The notes beneath the pieces are model-generated. The model saw only the letters and a program-made list of their open reading frames with translations, was not told the DNA's origin and ran no database searches. Positions 1 through 64,000 of a DNA stretch of 64,000 nt are shown here, in pieces (the stretch's first letter is position 1; every line of letters starts with the position of its first letter). Both the position numbers and the translations under genes were made by a program. The DNA comes from Octopus sinensis (taxonomy: Eukaryota). The stretch is taken from NCBI RefSeq assembly GCF_006345805.1, contig NC_043001.1:125798001-125862000 (forward strand), in the 5' to 3' direction.

Positions 1-87
1 TAGGTTAGATCTTAAAATGTTGGATATCTAAGATAACAAATCGCAATATGTAATCAGATGTGCTTCATTACAGACCTATCCAACCCA

Positions 88-459
88 ATGGCCCAGTGGT
101 TAGGGCAGTGGACTCGTGGTCATAGGATCGCGGTTTCGATTCCCAGACCGGGCGTTGTGAGTGTTTATTGAGCGAAAACACCTAAAGCTCCACGAGGCTC
201 CGGCAGGGATGGTGGTGATCCCTGCTGTACTCTTTCACCACAACTTTCTCTCACGCTTACTTCCTGTTTCTGTTGTACCTGTTTTTCAAAGGGCCGGCCT
301 TGTCACTCTTTGTGTCACACTGAATATCCCCGAGAACTACGTTAAGGGTACACATGTCTGTGGAGTGCTCAGCCACTTACACGTTAATTTAACGAGCAGG
401 CTGTTCCGTTGATCGGATCAACTGGAACCCTCGTCGTCGTAACCGACGGAGTGCTCCTA
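88..459 (+). mobile_element. tRNA-derived SINE family A, long tail
   Basis: A/B-box head TGGCCCAGTGG...GGTTTCGATTCC. 12-bp TSD CTATCCAACCCA (76-87 and 460-471). Confidence 0.88.
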
Positions 460-651
460 CTATCCAACCCATACCACCACCCTAGAAAAACAAACATTTC
501 AGATACGCAAATGATAATGAAAATGACAACAGCAGTGAGGTTAGATATAACAAACATGAAAATAATGTTGATGGAAAGAATGGGTGATGATAAACATGAC
601 AGTGAATTTTCCAAATATGTAATTATAACTGTGCTGTTGGTTGTTTTCCAG

Positions 652-741
652 CTATTTAATGGAAGCTTCATGAACATTCTCCAGCGCTCAAAACAGTCTG
701 TAGTGGCATTACAACAACGATTAGAATACTTCTTTGCAAGG
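652..741 (+). CDS. CCZ1: CCZ1 exon (first in window; gene starts upstream), LFNGSFMNILQRSKQSVVALQQRLEYFFAR
   Basis: ttccag acceptor and gtaggt donor, phase 0-0. Resembles vertebrate CCZ1 LFNGTF...LKERLEKFFHR from memory. Confidence 0.85.
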
Positions 742-1069
742 GTAGGTATCATTTTGTATTTATTCCAGCATCTTTATTTTTACCTTTTCTGTTTTTTGTC
801 TCTCTCACCATTCGTCCTCTTACAAATCTACAAGGATGTAGTACTATGGTTGTTAAGAACAGTGAAGCCATGCATTAGGAATAAAATTTCTGTCTGTGCC
901 TTCCTTCTTCCACACACACATTTTGAGAGAAAAAGATATCCATACAAATATATATATGCAATGTTAAAGCTTGTCTCTCCCTCACTATTTTATTATTTCC
1001 CATTGGATGAAATGTCCTTGGTTACATAGGGTTGGGTTAGGGTTATCGATCAACATCAATGGAAATTGT

Positions 1070-1398
1070 AGCTGTGATACCAGTGCCGATGGCACGTAAG
1101 AGAACCATCCAAATGTGGTCATTGCCAGTGCCGCCCCGACTGGCCTCCTTGCCGGTGGCATATAAAAAGCACCATCCGATCATGGCCGTTTGCCAGCCTC
1201 GTCTGGCACCTGTGCAGGTGGCACGTAAAAGGCACCCACTACACTCACGGAGTGGTTGGCGTTAGGAAGGGCATCCAGCTGTAGAAACACTGCCAGATCA
1301 GACTGGGCCTGATGAAGCCTTCTGGCTTCCCAGACCCCAGTTGAACCGTCCAACCCATGCTAGCATGGAAAGCGGACGTTAAACGATGATGATGATGA
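1070..1398 (+). mobile_element. Retroposon family B with (GAT)n tail, 5'-truncated (others about 6558-6680, 7310-7590, 7947-8270, 10967-11075, 12274-12790, 29855-29998, 43175-43315, 47425-47580, 57405-57830)
   Basis: Shared TGGTTGGCGTTAGGAAGGGCATCCAGC...CCATGCTAGCATGGAAAGCGGACGTTAAAC(GAT)n. Confidence 0.85.
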
Positions 1399-1811
1399 CA
1401 TACTTCTAATATCAGTCAATACAATAAATAGTAAAGGTTTTCTAGACACTCCAAGACAATGGTCATACAATCCATCTATACACGAAACCAATAAAAATGT
1501 CACAGATTATCTTGCACTTGCTTCTTGCATTCATGCACAAGACCTACTACCTACTAATCTCTTCAGTGTAGCTGCAAACTGCATTCGACTGCTTAAATGA
1601 TAAAAATAATAGAATGCATTCATGTTCATCATCAAATGAAAATAATAAAAAATTAACACTTTAAGTGATAACATTTGATACTGTGAATGATTTTTAATAC
1701 CTAGGTTAATCTGTGATGATCTCAATCAAGGTTTATATGTGATGATCACTTGGAAGTTAATGACACGATCAGCTTGCAGCAAAGTGGCCAATATTTGGAC
1801 ATCTAATTTAA

Positions 1812-2031
1812 CCCTTTAGCGTTCAAATTAATATGTCAGAAGTAATCCTTATTCATTTACATTTAAAAAAATTTATTTGATATTATCTTGTAGCTTCAAG
1901 ATTTGAAAGATGTAATTGTTTATTTTTAGAATGACATTGCAGGGTAGGTGTAAGATGCTGGTTCTGGCCAGTTTGAGCATAAAATGAGCAGAATATTCGG
2001 GCCGGATATAGCCGGTTTAAACACTAAAGGG
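1812..2031. mobile_element. piggyBac-type MITE (subfamily 1)
   Basis: TTAA target duplication with CCCTTTAG...CTAAAGGG TIRs. Relatives at 45231-45451, 49990-50456, 51095-51315 and 54945-55166. Confidence 0.8.
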
Positions 2032-2446
2032 TTAAACCAATCCTTAATTAATATCTTTTGTGCTTTCATTGAGCCATATCTCTTGTTTTCGGAAAACCCA
2101 CCCTACACTAAAATTTATTGGTTTTTATCACTTCCCTCACAAGCAGTGAGGCAACATAAAGTACAATCTACTGGGCCCTACTTAAGGGAAAAAGATGAGC
2201 CAGCATCATTATTTGTCCTTTGAAGATCTCAGGCAGTTGTTGAGAAAAGTCACAAGCCTTCCTATACAGAATTCATCACCAGATATTTTTGAGATATGAG
2301 GTCTGAGACTTTAGTTTGATAATGCAGGACTGTAAGCCCTGAGGAACAGTTGTGAGAGTAAAAATCTCAATCTCTATCAATTCTCTTGTTTTTTTTGTTT
2401 TTTTTTTCTCTTTTATTCATTTATCTTTCTTGTTTTTGTTTTGTAG

Positions 2447-2622
2447 TATTTACTTACTTTAAAACTATGTCAAAGTGACATCCTTGATGTTTTTGATGGA
2501 ATTCACTTTCTGCCTCTGAATAAGAACACCTATCTCCGCATGAAATGTTTCATAAACCAGGTGGAGGCCCAATTCCCAGAAATCAAATACACAGCATTCC
2601 TCTATAATGACCAGTTAGTGTG
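2447..2622 (+). CDS. CCZ1: CCZ1 exon, YLLTLKLCQSDILDVFDGIHFLPLNKNTYLRMKCFINQVEAQFPEIKYTAFLYNDQLVW
   Basis: ttgtag acceptor, gtaagt donor, 176 nt, phase 0-2. The KYTAFLYNDQL motif is typical of CCZ1. Confidence 0.93.
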
Positions 2623-3684
2623 GTAAGTAAGAGTTCATTTGTCTGACTCTGATTAAACTATCTCAGCATTTAGCACAAGGAGTTTCAGACTCATCGTTAC
2701 TTCTTAATTAGACAAAGCAGTCATAATCATGTACTTAGTGAATTCATTTTACAATAACATGATTCTGTCTGATCCCTCTAGACCAGTGCTTATCAAACTG
2801 GGGTCCATATAATGTCTTGTTGTTAGAATTTATCAGCCATAAAATTGGTTGTACTTCTAGAATACACAAAATATTTTTACAATCTTTTAATATGTTGAAA
2901 ATGTTGTAGAAGCCATTTGGATAATCTGTAGTTTTCTTAGATGCTGGACTTTATCCATTGCTCAATTTTTTCCACCCCTTCTCTCACCACTCTTGGAGCT
3001 TCTGCAAAAGATCTTAGGTACTTTTCCTTCTTCTCTGCTTAAACCATATTTATTTAAATGCATATTTGAATACGTTGAGTGTTTTCCTCACTTGTTATTT
3101 TCTGTATCATCCTATATATTTCAAAATGCTATATCTGCCACATGACTACAAAATATATTTATGTAGAAGCCAAGAGAGGGAACCTCTATATTGGTGGTTC
3201 TCGACATTACATCTATGAAGGATCCATTTTATTCAAATGGATTTTGTTCTTTATATACACCCCATCCTCTTGAAAGGTCTGTCAGCTCAACAAATTTTGA
3301 ACTCAGCTCGCAGACGCTTGTACTAGCTTTGTGAATCCCCAGAGGTCTGCAGACTCTTGCTTTGATGCACTTTGACCTGCTTCTAGAATGGCACTAAAGT
3401 TTTAGTAGAAGGTACTTACTGACAGTGTAAGGCAGTGTAATCAAATCTGAAACCATATGGTTACAAAGCAAGGTTGCATGGACACACCCATGCTTGCAGC
3501 TCATTAATCTTACATAAATACTGTTGTGACTTTTGGGATAGATGGACAGAATACAGTATGTTTCCATATTTTTTGTTCATTCCTACCATTCTGTATTACT
3601 TTTTTTTATGCTCTCCTATTTCCTTTTTATATTACATTTCACAATTTGATCAATGTAGTATTACATGTCCACCTTCTCACCCAG

Positions 3685-3837
3685 GAGCGGTCTTCAGCAA
3701 GACGACATGAGAATCATGTACCGGTACTTGATCACTGGGCTTTTCCCCAGTTTCTTGGAACAAAACCTAATATCCGAAAACATATCTCCAGTCAAACTAT
3801 CTGGGGTCACTGCAAGCTCACAGGTACATTATGGAAG
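3685..3837 (+). CDS. CCZ1: CCZ1 exon, SGLQQDDMRIMYRYLITGLFP...HYGR
   Basis: cccag acceptor, gtatgt donor, 153 nt, phase 2-2. Matches CCZ1 SGLEQDDMRILYKYL. Confidence 0.93.
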
Positions 3838-4290
3838 GTATGTCTGTAGTTTTGTTTTGTTTTTTTTTGGTTTTCCAGTTCTTGTTGTTGTTCTAATCCA
3901 TTATGTCTTTGAGTAAAACGGTTCCAGTTGTTGCCATCCTGTATCTTCACATGTATTTACGGTTACATTGTTAAATGTGTTGTTCTATTTCTTAAAAGGG
4001 TAGGATGTATTCTCGGGTAGATTTTGCTGTCATTTCTCACAGATCAAATGATCAAATAGAGGCTTCTCACCATTGGCTTGGTTGCTTCTGCAGTATTGTG
4101 TTATGGCAGTAGAATGTTAAAGGAAATCAAATAATTAGACACGTTGATGCAGGTATGGCTATGTGGTTATACAATTTACCTCACAATCAAGTGGTTCTGG
4201 ATTCAGTCACACTGAGTGGTACTTTAGACTAACATTATAACCTCTGTAACTTCAATTATAACCTCTAGTCAGCCAAAGCCTTCTGGGTGA

Positions 4291-4645
4291 ACATTATTTA
4301 CATTTGATGGATATTTGTCCTCATCTTGTTTGTTGTTAACACATTTCGGCTGATATACCCTCCAGACTTCATCAGGTGTCTTGGGGGCATATGGCGTAGT
4401 GGTTAAGAGCACGGGCTACTAACCTCAAGATTCCGAGTTCAATTCCAAGCAGTAATCTGAATAATAATAATAACAACATTGAAAAATACCTTAGGATTGA
4501 GAACCCAGGTTCAAAATTTTCCCAAGACACCTGATGAAGGCTGGAGGGTATATCAGCCAAAACGTTGTGTTATCAACAAACAAGATGAGGACAAATATCC
4601 ATCAAATGTAAATAATGTACATAATTCCTCATCCCTCAAATATAG
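4291..4645 (+). mobile_element. tRNA-headed non-autonomous Penelope-like element with hammerhead motif and 5' inverted arm (family H1, copy 1)
   Basis: A-box TGGCGTAGTGG and B-box GAGTTCAATTCC at about 4391-4447. Hammerhead-like 4526-4571. Inverted arm 4291-4385. 3' end CCTCATCCCTCAAATATAG is shared with the other copies. Confidence 0.75.
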
Positions 4646-6806
4646 TACTGCCTTGTAAGTGAATTTCATAAACAAACACTGAAACAAACCCTATTATATA
4701 TATGTGTGTATTTTTGTCTTGACATTTGCTCGCTAACTGTAAAACTAACTTCATCATACAAGTAGGGATGTTTGTTTGCAATATTTCATAAAAGCATGTC
4801 AAGAATACAGAAAATATTACCTTGATTGAAAATAGGTGAGGGTTGACAATAGGAAGAACCTCTGGCTGTAGAAAATATACATCAACAAATCTCATCTGAC
4901 CCATGTAAGCATGGAAAAATAGACATTAAATTATGGTTTTGTCATTCATGCAAGAGCAGTTATCTCATTGATGTAGTTTAACTAATGCTTTTCGTACCCA
5001 ATCACTCTTTCTCTTCTCACTTATGCCACCTCTTTCATGCAAATTTACATGACTCATTCAATCAATTATATTCGACGCATTTTGTTTCAATCTTTATTAG
5101 TCGTCTCTATTCAGTGTATGTTACATGCAGTTTGCCTTTTTTTTCACTAAGAGAGAAGCCCCTTGCTATTCGTCTCATTTTCAGCCCTATCATCTCTGGT
5201 GCTTGTGCCAGTATACTTTGTTGGGTGTAGAATCAAGCAGATCCTTTAGTCTTGTCGGACACATGCTTGCCTACCTAGTGCTGTGTCATCAAAAAATGTG
5301 CCCTGCACATTGTGTAAAGTGATCACAGTTAATAAGGGCAGAGCAGCAACCACTCATCCAACCCATGCCAGCAGGAAAAGTGGATTTAGAACGATAGTGG
5401 TGGAGGTGGTGACAGTGCCACTGCTGTCATTGCCCTAAGTTGCCAACAAAAATAACAACTCCCTTGGCTCCTCATCTTAATACAAGTTCTGTATACATCT
5501 AAAAAGATGTGATGGTCATGGCTGGAATGCCAACTTAAGAACCAGTGAGAAAGTTTCTACATGTTCAATTGACCCATTAGTACTGAGGAAGCCAAATCTG
5601 ACTTAAATGACATTCCTTCTTTACAAATAGGGTTAGACTGTTTTGGGTGACTGTGTAGTTGTATGCAGATACAGACACTTTCTCAGACAGCCCATCCTTT
5701 GACCCAAAGGAACATTGAGGATATGACAGTTCGAAGTATAGAGGGGGAAAGGGCTGCACTAGCACTCAGCTGATAACTCGTTTTTACCATGCAAGCCTTC
5801 CGGTGGATACTCAAGGGAGATAGAAACACAAGAGGTCAAGAACAATGTAGAGAAGGTCCACAGAAAGTGAAGATCTGGCAGGTGGCTACACCTGGGTACA
5901 ACTGCAATCCTTTGCCAAAGAACAAACCAGATGGAAATCTCTTATTGGCATCTTATGCACCGCATAAAGTGAAAGGTATTAAGAAGAAAAATAATTGAAG
6001 CAACATGGGATGAAGCACCTTGCTGAAGAACCCAATTCCCAACCTGGTCTGGAAAGCGAATCCACAACCTTATGAAATAATATAATATAATAATAATAAT
6101 AATAATAATGAAATTATTGTATACAGTGCTCAGGTGCACCACAACTTGTCAGAAAGTGCGTATAAAGTATATGCAGTAATGTACAAATGTCTGGAAAGTG
6201 AACAGTGTATGAGTCAGATACATGCTTGTGTGTGTATGGAGGGGAGAAAATCAGGTGTAGTGTTGGCGAATCTCAGGAAGCATGGAAGTTTTGAAGGATG
6301 CAGTGCTCCGACAACTAACAACTGATGCCGGCAGTTTGTTCCATGCTTCAGCAACTCTCAGCGTGAAAAAATTGTGATTGTGAGCCGAACATCCTAACCA
6401 CTAGACCATGTTGTCTGAATAAATAAAGATGAGCCAGTCATGGCTGGCACATATTTGATCAGAACTGACCTGGAGCTAACAACTGTACATCATATTACAG
6501 TTATATTTTGGTTTCTTATGAGTAGGATTCAAATCATCCAAACCCCTTTTCTAATTATCATCATCATCATCGTTTAGCGTCCGCTTTCCATGCTAGCATG
6601 GGTTGGACGGTTCAACTGGGGTCTGGGAAGCCAGAAGGCTGCACCAGGCCCAGTTTGATCTGGCAATGTTTCTATTATGTTGATGTTTATTTTGACAATC
6701 TAATTATGTTAAGCCCACTGCAGTGAAAATTGTTTCATACTAAAGTCTTCTCTCTATTTTCATAGTATTTTCTGATTGTTTTTCTGGGTTTTTTTTTTCA
6801 TTACAG

Positions 6807-6952
6807 GTTCATCACGGGGCCACCAGATATCAAAGATGAGAGCAATATGGGAAAGGTACCGCATGTTTATCTGAATACCGAAGAAGAAAATGAAGAATGC
6901 TACTTGCTTGTATATAGAGCACTAAGCGCTAGTATTTGCATGTTTATTAATG
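6807..6952 (+). CDS. CCZ1: CCZ1 exon, FITGPPDIKDESNMGKVPHVYLNTEEENEECYLLVYRALSASICMFIN
   Basis: ttacag acceptor, gtaagc donor, 146 nt, phase 2-1. Frame is continuous with neighbouring exons. Confidence 0.92.
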
Positions 6953-8950
6953 GTAAGCTATTTATTTATAATTCAAATGATAAATGATACAACGTTTGAA
7001 TATTAAATTCAGTACTGAAAGCTAACAAAATACTCTCATCAGAGTGTTTCTATTGTGTATCTTTCTATAAACTGGCTAGATCATTTGAAAGTTGGGTGTC
7101 TTTGTCTACAGATGTAACACACAGTCAGAAGCAGGATAGAAGCTGCCAATCTTGCAGATGATTTGCCCAGTTCCTTGTCAACTTCTTCATCTGCAACTCT
7201 AGCATAACCAATGTAGAAATTTTACAAATCATAGGGAAAATGTTGAGTAGTATGCAGGTTTATTAGTTAGAACTCATCAGATATTATTATTAGTTACTGC
7301 AGTTAATCATCATCATTCATCATCATCGTTTAGTGTCCGTTTTCCATGCTAGCATGGGTTGAACGGTTCTACTGGGGTCTGTGAAGCCAGAAGGCTTCAT
7401 CAGGCCCAGTCAAATCTGGCAGTGTTTCTACGGCTGGATGCCCTTCCTAACGCCAACCACTCCGTGAGTGTAGTGGGTGCTTTTTACGTGCCACCCGCAC
7501 AGGTGCCAGACAGAGCTGGCAAACGGCCACGAACGGATGGTGCTTTTTATGTGCCACCGGCACGAGGCCCAGTTGAGGCTGGCATTTGATTTTATATCAT
7601 TATTGACTTGTGGATTACTGTGCTTACACAAGTAATTAGGTATACTACTAGAGCAATGTGTTTAGAAGATGACTACCATACTTAATTGTTTGTGGTACAA
7701 TTCGTGTATATTTTTTCAAAATGTAATTTTTAATGGAATACATGCACCTGTTAAACTTTTTAACCATTTAAAAAAAAGTGTTTTTCTTAATTTTTTTTTT
7801 TTTTTACTATGTTTACTCAGCTGAAATTATGTATAACTTCAACTGCCTGGTTAGCTTGTTGAACCATAAAGTACATCCATGTGTAAAGATATCTACTTTA
7901 TTAATATACACATGTAAGGTGATCAGCTGGACGAATTGTTAACACATCATCATCATCATCGTTTAACGTCCGCTTTCCATGCTAGCATGGGTTTGGACGG
8001 TTCAACTGGGGTCTGGGAAGCCCGAAGGCTGCACCAGGCCAGTCAGATCTGGCAGTGTTTCTACAGCTGGATGCCCTTCCTAACGCCAACCACTCCATGA
8101 GTGTAGTGGGTGCTTTTTACGTGCCACCGACACAGGTGCCAGACGAGTCTGGCGAACGGCCACGAATCGGATGGTGCTTTTTATATGCCACCGGCACTGA
8201 GACCAGACGAAGCTGGCGAACGGCCACGCTCGGATGGTGCTTTTTACATGCCATAAGACAAAATGCTTAGCGTCATTTCATTCATCTTTACATACTGAGT
8301 TCAAATTCTGCCAAGGTTGACTTTGTCTTTCATTCTTTCAAGGTTGATAAAATAAGTACCAATTGTGCACTGGGGTTGATGTAATCAATTTACTCCTCCC
8401 CCACTAAATCAGCCCTTGTGCCTGTAATAGAAACTATGCATATGTGGGAATTTGATAAATGGAGGAATAGCTCAGAAAGGATTTTTAATAGATTACTTTC
8501 TTTTGTATCCACCTTGGGAAATGGATAGAATATTTCTATTCTTCGAGCTGCTGCAAATAAGATGTGTTCCATAATGCCATGTCAGGATTCTCTATCCCAC
8601 TCAGCTTTAGGTCCTCAGTTGCATGTTTTGTGTCTCTACTAACAATATCCATGTAGATGAGTGGTCTTCATCCTCTATTATGGTGATAAAGTCTCTAAAA
8701 TATAACATCTAATGTGGCTTCTTGATTAACATGAAAGCAGTGGCCAGTATAGTCTGTTATGCATTGAGCAACAGTGGAAAAGATGATTTGAATGAGATGT
8801 TTTCTTCAAGAGAAACCAGGTGTATGTACTATAAAGGTGATCTTGAACCTCTTTCTTCATAGTCCAAGTTCCAGCTCCATGGAGGAGAATGTTCTTTCCA
8901 TACGTCTTGAAAAAAAGGCCAGCTTTTTTTGATTTTGAAACACTTTATTA

Positions 8951-9296
8951 CTAGACTAGCACTATGACCCAGCAATGCCGGGTCATAGTGCTAGTGCATG
9001 CATATACAGCTGCGTGCACACATACATGTGAGTACTGTCCAAATGCTAGCTGGCATTCAATTGGCATATCAAGTTTCAGGCATTTTGATTGGGTTTTGGA
9101 TAGAAAATTCACAAACATGTCACTTCTATTGATTTTTTAATGGCTTTGCGGGGTGACTGGGGAAATGTAAAGATGTGCACGACCACCCTTGTACGGTTTT
9201 GAATGACCACAGAAAGTGCGAGCCCTCTAACTGAAAAACTATGGATTTGTATAAAGGACACACACACAGACATTTTGCCGTTTATATATAGAGAGA
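8951..9296 (-). mobile_element. Non-autonomous Helitron, second family
   Basis: 5' TC at 9296-9295, long terminal hairpin CTAGCACTATGACCC...GGGTCATAGTGCTAG, CTAG|T end. Confidence 0.65.
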
Positions 9297-9744
9297 TATT
9301 TTGAAAATTTGGACATTTATATATTCTTTAAAAAAAGGCGGGGGGGGGGATTTACTTTTAGACTTGCTTGAGGTTAATCATTCAATCATAAAATAGAAGT
9401 AGAATCTGTTGTCAGTCAAAAGGACTGTGGCTGATGGACATATATTTCACTTTCCTTTGGAGAAGACTCAGCATAATGGCTATTGTATGGTTTGAACAAT
9501 GATAATGTGGTCAATTGGTACACGGCATCAAAATCTCTGTCTCATTGAGATTTTATCTCACTCTAGCAGAAAAATGGAAATTCTTAAAGGGAAGAATATC
9601 AGTCTGTGTATTTGTAGGTGTATAGCATGTACCTGTTTAAATATTGAGTATTTTATAAAAAGACATGCTTATAGATTGTGCATTTTTAATCATTCTAATT
9701 TGGCATAAAAATAAACATTGTATAACAATTATTATTTTATGCAG

Positions 9745-9856
9745 TCAACACACCACTGACCTTTCAGACGTGTAAGAAAATTGATGCATTCCTGGGACAA
9801 ACTTTAACAACACTTGCTTCCGATATTGCTGAACAGTATTCAAAAAAGTCATTAAG
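9745..9856 (+). CDS. CCZ1: CCZ1 exon, VNTPLTFQTCKKIDAFLGQTLTTLASDIAEQYSKKSLS
   Basis: atgcag acceptor, gtaaaa donor, 112 nt, phase 1-2. LTxLASDIxEQ motif. Confidence 0.92.
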
Positions 9857-10018
9857 GTAAAACATTTAAATAAACACTCATTAAGTTAGTGTTAACATAT
9901 TTAATGCAGCATTAGAAAGTTAATTACAAGTAATATTGTAGTGGAGAATTCTTTTGCAAAATTCTTCACAGTCAAAGAAGCAGCACCCTGTCACCTTTGC
10001 ACTTCTAAATTATATTAA

Positions 10019-10233
10019 CCCTTTTGTCACCAACCCAGCTGAAACCGGCTCTGTAGTACAAATGTCTTGTTTTCATAAGTTTTGAATTAGAATCTTCCAC
10101 CAAACCTTAGTCATAATTTATGTTCCTAGCACTAGCTTAATGATAACTAAGTTATTTTACTAAATTCTTTGTTATATTTAAAGTAATTGAAAGAAACAAA
10201 GAGCATTTCAAAATAAATACAGTAATGAAAGGG
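10019..10233. mobile_element. piggyBac-type MITE (subfamily 2)
   Basis: TTAA-flanked CCCTTT...AAAGGG. Relatives at 21735-21948, 49227-49447 and 59584-59804. Confidence 0.8.
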
Positions 10234-11457
10234 TTAAATTCCATTGTCCATCCTTAATAAACATTCTGAATCAATCTCATCTTGCTGACATTTAATCTTT
10301 AGAACAATAATTTCCAATGTGGGGTGTGGGATCCAAATTTTTTAAAGTTTTTATTTTTGCAGTGGGACATGGAATTGTGAAAATCTTTTTTTTTTTCATA
10401 GTCAATAATGTACTTTTTTTTTTGTACTTAGTAATTAATAAAAGAGTTACAAGTAAATTCTTTTGTATTAAATAATTGTGATAAAATATTTAAAATCAAG
10501 TTTATTTGTTTTTTTCCCCAACCATTAGTGGGCATACATTTTTCTGGAAAGTATGGCCTGGGGGAAAATAGATTGGAAAACACTGTTTTAGAACTTTTAT
10601 ATTATTTTAAGCCTATCATATTTCTGAATAAGTAATAATTTGATAAATACACACCCACTCTTTTTCCACCCATTTATTTATATATTTCTCATTCATTGTT
10701 ATATAAGTTGCAGATTATTATCACTAATGAGTTTTGCTTTATTAATCATCATATCTTCCTTATTTTATAATATTATTTCAGAAAAACTTAACAATGGCAA
10801 CCAACAAACCTAGAACATTGATTATAAACCATTTCTGCCTCATTGTATTAAGTTAACTGTTTAAACCTAGATTTAATTCTTGTCCTTGTTACAATTTTCA
10901 ATTAATCATAAAACTTACACTCAAGACATGGTATCCACAGATCACATCAATAGTTACATGTCTGTCATCATCATCATCATCATTGTTTAACGTCCGTTCT
11001 CCATGCTAGCATGGGTTGGACGGTTTGACCGGGGATCTGGGAAGCCAGAAGGCTGCACCAGGCTCCGGTCTGTATGGGCAGTAATTCTTAAAATGAACTG
11101 ATGCAGGTTAGGGGAGGCTCTTTGATCTTTTCCACATAGGGGCAACTCTCTAGTACTGATACAATAACAGATGAACAAAACTAAAGTCAACGGGTTTATT
11201 TTGTGTGTACAAGAGAGCATGGAGCATGACAACCTGTCCAACACATGAATATGAAATGATGTTGGTGATAATGAGGAAAAAAGATGTTAGAAATTACTCA
11301 AATAATTAAATTATTATTAAGTACAGTAAAGAAAATGCAACATTGATCAATTTTTATAACATTACATATGAAGTGAAATCATTTTTTCCTTACCACATAA
11401 TTTTTTCTAATGAGATTTTTAATCATCACCGCACAAATATGTTAACACAATCACTCC

Positions 11458-11489
<32 letters not shown>

Positions 11490-11491
<2 letters not shown>

Positions 11492-11708
11492 GCCATGATA
11501 GATCGCTAGCCACTACACGTTCTTTATTTTCTCTCCTTGTTTCTTTCTGTGAAAGAGCATAGGCGCGAAATGTTAAAGACTTTCACTTCCCAAGTGTTAT
11601 ACTAATACGTCTGTTTGTTGTCTACACCACCTGTCTTCGTTTTTTGTTGTTTTTTTGTGAATTCTCCCCCCCCCCTATATATATAGACACACACACACAT
11701 TTACATTA

Positions 11709-11762
<54 letters not shown>

Positions 11763-11955
11763 AATGAGAAGGTTTACGAAAATAAACAAAAGACGAAGGC
11801 AGGTGGAGTACAAACAAACAAATGTATTAGTATAGCACTCAGGAATAGAAATAGAAAAAGTCTTTTACATTTCGAGCCTACGCTCTTCAACAGAAAGATA
11901 CACGGAAAAAAACAAGGAGAGAAAAAAAAATGCGTGTAGGAGCTAATGATCTATA
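11490..11955. mobile_element. Two diverged copies of a ~190-bp element (family H2) with variant hammerhead motif, tail-to-tail around a TA/CA/TC microsatellite
   Basis: + copy about 11490-11670 (motif 11542-11579) and - copy about 11765-11955 (motif 11898-11861: TCTTT-CTGTTGA-A-GAGC-GTAG-GCTC-GAAA-TGT-A-AAAGA). Confidence 0.6.
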
Positions 11956-12223
11956 TTTATCTATAGTATATTGAACTGCTATTGGGAGAATCAACAAAAA
12001 AATTATTCCATCCTGCAAAAATTTTTAAATGAATTACTATAAGTTTCATGCTCAGATAGTACAATGATCAAATGAGCTTTTATAGCTTGCCACGTACTAT
12101 CCTGTAATTTTTGAGCCTGAAAGATACAGCATAGTAAATGGCACACTTTACAACCTCATTCAATCATTGCCCTATTTGAATATGAAACTTATAGTAGCTC
12201 ATTTTTTAATCTTTGCTTATTAG

Positions 12224-12269
<46 letters not shown>

Positions 12270-13023
12270 ATATCATCATCATCATCATCATTTAACGTCC
12301 ACCTTCCATGCTAGCATGGGTTGAACGATTTGACTGAGGTCTGGCGAACCAGACTCCAATCTGCTCTGGCCGAGTTTCTACAGCTGGATGCCCTTCCTAA
12401 CGCCAACCACTCCGAGAGTGTAGTGGGTGCTTTTACATGCCACTTGCACGAGGGCCAGTTTGGTGGTACTGGCAACGGCCAAGCCCAAATGGTGATTTTT
12501 ACATGCCACCTGCACAGGAGCTAGTCCAACGGTACTGGCGACAACCTCACTCGAATATTTCACATGCCACCAGCACAAGTGCTAGTAAGGCGACGCAGTA
12601 ACAATCGCGCTTGAATGGTGTGCTTAATGCGCCATTGGCACGAAGGCCAGCTTGTTGCTCTGGCAACGATTTCACTCGTATGGTACGCTTAGCGCTCCAC
12701 TAGCAACGGATGCCAGTCACCGAATTTGATTTCGACTTCGATTTCACTTGCCTCAGCTGGTCTTCACAAGCAGAGTTTAGTGTCTAATGAAGTAAAGGCA
12801 CGCACAAGTGGACTGGTTACACCCCTAGCATAGAGAGAGGCGGGGTGGATATGAGGAGTTTTCTTCAGGATGATTCAAACTAATAGAAATGCATTTTTGA
12901 CCATTTGTTATGTAGCTAAATTTAGATTGAATTAAATGAAATCGAATGTCCTTGTCATGCTTGCCTAATTGTTTGTCTTTCCTCACTACTTTAACTACTT
13001 GAATCTATATATATACATAAAGT

Positions 13024-13407
13024 GGAAGCACTCCGTCGGTTACGACGACGAGGGTTCCGGTTGATCCGAATCAACGGAACAGCCTGCTCGTGAAATTAAC
13101 GTGTAAGTGGCTGAGCACTCCACAGACACGTGTACCCTTAACGTAGTTCTCAGGGATATTCAGCATGACACAGAGAGTGACAAGGCCGGCCCTTTGAAAT
13201 ACAGGTACAACAGAAACAGGAAGTAAGAGTGAGAGAAAGTTGTGGTGAAAGAGTACAGCAGGGATCACCACCATCCCCTGCCGGAGACTCGTGGAGCTTT
13301 AGGTGTTTTCGCTCAATAAACACTCACAACGCCCGGTCTGGGAATCGAAACCGCGATCCTATGACCTCGAGTCCGCTGCCCTAACCACTGGGCCATTGCG
13401 CCTCCAA
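13024..13407 (-). mobile_element. SINE family A, long tail
   Basis: 13-bp TSD ATATACATAAAGT (13011-23 and 13408-20). Near-identical to 88-459. Confidence 0.9.
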
Positions 13408-13622
13408 ATATACATAAAGTAATAATTGATAGAATCACTAGATTATAAAGGCTTATGAGCATGTGTTTTTTAGTAAACATTCTTTTTAATCTCACTGTGA
13501 AAAGTACACACCATGAATAAATAGTGGTTTTTTTTCCCTCTGTGACTAGAAAAAGAAGACCAACCTGATTGTTAGTTTCAGTATTTGTTAACGCTTCATC
13601 AAACTGTTTATTCATTTTCCTG

Positions 13623-14027
13623 TGGAGGCGCAATGGCCCAGTGGTTAGGGCAGCGGACTCGCGGTCATAGGATCACGGTTTCGATTCCCAGACCGGGCGT
13701 TGTGAGTGTTTATTGAGCGAAAACACCTAAAAGTTCCACGAGGCTCCGGCAGGAGATGGTGGTGATCCCTGCTGTACTCTTTCACCACAACTTTCTCTCA
13801 CTCTTACTTTTTCTCTCACTCTTACTTCCTGTTTCTGTTGTACCTGTATTTCAAGGGGCCGGCCTTGTCACTCTCTGTGTCACGCTGAATATCCCTGAGA
13901 ACTACGTTAAGGGTGCACGTGTCTGTGGAGTGCTCAGCCACTTACACGTTAATTTCACGAGCAGGCTGTTCCGTTGATTCGGATCAACCGGAACCCTCAT
14001 CGTCGTAACCGACGGAGTGCTTCCATC
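13623..14027 (+). mobile_element. SINE family A, long tail
   Basis: Same head and tail, TSD-like TATTCATTTTCC flanks, small internal duplication near 13795-13825. Confidence 0.88.
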
Positions 14028-14220
14028 CATATTCATTTTCCCATCCACAGAAAGAATTAGTGCTCATATCTATTTACAGCATATACAACCTTTAATAGAA
14101 CTGAATTGGTCTGCCTTATTTGCATACTACTACTAATGAAAATTTGTAATTAAATGAACTACAATGTGGCAGAAACACAATGCTCTTCTTATGTCACCTT
14201 TGAATTTCTAAATAAATTCT

Positions 14221-14252
<32 letters not shown>

Positions 14253-14535
14253 CAAAGTAAGCAACAAGGATATCCAAGGTAGAGTAGTACAATTGTTTCA
14301 TGCTACTTCATTTTATTAAACACTCTACCTTGCATATCCTTGTTGCTTATTTTGATTATAATCACCCCATTTGATTTATATGGATAATACCATACAAAAT
14401 TCTGGTGCCTTTAACTTAAGTACCATATTCATCTGAATCTAAATTTTGCTTAATTTATATATCTATATAGATGCATGATAAATTATTATTATATACTACA
14501 TGTGCATGTCCTTGCTTGTTTTGCAATTGTTCCAG

Positions 14536-14688
14536 TTTTAGTGAACCACAGTACAAATATGTGTACTTCAATCATATGAATCTGGCCCAGAAGACGACTG
14601 TACATGGTGACAATAAGAAATCAACAAATTTAAACATTCCCCCTGATACAATCAAGCTCTTAAGTGACATCAGTTCAGATTTCTCTAA
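14536..14688 (+). CDS. CCZ1: CCZ1 exon, FSEPQYKYVYFNHMNLAQKTTVH...LLSDISSDFSK
   Basis: ttccag acceptor (in-frame alternative at 14542), gtaagt donor. The YFNHMNLA motif is diagnostic of CCZ1. Confidence 0.95.
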
Positions 14689-16570
14689 GTAAGTATTCTT
14701 TTTCTCTCTACACGTTTTTTTCTTTAAATTAGGAATATTGTACAATAGTTCTACAGTTAGATTAGTATGTATATGTGGAGGCAGTGGGGTGGTAAAGGAG
14801 TGCTTCATGAAGCCACTCGAACAGCTAACCCTCGGCGAGAACTCCAATGGCCAGATGCTCTTCCAAATTCTCTCTTTTAACAACTTTCTATGCTTCAGGT
14901 ATGTGTCTGGGACGGTGGTGCTAATGAGGTGCAGGACACATATCCTTGTTGATAGAAGTGTTCCTCTACATATATTGGCTTGGGAGGGAAGGTGGGGAAG
15001 ACCATGGCAGCCCACACATAACATATCAGACGTCACATATGTATATGTATGTGTTGAATAACGTCCCCAATGCGGAAACACAAACACACTCATGTACAAA
15101 ATGTGACATCGTCGTTGAACGTGGAAACACACACACACACACACACTGATAGACATATACACACTCGTATGCAAACTGTGATGTTGTCATCTTCACCATG
15201 GTATAAAATGTCCTGTACTATATTTGACTATAGAAAGATTATCTCCATAAAATGTTTATATATTAAGCACATGTTTTAAATGTTAATTTAAGGGTTAATA
15301 TTTAGCAAGCTTGCAACTGCTGTGATAATTATTAACTGGTAATTGAATGGTAAATGTGTATTTTTATATACTTTAGACTTGGTGTTATCACATTAGAAAG
15401 AATAAAAGTGAAACAATATTCACTTTTGACACGTAATACTGAACCAGTGTAAAAGATTGCTCTGGGGCTGCATAGGCAAAAGTTGAAAAATTTTTGGGGC
15501 CTATGACACTCCATGGACCCTAAGTAATACATGTGTAAAATTTGAATGAAATCAGTTGGGTATTTCTTTAGGGATTCATACATACATTCTCAGCTTTATA
15601 TATATATAGATATTTGTACTTTCATATGTTTTTTCATTCTAGCATGGGCTTCAGGAGTTCTCAACCATTTTTATTCTTGTAATGAGAACTCATTTGTTGC
15701 CAACAGAGATAATTGCTTTCTGATCTTTCTCCACCGATTCTCCCAGAATACTCACCAATTAGATCAGGGTTTCCCAACCATTTTTTATCCATGGAACCTC
15801 TTTGATTGCTATTTTATTCTGCTGGACCACATTGCCATTCAATGTTTTAAAACTAGTTTTATAGAATGTTATTTATTAATGTTTCCACACATTAATTTGT
15901 GGAGGTTGAACCGTGTAAACTGCGAGAGAAAAGAAACCTGTTTCTTGCAATACATACCAATACATACATCTAAAGCAAATTTTTTTCAGGGCACCTTAAA
16001 ATACTACTGTGGATCCCCAATTTACTATTTTCTTGTATGGACCCTGGTTGAGAAGCACTGGGTTAGATGAATGTATGTTATTAAGGCATTGTCTTTGCTG
16101 CTAGATGTTCTTCCTGTTGCTAACCATAAATTATTTTTCAGATAAGCGGGGTGGGGTTTCTTTCTACTCATCTTCGAAAGTACAATGCTACAAGATGATT
16201 TGTTGACTGACAAATATCCACAAATATCACCATCTGTAGTTCAACAATTTTTTTTTTACTGCACTTATTCTAAACATTCACATACACACAGTTATGTGGT
16301 GCATACAGTCATACACTTAGATGATGCTTTGTACAATTTCCATATAATATAGAAAGGGTAATGATTGGGTGTATTGAGTACAGGATAGTGTGGGGTGAGT
16401 GAATACATGTAGTTACTGTGCCATCCCTCTTTTTACAGGTGGCATGGACCAGTTAAATTTTACAGATGACATGGAGGGTGGGTGAGTTTCAGAGAAACAG
16501 GAGGGTCAAGCATGTCTGATGACATACCTACACAGACAGCATGGTACAATGAATAGGGGAGATTGAATAG

Positions 16571-16800
16571 GTGGCGAGCTGGCAGAAACATTAGCACGCC
16601 AGGCGAAATGCGTAGCCGTATTTCGTCTGCCGTTACGTTCTGAGTTCAAGTTCCGCCGAGGTCGACTTTGCCTTTCATACTTTCGGGGTTGATAAATTAA
16701 GTACCAGTTACACACTGGGGTCGATGTAATCGACTTAATCCCTTTTTCTGTCCTTGTTCGTCCCCTCTATGTTTAGCCCTTGTGGGTAATAAAGAAACAG
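16571..16800 (+). mobile_element. tRNA-derived SINE family D (others about 36385-36602-, 40270-40497-, 45102-45560+, 46598-46820+ and many decayed copies)
   Basis: GGCGAGCTGGCAGAAAC head, GAGTTCAAATTCC B-box, GTCGACTTTGCCTTTCATCC body. Confidence 0.85.
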
Positions 16801-17776
16801 AATAGGGGAGATGAGTGTTATCTAATATAATGAACAAAATATAATGAACTGGAGAGATGAGTTTAAATGTGTTAAAATGGCTAAACTATCAGAAACAGGA
16901 TTTACTGCCAGAATTATTTCACAGTAGAAGGCGCATGGCTCAATGGTTAGAGTGTTGGGCTCATAATCATGAGGTAGCACATTCGGTTCCCAGACAGTGT
17001 TGTATGTTGTGTTCTTGAGCAAGGCACTTTATTTCACGTTGCTCCTGCTCACTCACCTGTAGAAATGATTTGCGATGTCACTGATGCCAAGCTCATCGGT
17101 CTTTGCTTTTTCCTTGGATAACATTGGTGGTGTGGAAGGTGGTAAGCTGGCAGAAACGTTAGCATGCCAGGTGAAATGCATAGCAGTATTTCATCTGACT
17201 TTTATGTTCTGAGTTCAAATTCCGCCAAAGTCAACTTTGCCTTTCACCCTTTTGGGGTTGATAAATTAAGTACCATTTGCATACTGTGGTCGATGTAATT
17301 GACTGCCTCCCTCCCCAAAAATTTCAGGCCTTGTGCCTTGAGTAGAAAAGAATATTGGTGGTTTGGAGAGGGGAGATTGGCATGCATGGGAGACTGGTCT
17401 TTCATAAACAACCTTGCCCAGACTTGTGCCTCAGAGAGGAACTTTCTAGGTGCAATCCCATGATCATTGATGACCAAAGAGGGTCTTAACCCTTTATCTT
17501 ATTACACAGTACTGACAGTAGTAGCTATTATACAATACTGTCTGTGGCTATAGATTACAAAACTATTAACCTTTTGAGGACTCTAGTAAAAGAGCATTAT
17601 AGTATGCTGCCTTCAGCTGTGAACTATTTTTGACATCATTAATAAAATGCAATTTATTATACATAATTCATGTTAATGCATAAAGTCTTTAATTGTGGTT
17701 CGTTTTTAACTCTTTGCCAACAGGATTCAACAAAACCAATGCATAAATTCTCTGGTGTCTCTGTTTTTGTTCACAG

Positions 17777-17904
17777 GTGCGAAGATGATGCAGAAACCAT
17801 TGTGAAGACTTTGAATGACTCTTGGGTTGTAGGGAAAAAATCTGACCATCGAGAATTCTATGTGGTTATTAACCAGAAAAATGCCAATCTCATTGAAATC
17901 AATG
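17777..17904 (+). CDS. CCZ1: CCZ1 exon, CEDDAETIVKTLNDSWVVGKKSDHREFYVVINQKNANLIEIN
   Basis: tcacag acceptor, gtatgt donor, 128 nt, phase 2-1. WVVGKKSDxRE and NQKNANLIE motifs. Confidence 0.95.
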
Positions 17905-18652
17905 GTATGTTCTAGATATTGTGTGTGTTTGGTCATTCACTCTTGTAAAACTGGTTCTTTGTATTGTATATCCATTTTTTTTTTATTCCATGTCAACATG
18001 AATAGTTTTGGGATGAAGTGGCTAGCAGGGGGCAGAGGAAAAAGGGAAGAGATTTGTAAAATTGAACAGTTGTATATTTTTATAGCTGGCTGCTCTTTCT
18101 GCTGTTAACTACTCAACCATGAAATAGCATTGCAATTTGTTTGTCAGCCAAGCAAGTTGAAGCAAACACAGTTATATGTTGTCCAAGGGTATAACACCAT
18201 TCCACAATATGAATTGTGATCAAAGTTTGTGTTATTAATGCCTTTTTCTTTTTTAAATTTAAAACAGATAATAAAAAAAACTGTAGCATTTTCATTTATT
18301 GAAATCAGAAGGAAGAATTAAATATAAAAACATAAAACTGAAAATTGATAATTTATGCATGAAATGAAATGCAAGTGGAAATACTTTATTTAAATTTATT
18401 TTCATTTTAAGTTTTACCCTAACCATCATCATTATTGCAACAGTTCTTCTTTTCAAACATAAATTTTTTTTTTCTTTTTCATTTTTCTCTGATGAGTTTG
18501 GCTTGTTTTTTGTTGTTTTTTTGAAGTAATAAGAATATTATTTGAATTGAATTTCAGCTCACATCTCAAGCTACTATACCATGCACAGTGTGTATGTGGA
18601 ATAGTATTTCAAAATGTTGGACTTAGGATTAAGTTGTGGGTTTGATAACTGG

Positions 18653-18683
<31 letters not shown>

Positions 18684-18807
18684 TAAATTAGAGATAAAAC
18701 CACTATTAGGCAAATCATACAATGAAAAACTTAAGCCAATACATAAGATTATTTAATTTATATTATTTAAATATATAACAAAATTATTAAAAAAATATAA
18801 TTAATAT

Positions 18808-18876
18808 AACACTACGATCATTTCATGGCTGTTAATTTCTTTAAATTTTCGAGTTACAGTCATTCATCAGGTGGTT
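18808..18876 (-). ncRNA. Type I hammerhead ribozyme motif (partly decayed)
   Basis: AACCAC-CTGATGA-ATGACTGT...ACAGCCAT-GAAA-TGATCG-TA/GTGTT. Stem III is one CpG transition away from the palindrome ACGATCGT. Confidence 0.65.
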
Positions 18877-19433
18877 TAAATATTTAACTTGGCGAGGTTT
18901 ATTGACATTAAATAAACCAACCACTCTGCAGGGTGGACTCAGTGCTTTTTGAAGTTAGGAAATTCGATAAGCTTAAGATTTCTGTACAACTCCTGCAAAC
19001 ACGAACAGTGTGGAAGACATGGGAATGGAAAAATTAAAGCTAATTAAGATATCCTCAACCTGCTGAGTACCCACCATTGGGTAATTATTACATCAGAGGA
19101 TCTGCTAGCTAGGAAACATATGCAGCCTGCATTTTGCTTGTTCCAATCCCTTAATTTGCATTTATTGTCGCATTCATAGCAACTCTAGTTGCTAACAGTG
19201 AGCTATACAGAAATCTTAAGCTTATCGAATTTCCTAACTTCAAAAAGCACTGAGTCCACCCTGCAGAGTGGTTGGTTTATTTAATGCCAATAAAATGTTT
19301 ATTGTTCCTGAACATACACAGTCCACTTTTTGTTTTCTGTACCTGCTACAGACTGCTTGAGGCTTACAAACTTCCTACACTTGGAACCCTGGGTTGTACC
19401 CTTGCATATCGATATATATATATATACATATAT

Positions 19434-19735
19434 GTGGTGGCGCAATGGCCTAGTGGTTAGGGCAGCAGACTCGCGGTCGTAGGATCGCGGTTTCAATTCC
19501 TAGACCGGGCGTTGTGAGTGTTTATTGAGCAAAAACACCTAAAAGCTCCACGAGGCTCCAGCAGGGGGTGGTGATCCCTGCTGTACTCTTTCACCACAAC
19601 TTTCTCTCACTCTTTCTTCTGTTGGCCTGCTCGCTTAGCCAGTGGGGTGGCATCATTTGAAGGCTAAAACAATGCGAACGCATTGTGACCAGCGATGTGT
19701 AACTACATCTGATAGCCTGGTCGATCATGGTGATA
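19434..19735 (+). mobile_element. SINE family A, alternative tail (also 47110-47401 and 48299-48590)
   Basis: Same head and body as family A up to TTTCTCTCACTCT, then a different tail GGCCTGCTCGCTTAGCC...GATAGCCTGGTC. Confidence 0.85.
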
Positions 19736-20399
19736 TATACATATATATATCATCATCATCATCATTTAACGTCCATCTTCCATGCATGCATGGGTAGGAC
19801 GGTTGACAGAAGCCGGCCAGGTAAAAGACTACCCCAGGTTACTCTGTCTGTTTTTGCAGCTGAATGTCCTTCCTAACACCAACCACTCTGCAGAGTGGAC
19901 TCAGTGCTTTTTACATTGCACTAGCATAGGCAAGGCTAGTTTTGGCATGATTTTTTTCATTGGATGCCCTTCCAAATGCCAACCACTTTGCAGTGTGGAC
20001 TGATTGCTTATTGCAGCACCAGCTCTGGAAGGGTCACCAAGTAACTTGCAAGACAAGGATTTTGAGAGGGCTGGGGGCATTTGAGGAGGGGATCTTGTGT
20101 CAGATGATGAAAGTGACAAACGATAGTCTAGAGGAGGAAGGTATAGAAACTGAAACCATTCTCAGTTAAGCATAGAGAGGTTCTAGATGTTGTGCACGAT
20201 GATGAGGAAACAGAGGGCTTTTACAACTAGAGAGCATGAGCTTGGACAGCTAGGTATTACTTCTATAACATAGTGAAGATGGAAAGTTAATCACAATGAT
20301 AGATAGTAGCGTGTCATGTAAATTAAAATGTTGGAGAAAAGTGTGTTCAAAATGTCAATGTCAAATTTACTGATGCTGAGGGGTGAAAAGAGGCTTGGA

Positions 20400-21050
20400 A
20401 ATATTACAAGAGGTCATTGAAAGTAGGAAATGTGTAGTAGAAAGCAGGACTAATCCAAGTGGACCTGACAACTATTGAAATGACCACTAAGCAGACAAAT
20501 TTGCCAGGCTGGCAGGGATAATTGTTGAGCTGTTGAAATTACCTGATGAAGTGAGACTTGAGAGAATCACATAGTTATCTCAATACAGGGAGCTATCATA
20601 CCCCTATTAGTGGGTAGCAGAATCAACTGCTACAAATAGAAAGGAGATGCTCCAGAGGGAAGTAACTACAAAGGTATCAAACTGTTGGACCCAGTTAGAA
20701 AAATAAGAGAAAGAATCTTGGCACAGCTGATTAAGACCAGAATCAGCTTAGATGAGATGCAGTTCTGATTTGTGCTTTGTCAAGTTATTACTGATGCTCT
20801 CTTCTTAGTGAAACAATTGCAAGAGAAGTTTGCAACTAAGAGGAAGTCTCTCTACATAGCATTTGTTGGTGTTGAAAAGGCCTTTGACATGTACCACTCT
20901 CTGTAGCCTAGTAGTCTCCATAAAAACTAGATATAGATGAATGGTTGGTGAGAGCAGTGCAAGCCATGTAGGTGTACCATCAGTAAGTTACAGTTGGCAA
21001 TAAGCTCAGTGATGTACTTAGTGTGAAGGTAGGTGTTCCTCAAAACTTAT
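20400..21050 (+). mobile_element. Decayed RTE-type LINE reverse transcriptase fragment
   Basis: Broken TDA.FLV.QLQEKF...LY.AFV..EKAFD and WLVRAVQAM motifs. Confidence 0.65.
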
Positions 21051-21280
21051 TTTAGTCCCTCCTGTTATTGTTCTCCAAGCCATAACAGGAGTAATAACTT
21101 TATTTTTATCATCATTTTATATTCTCAGTTCTATGTTAGCATGAGTTGGATTTATTATAATCCAAGTTACTGTCCTCCTAGATGGATTAAGGACCATTTC
21201 TCACTTGTACTTTCCATTTTTGACATGGTTTCTATTCCTGGATGCACTTCTATCTTTGACCATTTTGCAGAATATACTAG

Positions 21281-21455
21281 GTACATTTTTTACATTCAAC
21301 GGATATTTGTCCTCATCTTGTTTGTTGTTAACACGAAGAAGGCTGGAGGTGGGGGGGTATATTAGCCGAAATGTTGTGTTAACAACAAACAAGATGAGGA
21401 CAAATATCCGTCGAATGTAAATAATATACATAATTCCTCATCTCTTAAAATATAG
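21281..21455 (+). mobile_element. Family H1 copy 2 (5'-truncated inside the hammerhead, with inverted arm)
   Basis: Inverted arm 21281-21334, then a direct arm from GAAGAAGGCTGG to CCTCATCTCTTAAAATATAG. Confidence 0.75.
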
Positions 21456-21734
21456 ATACTAGGTACATGTTGTGAATAGATGGATTGTTTTGTCCCTGAC
21501 AAGACTAAAGCATCCTTTTTAGCTGACATTTTCTCCATTTGCTTACCAACCACTTTTCAGGATGTATAGGTGGAGTTTATTATAGCACTGGCATTCAGAG
21601 GTTCTCATGTCCTCTCTACTTTATGTTTGTCTCTTTTCATTCATTAATTCACCAGTGCATGCTGTTGCATCATCTCTTGTATGACTAATGTGAGTCTTCT
21701 CTTCTCTGCATTGTCTCAGTACAACCAAGGTTAA

Positions 21735-21948
21735 CCCTTTCGTTACTGTATTTATTTTGAGATGTTCTATGTTTCTTTCAATTACTTTAAATATAACAAA
21801 GAATTTAGTAAAATAACTTAGTTACCATTCAACTGTATTAGGAACATAAATTGTGACTAAGGTTTGGTGGAAGATTTTAATTTAAAACTTATGGAAACAA
21901 GACATTTGTACAACAGAGCCGGTTTCAGCCGGGTTGGTAACAAAAGGG
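21735..21948. mobile_element. piggyBac-type MITE (subfamily 2)
   Basis: TTAA TSD and CCCTTT TIRs. Confidence 0.8.
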
Positions 21949-22649
21949 TTAAAGAGTTGAGAAGAGTAAAAAAAGAAAATGAACTAATGATAAGAACAAG
22001 AGTGATAAAAGAGAGCACAATAGAAAGGAGTGAGGGAGTGGTAAACGTTTTTGAAAACAAAAAAGTCATCTTTCCTGTATCATCACAGTGCTGGGCATTT
22101 TTCTCAACACACTGCACACTATGATATCATTAAAAGAGGCATCAATACTGCTGGAACCCTCCAGCACAACTGGAACCAGGTGGCTTAAACTGAAGTTAGT
22201 TGTTTGGGGGAGGGTAGCATTCTTTCCTATTCATTGGTGGCAAGTCACTCATCTGGAACACCTCATGTTCTCTAGTGCCAATCTGGTTGCTTCATCCTGA
22301 TAACTCTCACCTGCAATGCAGAGGAGCAAAAGTTGAGTAAATACCAATCATTGACAGATACCTTTTCGTGCTACCAAATAAAAAAAGAGAGCATTTTACA
22401 CTTGAGGAAGAATTCCTTTGTAATAGAGTGGCTGGTGCAATGAATATCACTAACTGTTCTTGCAGCAGTGCTTTTGTCCATCTTATCTGCTGGGCATAGC
22501 TGAGATGAGTTCTTCAACAGGGGGTCTGATTTTTCTTTTCTACGTACATGTATCTATTGAGTAAAAAATTATTATTTAAAAATATTGATGTTTTGAAATG
22601 GTGAAAATGTATTTTTCGATTTTTAATTTCTCTTGTTTCTTATTTACAG

Positions 22650-22705
22650 AGGAAGTCAAAAAACTATGCAGCACACACTTCAACAGTGTATTTTTCTTGG
22701 ATTAA
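22650..22705 (+). CDS. CCZ1: CCZ1 last coding exon, EEVKKLCSTHFNSVFFLD*
   Basis: ttacag acceptor and TAA at 22703-22705. Matches the CCZ1 C-terminus EEVKKLCATQFNNIFFLD. Confidence 0.95.
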
Positions 22706-23215
22706 AATAAACCAACTGTTACTCTCTGCATCAAAATTTGTGAGATATCTTTCTATTTGTTGATCCAGAGAGAAACACAAGTTTACAATTTGGTTTTCCA
22801 ATACCAAAACAAGCTGAAATTTTGGCTCCACAACTTCAGTATTTCATTCTAAAAATTTTAAGCACAGTCAACAACAAAACTGGCACAAAATCAAACAGGC
22901 GTTCTTAAAAACCACTGGAAATTTATGGAGTTCTTGCCATTTTGTCAAGGGCAGCAAACAGAATTTTCAGAAGCACACTCATTTTATATCAACACATATA
23001 TATACATACATATGTCTATTGACCAAAATGAAGGTTAGAAGACTCAGGAAAAATATTTTGATACATTTATCAAAATGTAAGATAGAATTTTGCTATTTTA
23101 GGGTGTTGTGGAAAAGTAAAGCTTGTTCTGTTAAAGAAAAAAAATATGAAGAAAATTTTAACCCAAACAGAACTTCCATTGGAATTCTTATGCAATTTGC
23201 ACCAGTTGCCCATAC

Positions 23216-23252
<37 letters not shown>

Positions 23253-23684
23253 AAAACGTGAGTTTGTTTTTGAGACACAAATACAAACATGATTAACCAC
23301 AATGCACGGTACAGGTTTTAATCTAATTGTGGGACATGCTGAAGGGAGTCTATACAGATGGTTAAATGAGAGGATAATCTATTATTATGTAACGTCTGTG
23401 AATCCAGAGACTGGATGTCTCTTCATAATTAACTTTTTATATGTATCTAATATACTTGATTGTATGAGCAACTGAAACAGAAACATACTTGAAAAGGCGG
23501 CTGTACTTGTATGTGTAGAAAGCAGTATCCCTCAGTGAATATGTGTGTGTGTGTAAGTTGTCTAAGAGTCCGTAAGTCAGGAAAAATGCACTTATATATT
23601 TTTCAATAGAGTGGGTATATTATCCAAAACATACAGTATTATATATCCATTACAGCCAGTATGGCAATTTCATTCTATATCAGC

Positions 23685-23768
23685 TACCTCTGATGAGTGC
23701 AAGGTTACATCATTTGATTATTACCTTACACTCCATTGAATCTCTAGCATGAAACCAATTGGTAAGAT
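23685..23768 (+). ncRNA. Type I hammerhead ribozyme motif upstream of the GIY-YIG ORF
   Basis: CTGATGA (23690-96), GTGC...GCAT, GAAA, palindrome ACCAATTGGT, GUA site. Stem I is imperfect. Enclosed by a 12-bp inverted repeat 23641-52/23775-86. Confidence 0.6.
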
Positions 23769-23936
23769 CAGCCATAATGGATATATTATACAGTACACTT
23801 CGGATTATTAAATTCTTTATTAAAAATAAAAATATTAATAATAAATATAATAATTATAATAGTAATATTAGTGGTAGTTGTAGTAGTAATAGTAATAATA
23901 GTAGTACTTATAATAATTTTAAAAAATAGAAATAAG

Positions 23937-24756
23937 ATGAAATTTAATTTTAATTCAATAAATTATAATTTTAATTTTAATAATATTAAAAAGAAATATA
24001 ATAATGGTAATAATAATAATATAATAATAATAATAATAGAAATATAAATAATAAGAATAAAATTTGGTTAATTGTTCCTTATGGGGCTCAAGTTAAAACT
24101 AACATTATTAAAGAGATTTTAAATATTGAACAATTCATTCATGATAATCATAAATATAAAAAAATTTCTCTTGTAATAATTTTGGAGTTGGTCATTCTAC
24201 TACTAATAATGTAGGTAACATTATTTCTTCTTTTAACAAATTTAAGTTGAATAATTTCTATAAAACGAAATTTTATAATCATACCAATAATAATAAAGAT
24301 AAGGCACTCTTAGATTGTACATGTAGAGATAAAACTAAGTGTAAATTTAATGATAAAGGTTATTTAAACGATGTATATAAATGTATAGTTACATTATTTA
24401 ATGAGAATAATTGGAATAATAATAACTTAAATGCCATTTATATAGGGTCCCCTTCCTCTAAAATTAAATTAAGAGTAGCACAGCATATGCATTCCTTTAA
24501 AAATAGGAATTTTATGTATTCTACAAGGTTTAGCAAATACATATGGGGACTAAAATCCCAACAAATTAAGTATAATCTTAAGTGGAAGATAATTTGTAAG
24601 GCGAAATCATATAGTATAGGTAGCAATTATTGTTATTTATGTTCTAGTGAATTTAATGAAATATTATTTATTAATCATAATAAATTAGTGAATACATTGG
24701 ACAAACGTAAAATTAAATGTAGACACAAATTACTTTACTTATATAATAAATTTTAA
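23937..24756 (+). pseudogene. Penelope-like GIY-YIG endonuclease ORF without RT (two frameshifts; 24247-24756 open)
   Basis: IWLIVPYGAQVKTNII...KKIFSCNN..IISSFNK linker, CTC..KC, VYK...YIG...R...H, SKYIW.LK, CYLC..E and CRHK are all typical of the PLE C-terminal GIY-YIG region. Frameshifts near 24020 (AAT repeat) and 24165. Confidence 0.85.
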
Positions 24757-27505
24757 AATAAATAGCGACTATATTTAAACCCTATTTTGTTTCTAATTTG
24801 TAGTTATATTTTGTATTAGTATTAATTCTAAAATTTAGTATGTGATTTATATTGTATATTACATAATTTAATAAGTCTAATTTAATATTATTAAATAAAT
24901 AAATTAATTAGTTAATGATAGTAGTGTTATGTTTGCACTTCTGTAGGTGGTTTGAGTATTAGTCAATAAGAGTTAGTAAAGGTTCTTTAAATACTTACAG
25001 TTAGATTATATTTAGATGTTTATTTTATTACTAAATATATAATTTATTTGATGAATATAGATTAAAAGATAGTTATTTCATTTTTTTGTGGTCGATATTG
25101 TTATTACTATGATTATTATATGTCTACTAAAATTTATAGTTTTAAGTATATATATCTTTTTTCGTAATAGTTTTAGTAATGTTAAATAAATAATTTTGAA
25201 TGTGTAGTATAATAATTTTTTCTTTATGTAATATTTATTTATTATGATAATATGTACTTTATTTATTCAATTAAAGAACAAAGTATTTGATCTAAATATA
25301 AATTACTTTACCCATATAATAAGTTTATTTATTATTATTTAGCATTTGTTTTGAGTATTAAAATGATATATAATATATATTTATTATATATGACAGTTAA
25401 GTTTATAGTTTGTAATAAATTTTTTAATTAATCAAAATATATTTATTATATATTTCGAAATAGATTTATTTAGATGTTTATTTAATTAATTAATTAATGA
25501 ATTTTATTACATTATAGTTTTTAAATTAATTTAGTTTATTAATTAGGGGTTGTAATATAATGTTTCAATTACTACTGAATTAATATTGAATGTGTCTAAA
25601 AATTATTTTATTTAGATAAAGATTTGACTCCAACGCAACCATTTTTTATATATATAAAATAAATCAATTTGGATAAGATTATTAGAGAATATACAGTAAA
25701 TGGTAGTTATATAAATTATTTAATTTATAGAGTTTTGAGTATAATTCATAGTAGTTAGTCTGGGTTGAAAAGAATAGCTCAGCAAACTTTGTTGCATTGG
25801 TTCCCAAGTACTTGTCTGACCTTATATCAAATATTCTGTGTAATGTGTTTTATTACAACTCAAAATAAATTAGGAATCTGAGGGTTTTAGACAAATCCCT
25901 GAACTTCTTTATTATTATACTAGTGTCTAGAATATAATTTAACAAAAGTTTCTTACATAAAATTATAAAGCTTACACTTAAATATTAAAATGAATAGTTT
26001 TGTATTACAGATTTAGAGAAGGTTCACATCAGTTGCTGTCAAAACAGTAAGGGACATCTGCAAATGATCCTTTGTTGATGGTAGATGGAACGAGGATAAA
26101 TTGATGTTGAGCCAAGTTCAGTTCTGATTGGGGTGACTTATCAGCATCGTCATGATCATCCTGTCGTAGATTTTGGGGGGAACTGGGGTTCTTCACATAT
26201 AGTGTATCTAGGACTTTACTGGTCAGTTTGTCTTTTTAAAACAGTAGGTGTGATTTTAGTAGTATTTAAACTGTTATTTCTAGTAGGCTGAACATCCACC
26301 TAAAAGCTCATCCATTGACTATAAAATAAAAAACATATGGCGGTCGTATCAAAATTATAATACATTTGATATTCTATTTGAACCTTTTTCTGCTCGAGTC
26401 TAATCCTTTAAAAAAACTTTTCTCCGAATGCGGTTACCATATTCAATGAGTGGTCCACGTGATTAACTAGTTGTGGTTGAAAAATCTGTTGACATCAGAG
26501 CTCCCAATATTAAATAAACAATTTTAACATTTTCCATGTATTTAAGAAGAAAAATAAACATTTAACAGAAATCTATTCAATAGTGTCGGACATAGGGAAA
26601 ACATGTTATCCAACACTCACCAGGGACATTAAGATGAACGGTGACGACTGACAGAAAAAAACTTTTTATGTATGTATTTCTCGAAATTATTTTGTTTTAA
26701 TAAAAAAAGATGAGTAAAATTTTAATAAAAAAAACTGGGCACAAATCTAATGAAGATTTCAGTTTGTCTTTTAAAATATTGAATATTTGCAAAACAAACA
26801 ATGTCTTCCATGTGATTTTTCTTTGAAAATGAATGAAAAATACAAAACATATTTGTAGTATTTATGTTTTCTGTCGCATTTCCTTTAATCAATAGTAAGT
26901 GTTAATTTACATTTCTTCCTTTTCTTCGTGCATGATGGAATATTTCGTCTCTTTGAGCGTACACGCCTTTGAGCCAAAAAAACCCCCAAAAAACCCACAT
27001 GGACTGTTATAACTAATACGGCTTTTTTCGACGTCGATCTCATCTTCGAAATTTACGGATTTTACACACACAAATGAAGCAGGTAAGAACAAATATGCAA
27101 GGCTTTTGTGGCACAGCTTAAAAGAGTAGACCCGACGCACGAACTGCATGCACACGCGATAGTCAGCACCCGCGATAAAAAAAATCCCTCCGCATGTATA
27201 AATGGACTGGGGAGGTGTTTATCTATCCAATAAAACAAACAACCGACTGAATGAATGAAAATAAAACAAATTTTGAAATAAAATCTTACTCCAAAGTAGT
27301 CATTAAGAAAAGTGAAAATAATGAAATAAAATGGAAAAATGCAAAAAGCAGGTTATGTGAGTACACACAAATATGATTGATTCCTGTCTAGATGTGTTCC
27401 TTTGGAGGGAAAAATGGAGATGAATGTTTTCAGAACATTCTAAAACATCTTTCAGAATGGTTCACTTTTGAATAATGACTACTTTTGAGTGAGTAAATAA
27501 CATTT

Positions 27506-27835
27506 TGCAGCGTGGAAGGTGTTTATAAGCCATTTAAGAAACACACAAAAGCCGTTCGATTCACTTCAACATTTAAGTTTAATTTGTCAAAATATTTTCG
27601 TCGCTTTAAGACTGCGACCTGTTCACTGACAAAGCAGCACGGATTTTTGTCAGTGAACAGGTAGCGGTCTTAAAGCGACGAAAATATTTTGACAAATTAA
27701 ACTTAAATGTTGAAGTGAATCGAACGGCTTTTGTGTTTCTTAAATGGCTTACAAACACCTTCCACGCTGCAATTGTTTACGTTCCAGCTCACGATCTCAG
27801 ATCAAATCACTTGCTATGCAAGTACATCTCCGTAA
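27506..27835. repeat. Fold-back element (about 125-bp arms around GCAGCACGGATTT plus a ~63-bp unique tail); second copy 50184-50436
   Basis: Left arm from 27506 is the reverse complement of about 27646-27772. Confidence 0.85.
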
Positions 27836-28251
27836 ATATGACTACTTTTGAGTAACATTTCATTTCAATTTCAAAATTTGCTTGATTTTCTTTCTTTCAT
27901 TCAGTCGTTACTTTTATTAGATAGATAGATAAATAAAATCAGTTTACTCATATTTATACACGTGGAGGGTATTCTTTATCGCAGGTGCTGACTAGTCAAC
28001 TGAATATACATATACAACAAAAAATGTGTGGTCACAACACAGATTTGTTACTTATTTCAGTCATTAGACTGCAGCCATGCTGGAGCGTCGAAATGAATAA
28101 CTTTTAGTCAAATAAATCAAACCCAGTACATTTTTTTAAGCCTGGTATTTTATCGATCTTTTTTTGCCGAACTGCTAAGTTACAGATATAAGCAACCAAT
28201 ACCAGTTGTCAAGTAGTGGTGGGACCAAACATAGACACACACAAATATATA

Positions 28252-29200
28252 TCAGGTTGAATAAAATGTAAGCAATGTTTTGAACCATGAAGAATTTGTA
28301 CCAGACTTTTGCAGGGTTTTGAATTTTTTTATACATTTTTTTTGCAATTGTCTGATAATGCAGACATATACTTGTCCAAATGCACCACTAAATTAACATT
28401 GATATTTTTTTCACCGTTGTTCCATTAGAAATGGAACTGTCAAAGCACAATATTCAAGTAATTTTGCTGTTCAACTTCAAAAAAGGATGTAAAGCAGCTG
28501 AAACCGCTCACGATATCAGCAAGATGTTTGGTGAGGAAATGACCCAGTGATTGGTCAGCTGGAAAATAGTTTAAACGATTTCACAGTGGAAATCTTAACC
28601 CTGAAGATCGTGAGCATAGTGGATGCCCATGTGTCATTGATGGCAGTCAATTAAAAACCATCATTGAGAAAGATCCACGTAAAACCATTTGAGAACTGGC
28701 AAAAGAACTTCAAGTTAGCCAGAAAACTGTCTGCAACCATTTGCATGCGATCAAAAAAGCTCGACAAATGGGTATCACACGATTTGAATGAAAATCAGAA
28801 AATGTGCAGACATGAAATTTGCTCATCTCTTCTTCTCCGTAACCTAACCAATCCATTTCTCAACCATATTGTAACTTGTGGTGAAAAGTGGATTCTGTAC
28901 AATAATAAAAAAAGTTCTTCGCAGTGGTTGGACCAAAATGAAGCACTGAAAACCTTCCCTAAACCTGAGCTCTTCAAAAAGGTTATGGTGACTGTTTGGT
29001 GGTGTACTACTGGACTCATCCACTACAACTTCTTAAAACCCGAAAAATCATTACTGCAGAAACATATTGCCATGAAATTTCCAAAATTAATGAAAAACTG
29101 CAACTCCTCTGTCCTAGACTGGTCAACAGAAGAGGGCCAATCATTCTTCATGACAATGCTCAACCACACGTTTCACTAATGATGCACCAAAAGTTGAGAG
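28252..29200 (+). mobile_element. Decayed, 3'-truncated mariner (DD34D-type) transposon
   Basis: TA followed by a TCAGGTTG TIR start. Frameshifted ORFs contain WVSHDL (WVPHEL-like), IVTCGEKWILY and HDNAQPH. Confidence 0.85.
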
Positions 29201-29453
29201 TGCATCATTATGAAATACTTGAAATAACAGTCAAAACTCTTATTTAATCACCAAAAATAAGAGTTTTGACTGTTATTTCAAGCAGGTAGACATACTTACT
29301 ATGTCCTTTGATTAATTTTAATCCCTTGGCTATTTAATGCTATTTTTGGCCTGCTATCGCCTGTGTCATTGATCCTGTTATTATCATTTTTTAAATAGTT
29401 ACATTGGATAATAATAGAATTAATGACACCATTGCAAATTGATATATATATCA

Positions 29454-29846
29454 GGCGCAGGAGTGGCTGTGTGGTAAGTAGCTTGCTAACCAGTCACATG
29501 GTTGCGGGTTCAGTCCCACTGCGTGGCATCTTGGGCAAGTGTCTTCTGCTATAGCCCCAGGTCGACCAATGCCTTGTGAGTGGATTTGGTAGACGTAAAC
29601 TGAAAGAAGCCTGTCGTATATATATGTATATATATATATGTGTGTGTGTTTGTCCCCCTAGCATTGCTTGACAACCGATGCTGGTGTGTTTACGTCCCCG
29701 TCACTTAGCGGTTCGGCAAAAGAGACCGATAGAATAAGTACTGGGCTTACAAAGAATAAGTCCCGGGGTCGATTTGCTCGACTAAAGGCGATGCTCCAGA
29801 ATGGCCGCAGTCAAATGACTGAAACAAGTAAAAGAGTAAGAGAGAG
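29454..29846 (+). mobile_element. tRNA-derived SINE family C with internal TA/TG microsatellite (others about 30193-30455+, 44461-44904-, 51921-52324-, 53706-54044-, 58373-58785+, 62364-62777+)
   Basis: GGCGCAGGAGTGGCTGTGTGGT head, GGGTTCAGTCC B-box, CTTGGGCAAGTG core-like motif, (AAGAGT)n tail. Confidence 0.85.
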
Positions 29847-32360
29847 TATCATCAGCTGCAGCAGCATCGTTTAACATCCGCTTTCCATGCTAGCATGGGT
29901 TGGACGATTTGACTGAGGTCTTGTGCACCAGACTCCAATCTGATCTGGCAGAGTTTCTACAGCTGGATGCCCTCCCTAATGCCAACCACTCCAAGAGTGT
30001 ATATATATATATATATATATGTGTACGTAAGTATATGCAGATATGAGTCTATATAAATAGTTGATCCATACTGCCTGAATAGCTCAAATTGCAGAGTAAC
30101 AAAGGTTACTCATATCTAAGTTAATCATATCTAAGGGTCAATACTTACCCTAATACTTAATTTACATACACACACACACACATATATGTATAGACGCAGG
30201 AGTGGCTGTGTGGTAAGTAGCTTGCTTACCAACCACATGGTTCCGGGTTTAGTCCCACTGCGTGGCACCTTGGGCAAGTGTCTTCTACTATAGCCTCGGG
30301 CCGACAAAAGCCTTGTGAGTGGATTTGGTAGACGGAAACTGAATGAAGCCCGTCGTATATATGTATATATATATGTGTGTGTGTATGTTTGTGTGACTGT
30401 GTTTGTCCCCCTAGCATTGCTTGACAACTGATGCTGGTGTGTTTATGTCCCTGTCACATACATAATTTTAATGAGAACATTCAAAGTTTGCTGGCATTAT
30501 GATATAGAAACTATAGATTGTGTGCAACAAGCAGTGAATTGGTTTTGTAGAGGATTCATTGAATGCAACATCAACAGCAATATTTCATGGAGATGGTGGT
30601 GATAGTGGGAAGAACAGGAGTTAACCGAAAGGGGTGGGGTATAGAGATGGGGTTAACAGGGTTAAAGAAGGGTCAGTAAAAAGGGATGCTGATGGTTCAA
30701 AAAAGTTTAACAAGGTAAGACATTCTTATTATTAATATTATCTCTTTATTTTTAACTTCATTTTTATATTTTTGTTATTCTTTGCACAGTTTTGAGAAAG
30801 CAACACCAGGTAACTGATAAAATACATCAATACATAGAAATAGTCAACAATATATTCTTTGTTATATTTTCTTAAAGTTTGTCTTTTTTTTTAGTTTGTG
30901 TTTTTTAATTATATTTTTACCTTTATTTATTCAGTTATTTTATTTATTTTATTCATTTATTTATTTACACATCGCTTAAAATCTTCAACTTATTTTTGGA
31001 AACAAAATGAAAAAGAAAATGATGATGATAATGATGATGGTGGTGATGGTGATTGTGATATTTTGACTTTGGCACGGGGCCACAAATTCACAGGGAGTGG
31101 GGAGGGATCACGTGGCATGGAAGTAGGGTTAGGGTGTATAAATGATTTCAAATTGACAACCTGTATACGTGACTGGTTTGATGATTGAAACAACTTTCTT
31201 TAGGATTCCAGTCCATTATATATAAAAAAAAAAAGGGACAAAAAAAAAAGAAAGAAAAGGAAGAACCCTAAACACTGCAAGGCAATTATTTTTGTCTGGC
31301 ACTTTACCCATTTCTGCCACTTCAGTAGCAATAGTACAACTGGTAATTATTTTATCAGCCCTCGTAAGAAGGATGAGTGGCAAAGTATACCATGGCAGGA
31401 TTTGAACTCAATGTGAAGTGATAAGTAAATGCTTAATGCCCCCAACCACGAGACATTAATCTGCACTCTACTATCACTATCAATAAATAATAATTGTTGC
31501 TTTTAATTAATTATAATGGTTCCTAACATAAGCACATGGCCTAAAATTTGAAGGATGATTTACTTAATTAAAACTGACCCCAGTACTTTATTTTATCAAC
31601 CCCCAAAAGGATGAAAGACAAAAGCTGACCTTGGCAAGATCTGAACTCAGAACATAAAAATTCAGAACAAATAATACAACAAGGTATTTTGTCCAATTTA
31701 CTAATGATTCTGCCAATCTACTCCTCTTAATAATAATATGAAAATTATTATAAAAGAAAAACTAGATTTTTTCATGAGTTACCTATGGCATCATTGCACT
31801 GACAGCTAAGTTGAAATTATGGAATATTACATGTTGGACAGGTTTGATCTTAATATATAATGGAATGTCAAAAGTGTATTTGCCTGAAGTTGTTAAAAAT
31901 TAAAAACAAAAAAATCATAAACCCTTATTCACATGATACAATACACTTATTATATAACGAATATAAATTATATCTAAATTTCTTTTGGAGACTTATCACT
32001 AAAATATGAGATTTGTAGATAGACTAACTCATTCTTTTTGTTCAGTATTCAATATAAGGTTTTAACTGATTAAGTATTTAGCTCACAACTGTTACTTCTA
32101 ACAATAATTATTTTTTGTTTTTCTTTATATATAAGTATCAATATTCTTAACCATTCAGCCACAACTCATTGAAAACTCAAAGCTAACAAGTTCAAACCCA
32201 ACCAAGAAAGTTGTGTGTGTGTGTGTGTGTGAATGGAGGAATCTTAAGAACAATTGGGAGAAATATATACAGATCAGAATATGGTGTAAGGATATAGAAA
32301 CACAAAAGCTGACATTAATACTGTGAAAATTGTAAATTTTAAGTTATTGCATCTTTGTAA

Positions 32361-32744
32361 TCTTTATATATAAAAGAGAGGTTGTGTGCTGTCCGTCTCC
32401 TACGATTTAGATTCCTAACTACTCCCACATTTTGCGGTGCAGTTAAACCAAAACCGGGTATCTTATAGTCGTGATTCATATCGAGCCCTTCTGGGTATTA
32501 GGGTCTACGATGAGTCTACGATTTTAAAAACAATTTACCATCAATTTTTCCCATTTTTAATGCATTTTTGGCATTAACTCTCTAAAAATTTATTATTAAA
32601 TCTCAGAACATAAAAAGCTACAGTAACACGCCCCCCCCCTTTGTGGTTAGCCATATTGAGATGGCTATTATATTTTACATCTCTAAAAATGCTTATATAG
32701 TTATTTCCCTTACAAACCCGAGCAACGCCAGGCGATACTGCTAG
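32361..32744 (+). mobile_element. Non-autonomous Helitron
   Basis: A|TC 5' end, subterminal hairpin CCCG-AGCAACGC-CAGG, CTAG|T 3' end. Related to the copies at 56696 and 60072. Confidence 0.8.
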
Positions 32745-33382
32745 TGACAATCTAAAATTCTTGACCAAGTTTTGGCCTTCCAACTACAGGGTTGGCAGTA
32801 TGTATCCTTTGATTGACACTGCATGCCTGGTGTCTTCTGTTGGCATACTTAACTATTAACAACTCTTGCAGACCTACATACAAACTTGTAGCAAAGTAAG
32901 GGGGGAAATACAGCTCACTGCAAGAAACAGTATACACGTGGAAGGGAGAGGCAGTGTAGCTGACAATTTGTTTTGTTAAATTCCATTGCAATGCTGAGCT
33001 TCAAACCTTTTGCAAGTTTATTATAATGCAGTGGCAAACCTCCATGGTATAATGGCAAAATGCAAACAGCAAGCTTCGCTCTCACTCTCTCGTATAATCC
33101 TTTTTCTAATAGGCACAAGGTGGAGAGGGCTAGTCAAATACATCAAGCCCAATGCTCAACTGGTGCTTGTTTTATCAACCCCGAGAGGATGAAAAGCAAA
33201 GTCAACCGTGGCAGTATTTGAACTCAGAATGTAAAAGCCGGAAGAAATGCCATGAAGCCTTTGTCTGATGTTCTTATGATTCTGCCAGCTTCTCACCACT
33301 CTTTCGTATAATATAATGGTTAATTTGTCTAGTAATTGTTTCCCCTAAGATGGATAATTTCTCCTTTGATTTTTGCTATTTT

Positions 33383-33788
33383 ATACATCATTTACATTGG
33401 ACGGATATGTGCCCTCATCTTGTTTGTTGTTACCACAACATTTCAGCTGAGTTACTCTCCAGCCTTCATCAGGTGTCCTGGTGGAATTTTGAACCCGACC
33501 CTGGGTTCTCATTCCTAAAGTACATTTTGCTGATGTTACTACTACTATTATTATTTATTCAAGGCACTGAGTTCAATTCCAGACAGTGCCTTGAATAAAT
33601 AATAATAATAATAATATCAGCAAAAATACTTTAGGAATGAGAACCCAGGGTTGGGTTCAAAATTCCACCAGAACACCGGATGAAGGCTGGAGGGTAAATC
33701 AGCCGAAACGTGGTAACAATAAACAAGATGAGAACATATATCTGTCCAATGTAAATAATATACAGAATTCCTCATCTCTTAAATATAG
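33383..33788 (+). mobile_element. Family H1 copy 3 (about 400-bp fold-back centred on the B-box remnant)
   Basis: Arms about 33383-33569 and 33584-33770 flank the loop AGTTCAATTCCAGA. Hammerhead motifs at 33466-33472 (-) and 33677-33683 (+). Same 3' terminus as the other copies. Confidence 0.78.
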
Positions 33789-34654
33789 AAGAGTATTTGC
33801 TATTATATTTTCATCTTTTAGTGATGAGGAATGCAGTGGCCAGGACTGTTTACAGGGCCTCTGAGATTGATGGGAGGAAGAGAAGGCATCCTAAAATGGG
33901 AAACTTGGTCCGACTGCTTGCAATGGAGAGGACTCTGCTAAAGACACCCAAAGTCCCAAGTGTAGTTGGTAAACTGGGTGATGGATTAAGACTTACCACC
34001 CAGGAAGGCCATCGTAGGATTTTAACTCAGAACGTAAACGGCAAGGAGAAATACCACATGGAATCTAGTTTGACGTTCTTACAGTACCACCAATCCACTA
34101 TTCTGGATTAGTATTTTTTATTTTTTTTAAATCCTGAAAGGATGAAATGTTTGTGGTTCTTGGTGGGATTTGAACTGAGTGCAGAGGATTGGAACTTGAA
34201 AAAAAAAAAAAAAGAAAAAAAGACTAGAATTTGACTCAATTTGTTTGTCACATATGTATGACAAAATATTGGATGGCTTTGGTTATGGAAAGAAAAAAAT
34301 GCGGGGGTGGGGGTATCTATACTTTCAGAAGTAATTAGAAAATTCGATATATTTATTCTTGGAGTGGGGGGGTGGGAGCTTTGGACCAGGAATCAAACTC
34401 ACACTAAAGACTTGATTTGCGAGGCACTTACCTCTTGCTAATCAGCGTTGAGGTAAATAATGTAATGAAAACAAAACCACGAGATTATGCAGTCATTCAG
34501 CCTGCTAGACATAGCAGCTAAATCTCCGTCAGATCATACCCTATCGTCTTAGGACACATGTCCAGGACTTCATTGTCCAGTAACAAAAATATGGGTTGTT
34601 CAAGGCTGGAACATCTTTGATTATAAGTCTGCTCAATCAGGGCTTACCTGGAGC

Positions 34655-34685
<31 letters not shown>

Positions 34686-36931
34686 AAGAACATAAATGCA
34701 AATGCTAGAATGCTGTTTCTTTTTGTTTTTGTTTTTTTTGTTTTTTTGTATTTCACTAACTTCTGTAATTAACCAATTACTACCTGCCCTGACTTGTAAC
34801 TTATTCATGGAAAATATATGTAAACTAATAAGAATTGTTTGATTTAGGCACAAGGCCAGCAATTTTCAAGGGAGGTAGTTCATCAATACCACTAACTCTA
34901 GTAGTACTTGACTGGTATTTTATTCCATTGACCCCAGGAGGATGAAAAGCAAAGTTGACAACAGAACATAAAGAGCCAGAAAAAAAAATATTGCAAGACA
35001 TTTCTTCTGATGCTCCAACGATTCTGTCAATCCGTTGCTCTGAACACGGTGGGATTTGATTTTAAGAACATAATATAATGGTAATAATTACAACAATTAT
35101 TATTATTATTATTATTACCGTCATTATAATTATTATTACTGGGAAGTTATTTTCAGTGTTTTGGATTAATTTATAAACATGAGAAAATTAAAAACAAAAC
35201 GAAAATCTGAAAAACAATAACAAAAATACAAAGCTAATTGGATTATATTGAACATAAGCAATGCACAGTAGACATAACAAGATATGGAGAAGTATAATCA
35301 ACAAATCATTAATTATGAAACATTTGTTATCATTGCCATTCTTTATGGTATTTAGATAACTTCACTGGTATGAGTTATCTTTTCTTCATTTCTGCTAACT
35401 GAATTTCTTCAGCTTTTCCACCTACACCTTCCCACCTTATGCAAACGTGTGTATGTGTGTGTGTGTTTGCATGTTAAAAAAAGGAACTTAAATGAGGCAG
35501 GATTTTAAAGCCAGATGATTTTTTTCCAGTTGTAAACTTTTACCTATTTTCCAAGTAAGTGATTTTTTTTACATATTTTTCTTTTATTCCACAAGTTTTT
35601 TGAAAGTGCAGAGCTATCGATGTAATGTCAACAAGAAATGCAAACATCATATCAATGTTTTGTTCGGATGGTGACAAGCAAAGCTCGGGAATATTAACAT
35701 TCATACACACACACACTCACAACAGGCTTCTCAAGAGTTTCTATCATGGTTGACCCAGAGCTATTTTCTTACAAACAATAACTCTGAGCACCTTTTCAAA
35801 CTCCACCCATCTAACACTCGTGGACATATTTACAAAGTCAGAAAACAGCACAGCTCCTATGACTTTAGAAAACATTTTTTCACGCTGAGAGTTGCTGAAG
35901 CATGGAACAAACTGCCGGCATCAGTTGTTAGTTGTCGGAGCACTGCGTCCTTCAAAACTTCCATGCTTTCTGAGATTCGCCAACACTACACCTGATTTTC
36001 TCTCCTGACTCGTATCTGACTCGTACATTGTTCGCTTTCCAGACATTTGTACATTACTGCATACACTTTATACGCACTTTCTGACAAGTTGTGGTGCACC
36101 TGAGCACTGTATACAATAATTTCATTATTATTATAGCAAGAGACACTTTTCCAAGGTGCCATGCTGTGGGATTGAACCCAAAACTACATGGTCGGAAAGC
36201 AAACTTCTCAACCATAGAGCCATTCCTGTACCTACTGATAGTAACAATGCATGAGAGTAATTTCACTCTTTTACTATTAAATATACTTTTCTATATAAAG
36301 ACAAATGCACTCACTCCACATCTCTGAGAAAGTCATCGAAATTGTTATAGTCATTTTGATATTTGCATACAACACATACCTATTTCTTTACACAAGGGGC
36401 TAAACACAGAGAGGACAAACAAGGACACACAAAGGGATTAAGTCAATTACATCGACCCCAGTGTGTAACTGGTACTTAATTTAATCGACCCTGAAAGGAT
36501 GAAAGGCAAAGTCGACGGAATTTGAACTCAGAACGTAGCGACAGACGAAATACTGCTAAGCATTTCGCCCAGCGTGCTAACGTTTCTGCCAGTTCGCCGC
36601 CCTCCATACAACAACACATACCGTGTGTGTGTGTGTTATTGTTTTTAAATCTATTTTCCCATGCTGACATGGGCGAGAGCAGTGTTTCTCAAGATAAGGT
36701 GGAAGTAAGTAACAAGTGAATAAAACTTGCCTTGAAGCTGTACTTAACATGTTGCTATATAACTTGTCTGTTAATAGTGGAGATGCATTTTTTTCTTCTT
36801 TCAAAATCAAAGTGGGACGTTAGAGAAACACTGGGTTAAATCAAATTTTACTGAGGCAAATTTTTCCATAGCTGTATGCTCTTCCTGTCACACACAACCA
36901 TAGAACAGTTGTTCATGGTAGAAAGTAAACA

Positions 36932-37560
36932 ATGTCACTGTCTTTCACTCAGCACGTCGTTAACAAAGCACTCGGAGTTCTGTTTTTGATTCGACGGTCA
37001 TTCGGAATGCTCACAGCAGCCATATTCCTACAGCTCTATGTCACGCTGGTGAGACCCATATTGGAGTACGGGATTCAAGCCTCTTCTCCTTATCTCTTCA
37101 AAGACATATATTATCTTGAAAGAGTCCAGAAGCTGGCTACCCGCATGGTTCTTGGTCTCAAGCATTTGTCTTATGAAGAAAGGCTGAAGACGCTCAACCT
37201 TTATTCTCTAGAAAAACGCCGCCGCCGTGGTGATCTCATTCTTGCTCACAACATCATAAGCGGAAAGTGTAACCTCTCGAAAGAGCTGTTCTTCACTCCT
37301 GCTCCAGAGCGTAGGCTGCGGGATCACTCCGAAAAGCTCTATCTGCGATGATTTCATCTCAATCGAAGGAGAGGGGCTTTCTCCGTCCGGGTTGCGGATC
37401 CGTGGAATAAGCTGCCGACGACCGCTCGGTTCAAAGTCTCTCTTGACCAGAAATGGCCTGAACTCTTTGCATGAACACCCTCCCCGTACATAACTCCATG
37501 TCCCCCTACATGGCCTTGCTTTTTGCTTTTTGAGCCAAAATTAACTTAACTTAACTAACT
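36932..37560 (+). mobile_element. CR1-type LINE 3' fragment
   Basis: LYVTLVRPILEYG...LERVQKLATRM...YEERL..L.L.SLEKRR.RGDL...WNKLP, with an (AACTT)n tail. Confidence 0.88.
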
Positions 37561-40500
37561 CATGTTAATAATGACATGTTGAATCAAAATTTATGCTCTC
37601 ACACATGCACACAATGAGCTTCCTTGCAGTTTCCATGCACCAATTTCACTCGAGGTGTTGGCTGAGCTGAAGTCATAGCAGAAAACACCAGCTCTAAGTG
37701 CAATATTGTGAGATTGAAATTAAAACCGTGTTGTTGTGAAACAAAAACTGTAACCACACAGTCATGCCTATGCATTGGTGTGTGCATGTGTGTTAGGGAG
37801 CAGATGTGAAATGGAGGGATATCCTGAGCAGTTACCTGAAGATGGGAAAAGCAGGGACATAGAAATGAACTCAAGCAGATGTGATGTCTGGAAACGAGAA
37901 TATGATGCTGCTTCCAAATCATAAAACACATCAATGATGTATCCCAGGGTCAGTCATGGCTAACAGGAGCTTACATGTGTGTGTGTGTGTGTGTGTGTAA
38001 CTCAGTTTGATTCTGTTTCAAACAATATCAATAAAGTCCAAATAATAACAGCAATATTAAGAGGGAGCTGGGATGTCGTATGGCTGTTATCAGCCAAATA
38101 GTATTAAAGACATCCTGGTTAACTTCACCAGGTCAACAGTTTTAATTAACCTCATTTTGTTTCCCCACCCACATTTTTTTGCAATTTAAGGAATGAAAGA
38201 AAGTTGTATGGTGACAAAGAAGAGCGAGAGGGAAAAGAACAGATGCAAAAATAATTTGGGAAAATACATGAACTGTATTTCATACAGACATTTTTGTTCA
38301 ACTTCTGAAAATATTAAAACCTTAGTTTTCTTTCTTAAGGCTTAATATCCTGACTCTGTAATATGTGCATGTAGTATGTTGCACGCGAGCGCGCACACAC
38401 TTCGAAGTGGAAATGAGAGAAAGAGTACTGAATATATGTAGAGTTTCACAGACCCCACCTTAAGCAAGTTTGTCTATTCATTTTCTAGTCACACACAGCA
38501 AAAAAAAAAAAAAAGTGAAGCAATGGAGTATTTCATATGCTTCAAACAAATATTTATACACACATATAGATAGGTATACACACATATATAAATACATGTG
38601 CTTGAGAGTGTATGTATGTCCATATCTGTGTGTGTGTGTGTGTTTATACCCTCTTCACAACATTCAATTTGAGAATTTTAAGGTAAATTATTTACTTCTC
38701 AATTTCTATGCCAGGAGATATATTTATTAGTCAAGACTCAACTCACCAAATGCAAACTTATCTCACATGTCCTCTCTTAATGCAATTTTTCAGCCTCTCT
38801 GTTTATGTTCTCTTTCCCCCAAAAGCTCTTACCTCAGTTCTTACACTGCACTGAATCTAAAATAAAAATTCATCATTTTCACATCTGCTTCCCATTCTTG
38901 CATGGGTGGTACAGCTCATCACAAGTTAAGTTGGTTCTTATTCAGCTACTATCCTCCTAGCAGGTAGCAACTCAAAACATACCATTTTTGGCTTGGTTTC
39001 TAAAGACAGATACCCTTCCTAACATCAACTACTTTATCGAGTATACCAGGAGCATTTCCCCATGTCATGGCATGAGCTCTAGAGAGGCAATCATGTGTTA
39101 GGACAGATTAATAATAATACTTTCTGCCATAGGCACAAGGCCCGAAATTGTTGGGGGAAAGGGGCTAGTCAATTACATTGACCCTAGTTCTTGACTGGTA
39201 CTTATTTCATCAACCCTAGAAAGATGAAAGGCAAAGTCAACCTTGGTGGAATTTGAACTCAGAACATAAAGATGGATGGAATGCCACTAAGCATTTTGTC
39301 CAACATGCTAACACTTCTGCCAGTTCACCACCTTATTAATAACAATAATAATTCTTTCTACTATATACACAAGGCCAAGAATTTTGGAGTGAGAGTAAGA
39401 AAAGTAAGAAAGGCAAAGTCAACCTTGGCAGAATTTGAACTCAGAATGTAAAAACCAGAAGTAATGTCCCAAAGCATTTTGTCAGGAGTGATAATGATTC
39501 TACCAGCTCACCACTACGATAATAGTAATAATAATAATAATAATAATAATGATAATAATGGTTTCTGATTTAAGCACAAGGCTAGCGATTTTGAGGAGAG
39601 AGGGTTAGATGAACTTGTCAACCTTAATACATGACTGGTAACTGTTTCCATTGAACCCAGAAGGATAAAAAGCAAAGTTGACCACTGCAAGATTTGATCA
39701 CAGAACATAGCAAATAGGAGGAAATTCAACAAATAATTTTTTTCTGATGTTGTAAAGATTCTGTCAATGCACTATAATAATAATAATTATATACCAATAA
39801 TAATAATATTTTAAATAAGCACATGTCCCAAATTGGTTGAGGGTGTGGTTATCATCTATTCAGTCACTCACAGCATTTGACTGGTTATTTTATCAAGCTC
39901 AGAATGATGAAAAGAAATAAAAAAACAAAATTACCCCAAGAGGGCTGGAAATTATAATGTAATGTAAACTAAATATTGCAAGACATTTAGTCATCCAGCT
40001 TCTGCCAATTCTTCCAACAACCACATTTAGTATAAGAGCAACATCAATAATAATTTGCAACAAATCAACCACAGCCCCAACCCCATCCCCAGGTGGAGCA
40101 AGTGAGCCTGGGGCTGTAAAGTTAACTGGAAAAAAAAAACATTCAATTCCTATTTGTTCATTGGAGGTGGTATTTAGTTTATTGAACCTGGTAGAAATAA
40201 ATGGCAAAGTTAACGCTGCTGGAATCAAAACTCAGGACGGAGATGAACATATCTAAATACCTGTTTCTTTACTTACCCACAAGGGGCTACACACAAGAGA
40301 GAACAAACAAGGACAGACAAACAGATTAAGTCGATTATATCGACCCCAGTGCGTAACTGGTACTTATTTAATCGACTCTGAAAGGATGAAAGGCAAAGTC
40401 GACCTCGGCGGAATTTGAACTCAGAACGTAGCGACAGACGAAATACCGCTAGGCATTTCACCCGGCGTGCTAACGTTTCTGCCAGCTCACCGCCTTCATA

Positions 40501-42708
40501 TCTAAATACCATTTGGTATATTTTTTTTTTTTGTGTGTTCAATCCTCTACTGATTCAGCCAAATCCAATTAATGAACAATTGAAGAAGACAACAGACATA
40601 TGGTGATATACTACTTCTTTCTGCACACACAGATTATTATTATTATTATTATATTATCATTATTGAATGAGGACGCATGGCCTAGTAGTTAGGGTGTTAC
40701 ACTCATGATTTCCAGATCATGGTTTTAATTCCCGGACTGGCTGGTGTGTTGTTTTAAGCAAAACAATTCATCTACATTGCTCTGCAGTCCCTTTAACACC
40801 TGATGTGTGATACACTGTGAACCTGTATTTGTGCAGGCTGTTCTGCAAAAACTGAGCATTCATACAATGCCTTTGACAGGAGAGTCCATCATTACTGAGT
40901 GAGAGAGTAACGCATGCCATCAAAATGACACTGGGGTATAAATATACAAAGCTGAATATACTCATCATGATTACTTGTCTGATAAGGGTACAACCACATG
41001 TGCATGACATGACGACCTCATATCAGGATAAACCGTGCATGATCTTGCAGTGAGGGCCTAGTTAGAATTTTCTTCAGGCTGAGTAGCCCATCCTGCTCAA
41101 AAGGTCCCTGAATAAGGGTCACTTAAGGATGATGAATAAAAAACACCCATGTTTCCAGGGCTGAATTATTCAGACCACAAAGAATTCCTCTCAACACATG
41201 GCTACAATGCTCCCCCACAGCTCCTGCTCGTGATCGGAGATGCACATATCAACAGCCATGGACATGCTCAACTGGTTACAGTGAAGCAAATCTGTGGTGG
41301 TATTGAGCAGAATATTTACTGTAGCCCATGTTTTACTCATTATTATTATTAGGGCAAAATGGTAAGGATATTAAAAAAAAAAGCATTGGGAATTTCTTCC
41401 TACTTTTTAACTTGAATTTGAATAATGTTGAAGTTAACTTTGCCATTCACCCCCACCAGGGGGTCAATAAAGTAGCAGCCTAATATTAGAGGTTGTCACA
41501 ATCCACTAATGCTCTCCTCCTCAAAATTGCTAGCCTTGCACCTAAATTAGAAGTGTTATTATTATTGTTATTATGCTTTCAGGAGCTGAGAAATTGAAGA
41601 TTTCATTTGTAACACTTATGTGAGGAGGGCCATTTTTCTTGAGTGTGAAAAAGCACACTAAGAACATGTGAAATCAGAGGTAAAAAGAAGAAAAAAAAAG
41701 TGGGAACTTGGATTAATTCACAACTGATGTAGACCCTGCAATCTTTAGTCATCAATGTAAAATTAAGAAAATACAAATGTTTCAAAGCATAGTATTTTCA
41801 GTAGGTAGTGCGGATGTTTCAGTAGGTAGTGTGGATAGTGGCAATGAGATGCTATTTTTTACCTTCATCCTAAGTACTTGCTTTCATGTATTAATGAAAT
41901 GGATGAATGGGGTCTTTTATGAAAAAAAAAAAAGCAACAAAAAATGTTTTTTTTAACACCTGTATTCATTAACTTGATGGTATGGAGAATTATTTACAAA
42001 TGCACCTAAGTTTTTTCGATATTTCACCCTCTTTCTTCCTCTATTGCCTAACCTTCATATATGCATGTGGGAATGTATGTAATGTGTGTGTGTGTGTGTG
42101 TAAATTCATAATACCAGTGGAATGTTGCTAATATGTACTATATTTTCAATGGTCCTATTTTGTCATGGTCTTTGCAAAAAAAAAAAAAAAAATTTCGATA
42201 GGCACAAGGCCACACGTGGAGCAAGAGAGGAGGAGGGAAGAGGGCAAGGTCGATTACATTGAACCCATCGCCCCCAAGTACATGACTGGTACTTTATTTA
42301 ATCAATCCACTCCCCCCCTCCCCACCTTAGAAGGATGATAAACAAAGGTGACCTCAGCAGGATTTGAACTCTGAATGTGTAAAAGCGGGACATGACTAAA
42401 AACTGCAAGGCATATTTGCCCAGCGTTCCAAAGATTCTGTCACCTCCATCCTGTCGTTTTAAAGAAAATAAAATGAATGGTAATGATAACAATAAATAAA
42501 GACAAATACATGTAGAATCTGAGAGGGAGAGAGGATATCATTGTCATGGTGTTTGGTCATAGCTGTATAACTGTCCTTGATAAATGAAGAGAAAAATAAA
42601 CAACAAACTGTTCCTTGTAGAAGGGTCTATACGTCTTTTTGTAACCATGAACATACAACCCTGTAATTCATATATACATACATATATATATATATATATA
42701 CACATATA

Positions 42709-42740
<32 letters not shown>

Positions 42741-42757
42741 CATATATATATATATAC

Positions 42758-42790
<33 letters not shown>

Positions 42791-43522
42791 TGTATGTATA
42801 TGAACGTAGGCTCTCAATGCTATCCCTTCATAATGCTGTGATTCCAAACGACTGCCTTTACAGCATTACACACATGCAGACATGCATGCACACATACACA
42901 CGCACATGCACTCACACAAACAGTTTATCAGCAATATTTCTGTGCATAGAATATTCCCGGGAATCTGGAAAGAGAAGAAAAAAGGAAGCTTCATAAGTGA
43001 ATATTCAATATGAATATACATATGTGTGTGCATACATACATAGATAAATGTGTGTGTGGGAGTGTAGATACATACATACATACATACATGTATGTGTGTA
43101 CATACATAGATAAATGAGTATATATGTATGTGCATACATATTATATAGCCCCACACATACAAATATGAATATACGATTTGACTGAGGTCTGGCGAACCAG
43201 CTGGCTGCACCAGATCAGATTGGAGTCTGGTGCAGCCATCTGGTTCGCCAGACCTCAGTCAAATTGTCCAACCCATGCTCGCATGGAAAGCGGACGTTAA
43301 ACAATGATGATGATGATATATATATATATAGTTGAATGAATTATCTTATTATGGATAATTCGGTTAACCGATACCTGGGTAGCAAATTCACGTCAGAAAA
43401 ACACGGTTGAAGCTACATGCCAAGGGCAGAGATCACGTGCTTTCGTGTGGAAATTTGTGTGTTTTTATAATACAAATAAATGAAAGAATGGAGTTGAACG
43501 ACGATTTAACAAAATTCCTTTA

Positions 43523-43605
43523 TTCTCGACATATGTTTCGAAGGCTGCATATTCCTAATTTCGAAGGAATAAGGGGTGCATTATGCAGCCTTCTCATCAG
43601 GAAAA
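43523..43605 (-). ncRNA. Type I hammerhead ribozyme, apparently intact
   Basis: Minus strand TTTTC-CTGATGA-GAAGGCTGCAT...ATGCAGCCTTC-GAAA-CATATG-TC/GAGAA. Canonical core, 11-bp stem II, palindromic stem III ACATATGT, GUC site and 5-bp stem I. Confidence 0.85.
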
Positions 43606-44686
43606 ACAAGGAACTTATGTCAGCATCAAGATGAAAAAAACTTTTAGATGACTGCCCACATGGAGCCCATAGCGATAGGAATATGCAGCCTTCGAAACAT
43701 ATGTCGAGAATAAAGGAATTTTGTTAAATCGTCGTTCAACTCCATTCTTTCATTCATTTGTATATATATATATATTTACGTTTATCAATTTATGTTGTAA
43801 GATTCCTGATGTGAAATCGTGTGTTGAAACAGATATTGTTGTATTTCAGGATGGTCATTTTTTTTTTTACTTTTTCTTTTTTGCAAATAAATATATGCTC
43901 TATATATTTGTTCCTCACTCATTTATTACTGTTCTTATTCTAACTCATGTCCATTGTCCAAAAAATCTTTTGTCACACATCTGCGGCCTCTTATTGTTCT
44001 CATTTTAACTCATGTCCATTGTCCAAAAAATCTTTTGTCACACATCTGCGGCCTCTTCCGCGACCCTTTCTGTTTCCATGTGTACTCTTACTCCACTTAT
44101 TTCATTCTGTTCTTCTATGATGTGTATCCTTATATGTGCATGCATTTGTGTGTGTGTGTTTATATGGGTTGAGTCATTGCTCTTCATAGCACTATGACCT
44201 TCCCCTCAGCTCCATTCCCTCTGCCGTTGTCACTGCTGCTGTCCTAGGACCCGAAATTTGGTACAGTTCCTGTTTTTCTCTGTGTTTGCCCATGCTGCTG
44301 CCATCATGGTATAGTTGTTGTTGTTGCCATCGTATTTACTGCTGTTGTTGTTGTTAGTTGTATTGCTGATACTGTTGCAGCTGTCTGTGAGGTTACTGTA
44401 TGTTTGTTTGTGAGTGTATATGGGTTCGCTTCCTATGTTGTTTGTATCTGTGCCCTTTATACTCTTTTACTCTTTACTCTTTTACTTGTTTCAGTCATTT
44501 GACTGCGGCCATGCTGGAGCACCGCCTTTAGTCGAGCAAATTGACCCCAGGACTTATTCTTTGTAAGCCCAGTACTTATTCTATCGGTCTCTTTTGCCGA
44601 ACTGCTAAGTGACGGGGACGTAAACACACCAGCATCAGTTGTCAAGCAATGCGAGGGGGACAAACACAGACACACAAACATATACT

Positions 44687-44736
<50 letters not shown>

Positions 44737-45230
44737 ATACATATTACGACAGGCTTCTTTCAGTTTCCGTCTACCAAATCCACTCACAAGGCATTGGTCG
44801 GCCCGGGGCTATAGCAGAAGACACTCGCCCAAGATGCCACGCAGTGGGACTGAACCCGGAACCATGTGGTTGGTAAGCAAGGTACTTACCACACAGCCAC
44901 TCCTGATTTTTTTTTTTACTTATTTTTTTATCTATCTCTATTTCTTATATTTATCACAGGTAGGTGCACATATGTCTATTGTGTGTGTATTATCCTGTTT
45001 GTATCTGTTTTATTTTTTCCCTCTCTCTTCTCCTCCCTTTTGTCTTTAGTCATCATTGTGTGGTGTGGTGGTGGGTGTTATTGTTCCATTCATGCTAATA
45101 AGGGCGGCGAGCTGGCAGAAACGTTAGCACGCCGGGCGAAATGCTTAGCAATATTTCGTCTGCCGCTATGTTCGGTGTTCAAATCCTGCCGAGGTCAACT
45201 TTGCCTTTCATCCTTTCGGAGGTCGATTAA

Positions 45231-45451
45231 CCCTTTAGTGTTCACATTATTCTACCAAAATTAATGCTTTTTTATCCACATTGTTTTGAACTAATCATGC
45301 ATTATCTTGTAGCTATGAGATTTTGATGAGGTAACTGTTAATTTTTAAAACGATATTGTAGGGTTGGTGTGAGAGACCAGATCTGGCCAGTTTGAACATA
45401 AAACAGGCAGAATACTTTTGGCTGGATATGGCCGGTTTAAATGCTAAAGGG
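45231..45451. mobile_element. piggyBac-type MITE nested in a SINE
   Basis: Removing it plus one TTAA restores GTCGATTAAATAAGTACCAG, as seen in the SINE at about 46718. Confidence 0.88.
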
Positions 45452-45586
45452 TTAAATAAGTACCAGTTACGCACTGGGGTCAATATAATCGACTTAATCC
45501 GTTTGTCTGTCCTTGTTTGTCCTCTCTGTGTTTAGCCCCTTGTGGGTAGTAAAGAAATAGCTATTAATTTATGCTGTTAATCAAGT

Positions 45587-46110
45587 CTTTCTCTTCTTTG
45601 AGCCATCACCAATGTTCCCCTATATGCTCCCCTATGTTGCATGCAGTCTCTCCAATGTAATTGGTTTGTCATGTTTCTGCACCATCCCTCAGTACATTGT
45701 AAGCTATACACTATATTCCTAACCTTACTGTTAACCCATGTATTGTATGTAGGATGAACCCACGGGTTAACTGTAAGGTTAGGAATATAGTGTATAGCTT
45801 ACAATGTACTAAGGGATGGTGCAGAAACATGACAATTACTTACATTGGAGAGACTGCATGTAGCATAGGGGAGCATATAGGTGACCATTGGTGAGAGCTC
45901 AAAGAAGAGAAAGGCCTGTCAGTGCTCTACCAACATGTTCAAGCAGAACATAGAGGTTAAGGTATTATCGGTGCATAGAACTGACAAGACACTTACACAG
46001 ATCACAGAGGCAACACACAGAGCAATAGACAGACCGTGGAGAACAAATATATAATGCGTGTGTATATTTGGCAAAAAAAAAAATTGACCATCCCGAAATA
46101 CAAAAATATA
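45587..46110 (+). mobile_element. 5'-truncated Penelope-like GIY-YIG fragment with ~154-bp inverted 5' arm
   Basis: 45763 onward reads RVNCKVRNIVYSLQCTKGWCRNMTITYIGETACSIGEHIGDHW*. Arms 45587-45740 and 45761-45913. Confidence 0.78.
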
Positions 46111-46189
46111 TATATAACCCATGCTAGCATGGAAAGCGGACGTTAAATGATGATGATGATAATGATGATGATGATATATATTTAAAGGT

Positions 46190-46450
46190 AAATGTATCAG
46201 ATGTGGTGTGCAAGAGAAACAACTGCACTGGTATGGTCATGTGTTGTGTATGGATGAGGACAGCTGTGTGAAGAAGTGTCACACCCTAACAGCAGAGGGA
46301 ACCTGTAGAAGAGGTAGACCCAGGAAGACATGGGAAGAGGTGGTGGAAGCACGACCTTCGAACAGTAGGCAATGACAAATGACCGAGACCTTTGGAGATA
46401 TGCTGTGCTTGAGAAGACCTAGCAAGCCAAGTGAGATCATAGCCGTGGAC
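46190..46450 (+). mobile_element. RTE-type LINE 3' fragment
   Basis: WYGHV..MDEDSCVKKC...GTCRRGRPRKTW...DRDLWR. Confidence 0.72.
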
Positions 46451-47576
46451 ATCTCATTTCTTTTTCCATACCATGCATTTTGTATTCCATACCAAATATA
46501 TGCATTAAGCCTACTTGCCTTTGTCTTCTGCATAATATACAGGGTGGACCCAAAAGTCACAACCCAAGATTAAAACTCATTTAATATAAATATATAGGGT
46601 GGCAAGCTGGCAGAATCATTAGCATGCTGGGCGAAATGCTTCATAGTATTTCATCTGTTGTAACATTGAGTTCTGCTGAGGTCGACTCTGCCTTTCATCC
46701 TTTGGGGGAGGGGGGGTCGATTAAATAAGTACCAGTTATGCACTGGGGTCAATGTAATCCCTTTGTCTGTCCATGTTTGTCCCCTCTATGTTTAGCCCCC
46801 TGTGGGCAATAATGAAATAAATACACTGCATTATATAATAATAATAATAGTAATCTTTTCTAATATAAGCATAAGACCTGAGATTTTGGAAGAGGGGACT
46901 AGTCACTTACACTGAGCCCAGTGCTCAATTAGTACTTATTTTTTATCGACCCCAAATGCATGAAAGGCAAAGTCGACCACAACGGAATTTGAACTCAGAA
47001 CATAGAGACAGATGAAATACCACTAAGCATTTCACCCAGCATATGTTTTAATGCATGACTTTTAACCCACCCTCTCTCTCTCTCTGTATATATATATATA
47101 CACACATATGGGGGCGCAATGGCCCAGTGGTTAGGGCAGCGGACCTGCAGTCGTAGGATCGCAGTTTTGCTTCCCAGACGAGGCGTTGTGTGTGTTTATT
47201 GAGCGAAAACACCTAAAAGCTCCACGAGTCTCCGGCAGGGGGTGGCGATCCCTACTGTACTCTTTCACCACTCTTTCTGTCTTTCTTCTGTTGGCCTGCT
47301 CGCTTAGCCAGCGGGGTGGCATCATTCAAAGGCTAAAACAATGCAAACGCATTGTGACCAGCGATGTGTAACTACATCTGATGGACTGGGTGATCACGTG
47401 ATATATATATATAAATATATATATCTAGTGGTTGGCGTTAGGAAGGGCATCCAGCTGTAGAAACACTGCCAGATCTGACTGGCCTGGTGCAGATTTCGAG
47501 CTTGCCAGACCCCAGTTGAACCGTCCAACCCATGCTAGCATGGAAAGCGGACGTTAAACGATGATGATGATGATGA

Positions 47577-47621
<45 letters not shown>

Positions 47622-47718
47622 TAAATATACAAAATCTCAAATGGGTGAGTAAACTGATGTTAGTATAAGCATACAATAGATGAGCAGATTATTGCTTGGA
47701 GGGTCCAGAACTCTTTAA

Positions 47719-47751
<33 letters not shown>

Positions 47752-48597
47752 TACAATATGTGTAGATGCATACATGTACATACATATATGTACATTCATA
47801 AACATACATACATGCAGAAACTCTTTCCTCTCACACACACACACACACACTGGCATAAGCATGGATATTTAGTTAAGATCTTCACTTAGCAACCACATGG
47901 CTCTGAGTTCAATCCTACAGAAAGGCACCCTGGCAAGTGTCTTCTACCATACCTCTAGGCCAACCAAAGCCATGCGAGTGGATTTGGTGAACAAACAGAA
48001 ATAAAATCCATTGTTTGTGGTTGATGGGGTACACATGTATGTTTGTGTGTTTGTTTAACATTTTATTCTTTAACTTGTTTCAGACATTTGGCTGCAGCCA
48101 TGCTGGAGCACTACCATAGAGGCTTTTCTTTTAGTCGTAGAATCTACCTCAGGACTTATTCTTTGTAAGCCTGGTACTTATTCTATTGGTCTCTTTTGCT
48201 GAACTGCTAAGTTACAGGGATGTAAACACACCAACACTGGTTGTCAAGTAATGGTGGGGGGGACAAACAGACACACACACACACACACAGACACATGTGT
48301 GGAGGCGCAATGGCCCAGAGGTTAGGGCAGCTGATTCGCGGTCGTAGGATCGCGGTTTCGACTCCCAGACCAGGCGTTGTGAGAGTTTATTGAGCGAAAA
48401 CACCTAATTCTCCACGAGGCTCCGGCAGGAGGTGGTGGCGATCCCTGCTGTACTCTTTCGCCACAACTTTCTCTCATGCTTTCTTCTGTTGGCCTGCTCG
48501 CTTAGCCAGCGGGGTGGCGTCATTTGAAGGCTAAAACAATGTGAAGCGCATTGTGACCAGCGATGTGTAACAACATCTGATAGCCTGGTCAGAAAAT

Positions 48598-48631
<34 letters not shown>

Positions 48632-49226
48632 AATATAAAATCTTAGTCAGTCAGTGGAAGGACTTCACTACCTCATATGTTCTTAAAAATTTAAATCCAC
48701 ATCTTTGTATATATATCTACCTTCTCTATAATGTTGCCACTTGATTTGAAAATTTTTGTATTAATGGAAAACCTCTATAATTGGCTGATGAGTACTCAGC
48801 ATCTTAAATCTGTTGTAATACTTACAACATTTAATAAAATGATGTAGTACGAAACAATCGTACCAAATTACCGGAGTCATTCTTGTTGCTTATTTTGAGT
48901 ATATATATATACAAAGGGCTTCTTTCAGTTTCCATCTACCAAATCAACTTACAAGGCTTTGATTGGCCCAAGACTATAGTAGAAGACACATACCCAAGGT
49001 ACCACACAGTGGGACTGAACCCGCAACCATGTAGTTGGGAAGCAAGCTTCTTGCCACACAGCCACACCTGCACTTGTTTGTGCTACACTCAGCTACAAGC
49101 TACAAGCAGTGACACAGATGTCATTTTCCTTGTCATCAAATCAATCACTGGCTTTGAACCTCTAAAAAGCTATGAAATATTAAAAAAAAAACCCTTACAT
49201 TTAATAAATAGAAGTATTTTGTTTAA

Positions 49227-49447
49227 CCCTTTCGTTACCAACCCGGCTGAAACCGGCTGTGGCTCTTTAGTATAAATGTCTTGTTTTCATAAGTTTTGAA
49301 TTCAAATCTTCCACCAAATTTTGGTCACAATTTATGTTCCTAACACTAGCTCAATGATAATGATGTTATTTTACTAAATTCTTTGTTATATTTAAAATAA
49401 TTGGAAGAAACACAGAGCACCTCAAAATAAATACAGTAACGAAAGGG
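49227..49447. mobile_element. piggyBac-type MITE (subfamily 2)
   Basis: TTAA TSD and CCCTTT TIRs. Confidence 0.8.
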
Positions 49448-49814
49448 TTAATGTCCATTTTTGAATGCTTGTATAGGGACCTTGCATGTGTTACAAAAAA
49501 AAAAAAAAAAGGATGGGTCTTTTATTCTGATGGCCTTCTGAAGCACAAAGCAGCCAGTTGCAATGTGAACAAGAAACATAATCATCTGATCAATGCTTAA
49601 CTGAATCAGTGACAAGTAAAATTTTGGAATGTCTACATTCACATCAGCATTCACACACATACTCACAGGCATGTGTGTGTGTGTGTAGTCGTATGCATGT
49701 GAAACAGAGCAGATTAACTTTCCTAGAGATATCAACACACTCATACCAATTATTCTCACAGAGGTTCTTACATTTTTGAGGAACAGACAACTAAGAGCTG
49801 TAAGTCAACATTAC

Positions 49815-49892
49815 TCAGAAGGTATAGTACCATAATGTTCGTTGTGCTTGGATATCACTTCGTAAGTTCTGTGCAAAACAAATACCAAGAAT
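49815..49892 (-). CDS. Tetraspanin last coding exon, ILGICFAQNLRSDIQAQRTLWYYTF*
   Basis: ttttag acceptor and TGA at 49817-49815. Matches TspanC8 IFGICLAQNLxSDI. Confidence 0.93.
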   Translation of the reverse strand: MLGICFAQNLRSDIQAQRTLWYYTF

Positions 49893-49989
49893 CTAAAAAA
49901 GAAAATGGAAAAATTAGACATGAGAGATAATAATTACAATTTCAAGAAAATTATAGGAAACTGAGAATAGAATAGAATTTGGAACTTAA

Positions 49990-50456
49990 CCCTTTAGTAT
50001 TTAACCAGCCACATCAGGCACAAATATTTTTCCTTTTTATGTTCAAACCAGCCGGATTTGACCTCTTACACTTACCCTCTACTTTGTCATTGTAAAAATA
50101 AACAATCACATTGTCAAATTCTCCAAGCTATGAGGTAATGCATGATTAATTCAAAACAATATGAGTAAATAAGCATTACATTGAAGGAATAATTTGAATA
50201 CAATTGCAGCGTGGAAGGTGTTTGTAAGCCATGCAGCACGGATTTTTGTCAGTGAACAGGTTGCGGATTTTAGCAACGAAAATATTTTGACAAATTAAAC
50301 TTAAATGTTGAAGTGAATCGAACGGCTTTTATGTGTTTCTTAAATGGCTTACAAACACCTTCCACGCTGCAATTGTTTTCGTTTCAGCACACGATCTCAG
50401 ATCAAATCACTTGCTATGCAAGTACATCTCCGTAAAATAATTTGAATGTTAAAAGG
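49990..50456. mobile_element. piggyBac-type MITE carrying a nested fold-back element (about 50184-50436)
   Basis: TTAA ends. The interior matches the element at 27506-27835. Confidence 0.75.
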
Positions 50457-51642
50457 TTAATACAGCTGATAATTTTTTACCTGTAAAACTCCAAAACCTG
50501 AGATTCTTTCAAATGAGAGAAGCATCACAAATAGGGTGCTCACAATACTTTTAAAAGAAATGGTGTTGTCTATAAGCATACAAAAAAAAAAGTGTAAAGA
50601 GACAAAGAGATGTAGCCATTTTGTATAGATGACAAACTGAATTTGAGATTATCCTTACAATTTGTAGATAAAAAAACTCCTTCTAAAGGTGGGTGTCTAA
50701 AACAAAAGATAACTCCAATAAGCTCAATGATCTGCTGGTGCCACATAAAAAAGCATCCAGTACATCTTGTAAAGTGGTTGGTGTTAGGAAGGGCATCCAG
50801 CCATAGAAACCAAACCAAAACAAATGACTGGAAGAACCTAGTGCAACCCTCCAGCTCTAACCTAACTGTCCAACCCATGCCAGTATGGAAAAACAGATGT
50901 TAAATGATGATGGTGATGAACACAAGGATTTGTTAGAGTGAAATAAACATGAGGTGCAGGAGTGGCTGTGTGGTAAGTAGCTTGCTTACCAACCACATGG
51001 TTCCGGGTTCAAGTCCCACTGCGTGGCACCTTGGGCAGGTGTCTTCTGCTATTGCCAGCAAGTTCAATTGCCAGATATTTTATGTTGCAGTTAACCTTTT
51101 AACATTTAAACCAGTCATATCTGGCTCAAATATTTCTACCTGTTTTATATTGAAACTGGCCAGATCCAGCCTCTCACACCTACTCTACAATGTAATTCTA
51201 GAGATAAACAAACACATCACTGAAATCTTGAAGCTACGAGATAATACCTGATTAAGTCAAAACAAGGTGAATAAAAAAGCAATACATTTGATTGAGTAAT
51301 CTGAATTTTAAAGGGTTAAGGTGCACAATAGAACAAGCAAATACAGGTTTCCAGATTGCTAGATCATTGGTTTGATTCCTTGACCAGGCACCAAGTTGTG
51401 TTCTTGAGCAAAACACTTCATTTCAAGTAGCTCCAGTCCTTCTTTTGATCAGAGGGGAATGTTGACCTGCTTGCCTAGCCAGCAGAGTAGCACCATTTGA
51501 AGGCTAAAACAATGCAAAATTGCATTGTGACAAGCAATGTGTAACATTTGATAGCCTGGTCTATCACATGGTGGTGGTCATACACATATTCATTCAAATA
51601 CAGCTGTAGAAATATAGGGGAGAGAGAGAGAGAACACCAATA

Positions 51643-51900
51643 TCATCATCATTGTTCGACCGTGGTCGAGACAATGGAATTTACCATGCTACGCCAGACT
51701 TCACGGTCCATCATAGCATTATGGAGGTCCTGTTGCTGGATGCCTGTATCCCTGGAGATTAGATCAGGGTAGGAGAGTGTGCGCCCTCTGGTATTGTGAG
51801 TAGATGGCTTCCAGAGGAGAAGAGTAGAAATTGCCTCGTTTTCGAAAACGAACACTAACAAGATGACTTGCTGTAGATATATTTCTGATTGACGAAACGG
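51643..51900 (-). mobile_element. RTE-type LINE 3' fragment
   Basis: LLLWKP...RGR.LSYPDLISRDTG.....AMMDREVWRS, with a (GAT)n tail. Confidence 0.65.
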
Positions 51901-52963
51901 ATAGCATATTCTTTTCTTTATTCTTTTCTTTTACTTGTTTCAGTCATTTGACTGCGGCCATGCTGCAGCACCGCCTTTTTAGTTGAGCAAATCGACCCCG
52001 GGACTTATTCTTTGTAAGCCCAGTACTTATTCTATCGGTCTCTTTTGCCAAACCGCTAAGTGACGGGGACGTAAACACACCAGCATCGGTTGTCAAGCAA
52101 TGCTAGGGGGACAAACACAGACATACACACACATGTACGCATATATATATATACATATATACGACAGGCTTCTTTCAGTTTCCGTCTACCAAATCCACTC
52201 ACAAGGCATTGGTCGGCCCGGGGCTATAGCAGAAGACACTTGCCCAAGATGCCATGCAGTGGGACTGAACCCGGAACTGTGTGGTTGGTTAGCAAGCTAC
52301 TTACCACACAGCCACTCCTGCGCCTATATGCAAAGGTAATCAGACAAATAACTAAGCCAATCTTACAGACTTGTTCTTCTAGATATATTATTCCTCTACT
52401 GAGTAGGATGATAACTACACACTAAGAAATAGTGATGAATGATATGAGATGCAGGATGACAGTGCGCTGCACTCTCTACTACCCAGTCTATTATTGCACA
52501 CCTATAGATGCTGGTGATAATGTCCACAGTGAGGTCAGACAAGGTGAATTTAGTAAGAGAGTAACAGTTGCTTCTTATTATTGATTGACTAGACTTCAAT
52601 GAACACCATTAATACTACTGCTAACTTCAGAAGCTGATTGGGTATCTAACTAATTAACCAATATCTTAATGTTATCATCATAAGAAACAGTAATAAGAGA
52701 TATGAGGAAGGAACGAGTACCAAAACTGAGTGAATACCCAAACCAGATACATACTCAAACTGGGGTGTGTGACAAAAACCAGGTAATAAACTGGCTGGAT
52801 AAGCAAACTGAAGGAGTAATCAAAGTGGGAGAATACCAAAACTGAGTAACTGAATTGAATAAGTAACAAAAAATGAATGAGTAATTTAACTGAAAGAGTA
52901 CCAAAAACTAGATGAACACCATAAATCAATTGTTTGATGAAGTTGAAAAACTTTCTCCTTTAC

Positions 52964-53080
52964 CTGTAATAATGCAATGCCTACAAGTACTCCTGCTACA
53001 GGAATGAGGTTAGCTTCTAACCATTGTTCACCAGCTGGGATACAACCCAAAGTCCAAATTATTCGATCTTTATCAATCTC
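52964..53080 (-). CDS. Tetraspanin exon (EC2 end and TM4), EIDKDRIIWTLGCIPAGEQWLEANLIPVAGVLVGIALLQ
   Basis: Long pyrimidine tract with tgtag acceptor, gtaaag donor, 117 nt, phase 0-0. GC..WL..NL..VAG...IALLQ pattern. Confidence 0.93.
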
Positions 53081-53900
53081 CTACAAAAAAATGGAAAAAC
53101 ATAAAAATTAAACAGGCAAAGCAAAATGGATACAAAATTATTAACAATCTCGGCTGAATTGTGTCCACTCTTTAACTCTACTACAACAATAGTTTCCGTT
53201 CTTCTGGAGTTGCTGTTCTGTTTATCAGCATCACCTCTGTAACACAAATTAATGAGAGAATGTTTACATGGTTACTGGACTTGCAAGAAATAACGGCCAA
53301 ATCTCCCTCAAATCCCACCCTAGAATCTAAAAACTGTGACTGTAAGTCGGCAAATAATCGTCTCAGATGCATCATCATCATCGTGGTTTTTACTTCTGCT
53401 TTTTCCTTGCAAGCATGGGCTAGATGAGACTGCTTGAGACAATATCTATTAGCATGGTGCACTTCCTTACGCTAACCATTTATTTCTAAGCTAAGTATTT
53501 TATTCCATGTATTCATATATTGAACCCCTTGAGCTGCCAGGACTTTTTTTGTTTAAATTAGACACAAACAATGACATCACTGTGCAAGTGGTATCAATGC
53601 AAAGACATGCAGTGACATATACACACATTTGTTTGTCTTACATCGGTTTTTCTATACTGGCCAGACACTCTTCCTATCACTAACATTTACCTATTTTTCA
53701 GGTATACTCTTTTACTTGTTTCAGTCATTTGACTGCAGCCATGCTGGAGCACCACCTTTAGTCGAGCAAATCGACACCGGGACTTATTCTTTGTAAGCCC
53801 AGTACTTATTCTATCGGTCTCTTTTTGCCGAACCGCTAAGTGACGGGGATGGAAACACACCAGCATCGGTTGTCAAGCAATGCTAGGGGGACAAACACAG

Positions 53901-53951
<51 letters not shown>

Positions 53952-54734
53952 CATATATACGACAGGCTTCTTTCAGTTTCCGTCTACCAAATCCACTCAC
54001 AAGGCATTGGTCGGCCCGGGGCTATAGCAGAAGACACTTGCCCCACTTACTTTAAAAAGCACAGAGCTAGAATATTGTTTTTTTGTTTTGACAAGGAATG
54101 CCAACAAACAACATTATCTTCAGCTAAACCATCTCATCATCATTTTAACGTCCACTTTTCCATGCTTACATGGGTTAGACAGAGTTTACTGAGGCAGGTT
54201 TTCAATAGCGGAATGCTCTTCTTGTTACCAAACAAGGCAATATTTTCCCCTTGGCCAAAGATGTTTTGCCACCAATAGAATTGCACTCACAAGGCATTGG
54301 TATCAGAATACACTTGCCCAAGCTGCCACACTCTCTAAAAGATAAATATCAGCTATGTACTGAGATCAATTTGCTTCACTATTACTAAATCCATTACCTG
54401 AAGTAGTGCTTTGAGAGAAAACTTTTGAGGGAAAGAAATGGAGAAAATATGAGGGAATGCAGCATGCACCTTATATGACTACATAGAGTCATTATAGAAA
54501 TTTCTTCAGTTTATATTCAACACAATGAAGTAATGTCACAGTCTTCAATTAGAAGAAATCAGAGACTAGAACCAAATACAAAAGCAGTGTATGTTTCTGT
54601 GCTTTGGAGTGAAAAACAGAGCAATGAATACTGCTTCTATTTTCATGTACATGCTAACAATACAGACTCCTATCACCAGCTTACCAATTCTATCTAAAGA
54701 ACTTTAATAACACACACACACACATATATATATA

Positions 54735-55765
54735 CAGGGTGTAATGAATATATTGTTTAAATTACGCAAAAATGAAAATAACATTGACATATCATTTTAA
54801 CAGATATGTTTACCAAAATTACATAAAAAATATCTTGAAATACTAAAGAGTAAATTTATTCAATAAAATTGCCATTGGCTTCAACCACAGCCTCCGAACA
54901 CTTTGGAATCTCCTGCAACTCTTCTGGACAGTCTTCTTGTTTAACCCTTTAGCATTTAAACTGGCCATATCCGGCCAAAAGTATTCTGCCTGTTTTATGC
55001 TCGGACTGGCCAGATCTGGTCTCTCACACCAACCCTACAATATCGTTTTGAAAATTAACAACTACCTCATCAAAATCTCATAGCACCAAGATTAATGCCT
55101 GATTAGTTAAAGGCAATGTGGATAAAAAAGGATTAATTTTGGCAGAATAATGCAAACACTAAAGGGTTAAGCTGGTGAATGCTGCCATAATCCATGCTTT
55201 CTGTTCATCTTTGGTGTTAGAAGGGGTTTTATTGGTCTTTCACACAGCATAATAATCTGGGGAGTTAGGTGGCCAGACGTTAGGGGTGATGTGGTCATAG
55301 AAATTGTCTGATGGCCATGACTGGGTTCTCCTGCTTGTGGGGCATGGTGTAGAGTCCTATTGCAAGACACTGGAGTCTTCCAGCAGCCACCCTCTGGACC
55401 ACGGGCAGCATTATCTCCTCCAGGCACTTGATGTAGGCCTCCATGTTGAGTCTGAGGCCATGTGGGAAGATGAATGGAGGCAAAATGTTGCCATCACTAG
55501 TGTTTGATTTTTATCACTCTTGGTACACAGTGGTTCTGTGTGTTCACCATCTGTTCATAATGGAGCTTCCGATATGAATGACAAGCAGTACAGCATGTCA
55601 TTTCCAAATTTCTGACAGAGTGATTCTGCATCATGGTGCTGTTTTTCTCACAGAAGGTGCCCAACTGACCCTACTATACTGTGTAGTTGGCAAAATCAAA
55701 AACAAACAATGCACATGAGCAAAATTGAAAATATAAAATGGTGACAATTTACCCATCGCACCCTG
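54735..55765 (-). mobile_element. Decayed Tc1/mariner transposon (maT/DD37D-like), interrupted by a MITE
   Basis: TA-flanked TIRs CAGGGTG...CACCCTG. Remnants MPPFIFPHGLRLN, YIKCLEE and WPPNSPD-like text on the minus strand. Confidence 0.8.
54945..55166. mobile_element. piggyBac-type MITE nested in the Tc1/maT element
   Basis: TTAA TSD and CCCTTTAG TIRs. Confidence 0.82.
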
Positions 55766-56407
55766 TATATATAGATGGAGTTTGAAGCTTATGAAGTTAA
55801 AAGGAAACAATTTTGCTCTGAATTCACATTGTGCTTGTATTTTGTTTTGTATTTTATTTTTTTGACATATTTAATTTATTTATTGTACAGCTACAACAAA
55901 GATTATAGTCAATCAGTTGAACAACATGATCTGGCACTGCACTCCACTATTGACCAAGAACTATTGAAATGTTTTAGCAAGGTTTTTTTTCTTAAACAAG
56001 GGATATAACTCTACTTGCCTTAGTCAACAGAGAGATGGATACAGAAAATACCCCCCCACCACCACCACCACTTTCTCCTAACCAAGCTTCTTCTAACAAT
56101 ACTTATTTCAAGAACTACAAGAAAATACAGTATTTATTTCACATACGAGTAAAAGTGGTTGTGATGGTGGTGGCTATAATGATGATATTTTCAGTTGAAA
56201 TATTCTAAATCAATGACTAATTAACCCTATTGACTTCAATTAGGTGAATTTTCTCTTCGGGCCTTACTCAAGGAAGTTAATGCATTTAAAGTGAAATGGC
56301 TGCTTTTGGGGGTAAACTTTATTTACGTTCTACAGCACTGGCCAAATTACCTCTAATTTAACTGCAAAGCTAGTATATGAAATCAAAAACAAAGGAAAAA
56401 TACTTAC

Positions 56408-56458
56408 ATGTTCTGTTTTCATCATATCATAACCACATTGCTTGTTAATTATCACTGA
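56408..56458 (-). CDS. Tetraspanin exon, SVIINKQCGYDMMKTEH
   Basis: ctcttcag acceptor, gtaagt donor, 51 nt, phase 0-0. INxQCGYD motif as in TSPAN5. Confidence 0.9.
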
Positions 56459-56695
56459 CTGAAGAGACAGAATGAAGTAGTTAAACATTAATTAACTGAA
56501 GTATGCTTGATCATTTATATAAGAAATACATTATATGGCAGTGAAACAGGTAACGAGTGAAGATAAACTTGTAGCATTAAAGAATGACATTAAAACCTTT
56601 TGCTACCAAGCCACAAGACCACCCTTCGTGCTAGGATACAAACTTTGTTTTAAAGTTGTCTAAATTAGAACTGTCCATCAGAATTCTATGTTAAA

Positions 56696-56976
56696 CTAGC
56701 AGTATCGCCCGGCGTTGCTCGGGTTTGTAAGGGAAATAAGTATATAAGCATTTTTAGAGAGTTACATTAAAAATGCGGAAAAATTATGGTAAATTTTTTT
56801 TTTAAATCGTAGACTCATCGTAGACGTGCGCTAATACCCAGAAGGGCTCGATATGAATCACGACTATAAGATACCCGCTTTTGGTTAAACTACACCGCAA
56901 AATGTGGGAGTAGTTAGGAATCTAAATCGGAGTAGACAGACACACACACACACAACTTTAGTTTTATATATAAAGA
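56696..56976 (-). mobile_element. Non-autonomous Helitron (same family)
   Basis: TC...CCCGAGCAACGCCGGG..CTAG on the minus strand, inserted between A and T. Confidence 0.8.
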
Positions 56977-57404
56977 TTATGTTCCAAACATTTGTTTAAT
57001 AGTGACAGTTATTCCACTAAATTCTTCTTTCATTATTTGCAATATTAACTGAAACAGCAGCAGTGTATTTTAACAATTCCAGGTCCTTATATTTCTTAAT
57101 TTCTCAAATTCCTTTATAGATATATTTTTATCACTGGGGACACTCAGTCTACAAGTATTTTCTTCCGTCTTTAATGACTGTCTGGTCGATTAGCCTGGAT
57201 CTCGCAACTCCATTGTGTCTATGAATATATTCCTTGTTAGCTATTATTATTTTTTTGTTATTATTATTATTATTATATGAAAACTCACAGCTTATTTTGC
57301 TGGGTATGAAGGAATGTGTCAGCAGTGTCTTTTAACAGAAATATGTAATAAAAGGGTTAAATTAAAATGTTCCATCAAAATTTCTTGCTAATTTATGTTC
57401 CAAA

Positions 57405-57830
57405 CATCATCATCCTCATCGTTTAGCGTCCGCTTTCCATGCTAGCATGGGTTGGACGGTTCAACTGGGGTCTGGGAAGCCCGAAGGCTGCACCAGGCCA
57501 GTCAGGTCTGGCGGTGTTTCTACAGCTGGATGCCCTTCCTAACGCCAACCACTCCATGAGTGTAGTGGGTGCTTTTTATGTGTCACCGACACAGGTGCCA
57601 GACGAGGCTGGCGAATGGCCACGCTCGGATGGTGCTTTTTACATGTCACCGGCACGGAGGGCAGGCGAGGCTGGCACGGCCACAATCGGATGGTGTTTGT
57701 TACGTGCCACCAGCACGGAGGCCAGTCGATGCAGTGCTGACTACGGCCATGTTCGGATGGTTCTCTTATGTGTCACCGGCACTGGTACCACAAACTACAA
57801 ATTCCATTGATGTTGATCGATTTCGATTAA
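57405..57830 (-). mobile_element. Family B copy with internal tandem hairpin modules
   Basis: Repeated GGATGGTG(C/T)TTTT..GT(G/C)CACCGGCAC modules. Confidence 0.8.
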
Positions 57831-58543
57831 TGACAGTTATATTACTAAACTCTTCATAATTTTCAAAATTAATTCAAATAAAAAGCAGTGTATTTCAACA
57901 GAAAGCTGTGTTGGATGTGAAGTTTTAATGAAAGAAAAAGCAACCAGAGAAAATGGTAGGCAATTTAAGACATTGACCAAGTATACCAAAGAGATTACTG
58001 CATCAGATTGGAGACACAATGCAGATGGGTGTTGTACAGGATGAAGAAATATCATAAGTTAGTGTCAGAAATTACATGCTGCAGAAGTGCACCAACTAAG
58101 AAAAATCTGGAAAGAAGTAATTAGGATTGGTCTGAAAATATTAAGTCTCACAGACAAGCAAAGCATTTTTGTGGCAGGTTGATAGAAAAAGGTCAGGTTT
58201 AGGTAGGATTTTTCTTTGTTTTTTTATTATTACCATTTAGAGAGAAGAAAAAAGCAGTGCATTCACAAATCCAGTGAGATTGGGAAAGCTGATGTAAATA
58301 CTGCCACGCCTATGTGTTTGCTCTGTGTTTTTAAACTATAAATTGAATATATTTGATATTTTATGTATTTAAGGCGCAGGAGTGGCTGTGTGGTAAGTAG
58401 CTTGCTAGCCAACCACATGGTTCCGGGTTCAGTCCCACTGCGTGGCACCTTGGGCAAGTGTCTTCTGCTATAGCCCCGGGCCGACCAATGCCTTGTGAGT
58501 GGATTTGGTAGATGGAAACTGAAAGAAGGCCGTCGTTTTTATG

Positions 58544-58578
<35 letters not shown>

Positions 58579-58991
58579 CTGTGTTTGTCCCCCTAGCATT
58601 GCTTGACAACCGATGCTGGTGTGTTTATGTTCCCGTCACTTAGCGGTTCGGCAAAAGAGACCGATAGAATAAGTACTGGGCTTACAAAGAATAAGTCCCG
58701 GTGTCGATTTGCTCGACTAAAGGCGGTGCTCCAGCATGGCCGCAGTCAAATGACTGAAACAAGTAAAAGAGTAAAGAGTAAAGAGAAAGGTATTATAAAA
58801 TAAAAACAGAAAGAAAAGGAAAGAAAAAGTACATTGGGGAATGGAATGTTCATTTCAAGGTGAAATTAATTCAATTTTCACATTTACTGATAACAATCTA
58901 GATTAACTTTTAAGATGTTGTAAATAGGATATATATAGGATTGGCACACAAATTTTATAAGAATGTACACCACTACAATGTATCCAGGTAT

Positions 58992-59371
58992 GGAAGCACT
59001 CCGTCGGTTACGACGACGAGGGTTCCGGTTGATCCGATCAACGGAACAGCCTGCTCGTGAAATTAACGTGTAAGTGGCTGAGCACTCCACAGACACGTGT
59101 ACCCTTAATGTAGTTCTCGGGGATATTCAGCGTGACACAGAGAGTGACAAGGCCGGCCCTTTGAAATACAGGTACAACAGAAACAGGAAGTAAGAGTGAG
59201 AGAAAGTTGTGGTGAAAGAGTACAGCAGGGATCACCACCATCCCTGCCGGAGCCTCGTGGAGCTTTAGGTGTTTTCGCTCAATAAACACTCACAACGCCC
59301 GGTCTGGGAATCGAAACCGCGATCCTACGACCGCGATTCCGCTGCCCTAACCACTGGGCCATTGCGCCTCC
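58992..59371 (-). mobile_element. SINE family A, long tail
   Basis: TSD ATCCAGGTAT (58982-91 and 59372-81). Confidence 0.9.
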
Positions 59372-59583
59372 ATCCAGGTATATATGGTATTGGAGTAGCA
59401 GCTCAAAGTTCTTAAGTTCAAACCCAGTGTCTACATGGGTTTTATTTTGCATGCCTCATTCAATTCACTTTGCTGGCACCATGATACCAGACTACTTGGA
59501 TGAATTATTTGCAACACATTTATGCCTTACAAAAGAGGAAATTTACCACTTGAACCAATGAAGAAACCTCTATACTTCCTTAA

Positions 59584-59804
59584 CCCTTTCATTACCATAT
59601 TTATTTTGAGATGCTCTGTGTTTCTTTCAATTACTTTAAATATAACAAAGAAATTATTAAAATAACTAAGTTGTCATTCAGCTAGTGTTAGGAACATAAA
59701 TTGTGACAAAGGTTTGGTGGAAGATTTTCATTCAGAACTTATGAAAACAAGACATTTGTACTAGAGAGCCAGAGCCGGTTTCAGCCGGGTTGATATCAAA
59801 AGGG
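59584..59804. mobile_element. piggyBac-type MITE (subfamily 2)
   Basis: TTAA TSD and CCCTTT TIRs. Confidence 0.8.
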
Positions 59805-60036
59805 TTAAACTTCTAAAAATAGTAGTTAAATTTCTCTGAAATCACAACCTAGTATTATTAATGGTCAGATATCTACTCCATCAGAGCTGAGCTGTGGCTA
59901 AACAACAGCAAACAATGATAAAGTTGACAGCACACTAGACCAGAGTGAAAAACATATTTGAAACAATGGATTAATCCCAATACTAATGGTTTATTGCCCA
60001 AAATGACAGAAAAAACAGAAACTTTAATCTGCTACA

Positions 60037-60071
<35 letters not shown>

Positions 60072-60074
<3 letters not shown>

Positions 60075-60458
60075 TTATATATAAAAGTAAGGTTGTGTGT
60101 CTGTCTCCTATGATTTAGATTCCTAACTACTCCCACATTTTGCGGTGCAGTTTAACCAAAACTGGGTATCTTATAGTTGTGATTCATATCGAGCCCTTCT
60201 GGGTATTAGCGCGCATCTACGATGAGTCTATGATTTAAAAAAAAAATTACCATCATTTTTTTCCATTTTAATGCATTTTTTCGCTATTATATAAGGGAAG
60301 TAACTTTCTAAAAATGTCTACGATGAGTCAACGATTTAAAAAAAAAAATTTACCATCATTTTTTTTCCATTTTTAATGCATCTTTTGGCTATAACTCTAA
60401 AAATGCTTATATAGTTATTTCCCTTACAAACCCGAGCAACGCCGGGCGATACTGCTAG
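60072..60458 (+). mobile_element. Non-autonomous Helitron (same family, internal ~100-bp duplication)
   Basis: TC start in a (TA)n tract, hairpin and CTAG end. TACGATGAGTC...CATTTT block is repeated at about 60218 and 60319. Confidence 0.8.
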
Positions 60459-61143
60459 TATATATATATATTAGTTATGGCTGGTTTATGGGGTTAATCT
60501 CATAAACCAGTTTATGAGGTTACTCCATAAACCAGTCATAACTATCTTTATCTAAATACTCACCTGCTCTCTAACTTAGCATACTTCTCTTTTGGACTTA
60601 TGACTTACTGACAATATATATATATGTATCAACTGTCATTTTAATGACCATTTTCCATGCTTGCACAGGCCAGATGGAGTTTATTGAGGCAAATTTTCTA
60701 CTAATGCCAATTTTCATCAGTTTGTTTTGATAAGCTGCATATCCATTTGAAGCCACAGTCAAAATTATAATAAACATTAGATTCAGCATTTGTATAAAAT
60801 CCTTTACTCAATCAATTCTTGCTGATTTGTATCCACATACACACTTATTTGTCACACTATATGGGGCTAGTGGAGTGGCAGACTTAATGCCTTGAGGTAT
60901 TCATTTAAATTCCTTTATATTTTGCATTAAAATCACCTGGCTCTGAGAGTGTCATTAGAAGAGAGTCTAAGCATTTGAAACAGGTCCTTAGTCTCAAGGA
61001 TAACTCCCTTCTTTCGCAGATTCATAAAAATAAAGGGGTTCAATCAAATGATTATATACATTTCTGATAAATGCGTGGCCTTGTGCCAAAATCAGAAACT
61101 GCTACATACACACACACACAAAGTAAAGCTTCCTCTGACCTAC

Positions 61144-61260
61144 CTCTGTGGGTTTACAGCAAGAAAAAGGAACTCCACAAGCTTCTCTGCCAGGTGAAGA
61201 ACAATTGAAATACATGTTAAGTTCCCAATCCTTATATGTCTCAACTCCACAGCATTGTAG
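61144..61260 (-). CDS. TspanC8-type tetraspanin exon (large extracellular loop), [39 protein letters not shown]
   Basis: tttcag acceptor, gtaggt donor, 117 nt, phase 0-0. CCG, DWxxNxYFNC and CGVPFSCC motifs of the TSPAN5/14/17/33 group. Upstream exons lie beyond the window. Confidence 0.93.
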
Positions 61261-61559
61261 CTGAAATGATAAATTGTAATGGATAAGTTAGAAAGACAAA
61301 AAGAGAAAAATAAAACAAAGCTGCAAATAAAATTGTAGTACAAACTGAAGTACCTTACAACACAGTTTAAACTATTGTTCTCAATCTGAGAATCTGTGGT
61401 GGTGGAGGAGAACAAGGGGTCAATTTTTTTATGCCCAATTGTTACCCCGTGCTGGCATGGATGAGATGAAACTTTATTAAGATGGATTTTTTTATGGCTG
61501 TGTGCTTTTCCTGTTGCCAACCCTAAGCAAGTTATAAACAGTAGCTACAACACATCGTG

Positions 61560-61906
61560 ATGTATATTTGCCATTTAAATATGGCTAACTCCTAAGGGTG
61601 GATGCTACTGTAGTTTGCAGCCTCAGGAGGACACCTCCTCCACAGCTAGGAATATTTGCCATTTAAATATGGCTAACCCCTAAGGGTGGATGCTACTGTA
61701 GTTTGTAGCCCCAGGAGGACACCTCCTCCACAGCTAGGAATATTTGCCATTTAAATATGGCTAACCCCCAAGGGTGGATGCTACTGTAGTTTGTAGCCCC
61801 AGGAGGACACCTCCTCCACGGCTGGAGGAGGTGTCCTCCTGGGGCTACAAACTACAGTAGCATCCACCCTTAGGGGTTAGCCATATTTAAATGGCAAATA
61901 TACGTC
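61560..61906. repeat. Three 88-bp tandem units followed by one inverted unit
   Basis: TATTTGCC recurs at 61565, 61653 and 61741. The inverted unit spans about 61823-61906. Confidence 0.92.
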
Positions 61907-63262
61907 ACAACCCTAACAAGGTTTTTGAAGTAAGGTACTTTTTTCAATCCCACTAGTTGTGACATGACCGCTGAATGATAGAGTATTTTTCTCACTTGCA
62001 AAAGTAAATGTTACTGCCTTTCACTTAGAAGGTGTTAATGGCAGCATGCTGAATTGACATATACACATACATGTATGAAGGTGTGTGGCCTGGTCATTAG
62101 GGCATTGCATTCATGATTGTAAGATTGTGGTTTTAATTCCCATGCCGGATGTTGTGTTGTGTTCTTGAGCAAAAGACACTCCATTTCCTGTTGCCCCAGT
62201 CCATTCAGCTGAAAATAGCTAGCAAATTAACCCTGCAATCAATGGACTGGCATTGCGTTCAGGGAGAAGTATTGCAATCTCAATCACTTACACACCATGG
62301 GAACCAGGTTAAGCTTTGACCTTATGGGTCCCAAGGCTGATGGCAAACCTAAGAACTCCCATAGGCGCAGGAGTGGCTGTGTGGTAAGTAGCTTGTTTAC
62401 CAACCACATGGTTCCGGGTTCAGTCCCACTGCATGGCACCTTGGGCAAATGTCTTCTACTATAGCCTCGGGCCGACCAAAGCCTTGTGAGTGGATTTGGT
62501 AGACGGAAACTGAAAGAAGCCCGTCGTATATATGTATATATATATGTGTGTGTGTGTGTGTTTGTGTGTCTGTGTTTGTCCCTCTAGCATTGCTTGACAA
62601 CCGATGCTGGTGTGTTTATGTCCCCGTTACTTAGCGGTTCGGCAAAAGAGACTGATAGAATAAGTACTGGGCTTACAAAAGAATAAGTCCCGGGGTCGAG
62701 TTGCTCAATTAAAGGCGGTGCTCCAGCATGGCCACAGTCAAATGACTGAAACAAGTAAGAGAGTAAAGAGTAAAGAGTATATAAGGTACATTCCCTTGCA
62801 GTTTCCACCTACCAATTCCACTCACAAGGCATGTGTTGACCAAGGGTTATAGTATCCAGAACCCATAAACATTTCATTCACTAACAATCATAGTGTATAA
62901 AACCATTTAAGGGGGAGTATAGTTAGATATTTTAGATTTTAGATTTTATCTAGTTTCAGCTCACGAGCTGTGGCCATGTGGTAAAAATTATATTAAGTAC
63001 TGTCACTTTGTCAAAATAATTGTAAATTTGAATGAATTCACTTATACTACATTATGTCCACACTTACCGTGTGCCTCTAACCAGTTTGTAACCCCTAGCT
63101 TGACCAAAATTTTGATCTACTGGAAGCTGTCAGTCACTTGCCATATCCTGAATGTCTTGCTTCTCTGGACATTGATGACATGCTAAAGCATTAACGACTA
63201 CCAAGCTAACTTAGTAGAAGCTCACAAGATTACCCTCCAAAAGAATACCCTCCATCAGGCAT

Positions 63263-63755
63263 TTGCCATATCCTGTACGCCTTACTTCCCTGGGCATGGA
63301 CACATTAAAACTCCGACGTTTGGCAGCTGACTTGGCAGACACCCATAAAATTATCAATCATCGTACAAACAATAACTCTGAACACCTTTTCAAACTCCAC
63401 CCATCTAACACCCGTGGACATATTTACAAAGTAAGAAAACAGCACAGCTCCCATAACTTCAGGAAACATTTTTTCACACTGAGAGTTGCTGAAGCATGGA
63501 ACAAACTGCCGGCATCAGTTGTTAGTTGTCGGAGCACTGCATCCTTCAAAACTTCCATGCTTTCTGAGATTCGCCAACACTACACTTGATTTTCTCCTCT
63601 CCATACACACACAAGCATGTATCTGACTCATACATTGTTCGCTTTCCAGACATTTCTACATTACTGCATGTACTTTATATGCACTTTCTGACAAGTTGTG
63701 GTGCACCTGAGCACTGTATACAATAATTTCATTATTATTATATTATTATTATTAT
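63263..63755 (+). mobile_element. CR1-type LINE 3' fragment (same family at 35750-36132+ and about 6085-6365-)
   Basis: LKLRRLAADL...RGHIYKVRK...RKHFFTLRVAEAWNKLP, a shared 3' UTR and an (ATT)n tail. Confidence 0.85.
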
Positions 63756-64000
63756 ATTTCCAACGATAACTTTGGCCACCTCTTTTGAATTTAATATCCC
63801 CACCATCGACGAACACGATTGTAAAATCAAAAAACATAACTTACAGAAACATTTTCTAATGATCAGCATGGAATAAACTACTCCTGTCAAGCTGGCAAGA
63901 CACAACATCCTTAAAATTTCCATGCTTCTTGAAATCCACCAACACTATTTTCTGTACTTTTCCCTCATTATGGCTCTTTCACAGTTCACATGTCTGTTGT

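What the first reader, a model, noticed from the sequence alone, without database searches (positions are those of the whole stretch)
43470..43762. Apparently intact GUC hammerhead with its own cis-antisense arm, downstream of the tetraspanin on the same strand
Seen: a canonical type I hammerhead at 43605-43523 with predicted cleavage between 43528 and 43527. An 87-bp arm at 43676-43762 is the reverse complement of 43470-43557 with about one mismatch, so the event is young. In a minus-strand RNA this arm is transcribed first and can pair with the GAAA, stem III and cleavage-site half, which would silence the ribozyme and create an ADAR substrate. The motif lies about 6.2 kb past the Tspan stop codon. 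Inference: it could cut an extended Tspan 3' UTR or read-through RNA, gated by alternative folding or editing. Hammerheads in mammalian Clec2 3' UTRs are a precedent.
Basis: partly seen in the sequence, partly recalled or inferred. Interest (0 to 1): 0.8.

Follow-up and report, generated by a model that had tools for sequence, protein, structure and literature searches.

The report
Hammerhead ribozyme in a retroelement hairpin
The hammerhead ribozyme motif and its inverted arm are really there, but they look like the ordinary footprint of a young insertion of a ribozyme-carrying Penelope-type retroelement, not a switch that controls the neighbouring tetraspanin gene.

Summary
The arms 43470-43557 and 43676-43763 are 88 nt long with one mismatch. 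The minus strand carries every conserved hammerhead core position, with the cut predicted at 43528|43527. My descriptor finds this motif only, against 0.005 expected per shuffled window.

It is not canonical. No Rfam hammerhead model matches it, even at E<=10. Helix II is a 54-nt domain. Helix III is the palindrome ACAUAUGU, the style reported for animal retroelement hammerheads that cleave as dimers.

The window holds at least 10 compact inverted repeats. A second hammerhead repeat family has three insertions. Each is an inverted 5'-truncated copy plus a direct copy with a ~24-nt tail, and two are bracketed by 13-16-bp target-site duplications. This is the published Penelope-like-element insertion signature.

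Most likely, 43466-43768 is a 210-nt copy joined to a 93-nt inverted partial copy made at insertion. The arm would bury the ribozyme's 3' half (-169 against -51 kcal/mol).

Nothing ties it to the tetraspanin gene. Its stop codon lies 6.29 kb upstream, with 10 poly(A) hexamers between. No relatives could be retrieved, so family membership rests on architecture. Verdict: new member of a known kind, modest interest.

The parts
43466..43675 (-). Long copy of the repeat unit (210 nt, read 43675->43466). It contains the complete hammerhead, and its 3' end abuts TA-rich sequence.
   Evidence: Boundaries come from the inverted-repeat limits. It is unique in the window.
43676..43768 (+). Inverted, 5'-truncated copy (93 nt) of the last 92 nt of the unit. 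It is joined head-to-head to the long copy. It carries only the 3' half of the hammerhead (helix II 3' strand, GAAA, helix III, GUC, helix I 3' strand).
   Evidence: 88 nt at 99% and 93 nt at 97.8%. There is no CUGAUGA upstream on the + strand (read).
43601..43613 (-). Helix I, 5' strand (UUCCUUGUUUUUC).
   Evidence: Pairs with 43527-43515 as 5 bp, a 2x2 internal loop and 6 bp. Seen in the MFE fold.
43594..43600 (-). Core box CUGAUGA (C3-A9).
   Evidence: Direct reading and descriptor scan.
43540..43593 (-). Helix II domain, 54 nt. It consists of a 12-bp stem (43593-43582 / 43551-43540, beginning with G10.1-C11.1) and a 30-nt insert with an inner hairpin.
   Evidence: Fold of the isolated motif.
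43536..43539 (-). Core box GAAA (G12, A13, A14, A15.1).
   Evidence: Direct reading.
43529..43536 (-). Helix III, the 8-nt palindrome ACAUAUGU. In a monomer it can form only A-U and C-G closing an AUAU tetraloop. In a dimer it forms an 8-bp intermolecular helix.
   Evidence: RNAcofold gives a dimer at -78.8 kcal/mol against 2 x -35.7, with the palindromes paired between the two strands.
43527..43528 (-). Predicted cleavage site: GUC(43528) | G(43527).
   Evidence: Position follows from the core geometry. Cleavage itself is not tested.
43515..43527 (-). Helix I, 3' strand (GAGAAUAAAGGAA).
43764..43776 (.). (TA)n run at the outer end of the short copy. The left outer flank (43460-43469) is TTTTTATA. 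This is a TA-rich target with no discernible target-site duplication.
   Evidence: The target-site-duplication search was not significant.

Best explanation
The 303-bp block 43466-43768 is a young insertion of a hammerhead-carrying retroelement of the Penelope-like-element (PLE) / animal-retrozyme kind. It is either a non-autonomous element or a heavily 5'-truncated copy.

It has two parts. The first is a 210-nt copy on the minus strand whose type I hammerhead lies 62 nt from the unit's 3' end. The second is a 93-nt copy of the same 3' end in the opposite orientation, joined head-to-head.

The inverted arm was made at insertion. PLE endonuclease-reverse transcriptase cleaves and extends both DNA strands, and PLE insertions often carry an adjacent inverted 5'-truncated copy.

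The ribozyme belongs to the element's own RNA processing. It is built to act as a dimer through its palindromic helix III.

At this locus, any RNA covering both arms folds into a ~93-bp hairpin that buries the ribozyme's 3' half. The copy is therefore probably catalytically silent unless transcription starts inside 43675-43614.

Shown: the motif, the arms, the folding energetics and the parallel architecture of another hammerhead family in the window. Inferred: PLE-type origin, formation of the arm at insertion, and silence in vivo.
For: 1. The core is complete and well above chance.
2. Helix III is an 8-nt palindrome and helix II is long. These are the traits reported for PLE and metazoan type I hammerheads that work as dimers (PMC4209133; PMC6765202). 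The dimer fold is predicted.
3. Published PLE signature: strong 5' truncation, an adjacent inverted 5'-truncated copy forming inverted repeats, a 30-40-bp tail at one end, (TA)n targets and a hammerhead near the 3' end (PMC8557442). A purified PLE protein cleaves and extends both strands (PMC11167929). Dual hammerheads 100-700 bp apart on opposite strands have been reported.
4. Three insertions of a second hammerhead family in the same window (4288-4645, 33384-33795, 21290-21455) each consist of an inverted truncated copy plus a direct copy. They share outer ends, have different inner junctions and carry a ~24-nt tail on one side only. The composites are bracketed by target-site duplications of 15/16 and 12/13 nt. 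The inverted repeat therefore arises at insertion.
5. At least 10 compact inverted repeats occur in 64 kb.
6. The element sits in TA-rich sequence.
Against: - No second copy of this particular unit could be found. There is none in the window, none in viral contigs or prokaryotic genome contigs, only two chance matches in metagenomes, and no ORF relatives. The source species is apparently absent from the protein collection: the best tetraspanin exon hit is 84% identical. The multi-copy nature of the unit is therefore untested.
- No RT or GIY-YIG domain was detected within 38.5-49.5 kb.
- No target-site duplication or tail can be recognised for this copy.
- This motif lacks the unpaired nucleotide between A9 and 10.1 that is typical of PLE min-hammerheads.
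- Its 3' end shows no significant similarity to the other two hammerhead units.
Confidence: 0.6

Rival explanations
1. The hammerhead cuts an extended tetraspanin 3' UTR or read-through RNA, and the upstream antisense arm gates it through alternative folding or A-to-I editing.
For: - The motif is on the same strand as the tetraspanin.
- The core is intact.
- The arm can sequester the 3' half.
- A 3' UTR hammerhead is known in Clec2 genes.
Against: - The motif is 6.29 kb past the stop codon, with 10 poly(A) hexamers and several repeats in between.
- The hairpin is favoured by about 118 kcal/mol, so the default state is 'off'.
- The loop-less helix III needs a second molecule.
- The inverted-repeat layout is generic for repeats in this window.
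- There are no conservation or expression data.
Confidence: 0.04
2. A solo hammerhead-bearing repeat was inserted first. The 93-nt arm arose later by a local inverted duplication, for example replication template switching or fold-back repair, unrelated to retrotransposition.
For: - The arms are nearly identical.
- No target-site duplication brackets the composite.
- No other copy is available to show that the outer arm ends coincide with the unit's 3' end.
Against: - The same layout recurs in three independent insertions of another hammerhead family. Two of them have target-site duplications enclosing both copies.
- That layout is the documented PLE pattern.
- Both arms end at the same nucleotide next to TA-rich sequence.
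Confidence: 0.2
3. A MITE or foldback DNA transposon with ~90-bp terminal inverted repeats that happens to carry, or captured, a hammerhead.
For: - The size (303 bp), long terminal inverted repeats and TA-rich flanks are MITE-like.
- A mariner transposase fragment is present in the window.
Against: - No clean TA or other target-site duplication was found.
- There is no second copy in 64 kb.
- The hammerhead straddles the arm/spacer boundary, as expected for unequal truncation of two copies.
- The other hammerhead family has variable inner junctions and 13-16-bp target-site duplications, which do not fit cut-and-paste elements.
Confidence: 0.08
4. The hammerhead-like motif is a chance occurrence inside an unrelated hairpin repeat.
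For: - No Rfam hammerhead model matches.
- Helix II is atypically long.
- There are no homologues to show conservation.
Against: - 0.005 hits are expected per shuffled window under the stricter descriptor, with none having a helix II of 8 bp or more.
- All core positions are present, together with G10.1-C11.1, a GUC triplet and a palindromic helix III.
- The genome clearly holds other hammerhead families.
Confidence: 0.03

Closest known systems
Hammerheads of Penelope-like elements (min-HHRs and variants; Cervera & de la Pena 2014, PMC4209133)
   Same: - Type I topology.
- Palindromic helix III that allows only dimeric formation of a stable helix III.
- Longer-than-usual helix II.
- G10.1-C11.1 pair.
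- Mostly solo copies attributed to truncated elements, some as pairs on opposite strands 100-700 bp apart.
- Location near the 3' end of the unit.
   Different: - Helix II here is 12 bp plus a 30-nt insert, against 7-8 bp.
- There is no unpaired nucleotide between A9 and 10.1.
- Helix I is longer (5 + 6 bp).
- No RT/EN ORF lies nearby.
Animal non-LTR retrozymes with type I hammerheads (PMC7229834; proposed to be PLE derivatives in bioRxiv 10.64898/2026.07.22.740005)
   Same: - Low-GC repeat unit of a few hundred nt.
- Type I hammerhead with a short helix III capped by a palindromic tetraloop (C-G closing AUAU).
- No coding capacity.
   Different: - Retrozymes are defined by tandem head-to-tail repeats that yield circular RNAs. 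This is one copy plus an inverted fragment.
- No canonical loop 1 - loop 2 contacts are recognisable.
Complex PLE insertions (pLTR plus adjacent inverted 5'-truncated copy plus tail; Craig et al. 2021, PMC8557442; PAc biochemistry, PMC11167929)
   Same: - Inverted 5'-truncated copy abutting the 5' end of a 5'-truncated copy.
- TA-rich target.
- No discernible target-site duplication.
   Different: - A tail cannot be identified for this copy.
- No ORF is present.
- Family copy number is unknown.
Schistosoma SM-alpha / Sj-alpha SINE-like hammerhead elements (as summarised in PMC6765202)
   Same: Short non-coding retroposon carrying a type I hammerhead. The second family in this window (4288-4645 and its relatives) has a tRNA-like head plus a hammerhead, much like these.
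   Different: The unit at 43466-43675 shows no tRNA-like head, and ARAGORN finds no tRNA genes in the window.
Discontinuous hammerhead in rodent Clec2 3' UTRs (Martick et al. 2008, as summarised in PMC6765202)
   Same: Hammerhead on the sense strand downstream of a protein-coding gene's stop codon.
   Different: - The Clec2 ribozyme is split by a several-hundred-nt insert and lies between the stop codon and the poly(A) signal.
- This one is continuous, lies 6.29 kb downstream and is embedded in a repeat.

Membership tests
Hammerhead ribozyme, type I | Conserved core: C3 U4 G5 A6 N7 G8 A9, G12 A13 A14, A15.1-U16.1, H17 | tested here: met
   CUGAUGA at 43600-43594, GAAA at 43539-43536, U at 43529, C at 43528. 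It is the only descriptor hit in the window, against 0.005 expected.
Hammerhead ribozyme, type I | Three helices around the core, helix I open, G10.1-C11.1 closing helix II | tested here: met
   Helices I and II appear in the MFE fold. The canonical fold is within 2.3 kcal/mol of the MFE. Helix III is only 2 bp plus a tetraloop in cis, or 8 bp in trans.
Hammerhead ribozyme, type I | Match to curated covariance models (Rfam Hammerhead families) | tested here: not met
   No hammerhead hit at gathering score or at E<=10 on 651 nt. The likely reasons are the 54-nt helix II domain and the loop-less helix III.
Hammerhead ribozyme, type I | Site-specific self-cleavage | not testable with these tools
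   Needs in vitro transcription and cleavage of monomer and dimer constructs.
PLE-associated dimeric hammerheads | Palindromic helix III / loop 3 | tested here: met
   ACAUAUGU at 43536-43529. The intermolecular helix is predicted. The criterion comes from PMC4209133.
PLE-associated dimeric hammerheads | Unpaired nucleotide between A9 and 10.1 | tested here: not met
   CUGAUGA is followed directly by G10.1. The second family in the window does have this nucleotide (CUGAUGA-A-GGCUG).
PLE-associated dimeric hammerheads | Located in the pLTR of an element encoding RT and GIY-YIG EN | tested here: not met
   No Pfam domain was found in stop-to-stop frames of at least 45 aa across 38.5-49.5 kb. This is compatible with a solo, truncated or non-autonomous copy, which is the commonest state reported.
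PLE-type complex insertion | Adjacent inverted 5'-truncated copy forming an inverted repeat | tested here: met
   93-nt inverted copy abutting the 5' end of the 210-nt copy. The criterion comes from PMC8557442.
PLE-type complex insertion | 30-40-bp tail at one end; microsatellite (TA)n target | tested here: inconclusive
   TA-rich flanks are present. A tail cannot be defined without other copies, and no significant target-site duplication was found.
PLE-type complex insertion | Member of a dispersed multi-copy family | not testable with these tools
   No copy in the window. No eukaryotic genome of the source species is searchable here.
Non-LTR retrozyme | Head-to-tail tandem repeats, each with a hammerhead | tested here: not met
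   Only one hammerhead of this kind is present, with no direct repeat of the unit.
Clec2-type 3' UTR regulatory hammerhead | Cleavage site between the stop codon and the poly(A) signal of the host mRNA | tested here: inconclusive
   The cut site is 6.29 kb from the stop codon, with 10 AAUAAA/AUUAAA hexamers in between. No transcript data are available.
MITE | Terminal inverted repeats with a fixed-length target-site duplication and many uniform copies | tested here: inconclusive
   Terminal inverted repeats are present. No target-site duplication was found and there is no second copy.

The most novel reading that the evidence does not exclude
This hammerhead may represent a previously undescribed variant class with a ~55-nt structured helix II domain. 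It and the motif at 48785-48862 both have such a domain, and both are missed by all Rfam models. Such a class would be carried by PLE-dependent short retroposons. The insertion-generated antisense arm would make this copy a conditional ribozyme: off in read-through RNA and on in internally initiated RNA, possibly relieved by editing or unwinding of the hairpin. A further possible sign of in-vivo cleavage comes from the other family. In the 21.3-kb insertion, the inverted copy starts exactly at the predicted cut site.
Probability: 0.08. Interest if true: 0.6.

Novelty: new member of a known kind. Interest (0 to 1): 0.3.

Why it matters
Hammerheads embedded in Penelope-like elements, retrozymes and SINE-like repeats are already known in the thousands in invertebrate genomes. 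One more copy does not change the picture.

Three points have modest value:
- These variants escape the curated Rfam models, so annotation pipelines would miss them.
- The window offers a compact illustration that PLE-type insertion itself creates long perfect hairpins, which are potential ADAR or Dicer substrates. This matters when such hairpins near genes are read as regulatory devices.
- In the other family, one junction coincides with the predicted cut site. If this recurs genome-wide, it would be rare genomic evidence that these low-activity ribozymes cleave in vivo.

Tried and rejected
- Rfam at gathering score on the whole window, and at E<=10 on three sub-regions. No hammerhead family matched. 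Only sub-threshold microRNA-precursor and snoRNA-like matches appeared, as expected for hairpins.
- Search for relatives of the unit. Exact-pattern scans of viral contigs found nothing. Prokaryotic genome contigs gave nothing. Metagenome contigs gave two hits, both chance matches inside a bacterial coding region with no CUGAUGA upstream.
- Protein search with the 75-aa ORF that overlaps the element found nothing.
- Species identification through a tetraspanin exon failed. The best hit was 84% identical and unnamed, so I do not name the organism.
- Search for a PLE ORF next to the element found no Pfam hit in 38.5-49.5 kb. A 'NIVYSLQC...YIGET'-like peptide at 45.7 kb proved to be the two strands of another inverted repeat, so I dropped it.
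- ORF 24247-24756 has a GIY...YIG-like pattern by eye. It has no Pfam or PDB support and only one unannotated homologue. I did not use it as evidence.
- Sequence similarity between this unit and the other two hammerhead units, over the whole unit or the 3' ends, was not significant.
- The target-site-duplication search for this element was not significant.
- An alternative hammerhead using the first GAAA (43562-43559) was rejected by direct reading. No helix III or UH follows it.

Full report
**What is there**

Two arms, 43470-43557 and 43676-43763, are 88 nt long and 99% complementary, with a 118-nt spacer. blastn extends them to 43466-43557 and 43676-43768, 93 nt at 97.8%.

On the minus strand the sequence reads as follows:
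- UUCCUUGUUUUUC (43613-43601)
- CUGAUGA (43600-43594)
- GAAGGCUGCAUA (43593-43582)
- a 30-nt insert
- UAUGCAGCCUUC (43551-43540)
- GAAA (43539-43536)
- CAUAUG (43535-43530)
- U (43529), C (43528), then the predicted cut
- GAGAAUAAAGGAA (43527-43515)

Every conserved hammerhead core position is present. So are the G10.1-C11.1 pair, the A15.1-U16.1 pair and a GUC triplet.

A descriptor scan of both strands of the window returns this site only. The expectation is 0.005 hits per dinucleotide-shuffled window, and no shuffled hit had a helix II of 8 bp or more. The isolated RNA folds into helices I and II (-34.4 kcal/mol, z = -4.75). The canonical hammerhead secondary structure lies within 2.3 kcal/mol of the MFE.

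**How canonical is it?**

- No Rfam hammerhead model matches, at gathering score on the whole window or at E<=10 on a 651-nt slice.
- Helix II is a 54-nt domain: a 12-bp stem plus a 30-nt insert with its own hairpin.
- Helix III is the 8-nt palindrome ACAUAUGU. Within one molecule it can form only A-U and C-G closing an AUAU tetraloop. Between two molecules it forms an 8-bp helix. RNAcofold predicts that domain-swapped double hammerhead at -78.8 kcal/mol, against 2 x -35.7 for two monomers.
- A short or absent helix III with palindromic sequence, type I topology and a longer helix II are the traits described for hammerheads of Penelope-like elements (PLEs) and other metazoan repeats. Those ribozymes cleave as dimers, and poorly in vitro (PMC4209133; PMC6765202; PMC7229834).

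**Context in the window**

The window is an AT-rich animal genome segment (about 37% GC) full of repeats.
- A TspanC8-like tetraspanin lies on the minus strand. Pfam Tetraspanin gives E = 1.5e-14 on exons 61287-61105 and 53080-52889. The last exon ends with TGA at 49817-49815.
- A mariner transposase fragment and SINE-like repeats are also present.
- Compact, near-perfect inverted repeats are frequent, with at least ten in 64 kb. Examples are 13023-14025, 18898-19294, 27543-27736, 33418-33731, 45582-45918, 61557-61908, 4288-4621 and 43173-43267.

The hammerhead's arm is therefore one instance of a common local architecture.

**A second hammerhead family shows how such arms arise**

Three composite insertions share a unit: 4288-4645, 33384-33795 and 21290-21455. 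The consensus reads CUGAUGA-A-GGCUG(10 nt)CAGCC-GAAA-YG-UU|GUGUUAAC. This is a PLE-style minimal hammerhead, and it includes the unpaired nucleotide after A9. Individual copies are decayed, for example AAAA in place of GAAA, or CGGAUGA in place of CUGAUGA.

Each insertion consists of an inverted 5'-truncated copy followed by a direct copy.
- The outer ends are the same in all three, while the inner junctions differ.
- The direct copy alone carries a ~24-nt extension, AATTCCTCATCTCTTAAATATAG.
- Two composites are bracketed by direct repeats. These are 21274-21289 / 21456-21471 (15 of 16 nt; 0 of 500 shuffles reach the score) and 33372-33384 / 33796-33808 (12 of 13 nt; 11 of 500).

Inverted copy and direct copy therefore went in as one event.

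[quoted passage not shown] A purified PLE protein cleaves and extends both DNA strands (PMC11167929). That gives a simple mechanism for two opposed cDNAs.

A third hammerhead motif lies on the + strand at 48785-48862. It has a GUA cut and a 59-nt helix II domain, and sits in a ~265-nt unit flanked by (TA)n on both sides. The relaxed descriptor that finds it expects 0.01 hits per shuffled window.

**Best explanation for the finding**

By analogy, 43466-43768 is a single young retro-insertion.
- One part is a 210-nt copy (43675->43466, minus strand), with the hammerhead cut site 62 nt from its 3' end.
- The other part is a 93-nt inverted 5'-truncated copy (43676->43768, plus strand).
- Both outer ends abut TA-rich sequence.
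- The near-identity of the arms shows that the event is recent. The arms of the other family are only 86-93% identical.

The ribozyme's natural job would be processing of its element's own RNA, as a dimer. The arm is a by-product of insertion. I put this at about 0.6.

The main weakness is that I could not retrieve any other copy of this unit.
- There is none in the window.
- Viral contigs and prokaryotic genome contigs hold none.
- Metagenomes gave only two chance hits.
- The overlapping ORF has no relatives.
- The source species seems absent from the protein collection.

There is also no RT or GIY-YIG ORF within about 5 kb. No target-site duplication or tail is recognisable for this copy. 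Its 3' end is not significantly similar to those of the other two units.

The physical part holds. An RNA spanning the whole block folds into one long hairpin at -169 to -170 kcal/mol. With the upstream arm kept unpaired, the rest folds at -50.9 kcal/mol and forms hammerhead helices I and II. Read-through RNA would therefore bury the GAAA, helix III and cut-site half. The duplex would be a plausible ADAR or Dicer substrate (my own knowledge), as would any of the other inverted repeats here.

The regulatory part is unsupported.
- The cut site is 6.29 kb past the tetraspanin stop codon, with 10 AAUAAA/AUUAAA hexamers and several repeats in between.
- No second same-strand hammerhead is nearby to provide a dimer partner.
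- The Clec2 precedent is a discontinuous ribozyme lying between the stop codon and the poly(A) signal.

**Rivals**

- A later local inverted duplication of a solo repeat (0.2) cannot be excluded without other copies or alleles.
- A MITE or foldback element (0.08) fits the size and terminal repeats. It does not fit the lack of a target-site duplication, or the way the hammerhead straddles the arm boundary.
- Chance (0.03) is unlikely given the shuffles and the other hammerhead families.
- The gated tetraspanin-UTR ribozyme (0.04) has no positive evidence.

**Verdict**

This is a real, apparently intact type I hammerhead of the retroelement kind, sitting in a PLE-style inverted insertion. It is a new member of a known kind, and interest is modest (0.3). 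The decisive step is a search of the source genome for copies of the unit, followed by cleavage assays on monomer, dimer and full-hairpin RNAs.

Noticed in passing
window 4288-4645, 33384-33795, 21290-21455: A second hammerhead-bearing repeat family. It has a tRNA-like head (A/B-box-like sequence at 4386-4450) and a PLE-style minimal hammerhead, CUGAUGA-A-GGCUG..CAGCC-GAAA-YG-UU|GUGUUAAC. Each insertion is an inverted 5'-truncated copy plus a direct copy carrying a ~24-nt tail. Target-site duplications of 15/16 nt and 12/13 nt bracket two of them. The hammerhead in each copy is degenerate.
   Followed up: partly
window 21334 / 21375-21376: In the 21.3-kb insertion, the inverted copy's 5' end (21334) is exactly the first nucleotide after the predicted hammerhead cut. 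In the direct copy that cut falls at 21375|21376. This may be a fossil of an RNA template that had self-cleaved in vivo. It is a single case, and chance is roughly a few percent.
   Followed up: partly
window 48785-48862 (+), unit about 48634-48900: A third complete hammerhead core, antisense to the tetraspanin. It has a GUA cut after 48862, a helix II domain of 59 nt, and a helix III of 2 bp plus an AAUC loop. The unit sits inside a (TA)n microsatellite. Rfam does not detect it. The relaxed descriptor expects 0.01 hits per shuffled window.
   Followed up: partly
window 13023-14025, 18898-19294, 27543-27736, 45582-45918, 61557-61908, 12015-12216, 43173-43267: Many other compact, near-perfect inverted repeats built from SINE-like units that also occur as single copies elsewhere in the window. 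This suggests that head-to-head double insertion is a general feature of retroposition in this genome.
   Followed up: no
window 24247-24756 (+), within a ~20% GC stretch at 24-26 kb: A 169-aa ORF with a Cys-rich N-terminus and, by eye, a VY...YIG...R..H pattern reminiscent of GIY-YIG nucleases. It has no Pfam or PDB support and only one unannotated homologue (E = 1.8e-9).
   Followed up: partly
window 28664-29179 (+); 36932-37351 (+): A mariner-type transposase fragment (Pfam Transposase_1, E = 2.7e-14), and an ORF that by eye resembles the C-terminal part of a LINE reverse transcriptase (no Pfam hit).
   Followed up: partly
window 43926-44055: A 65-bp unit duplicated in tandem at 95% identity, just downstream (on the + strand) of the element.
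   Followed up: no
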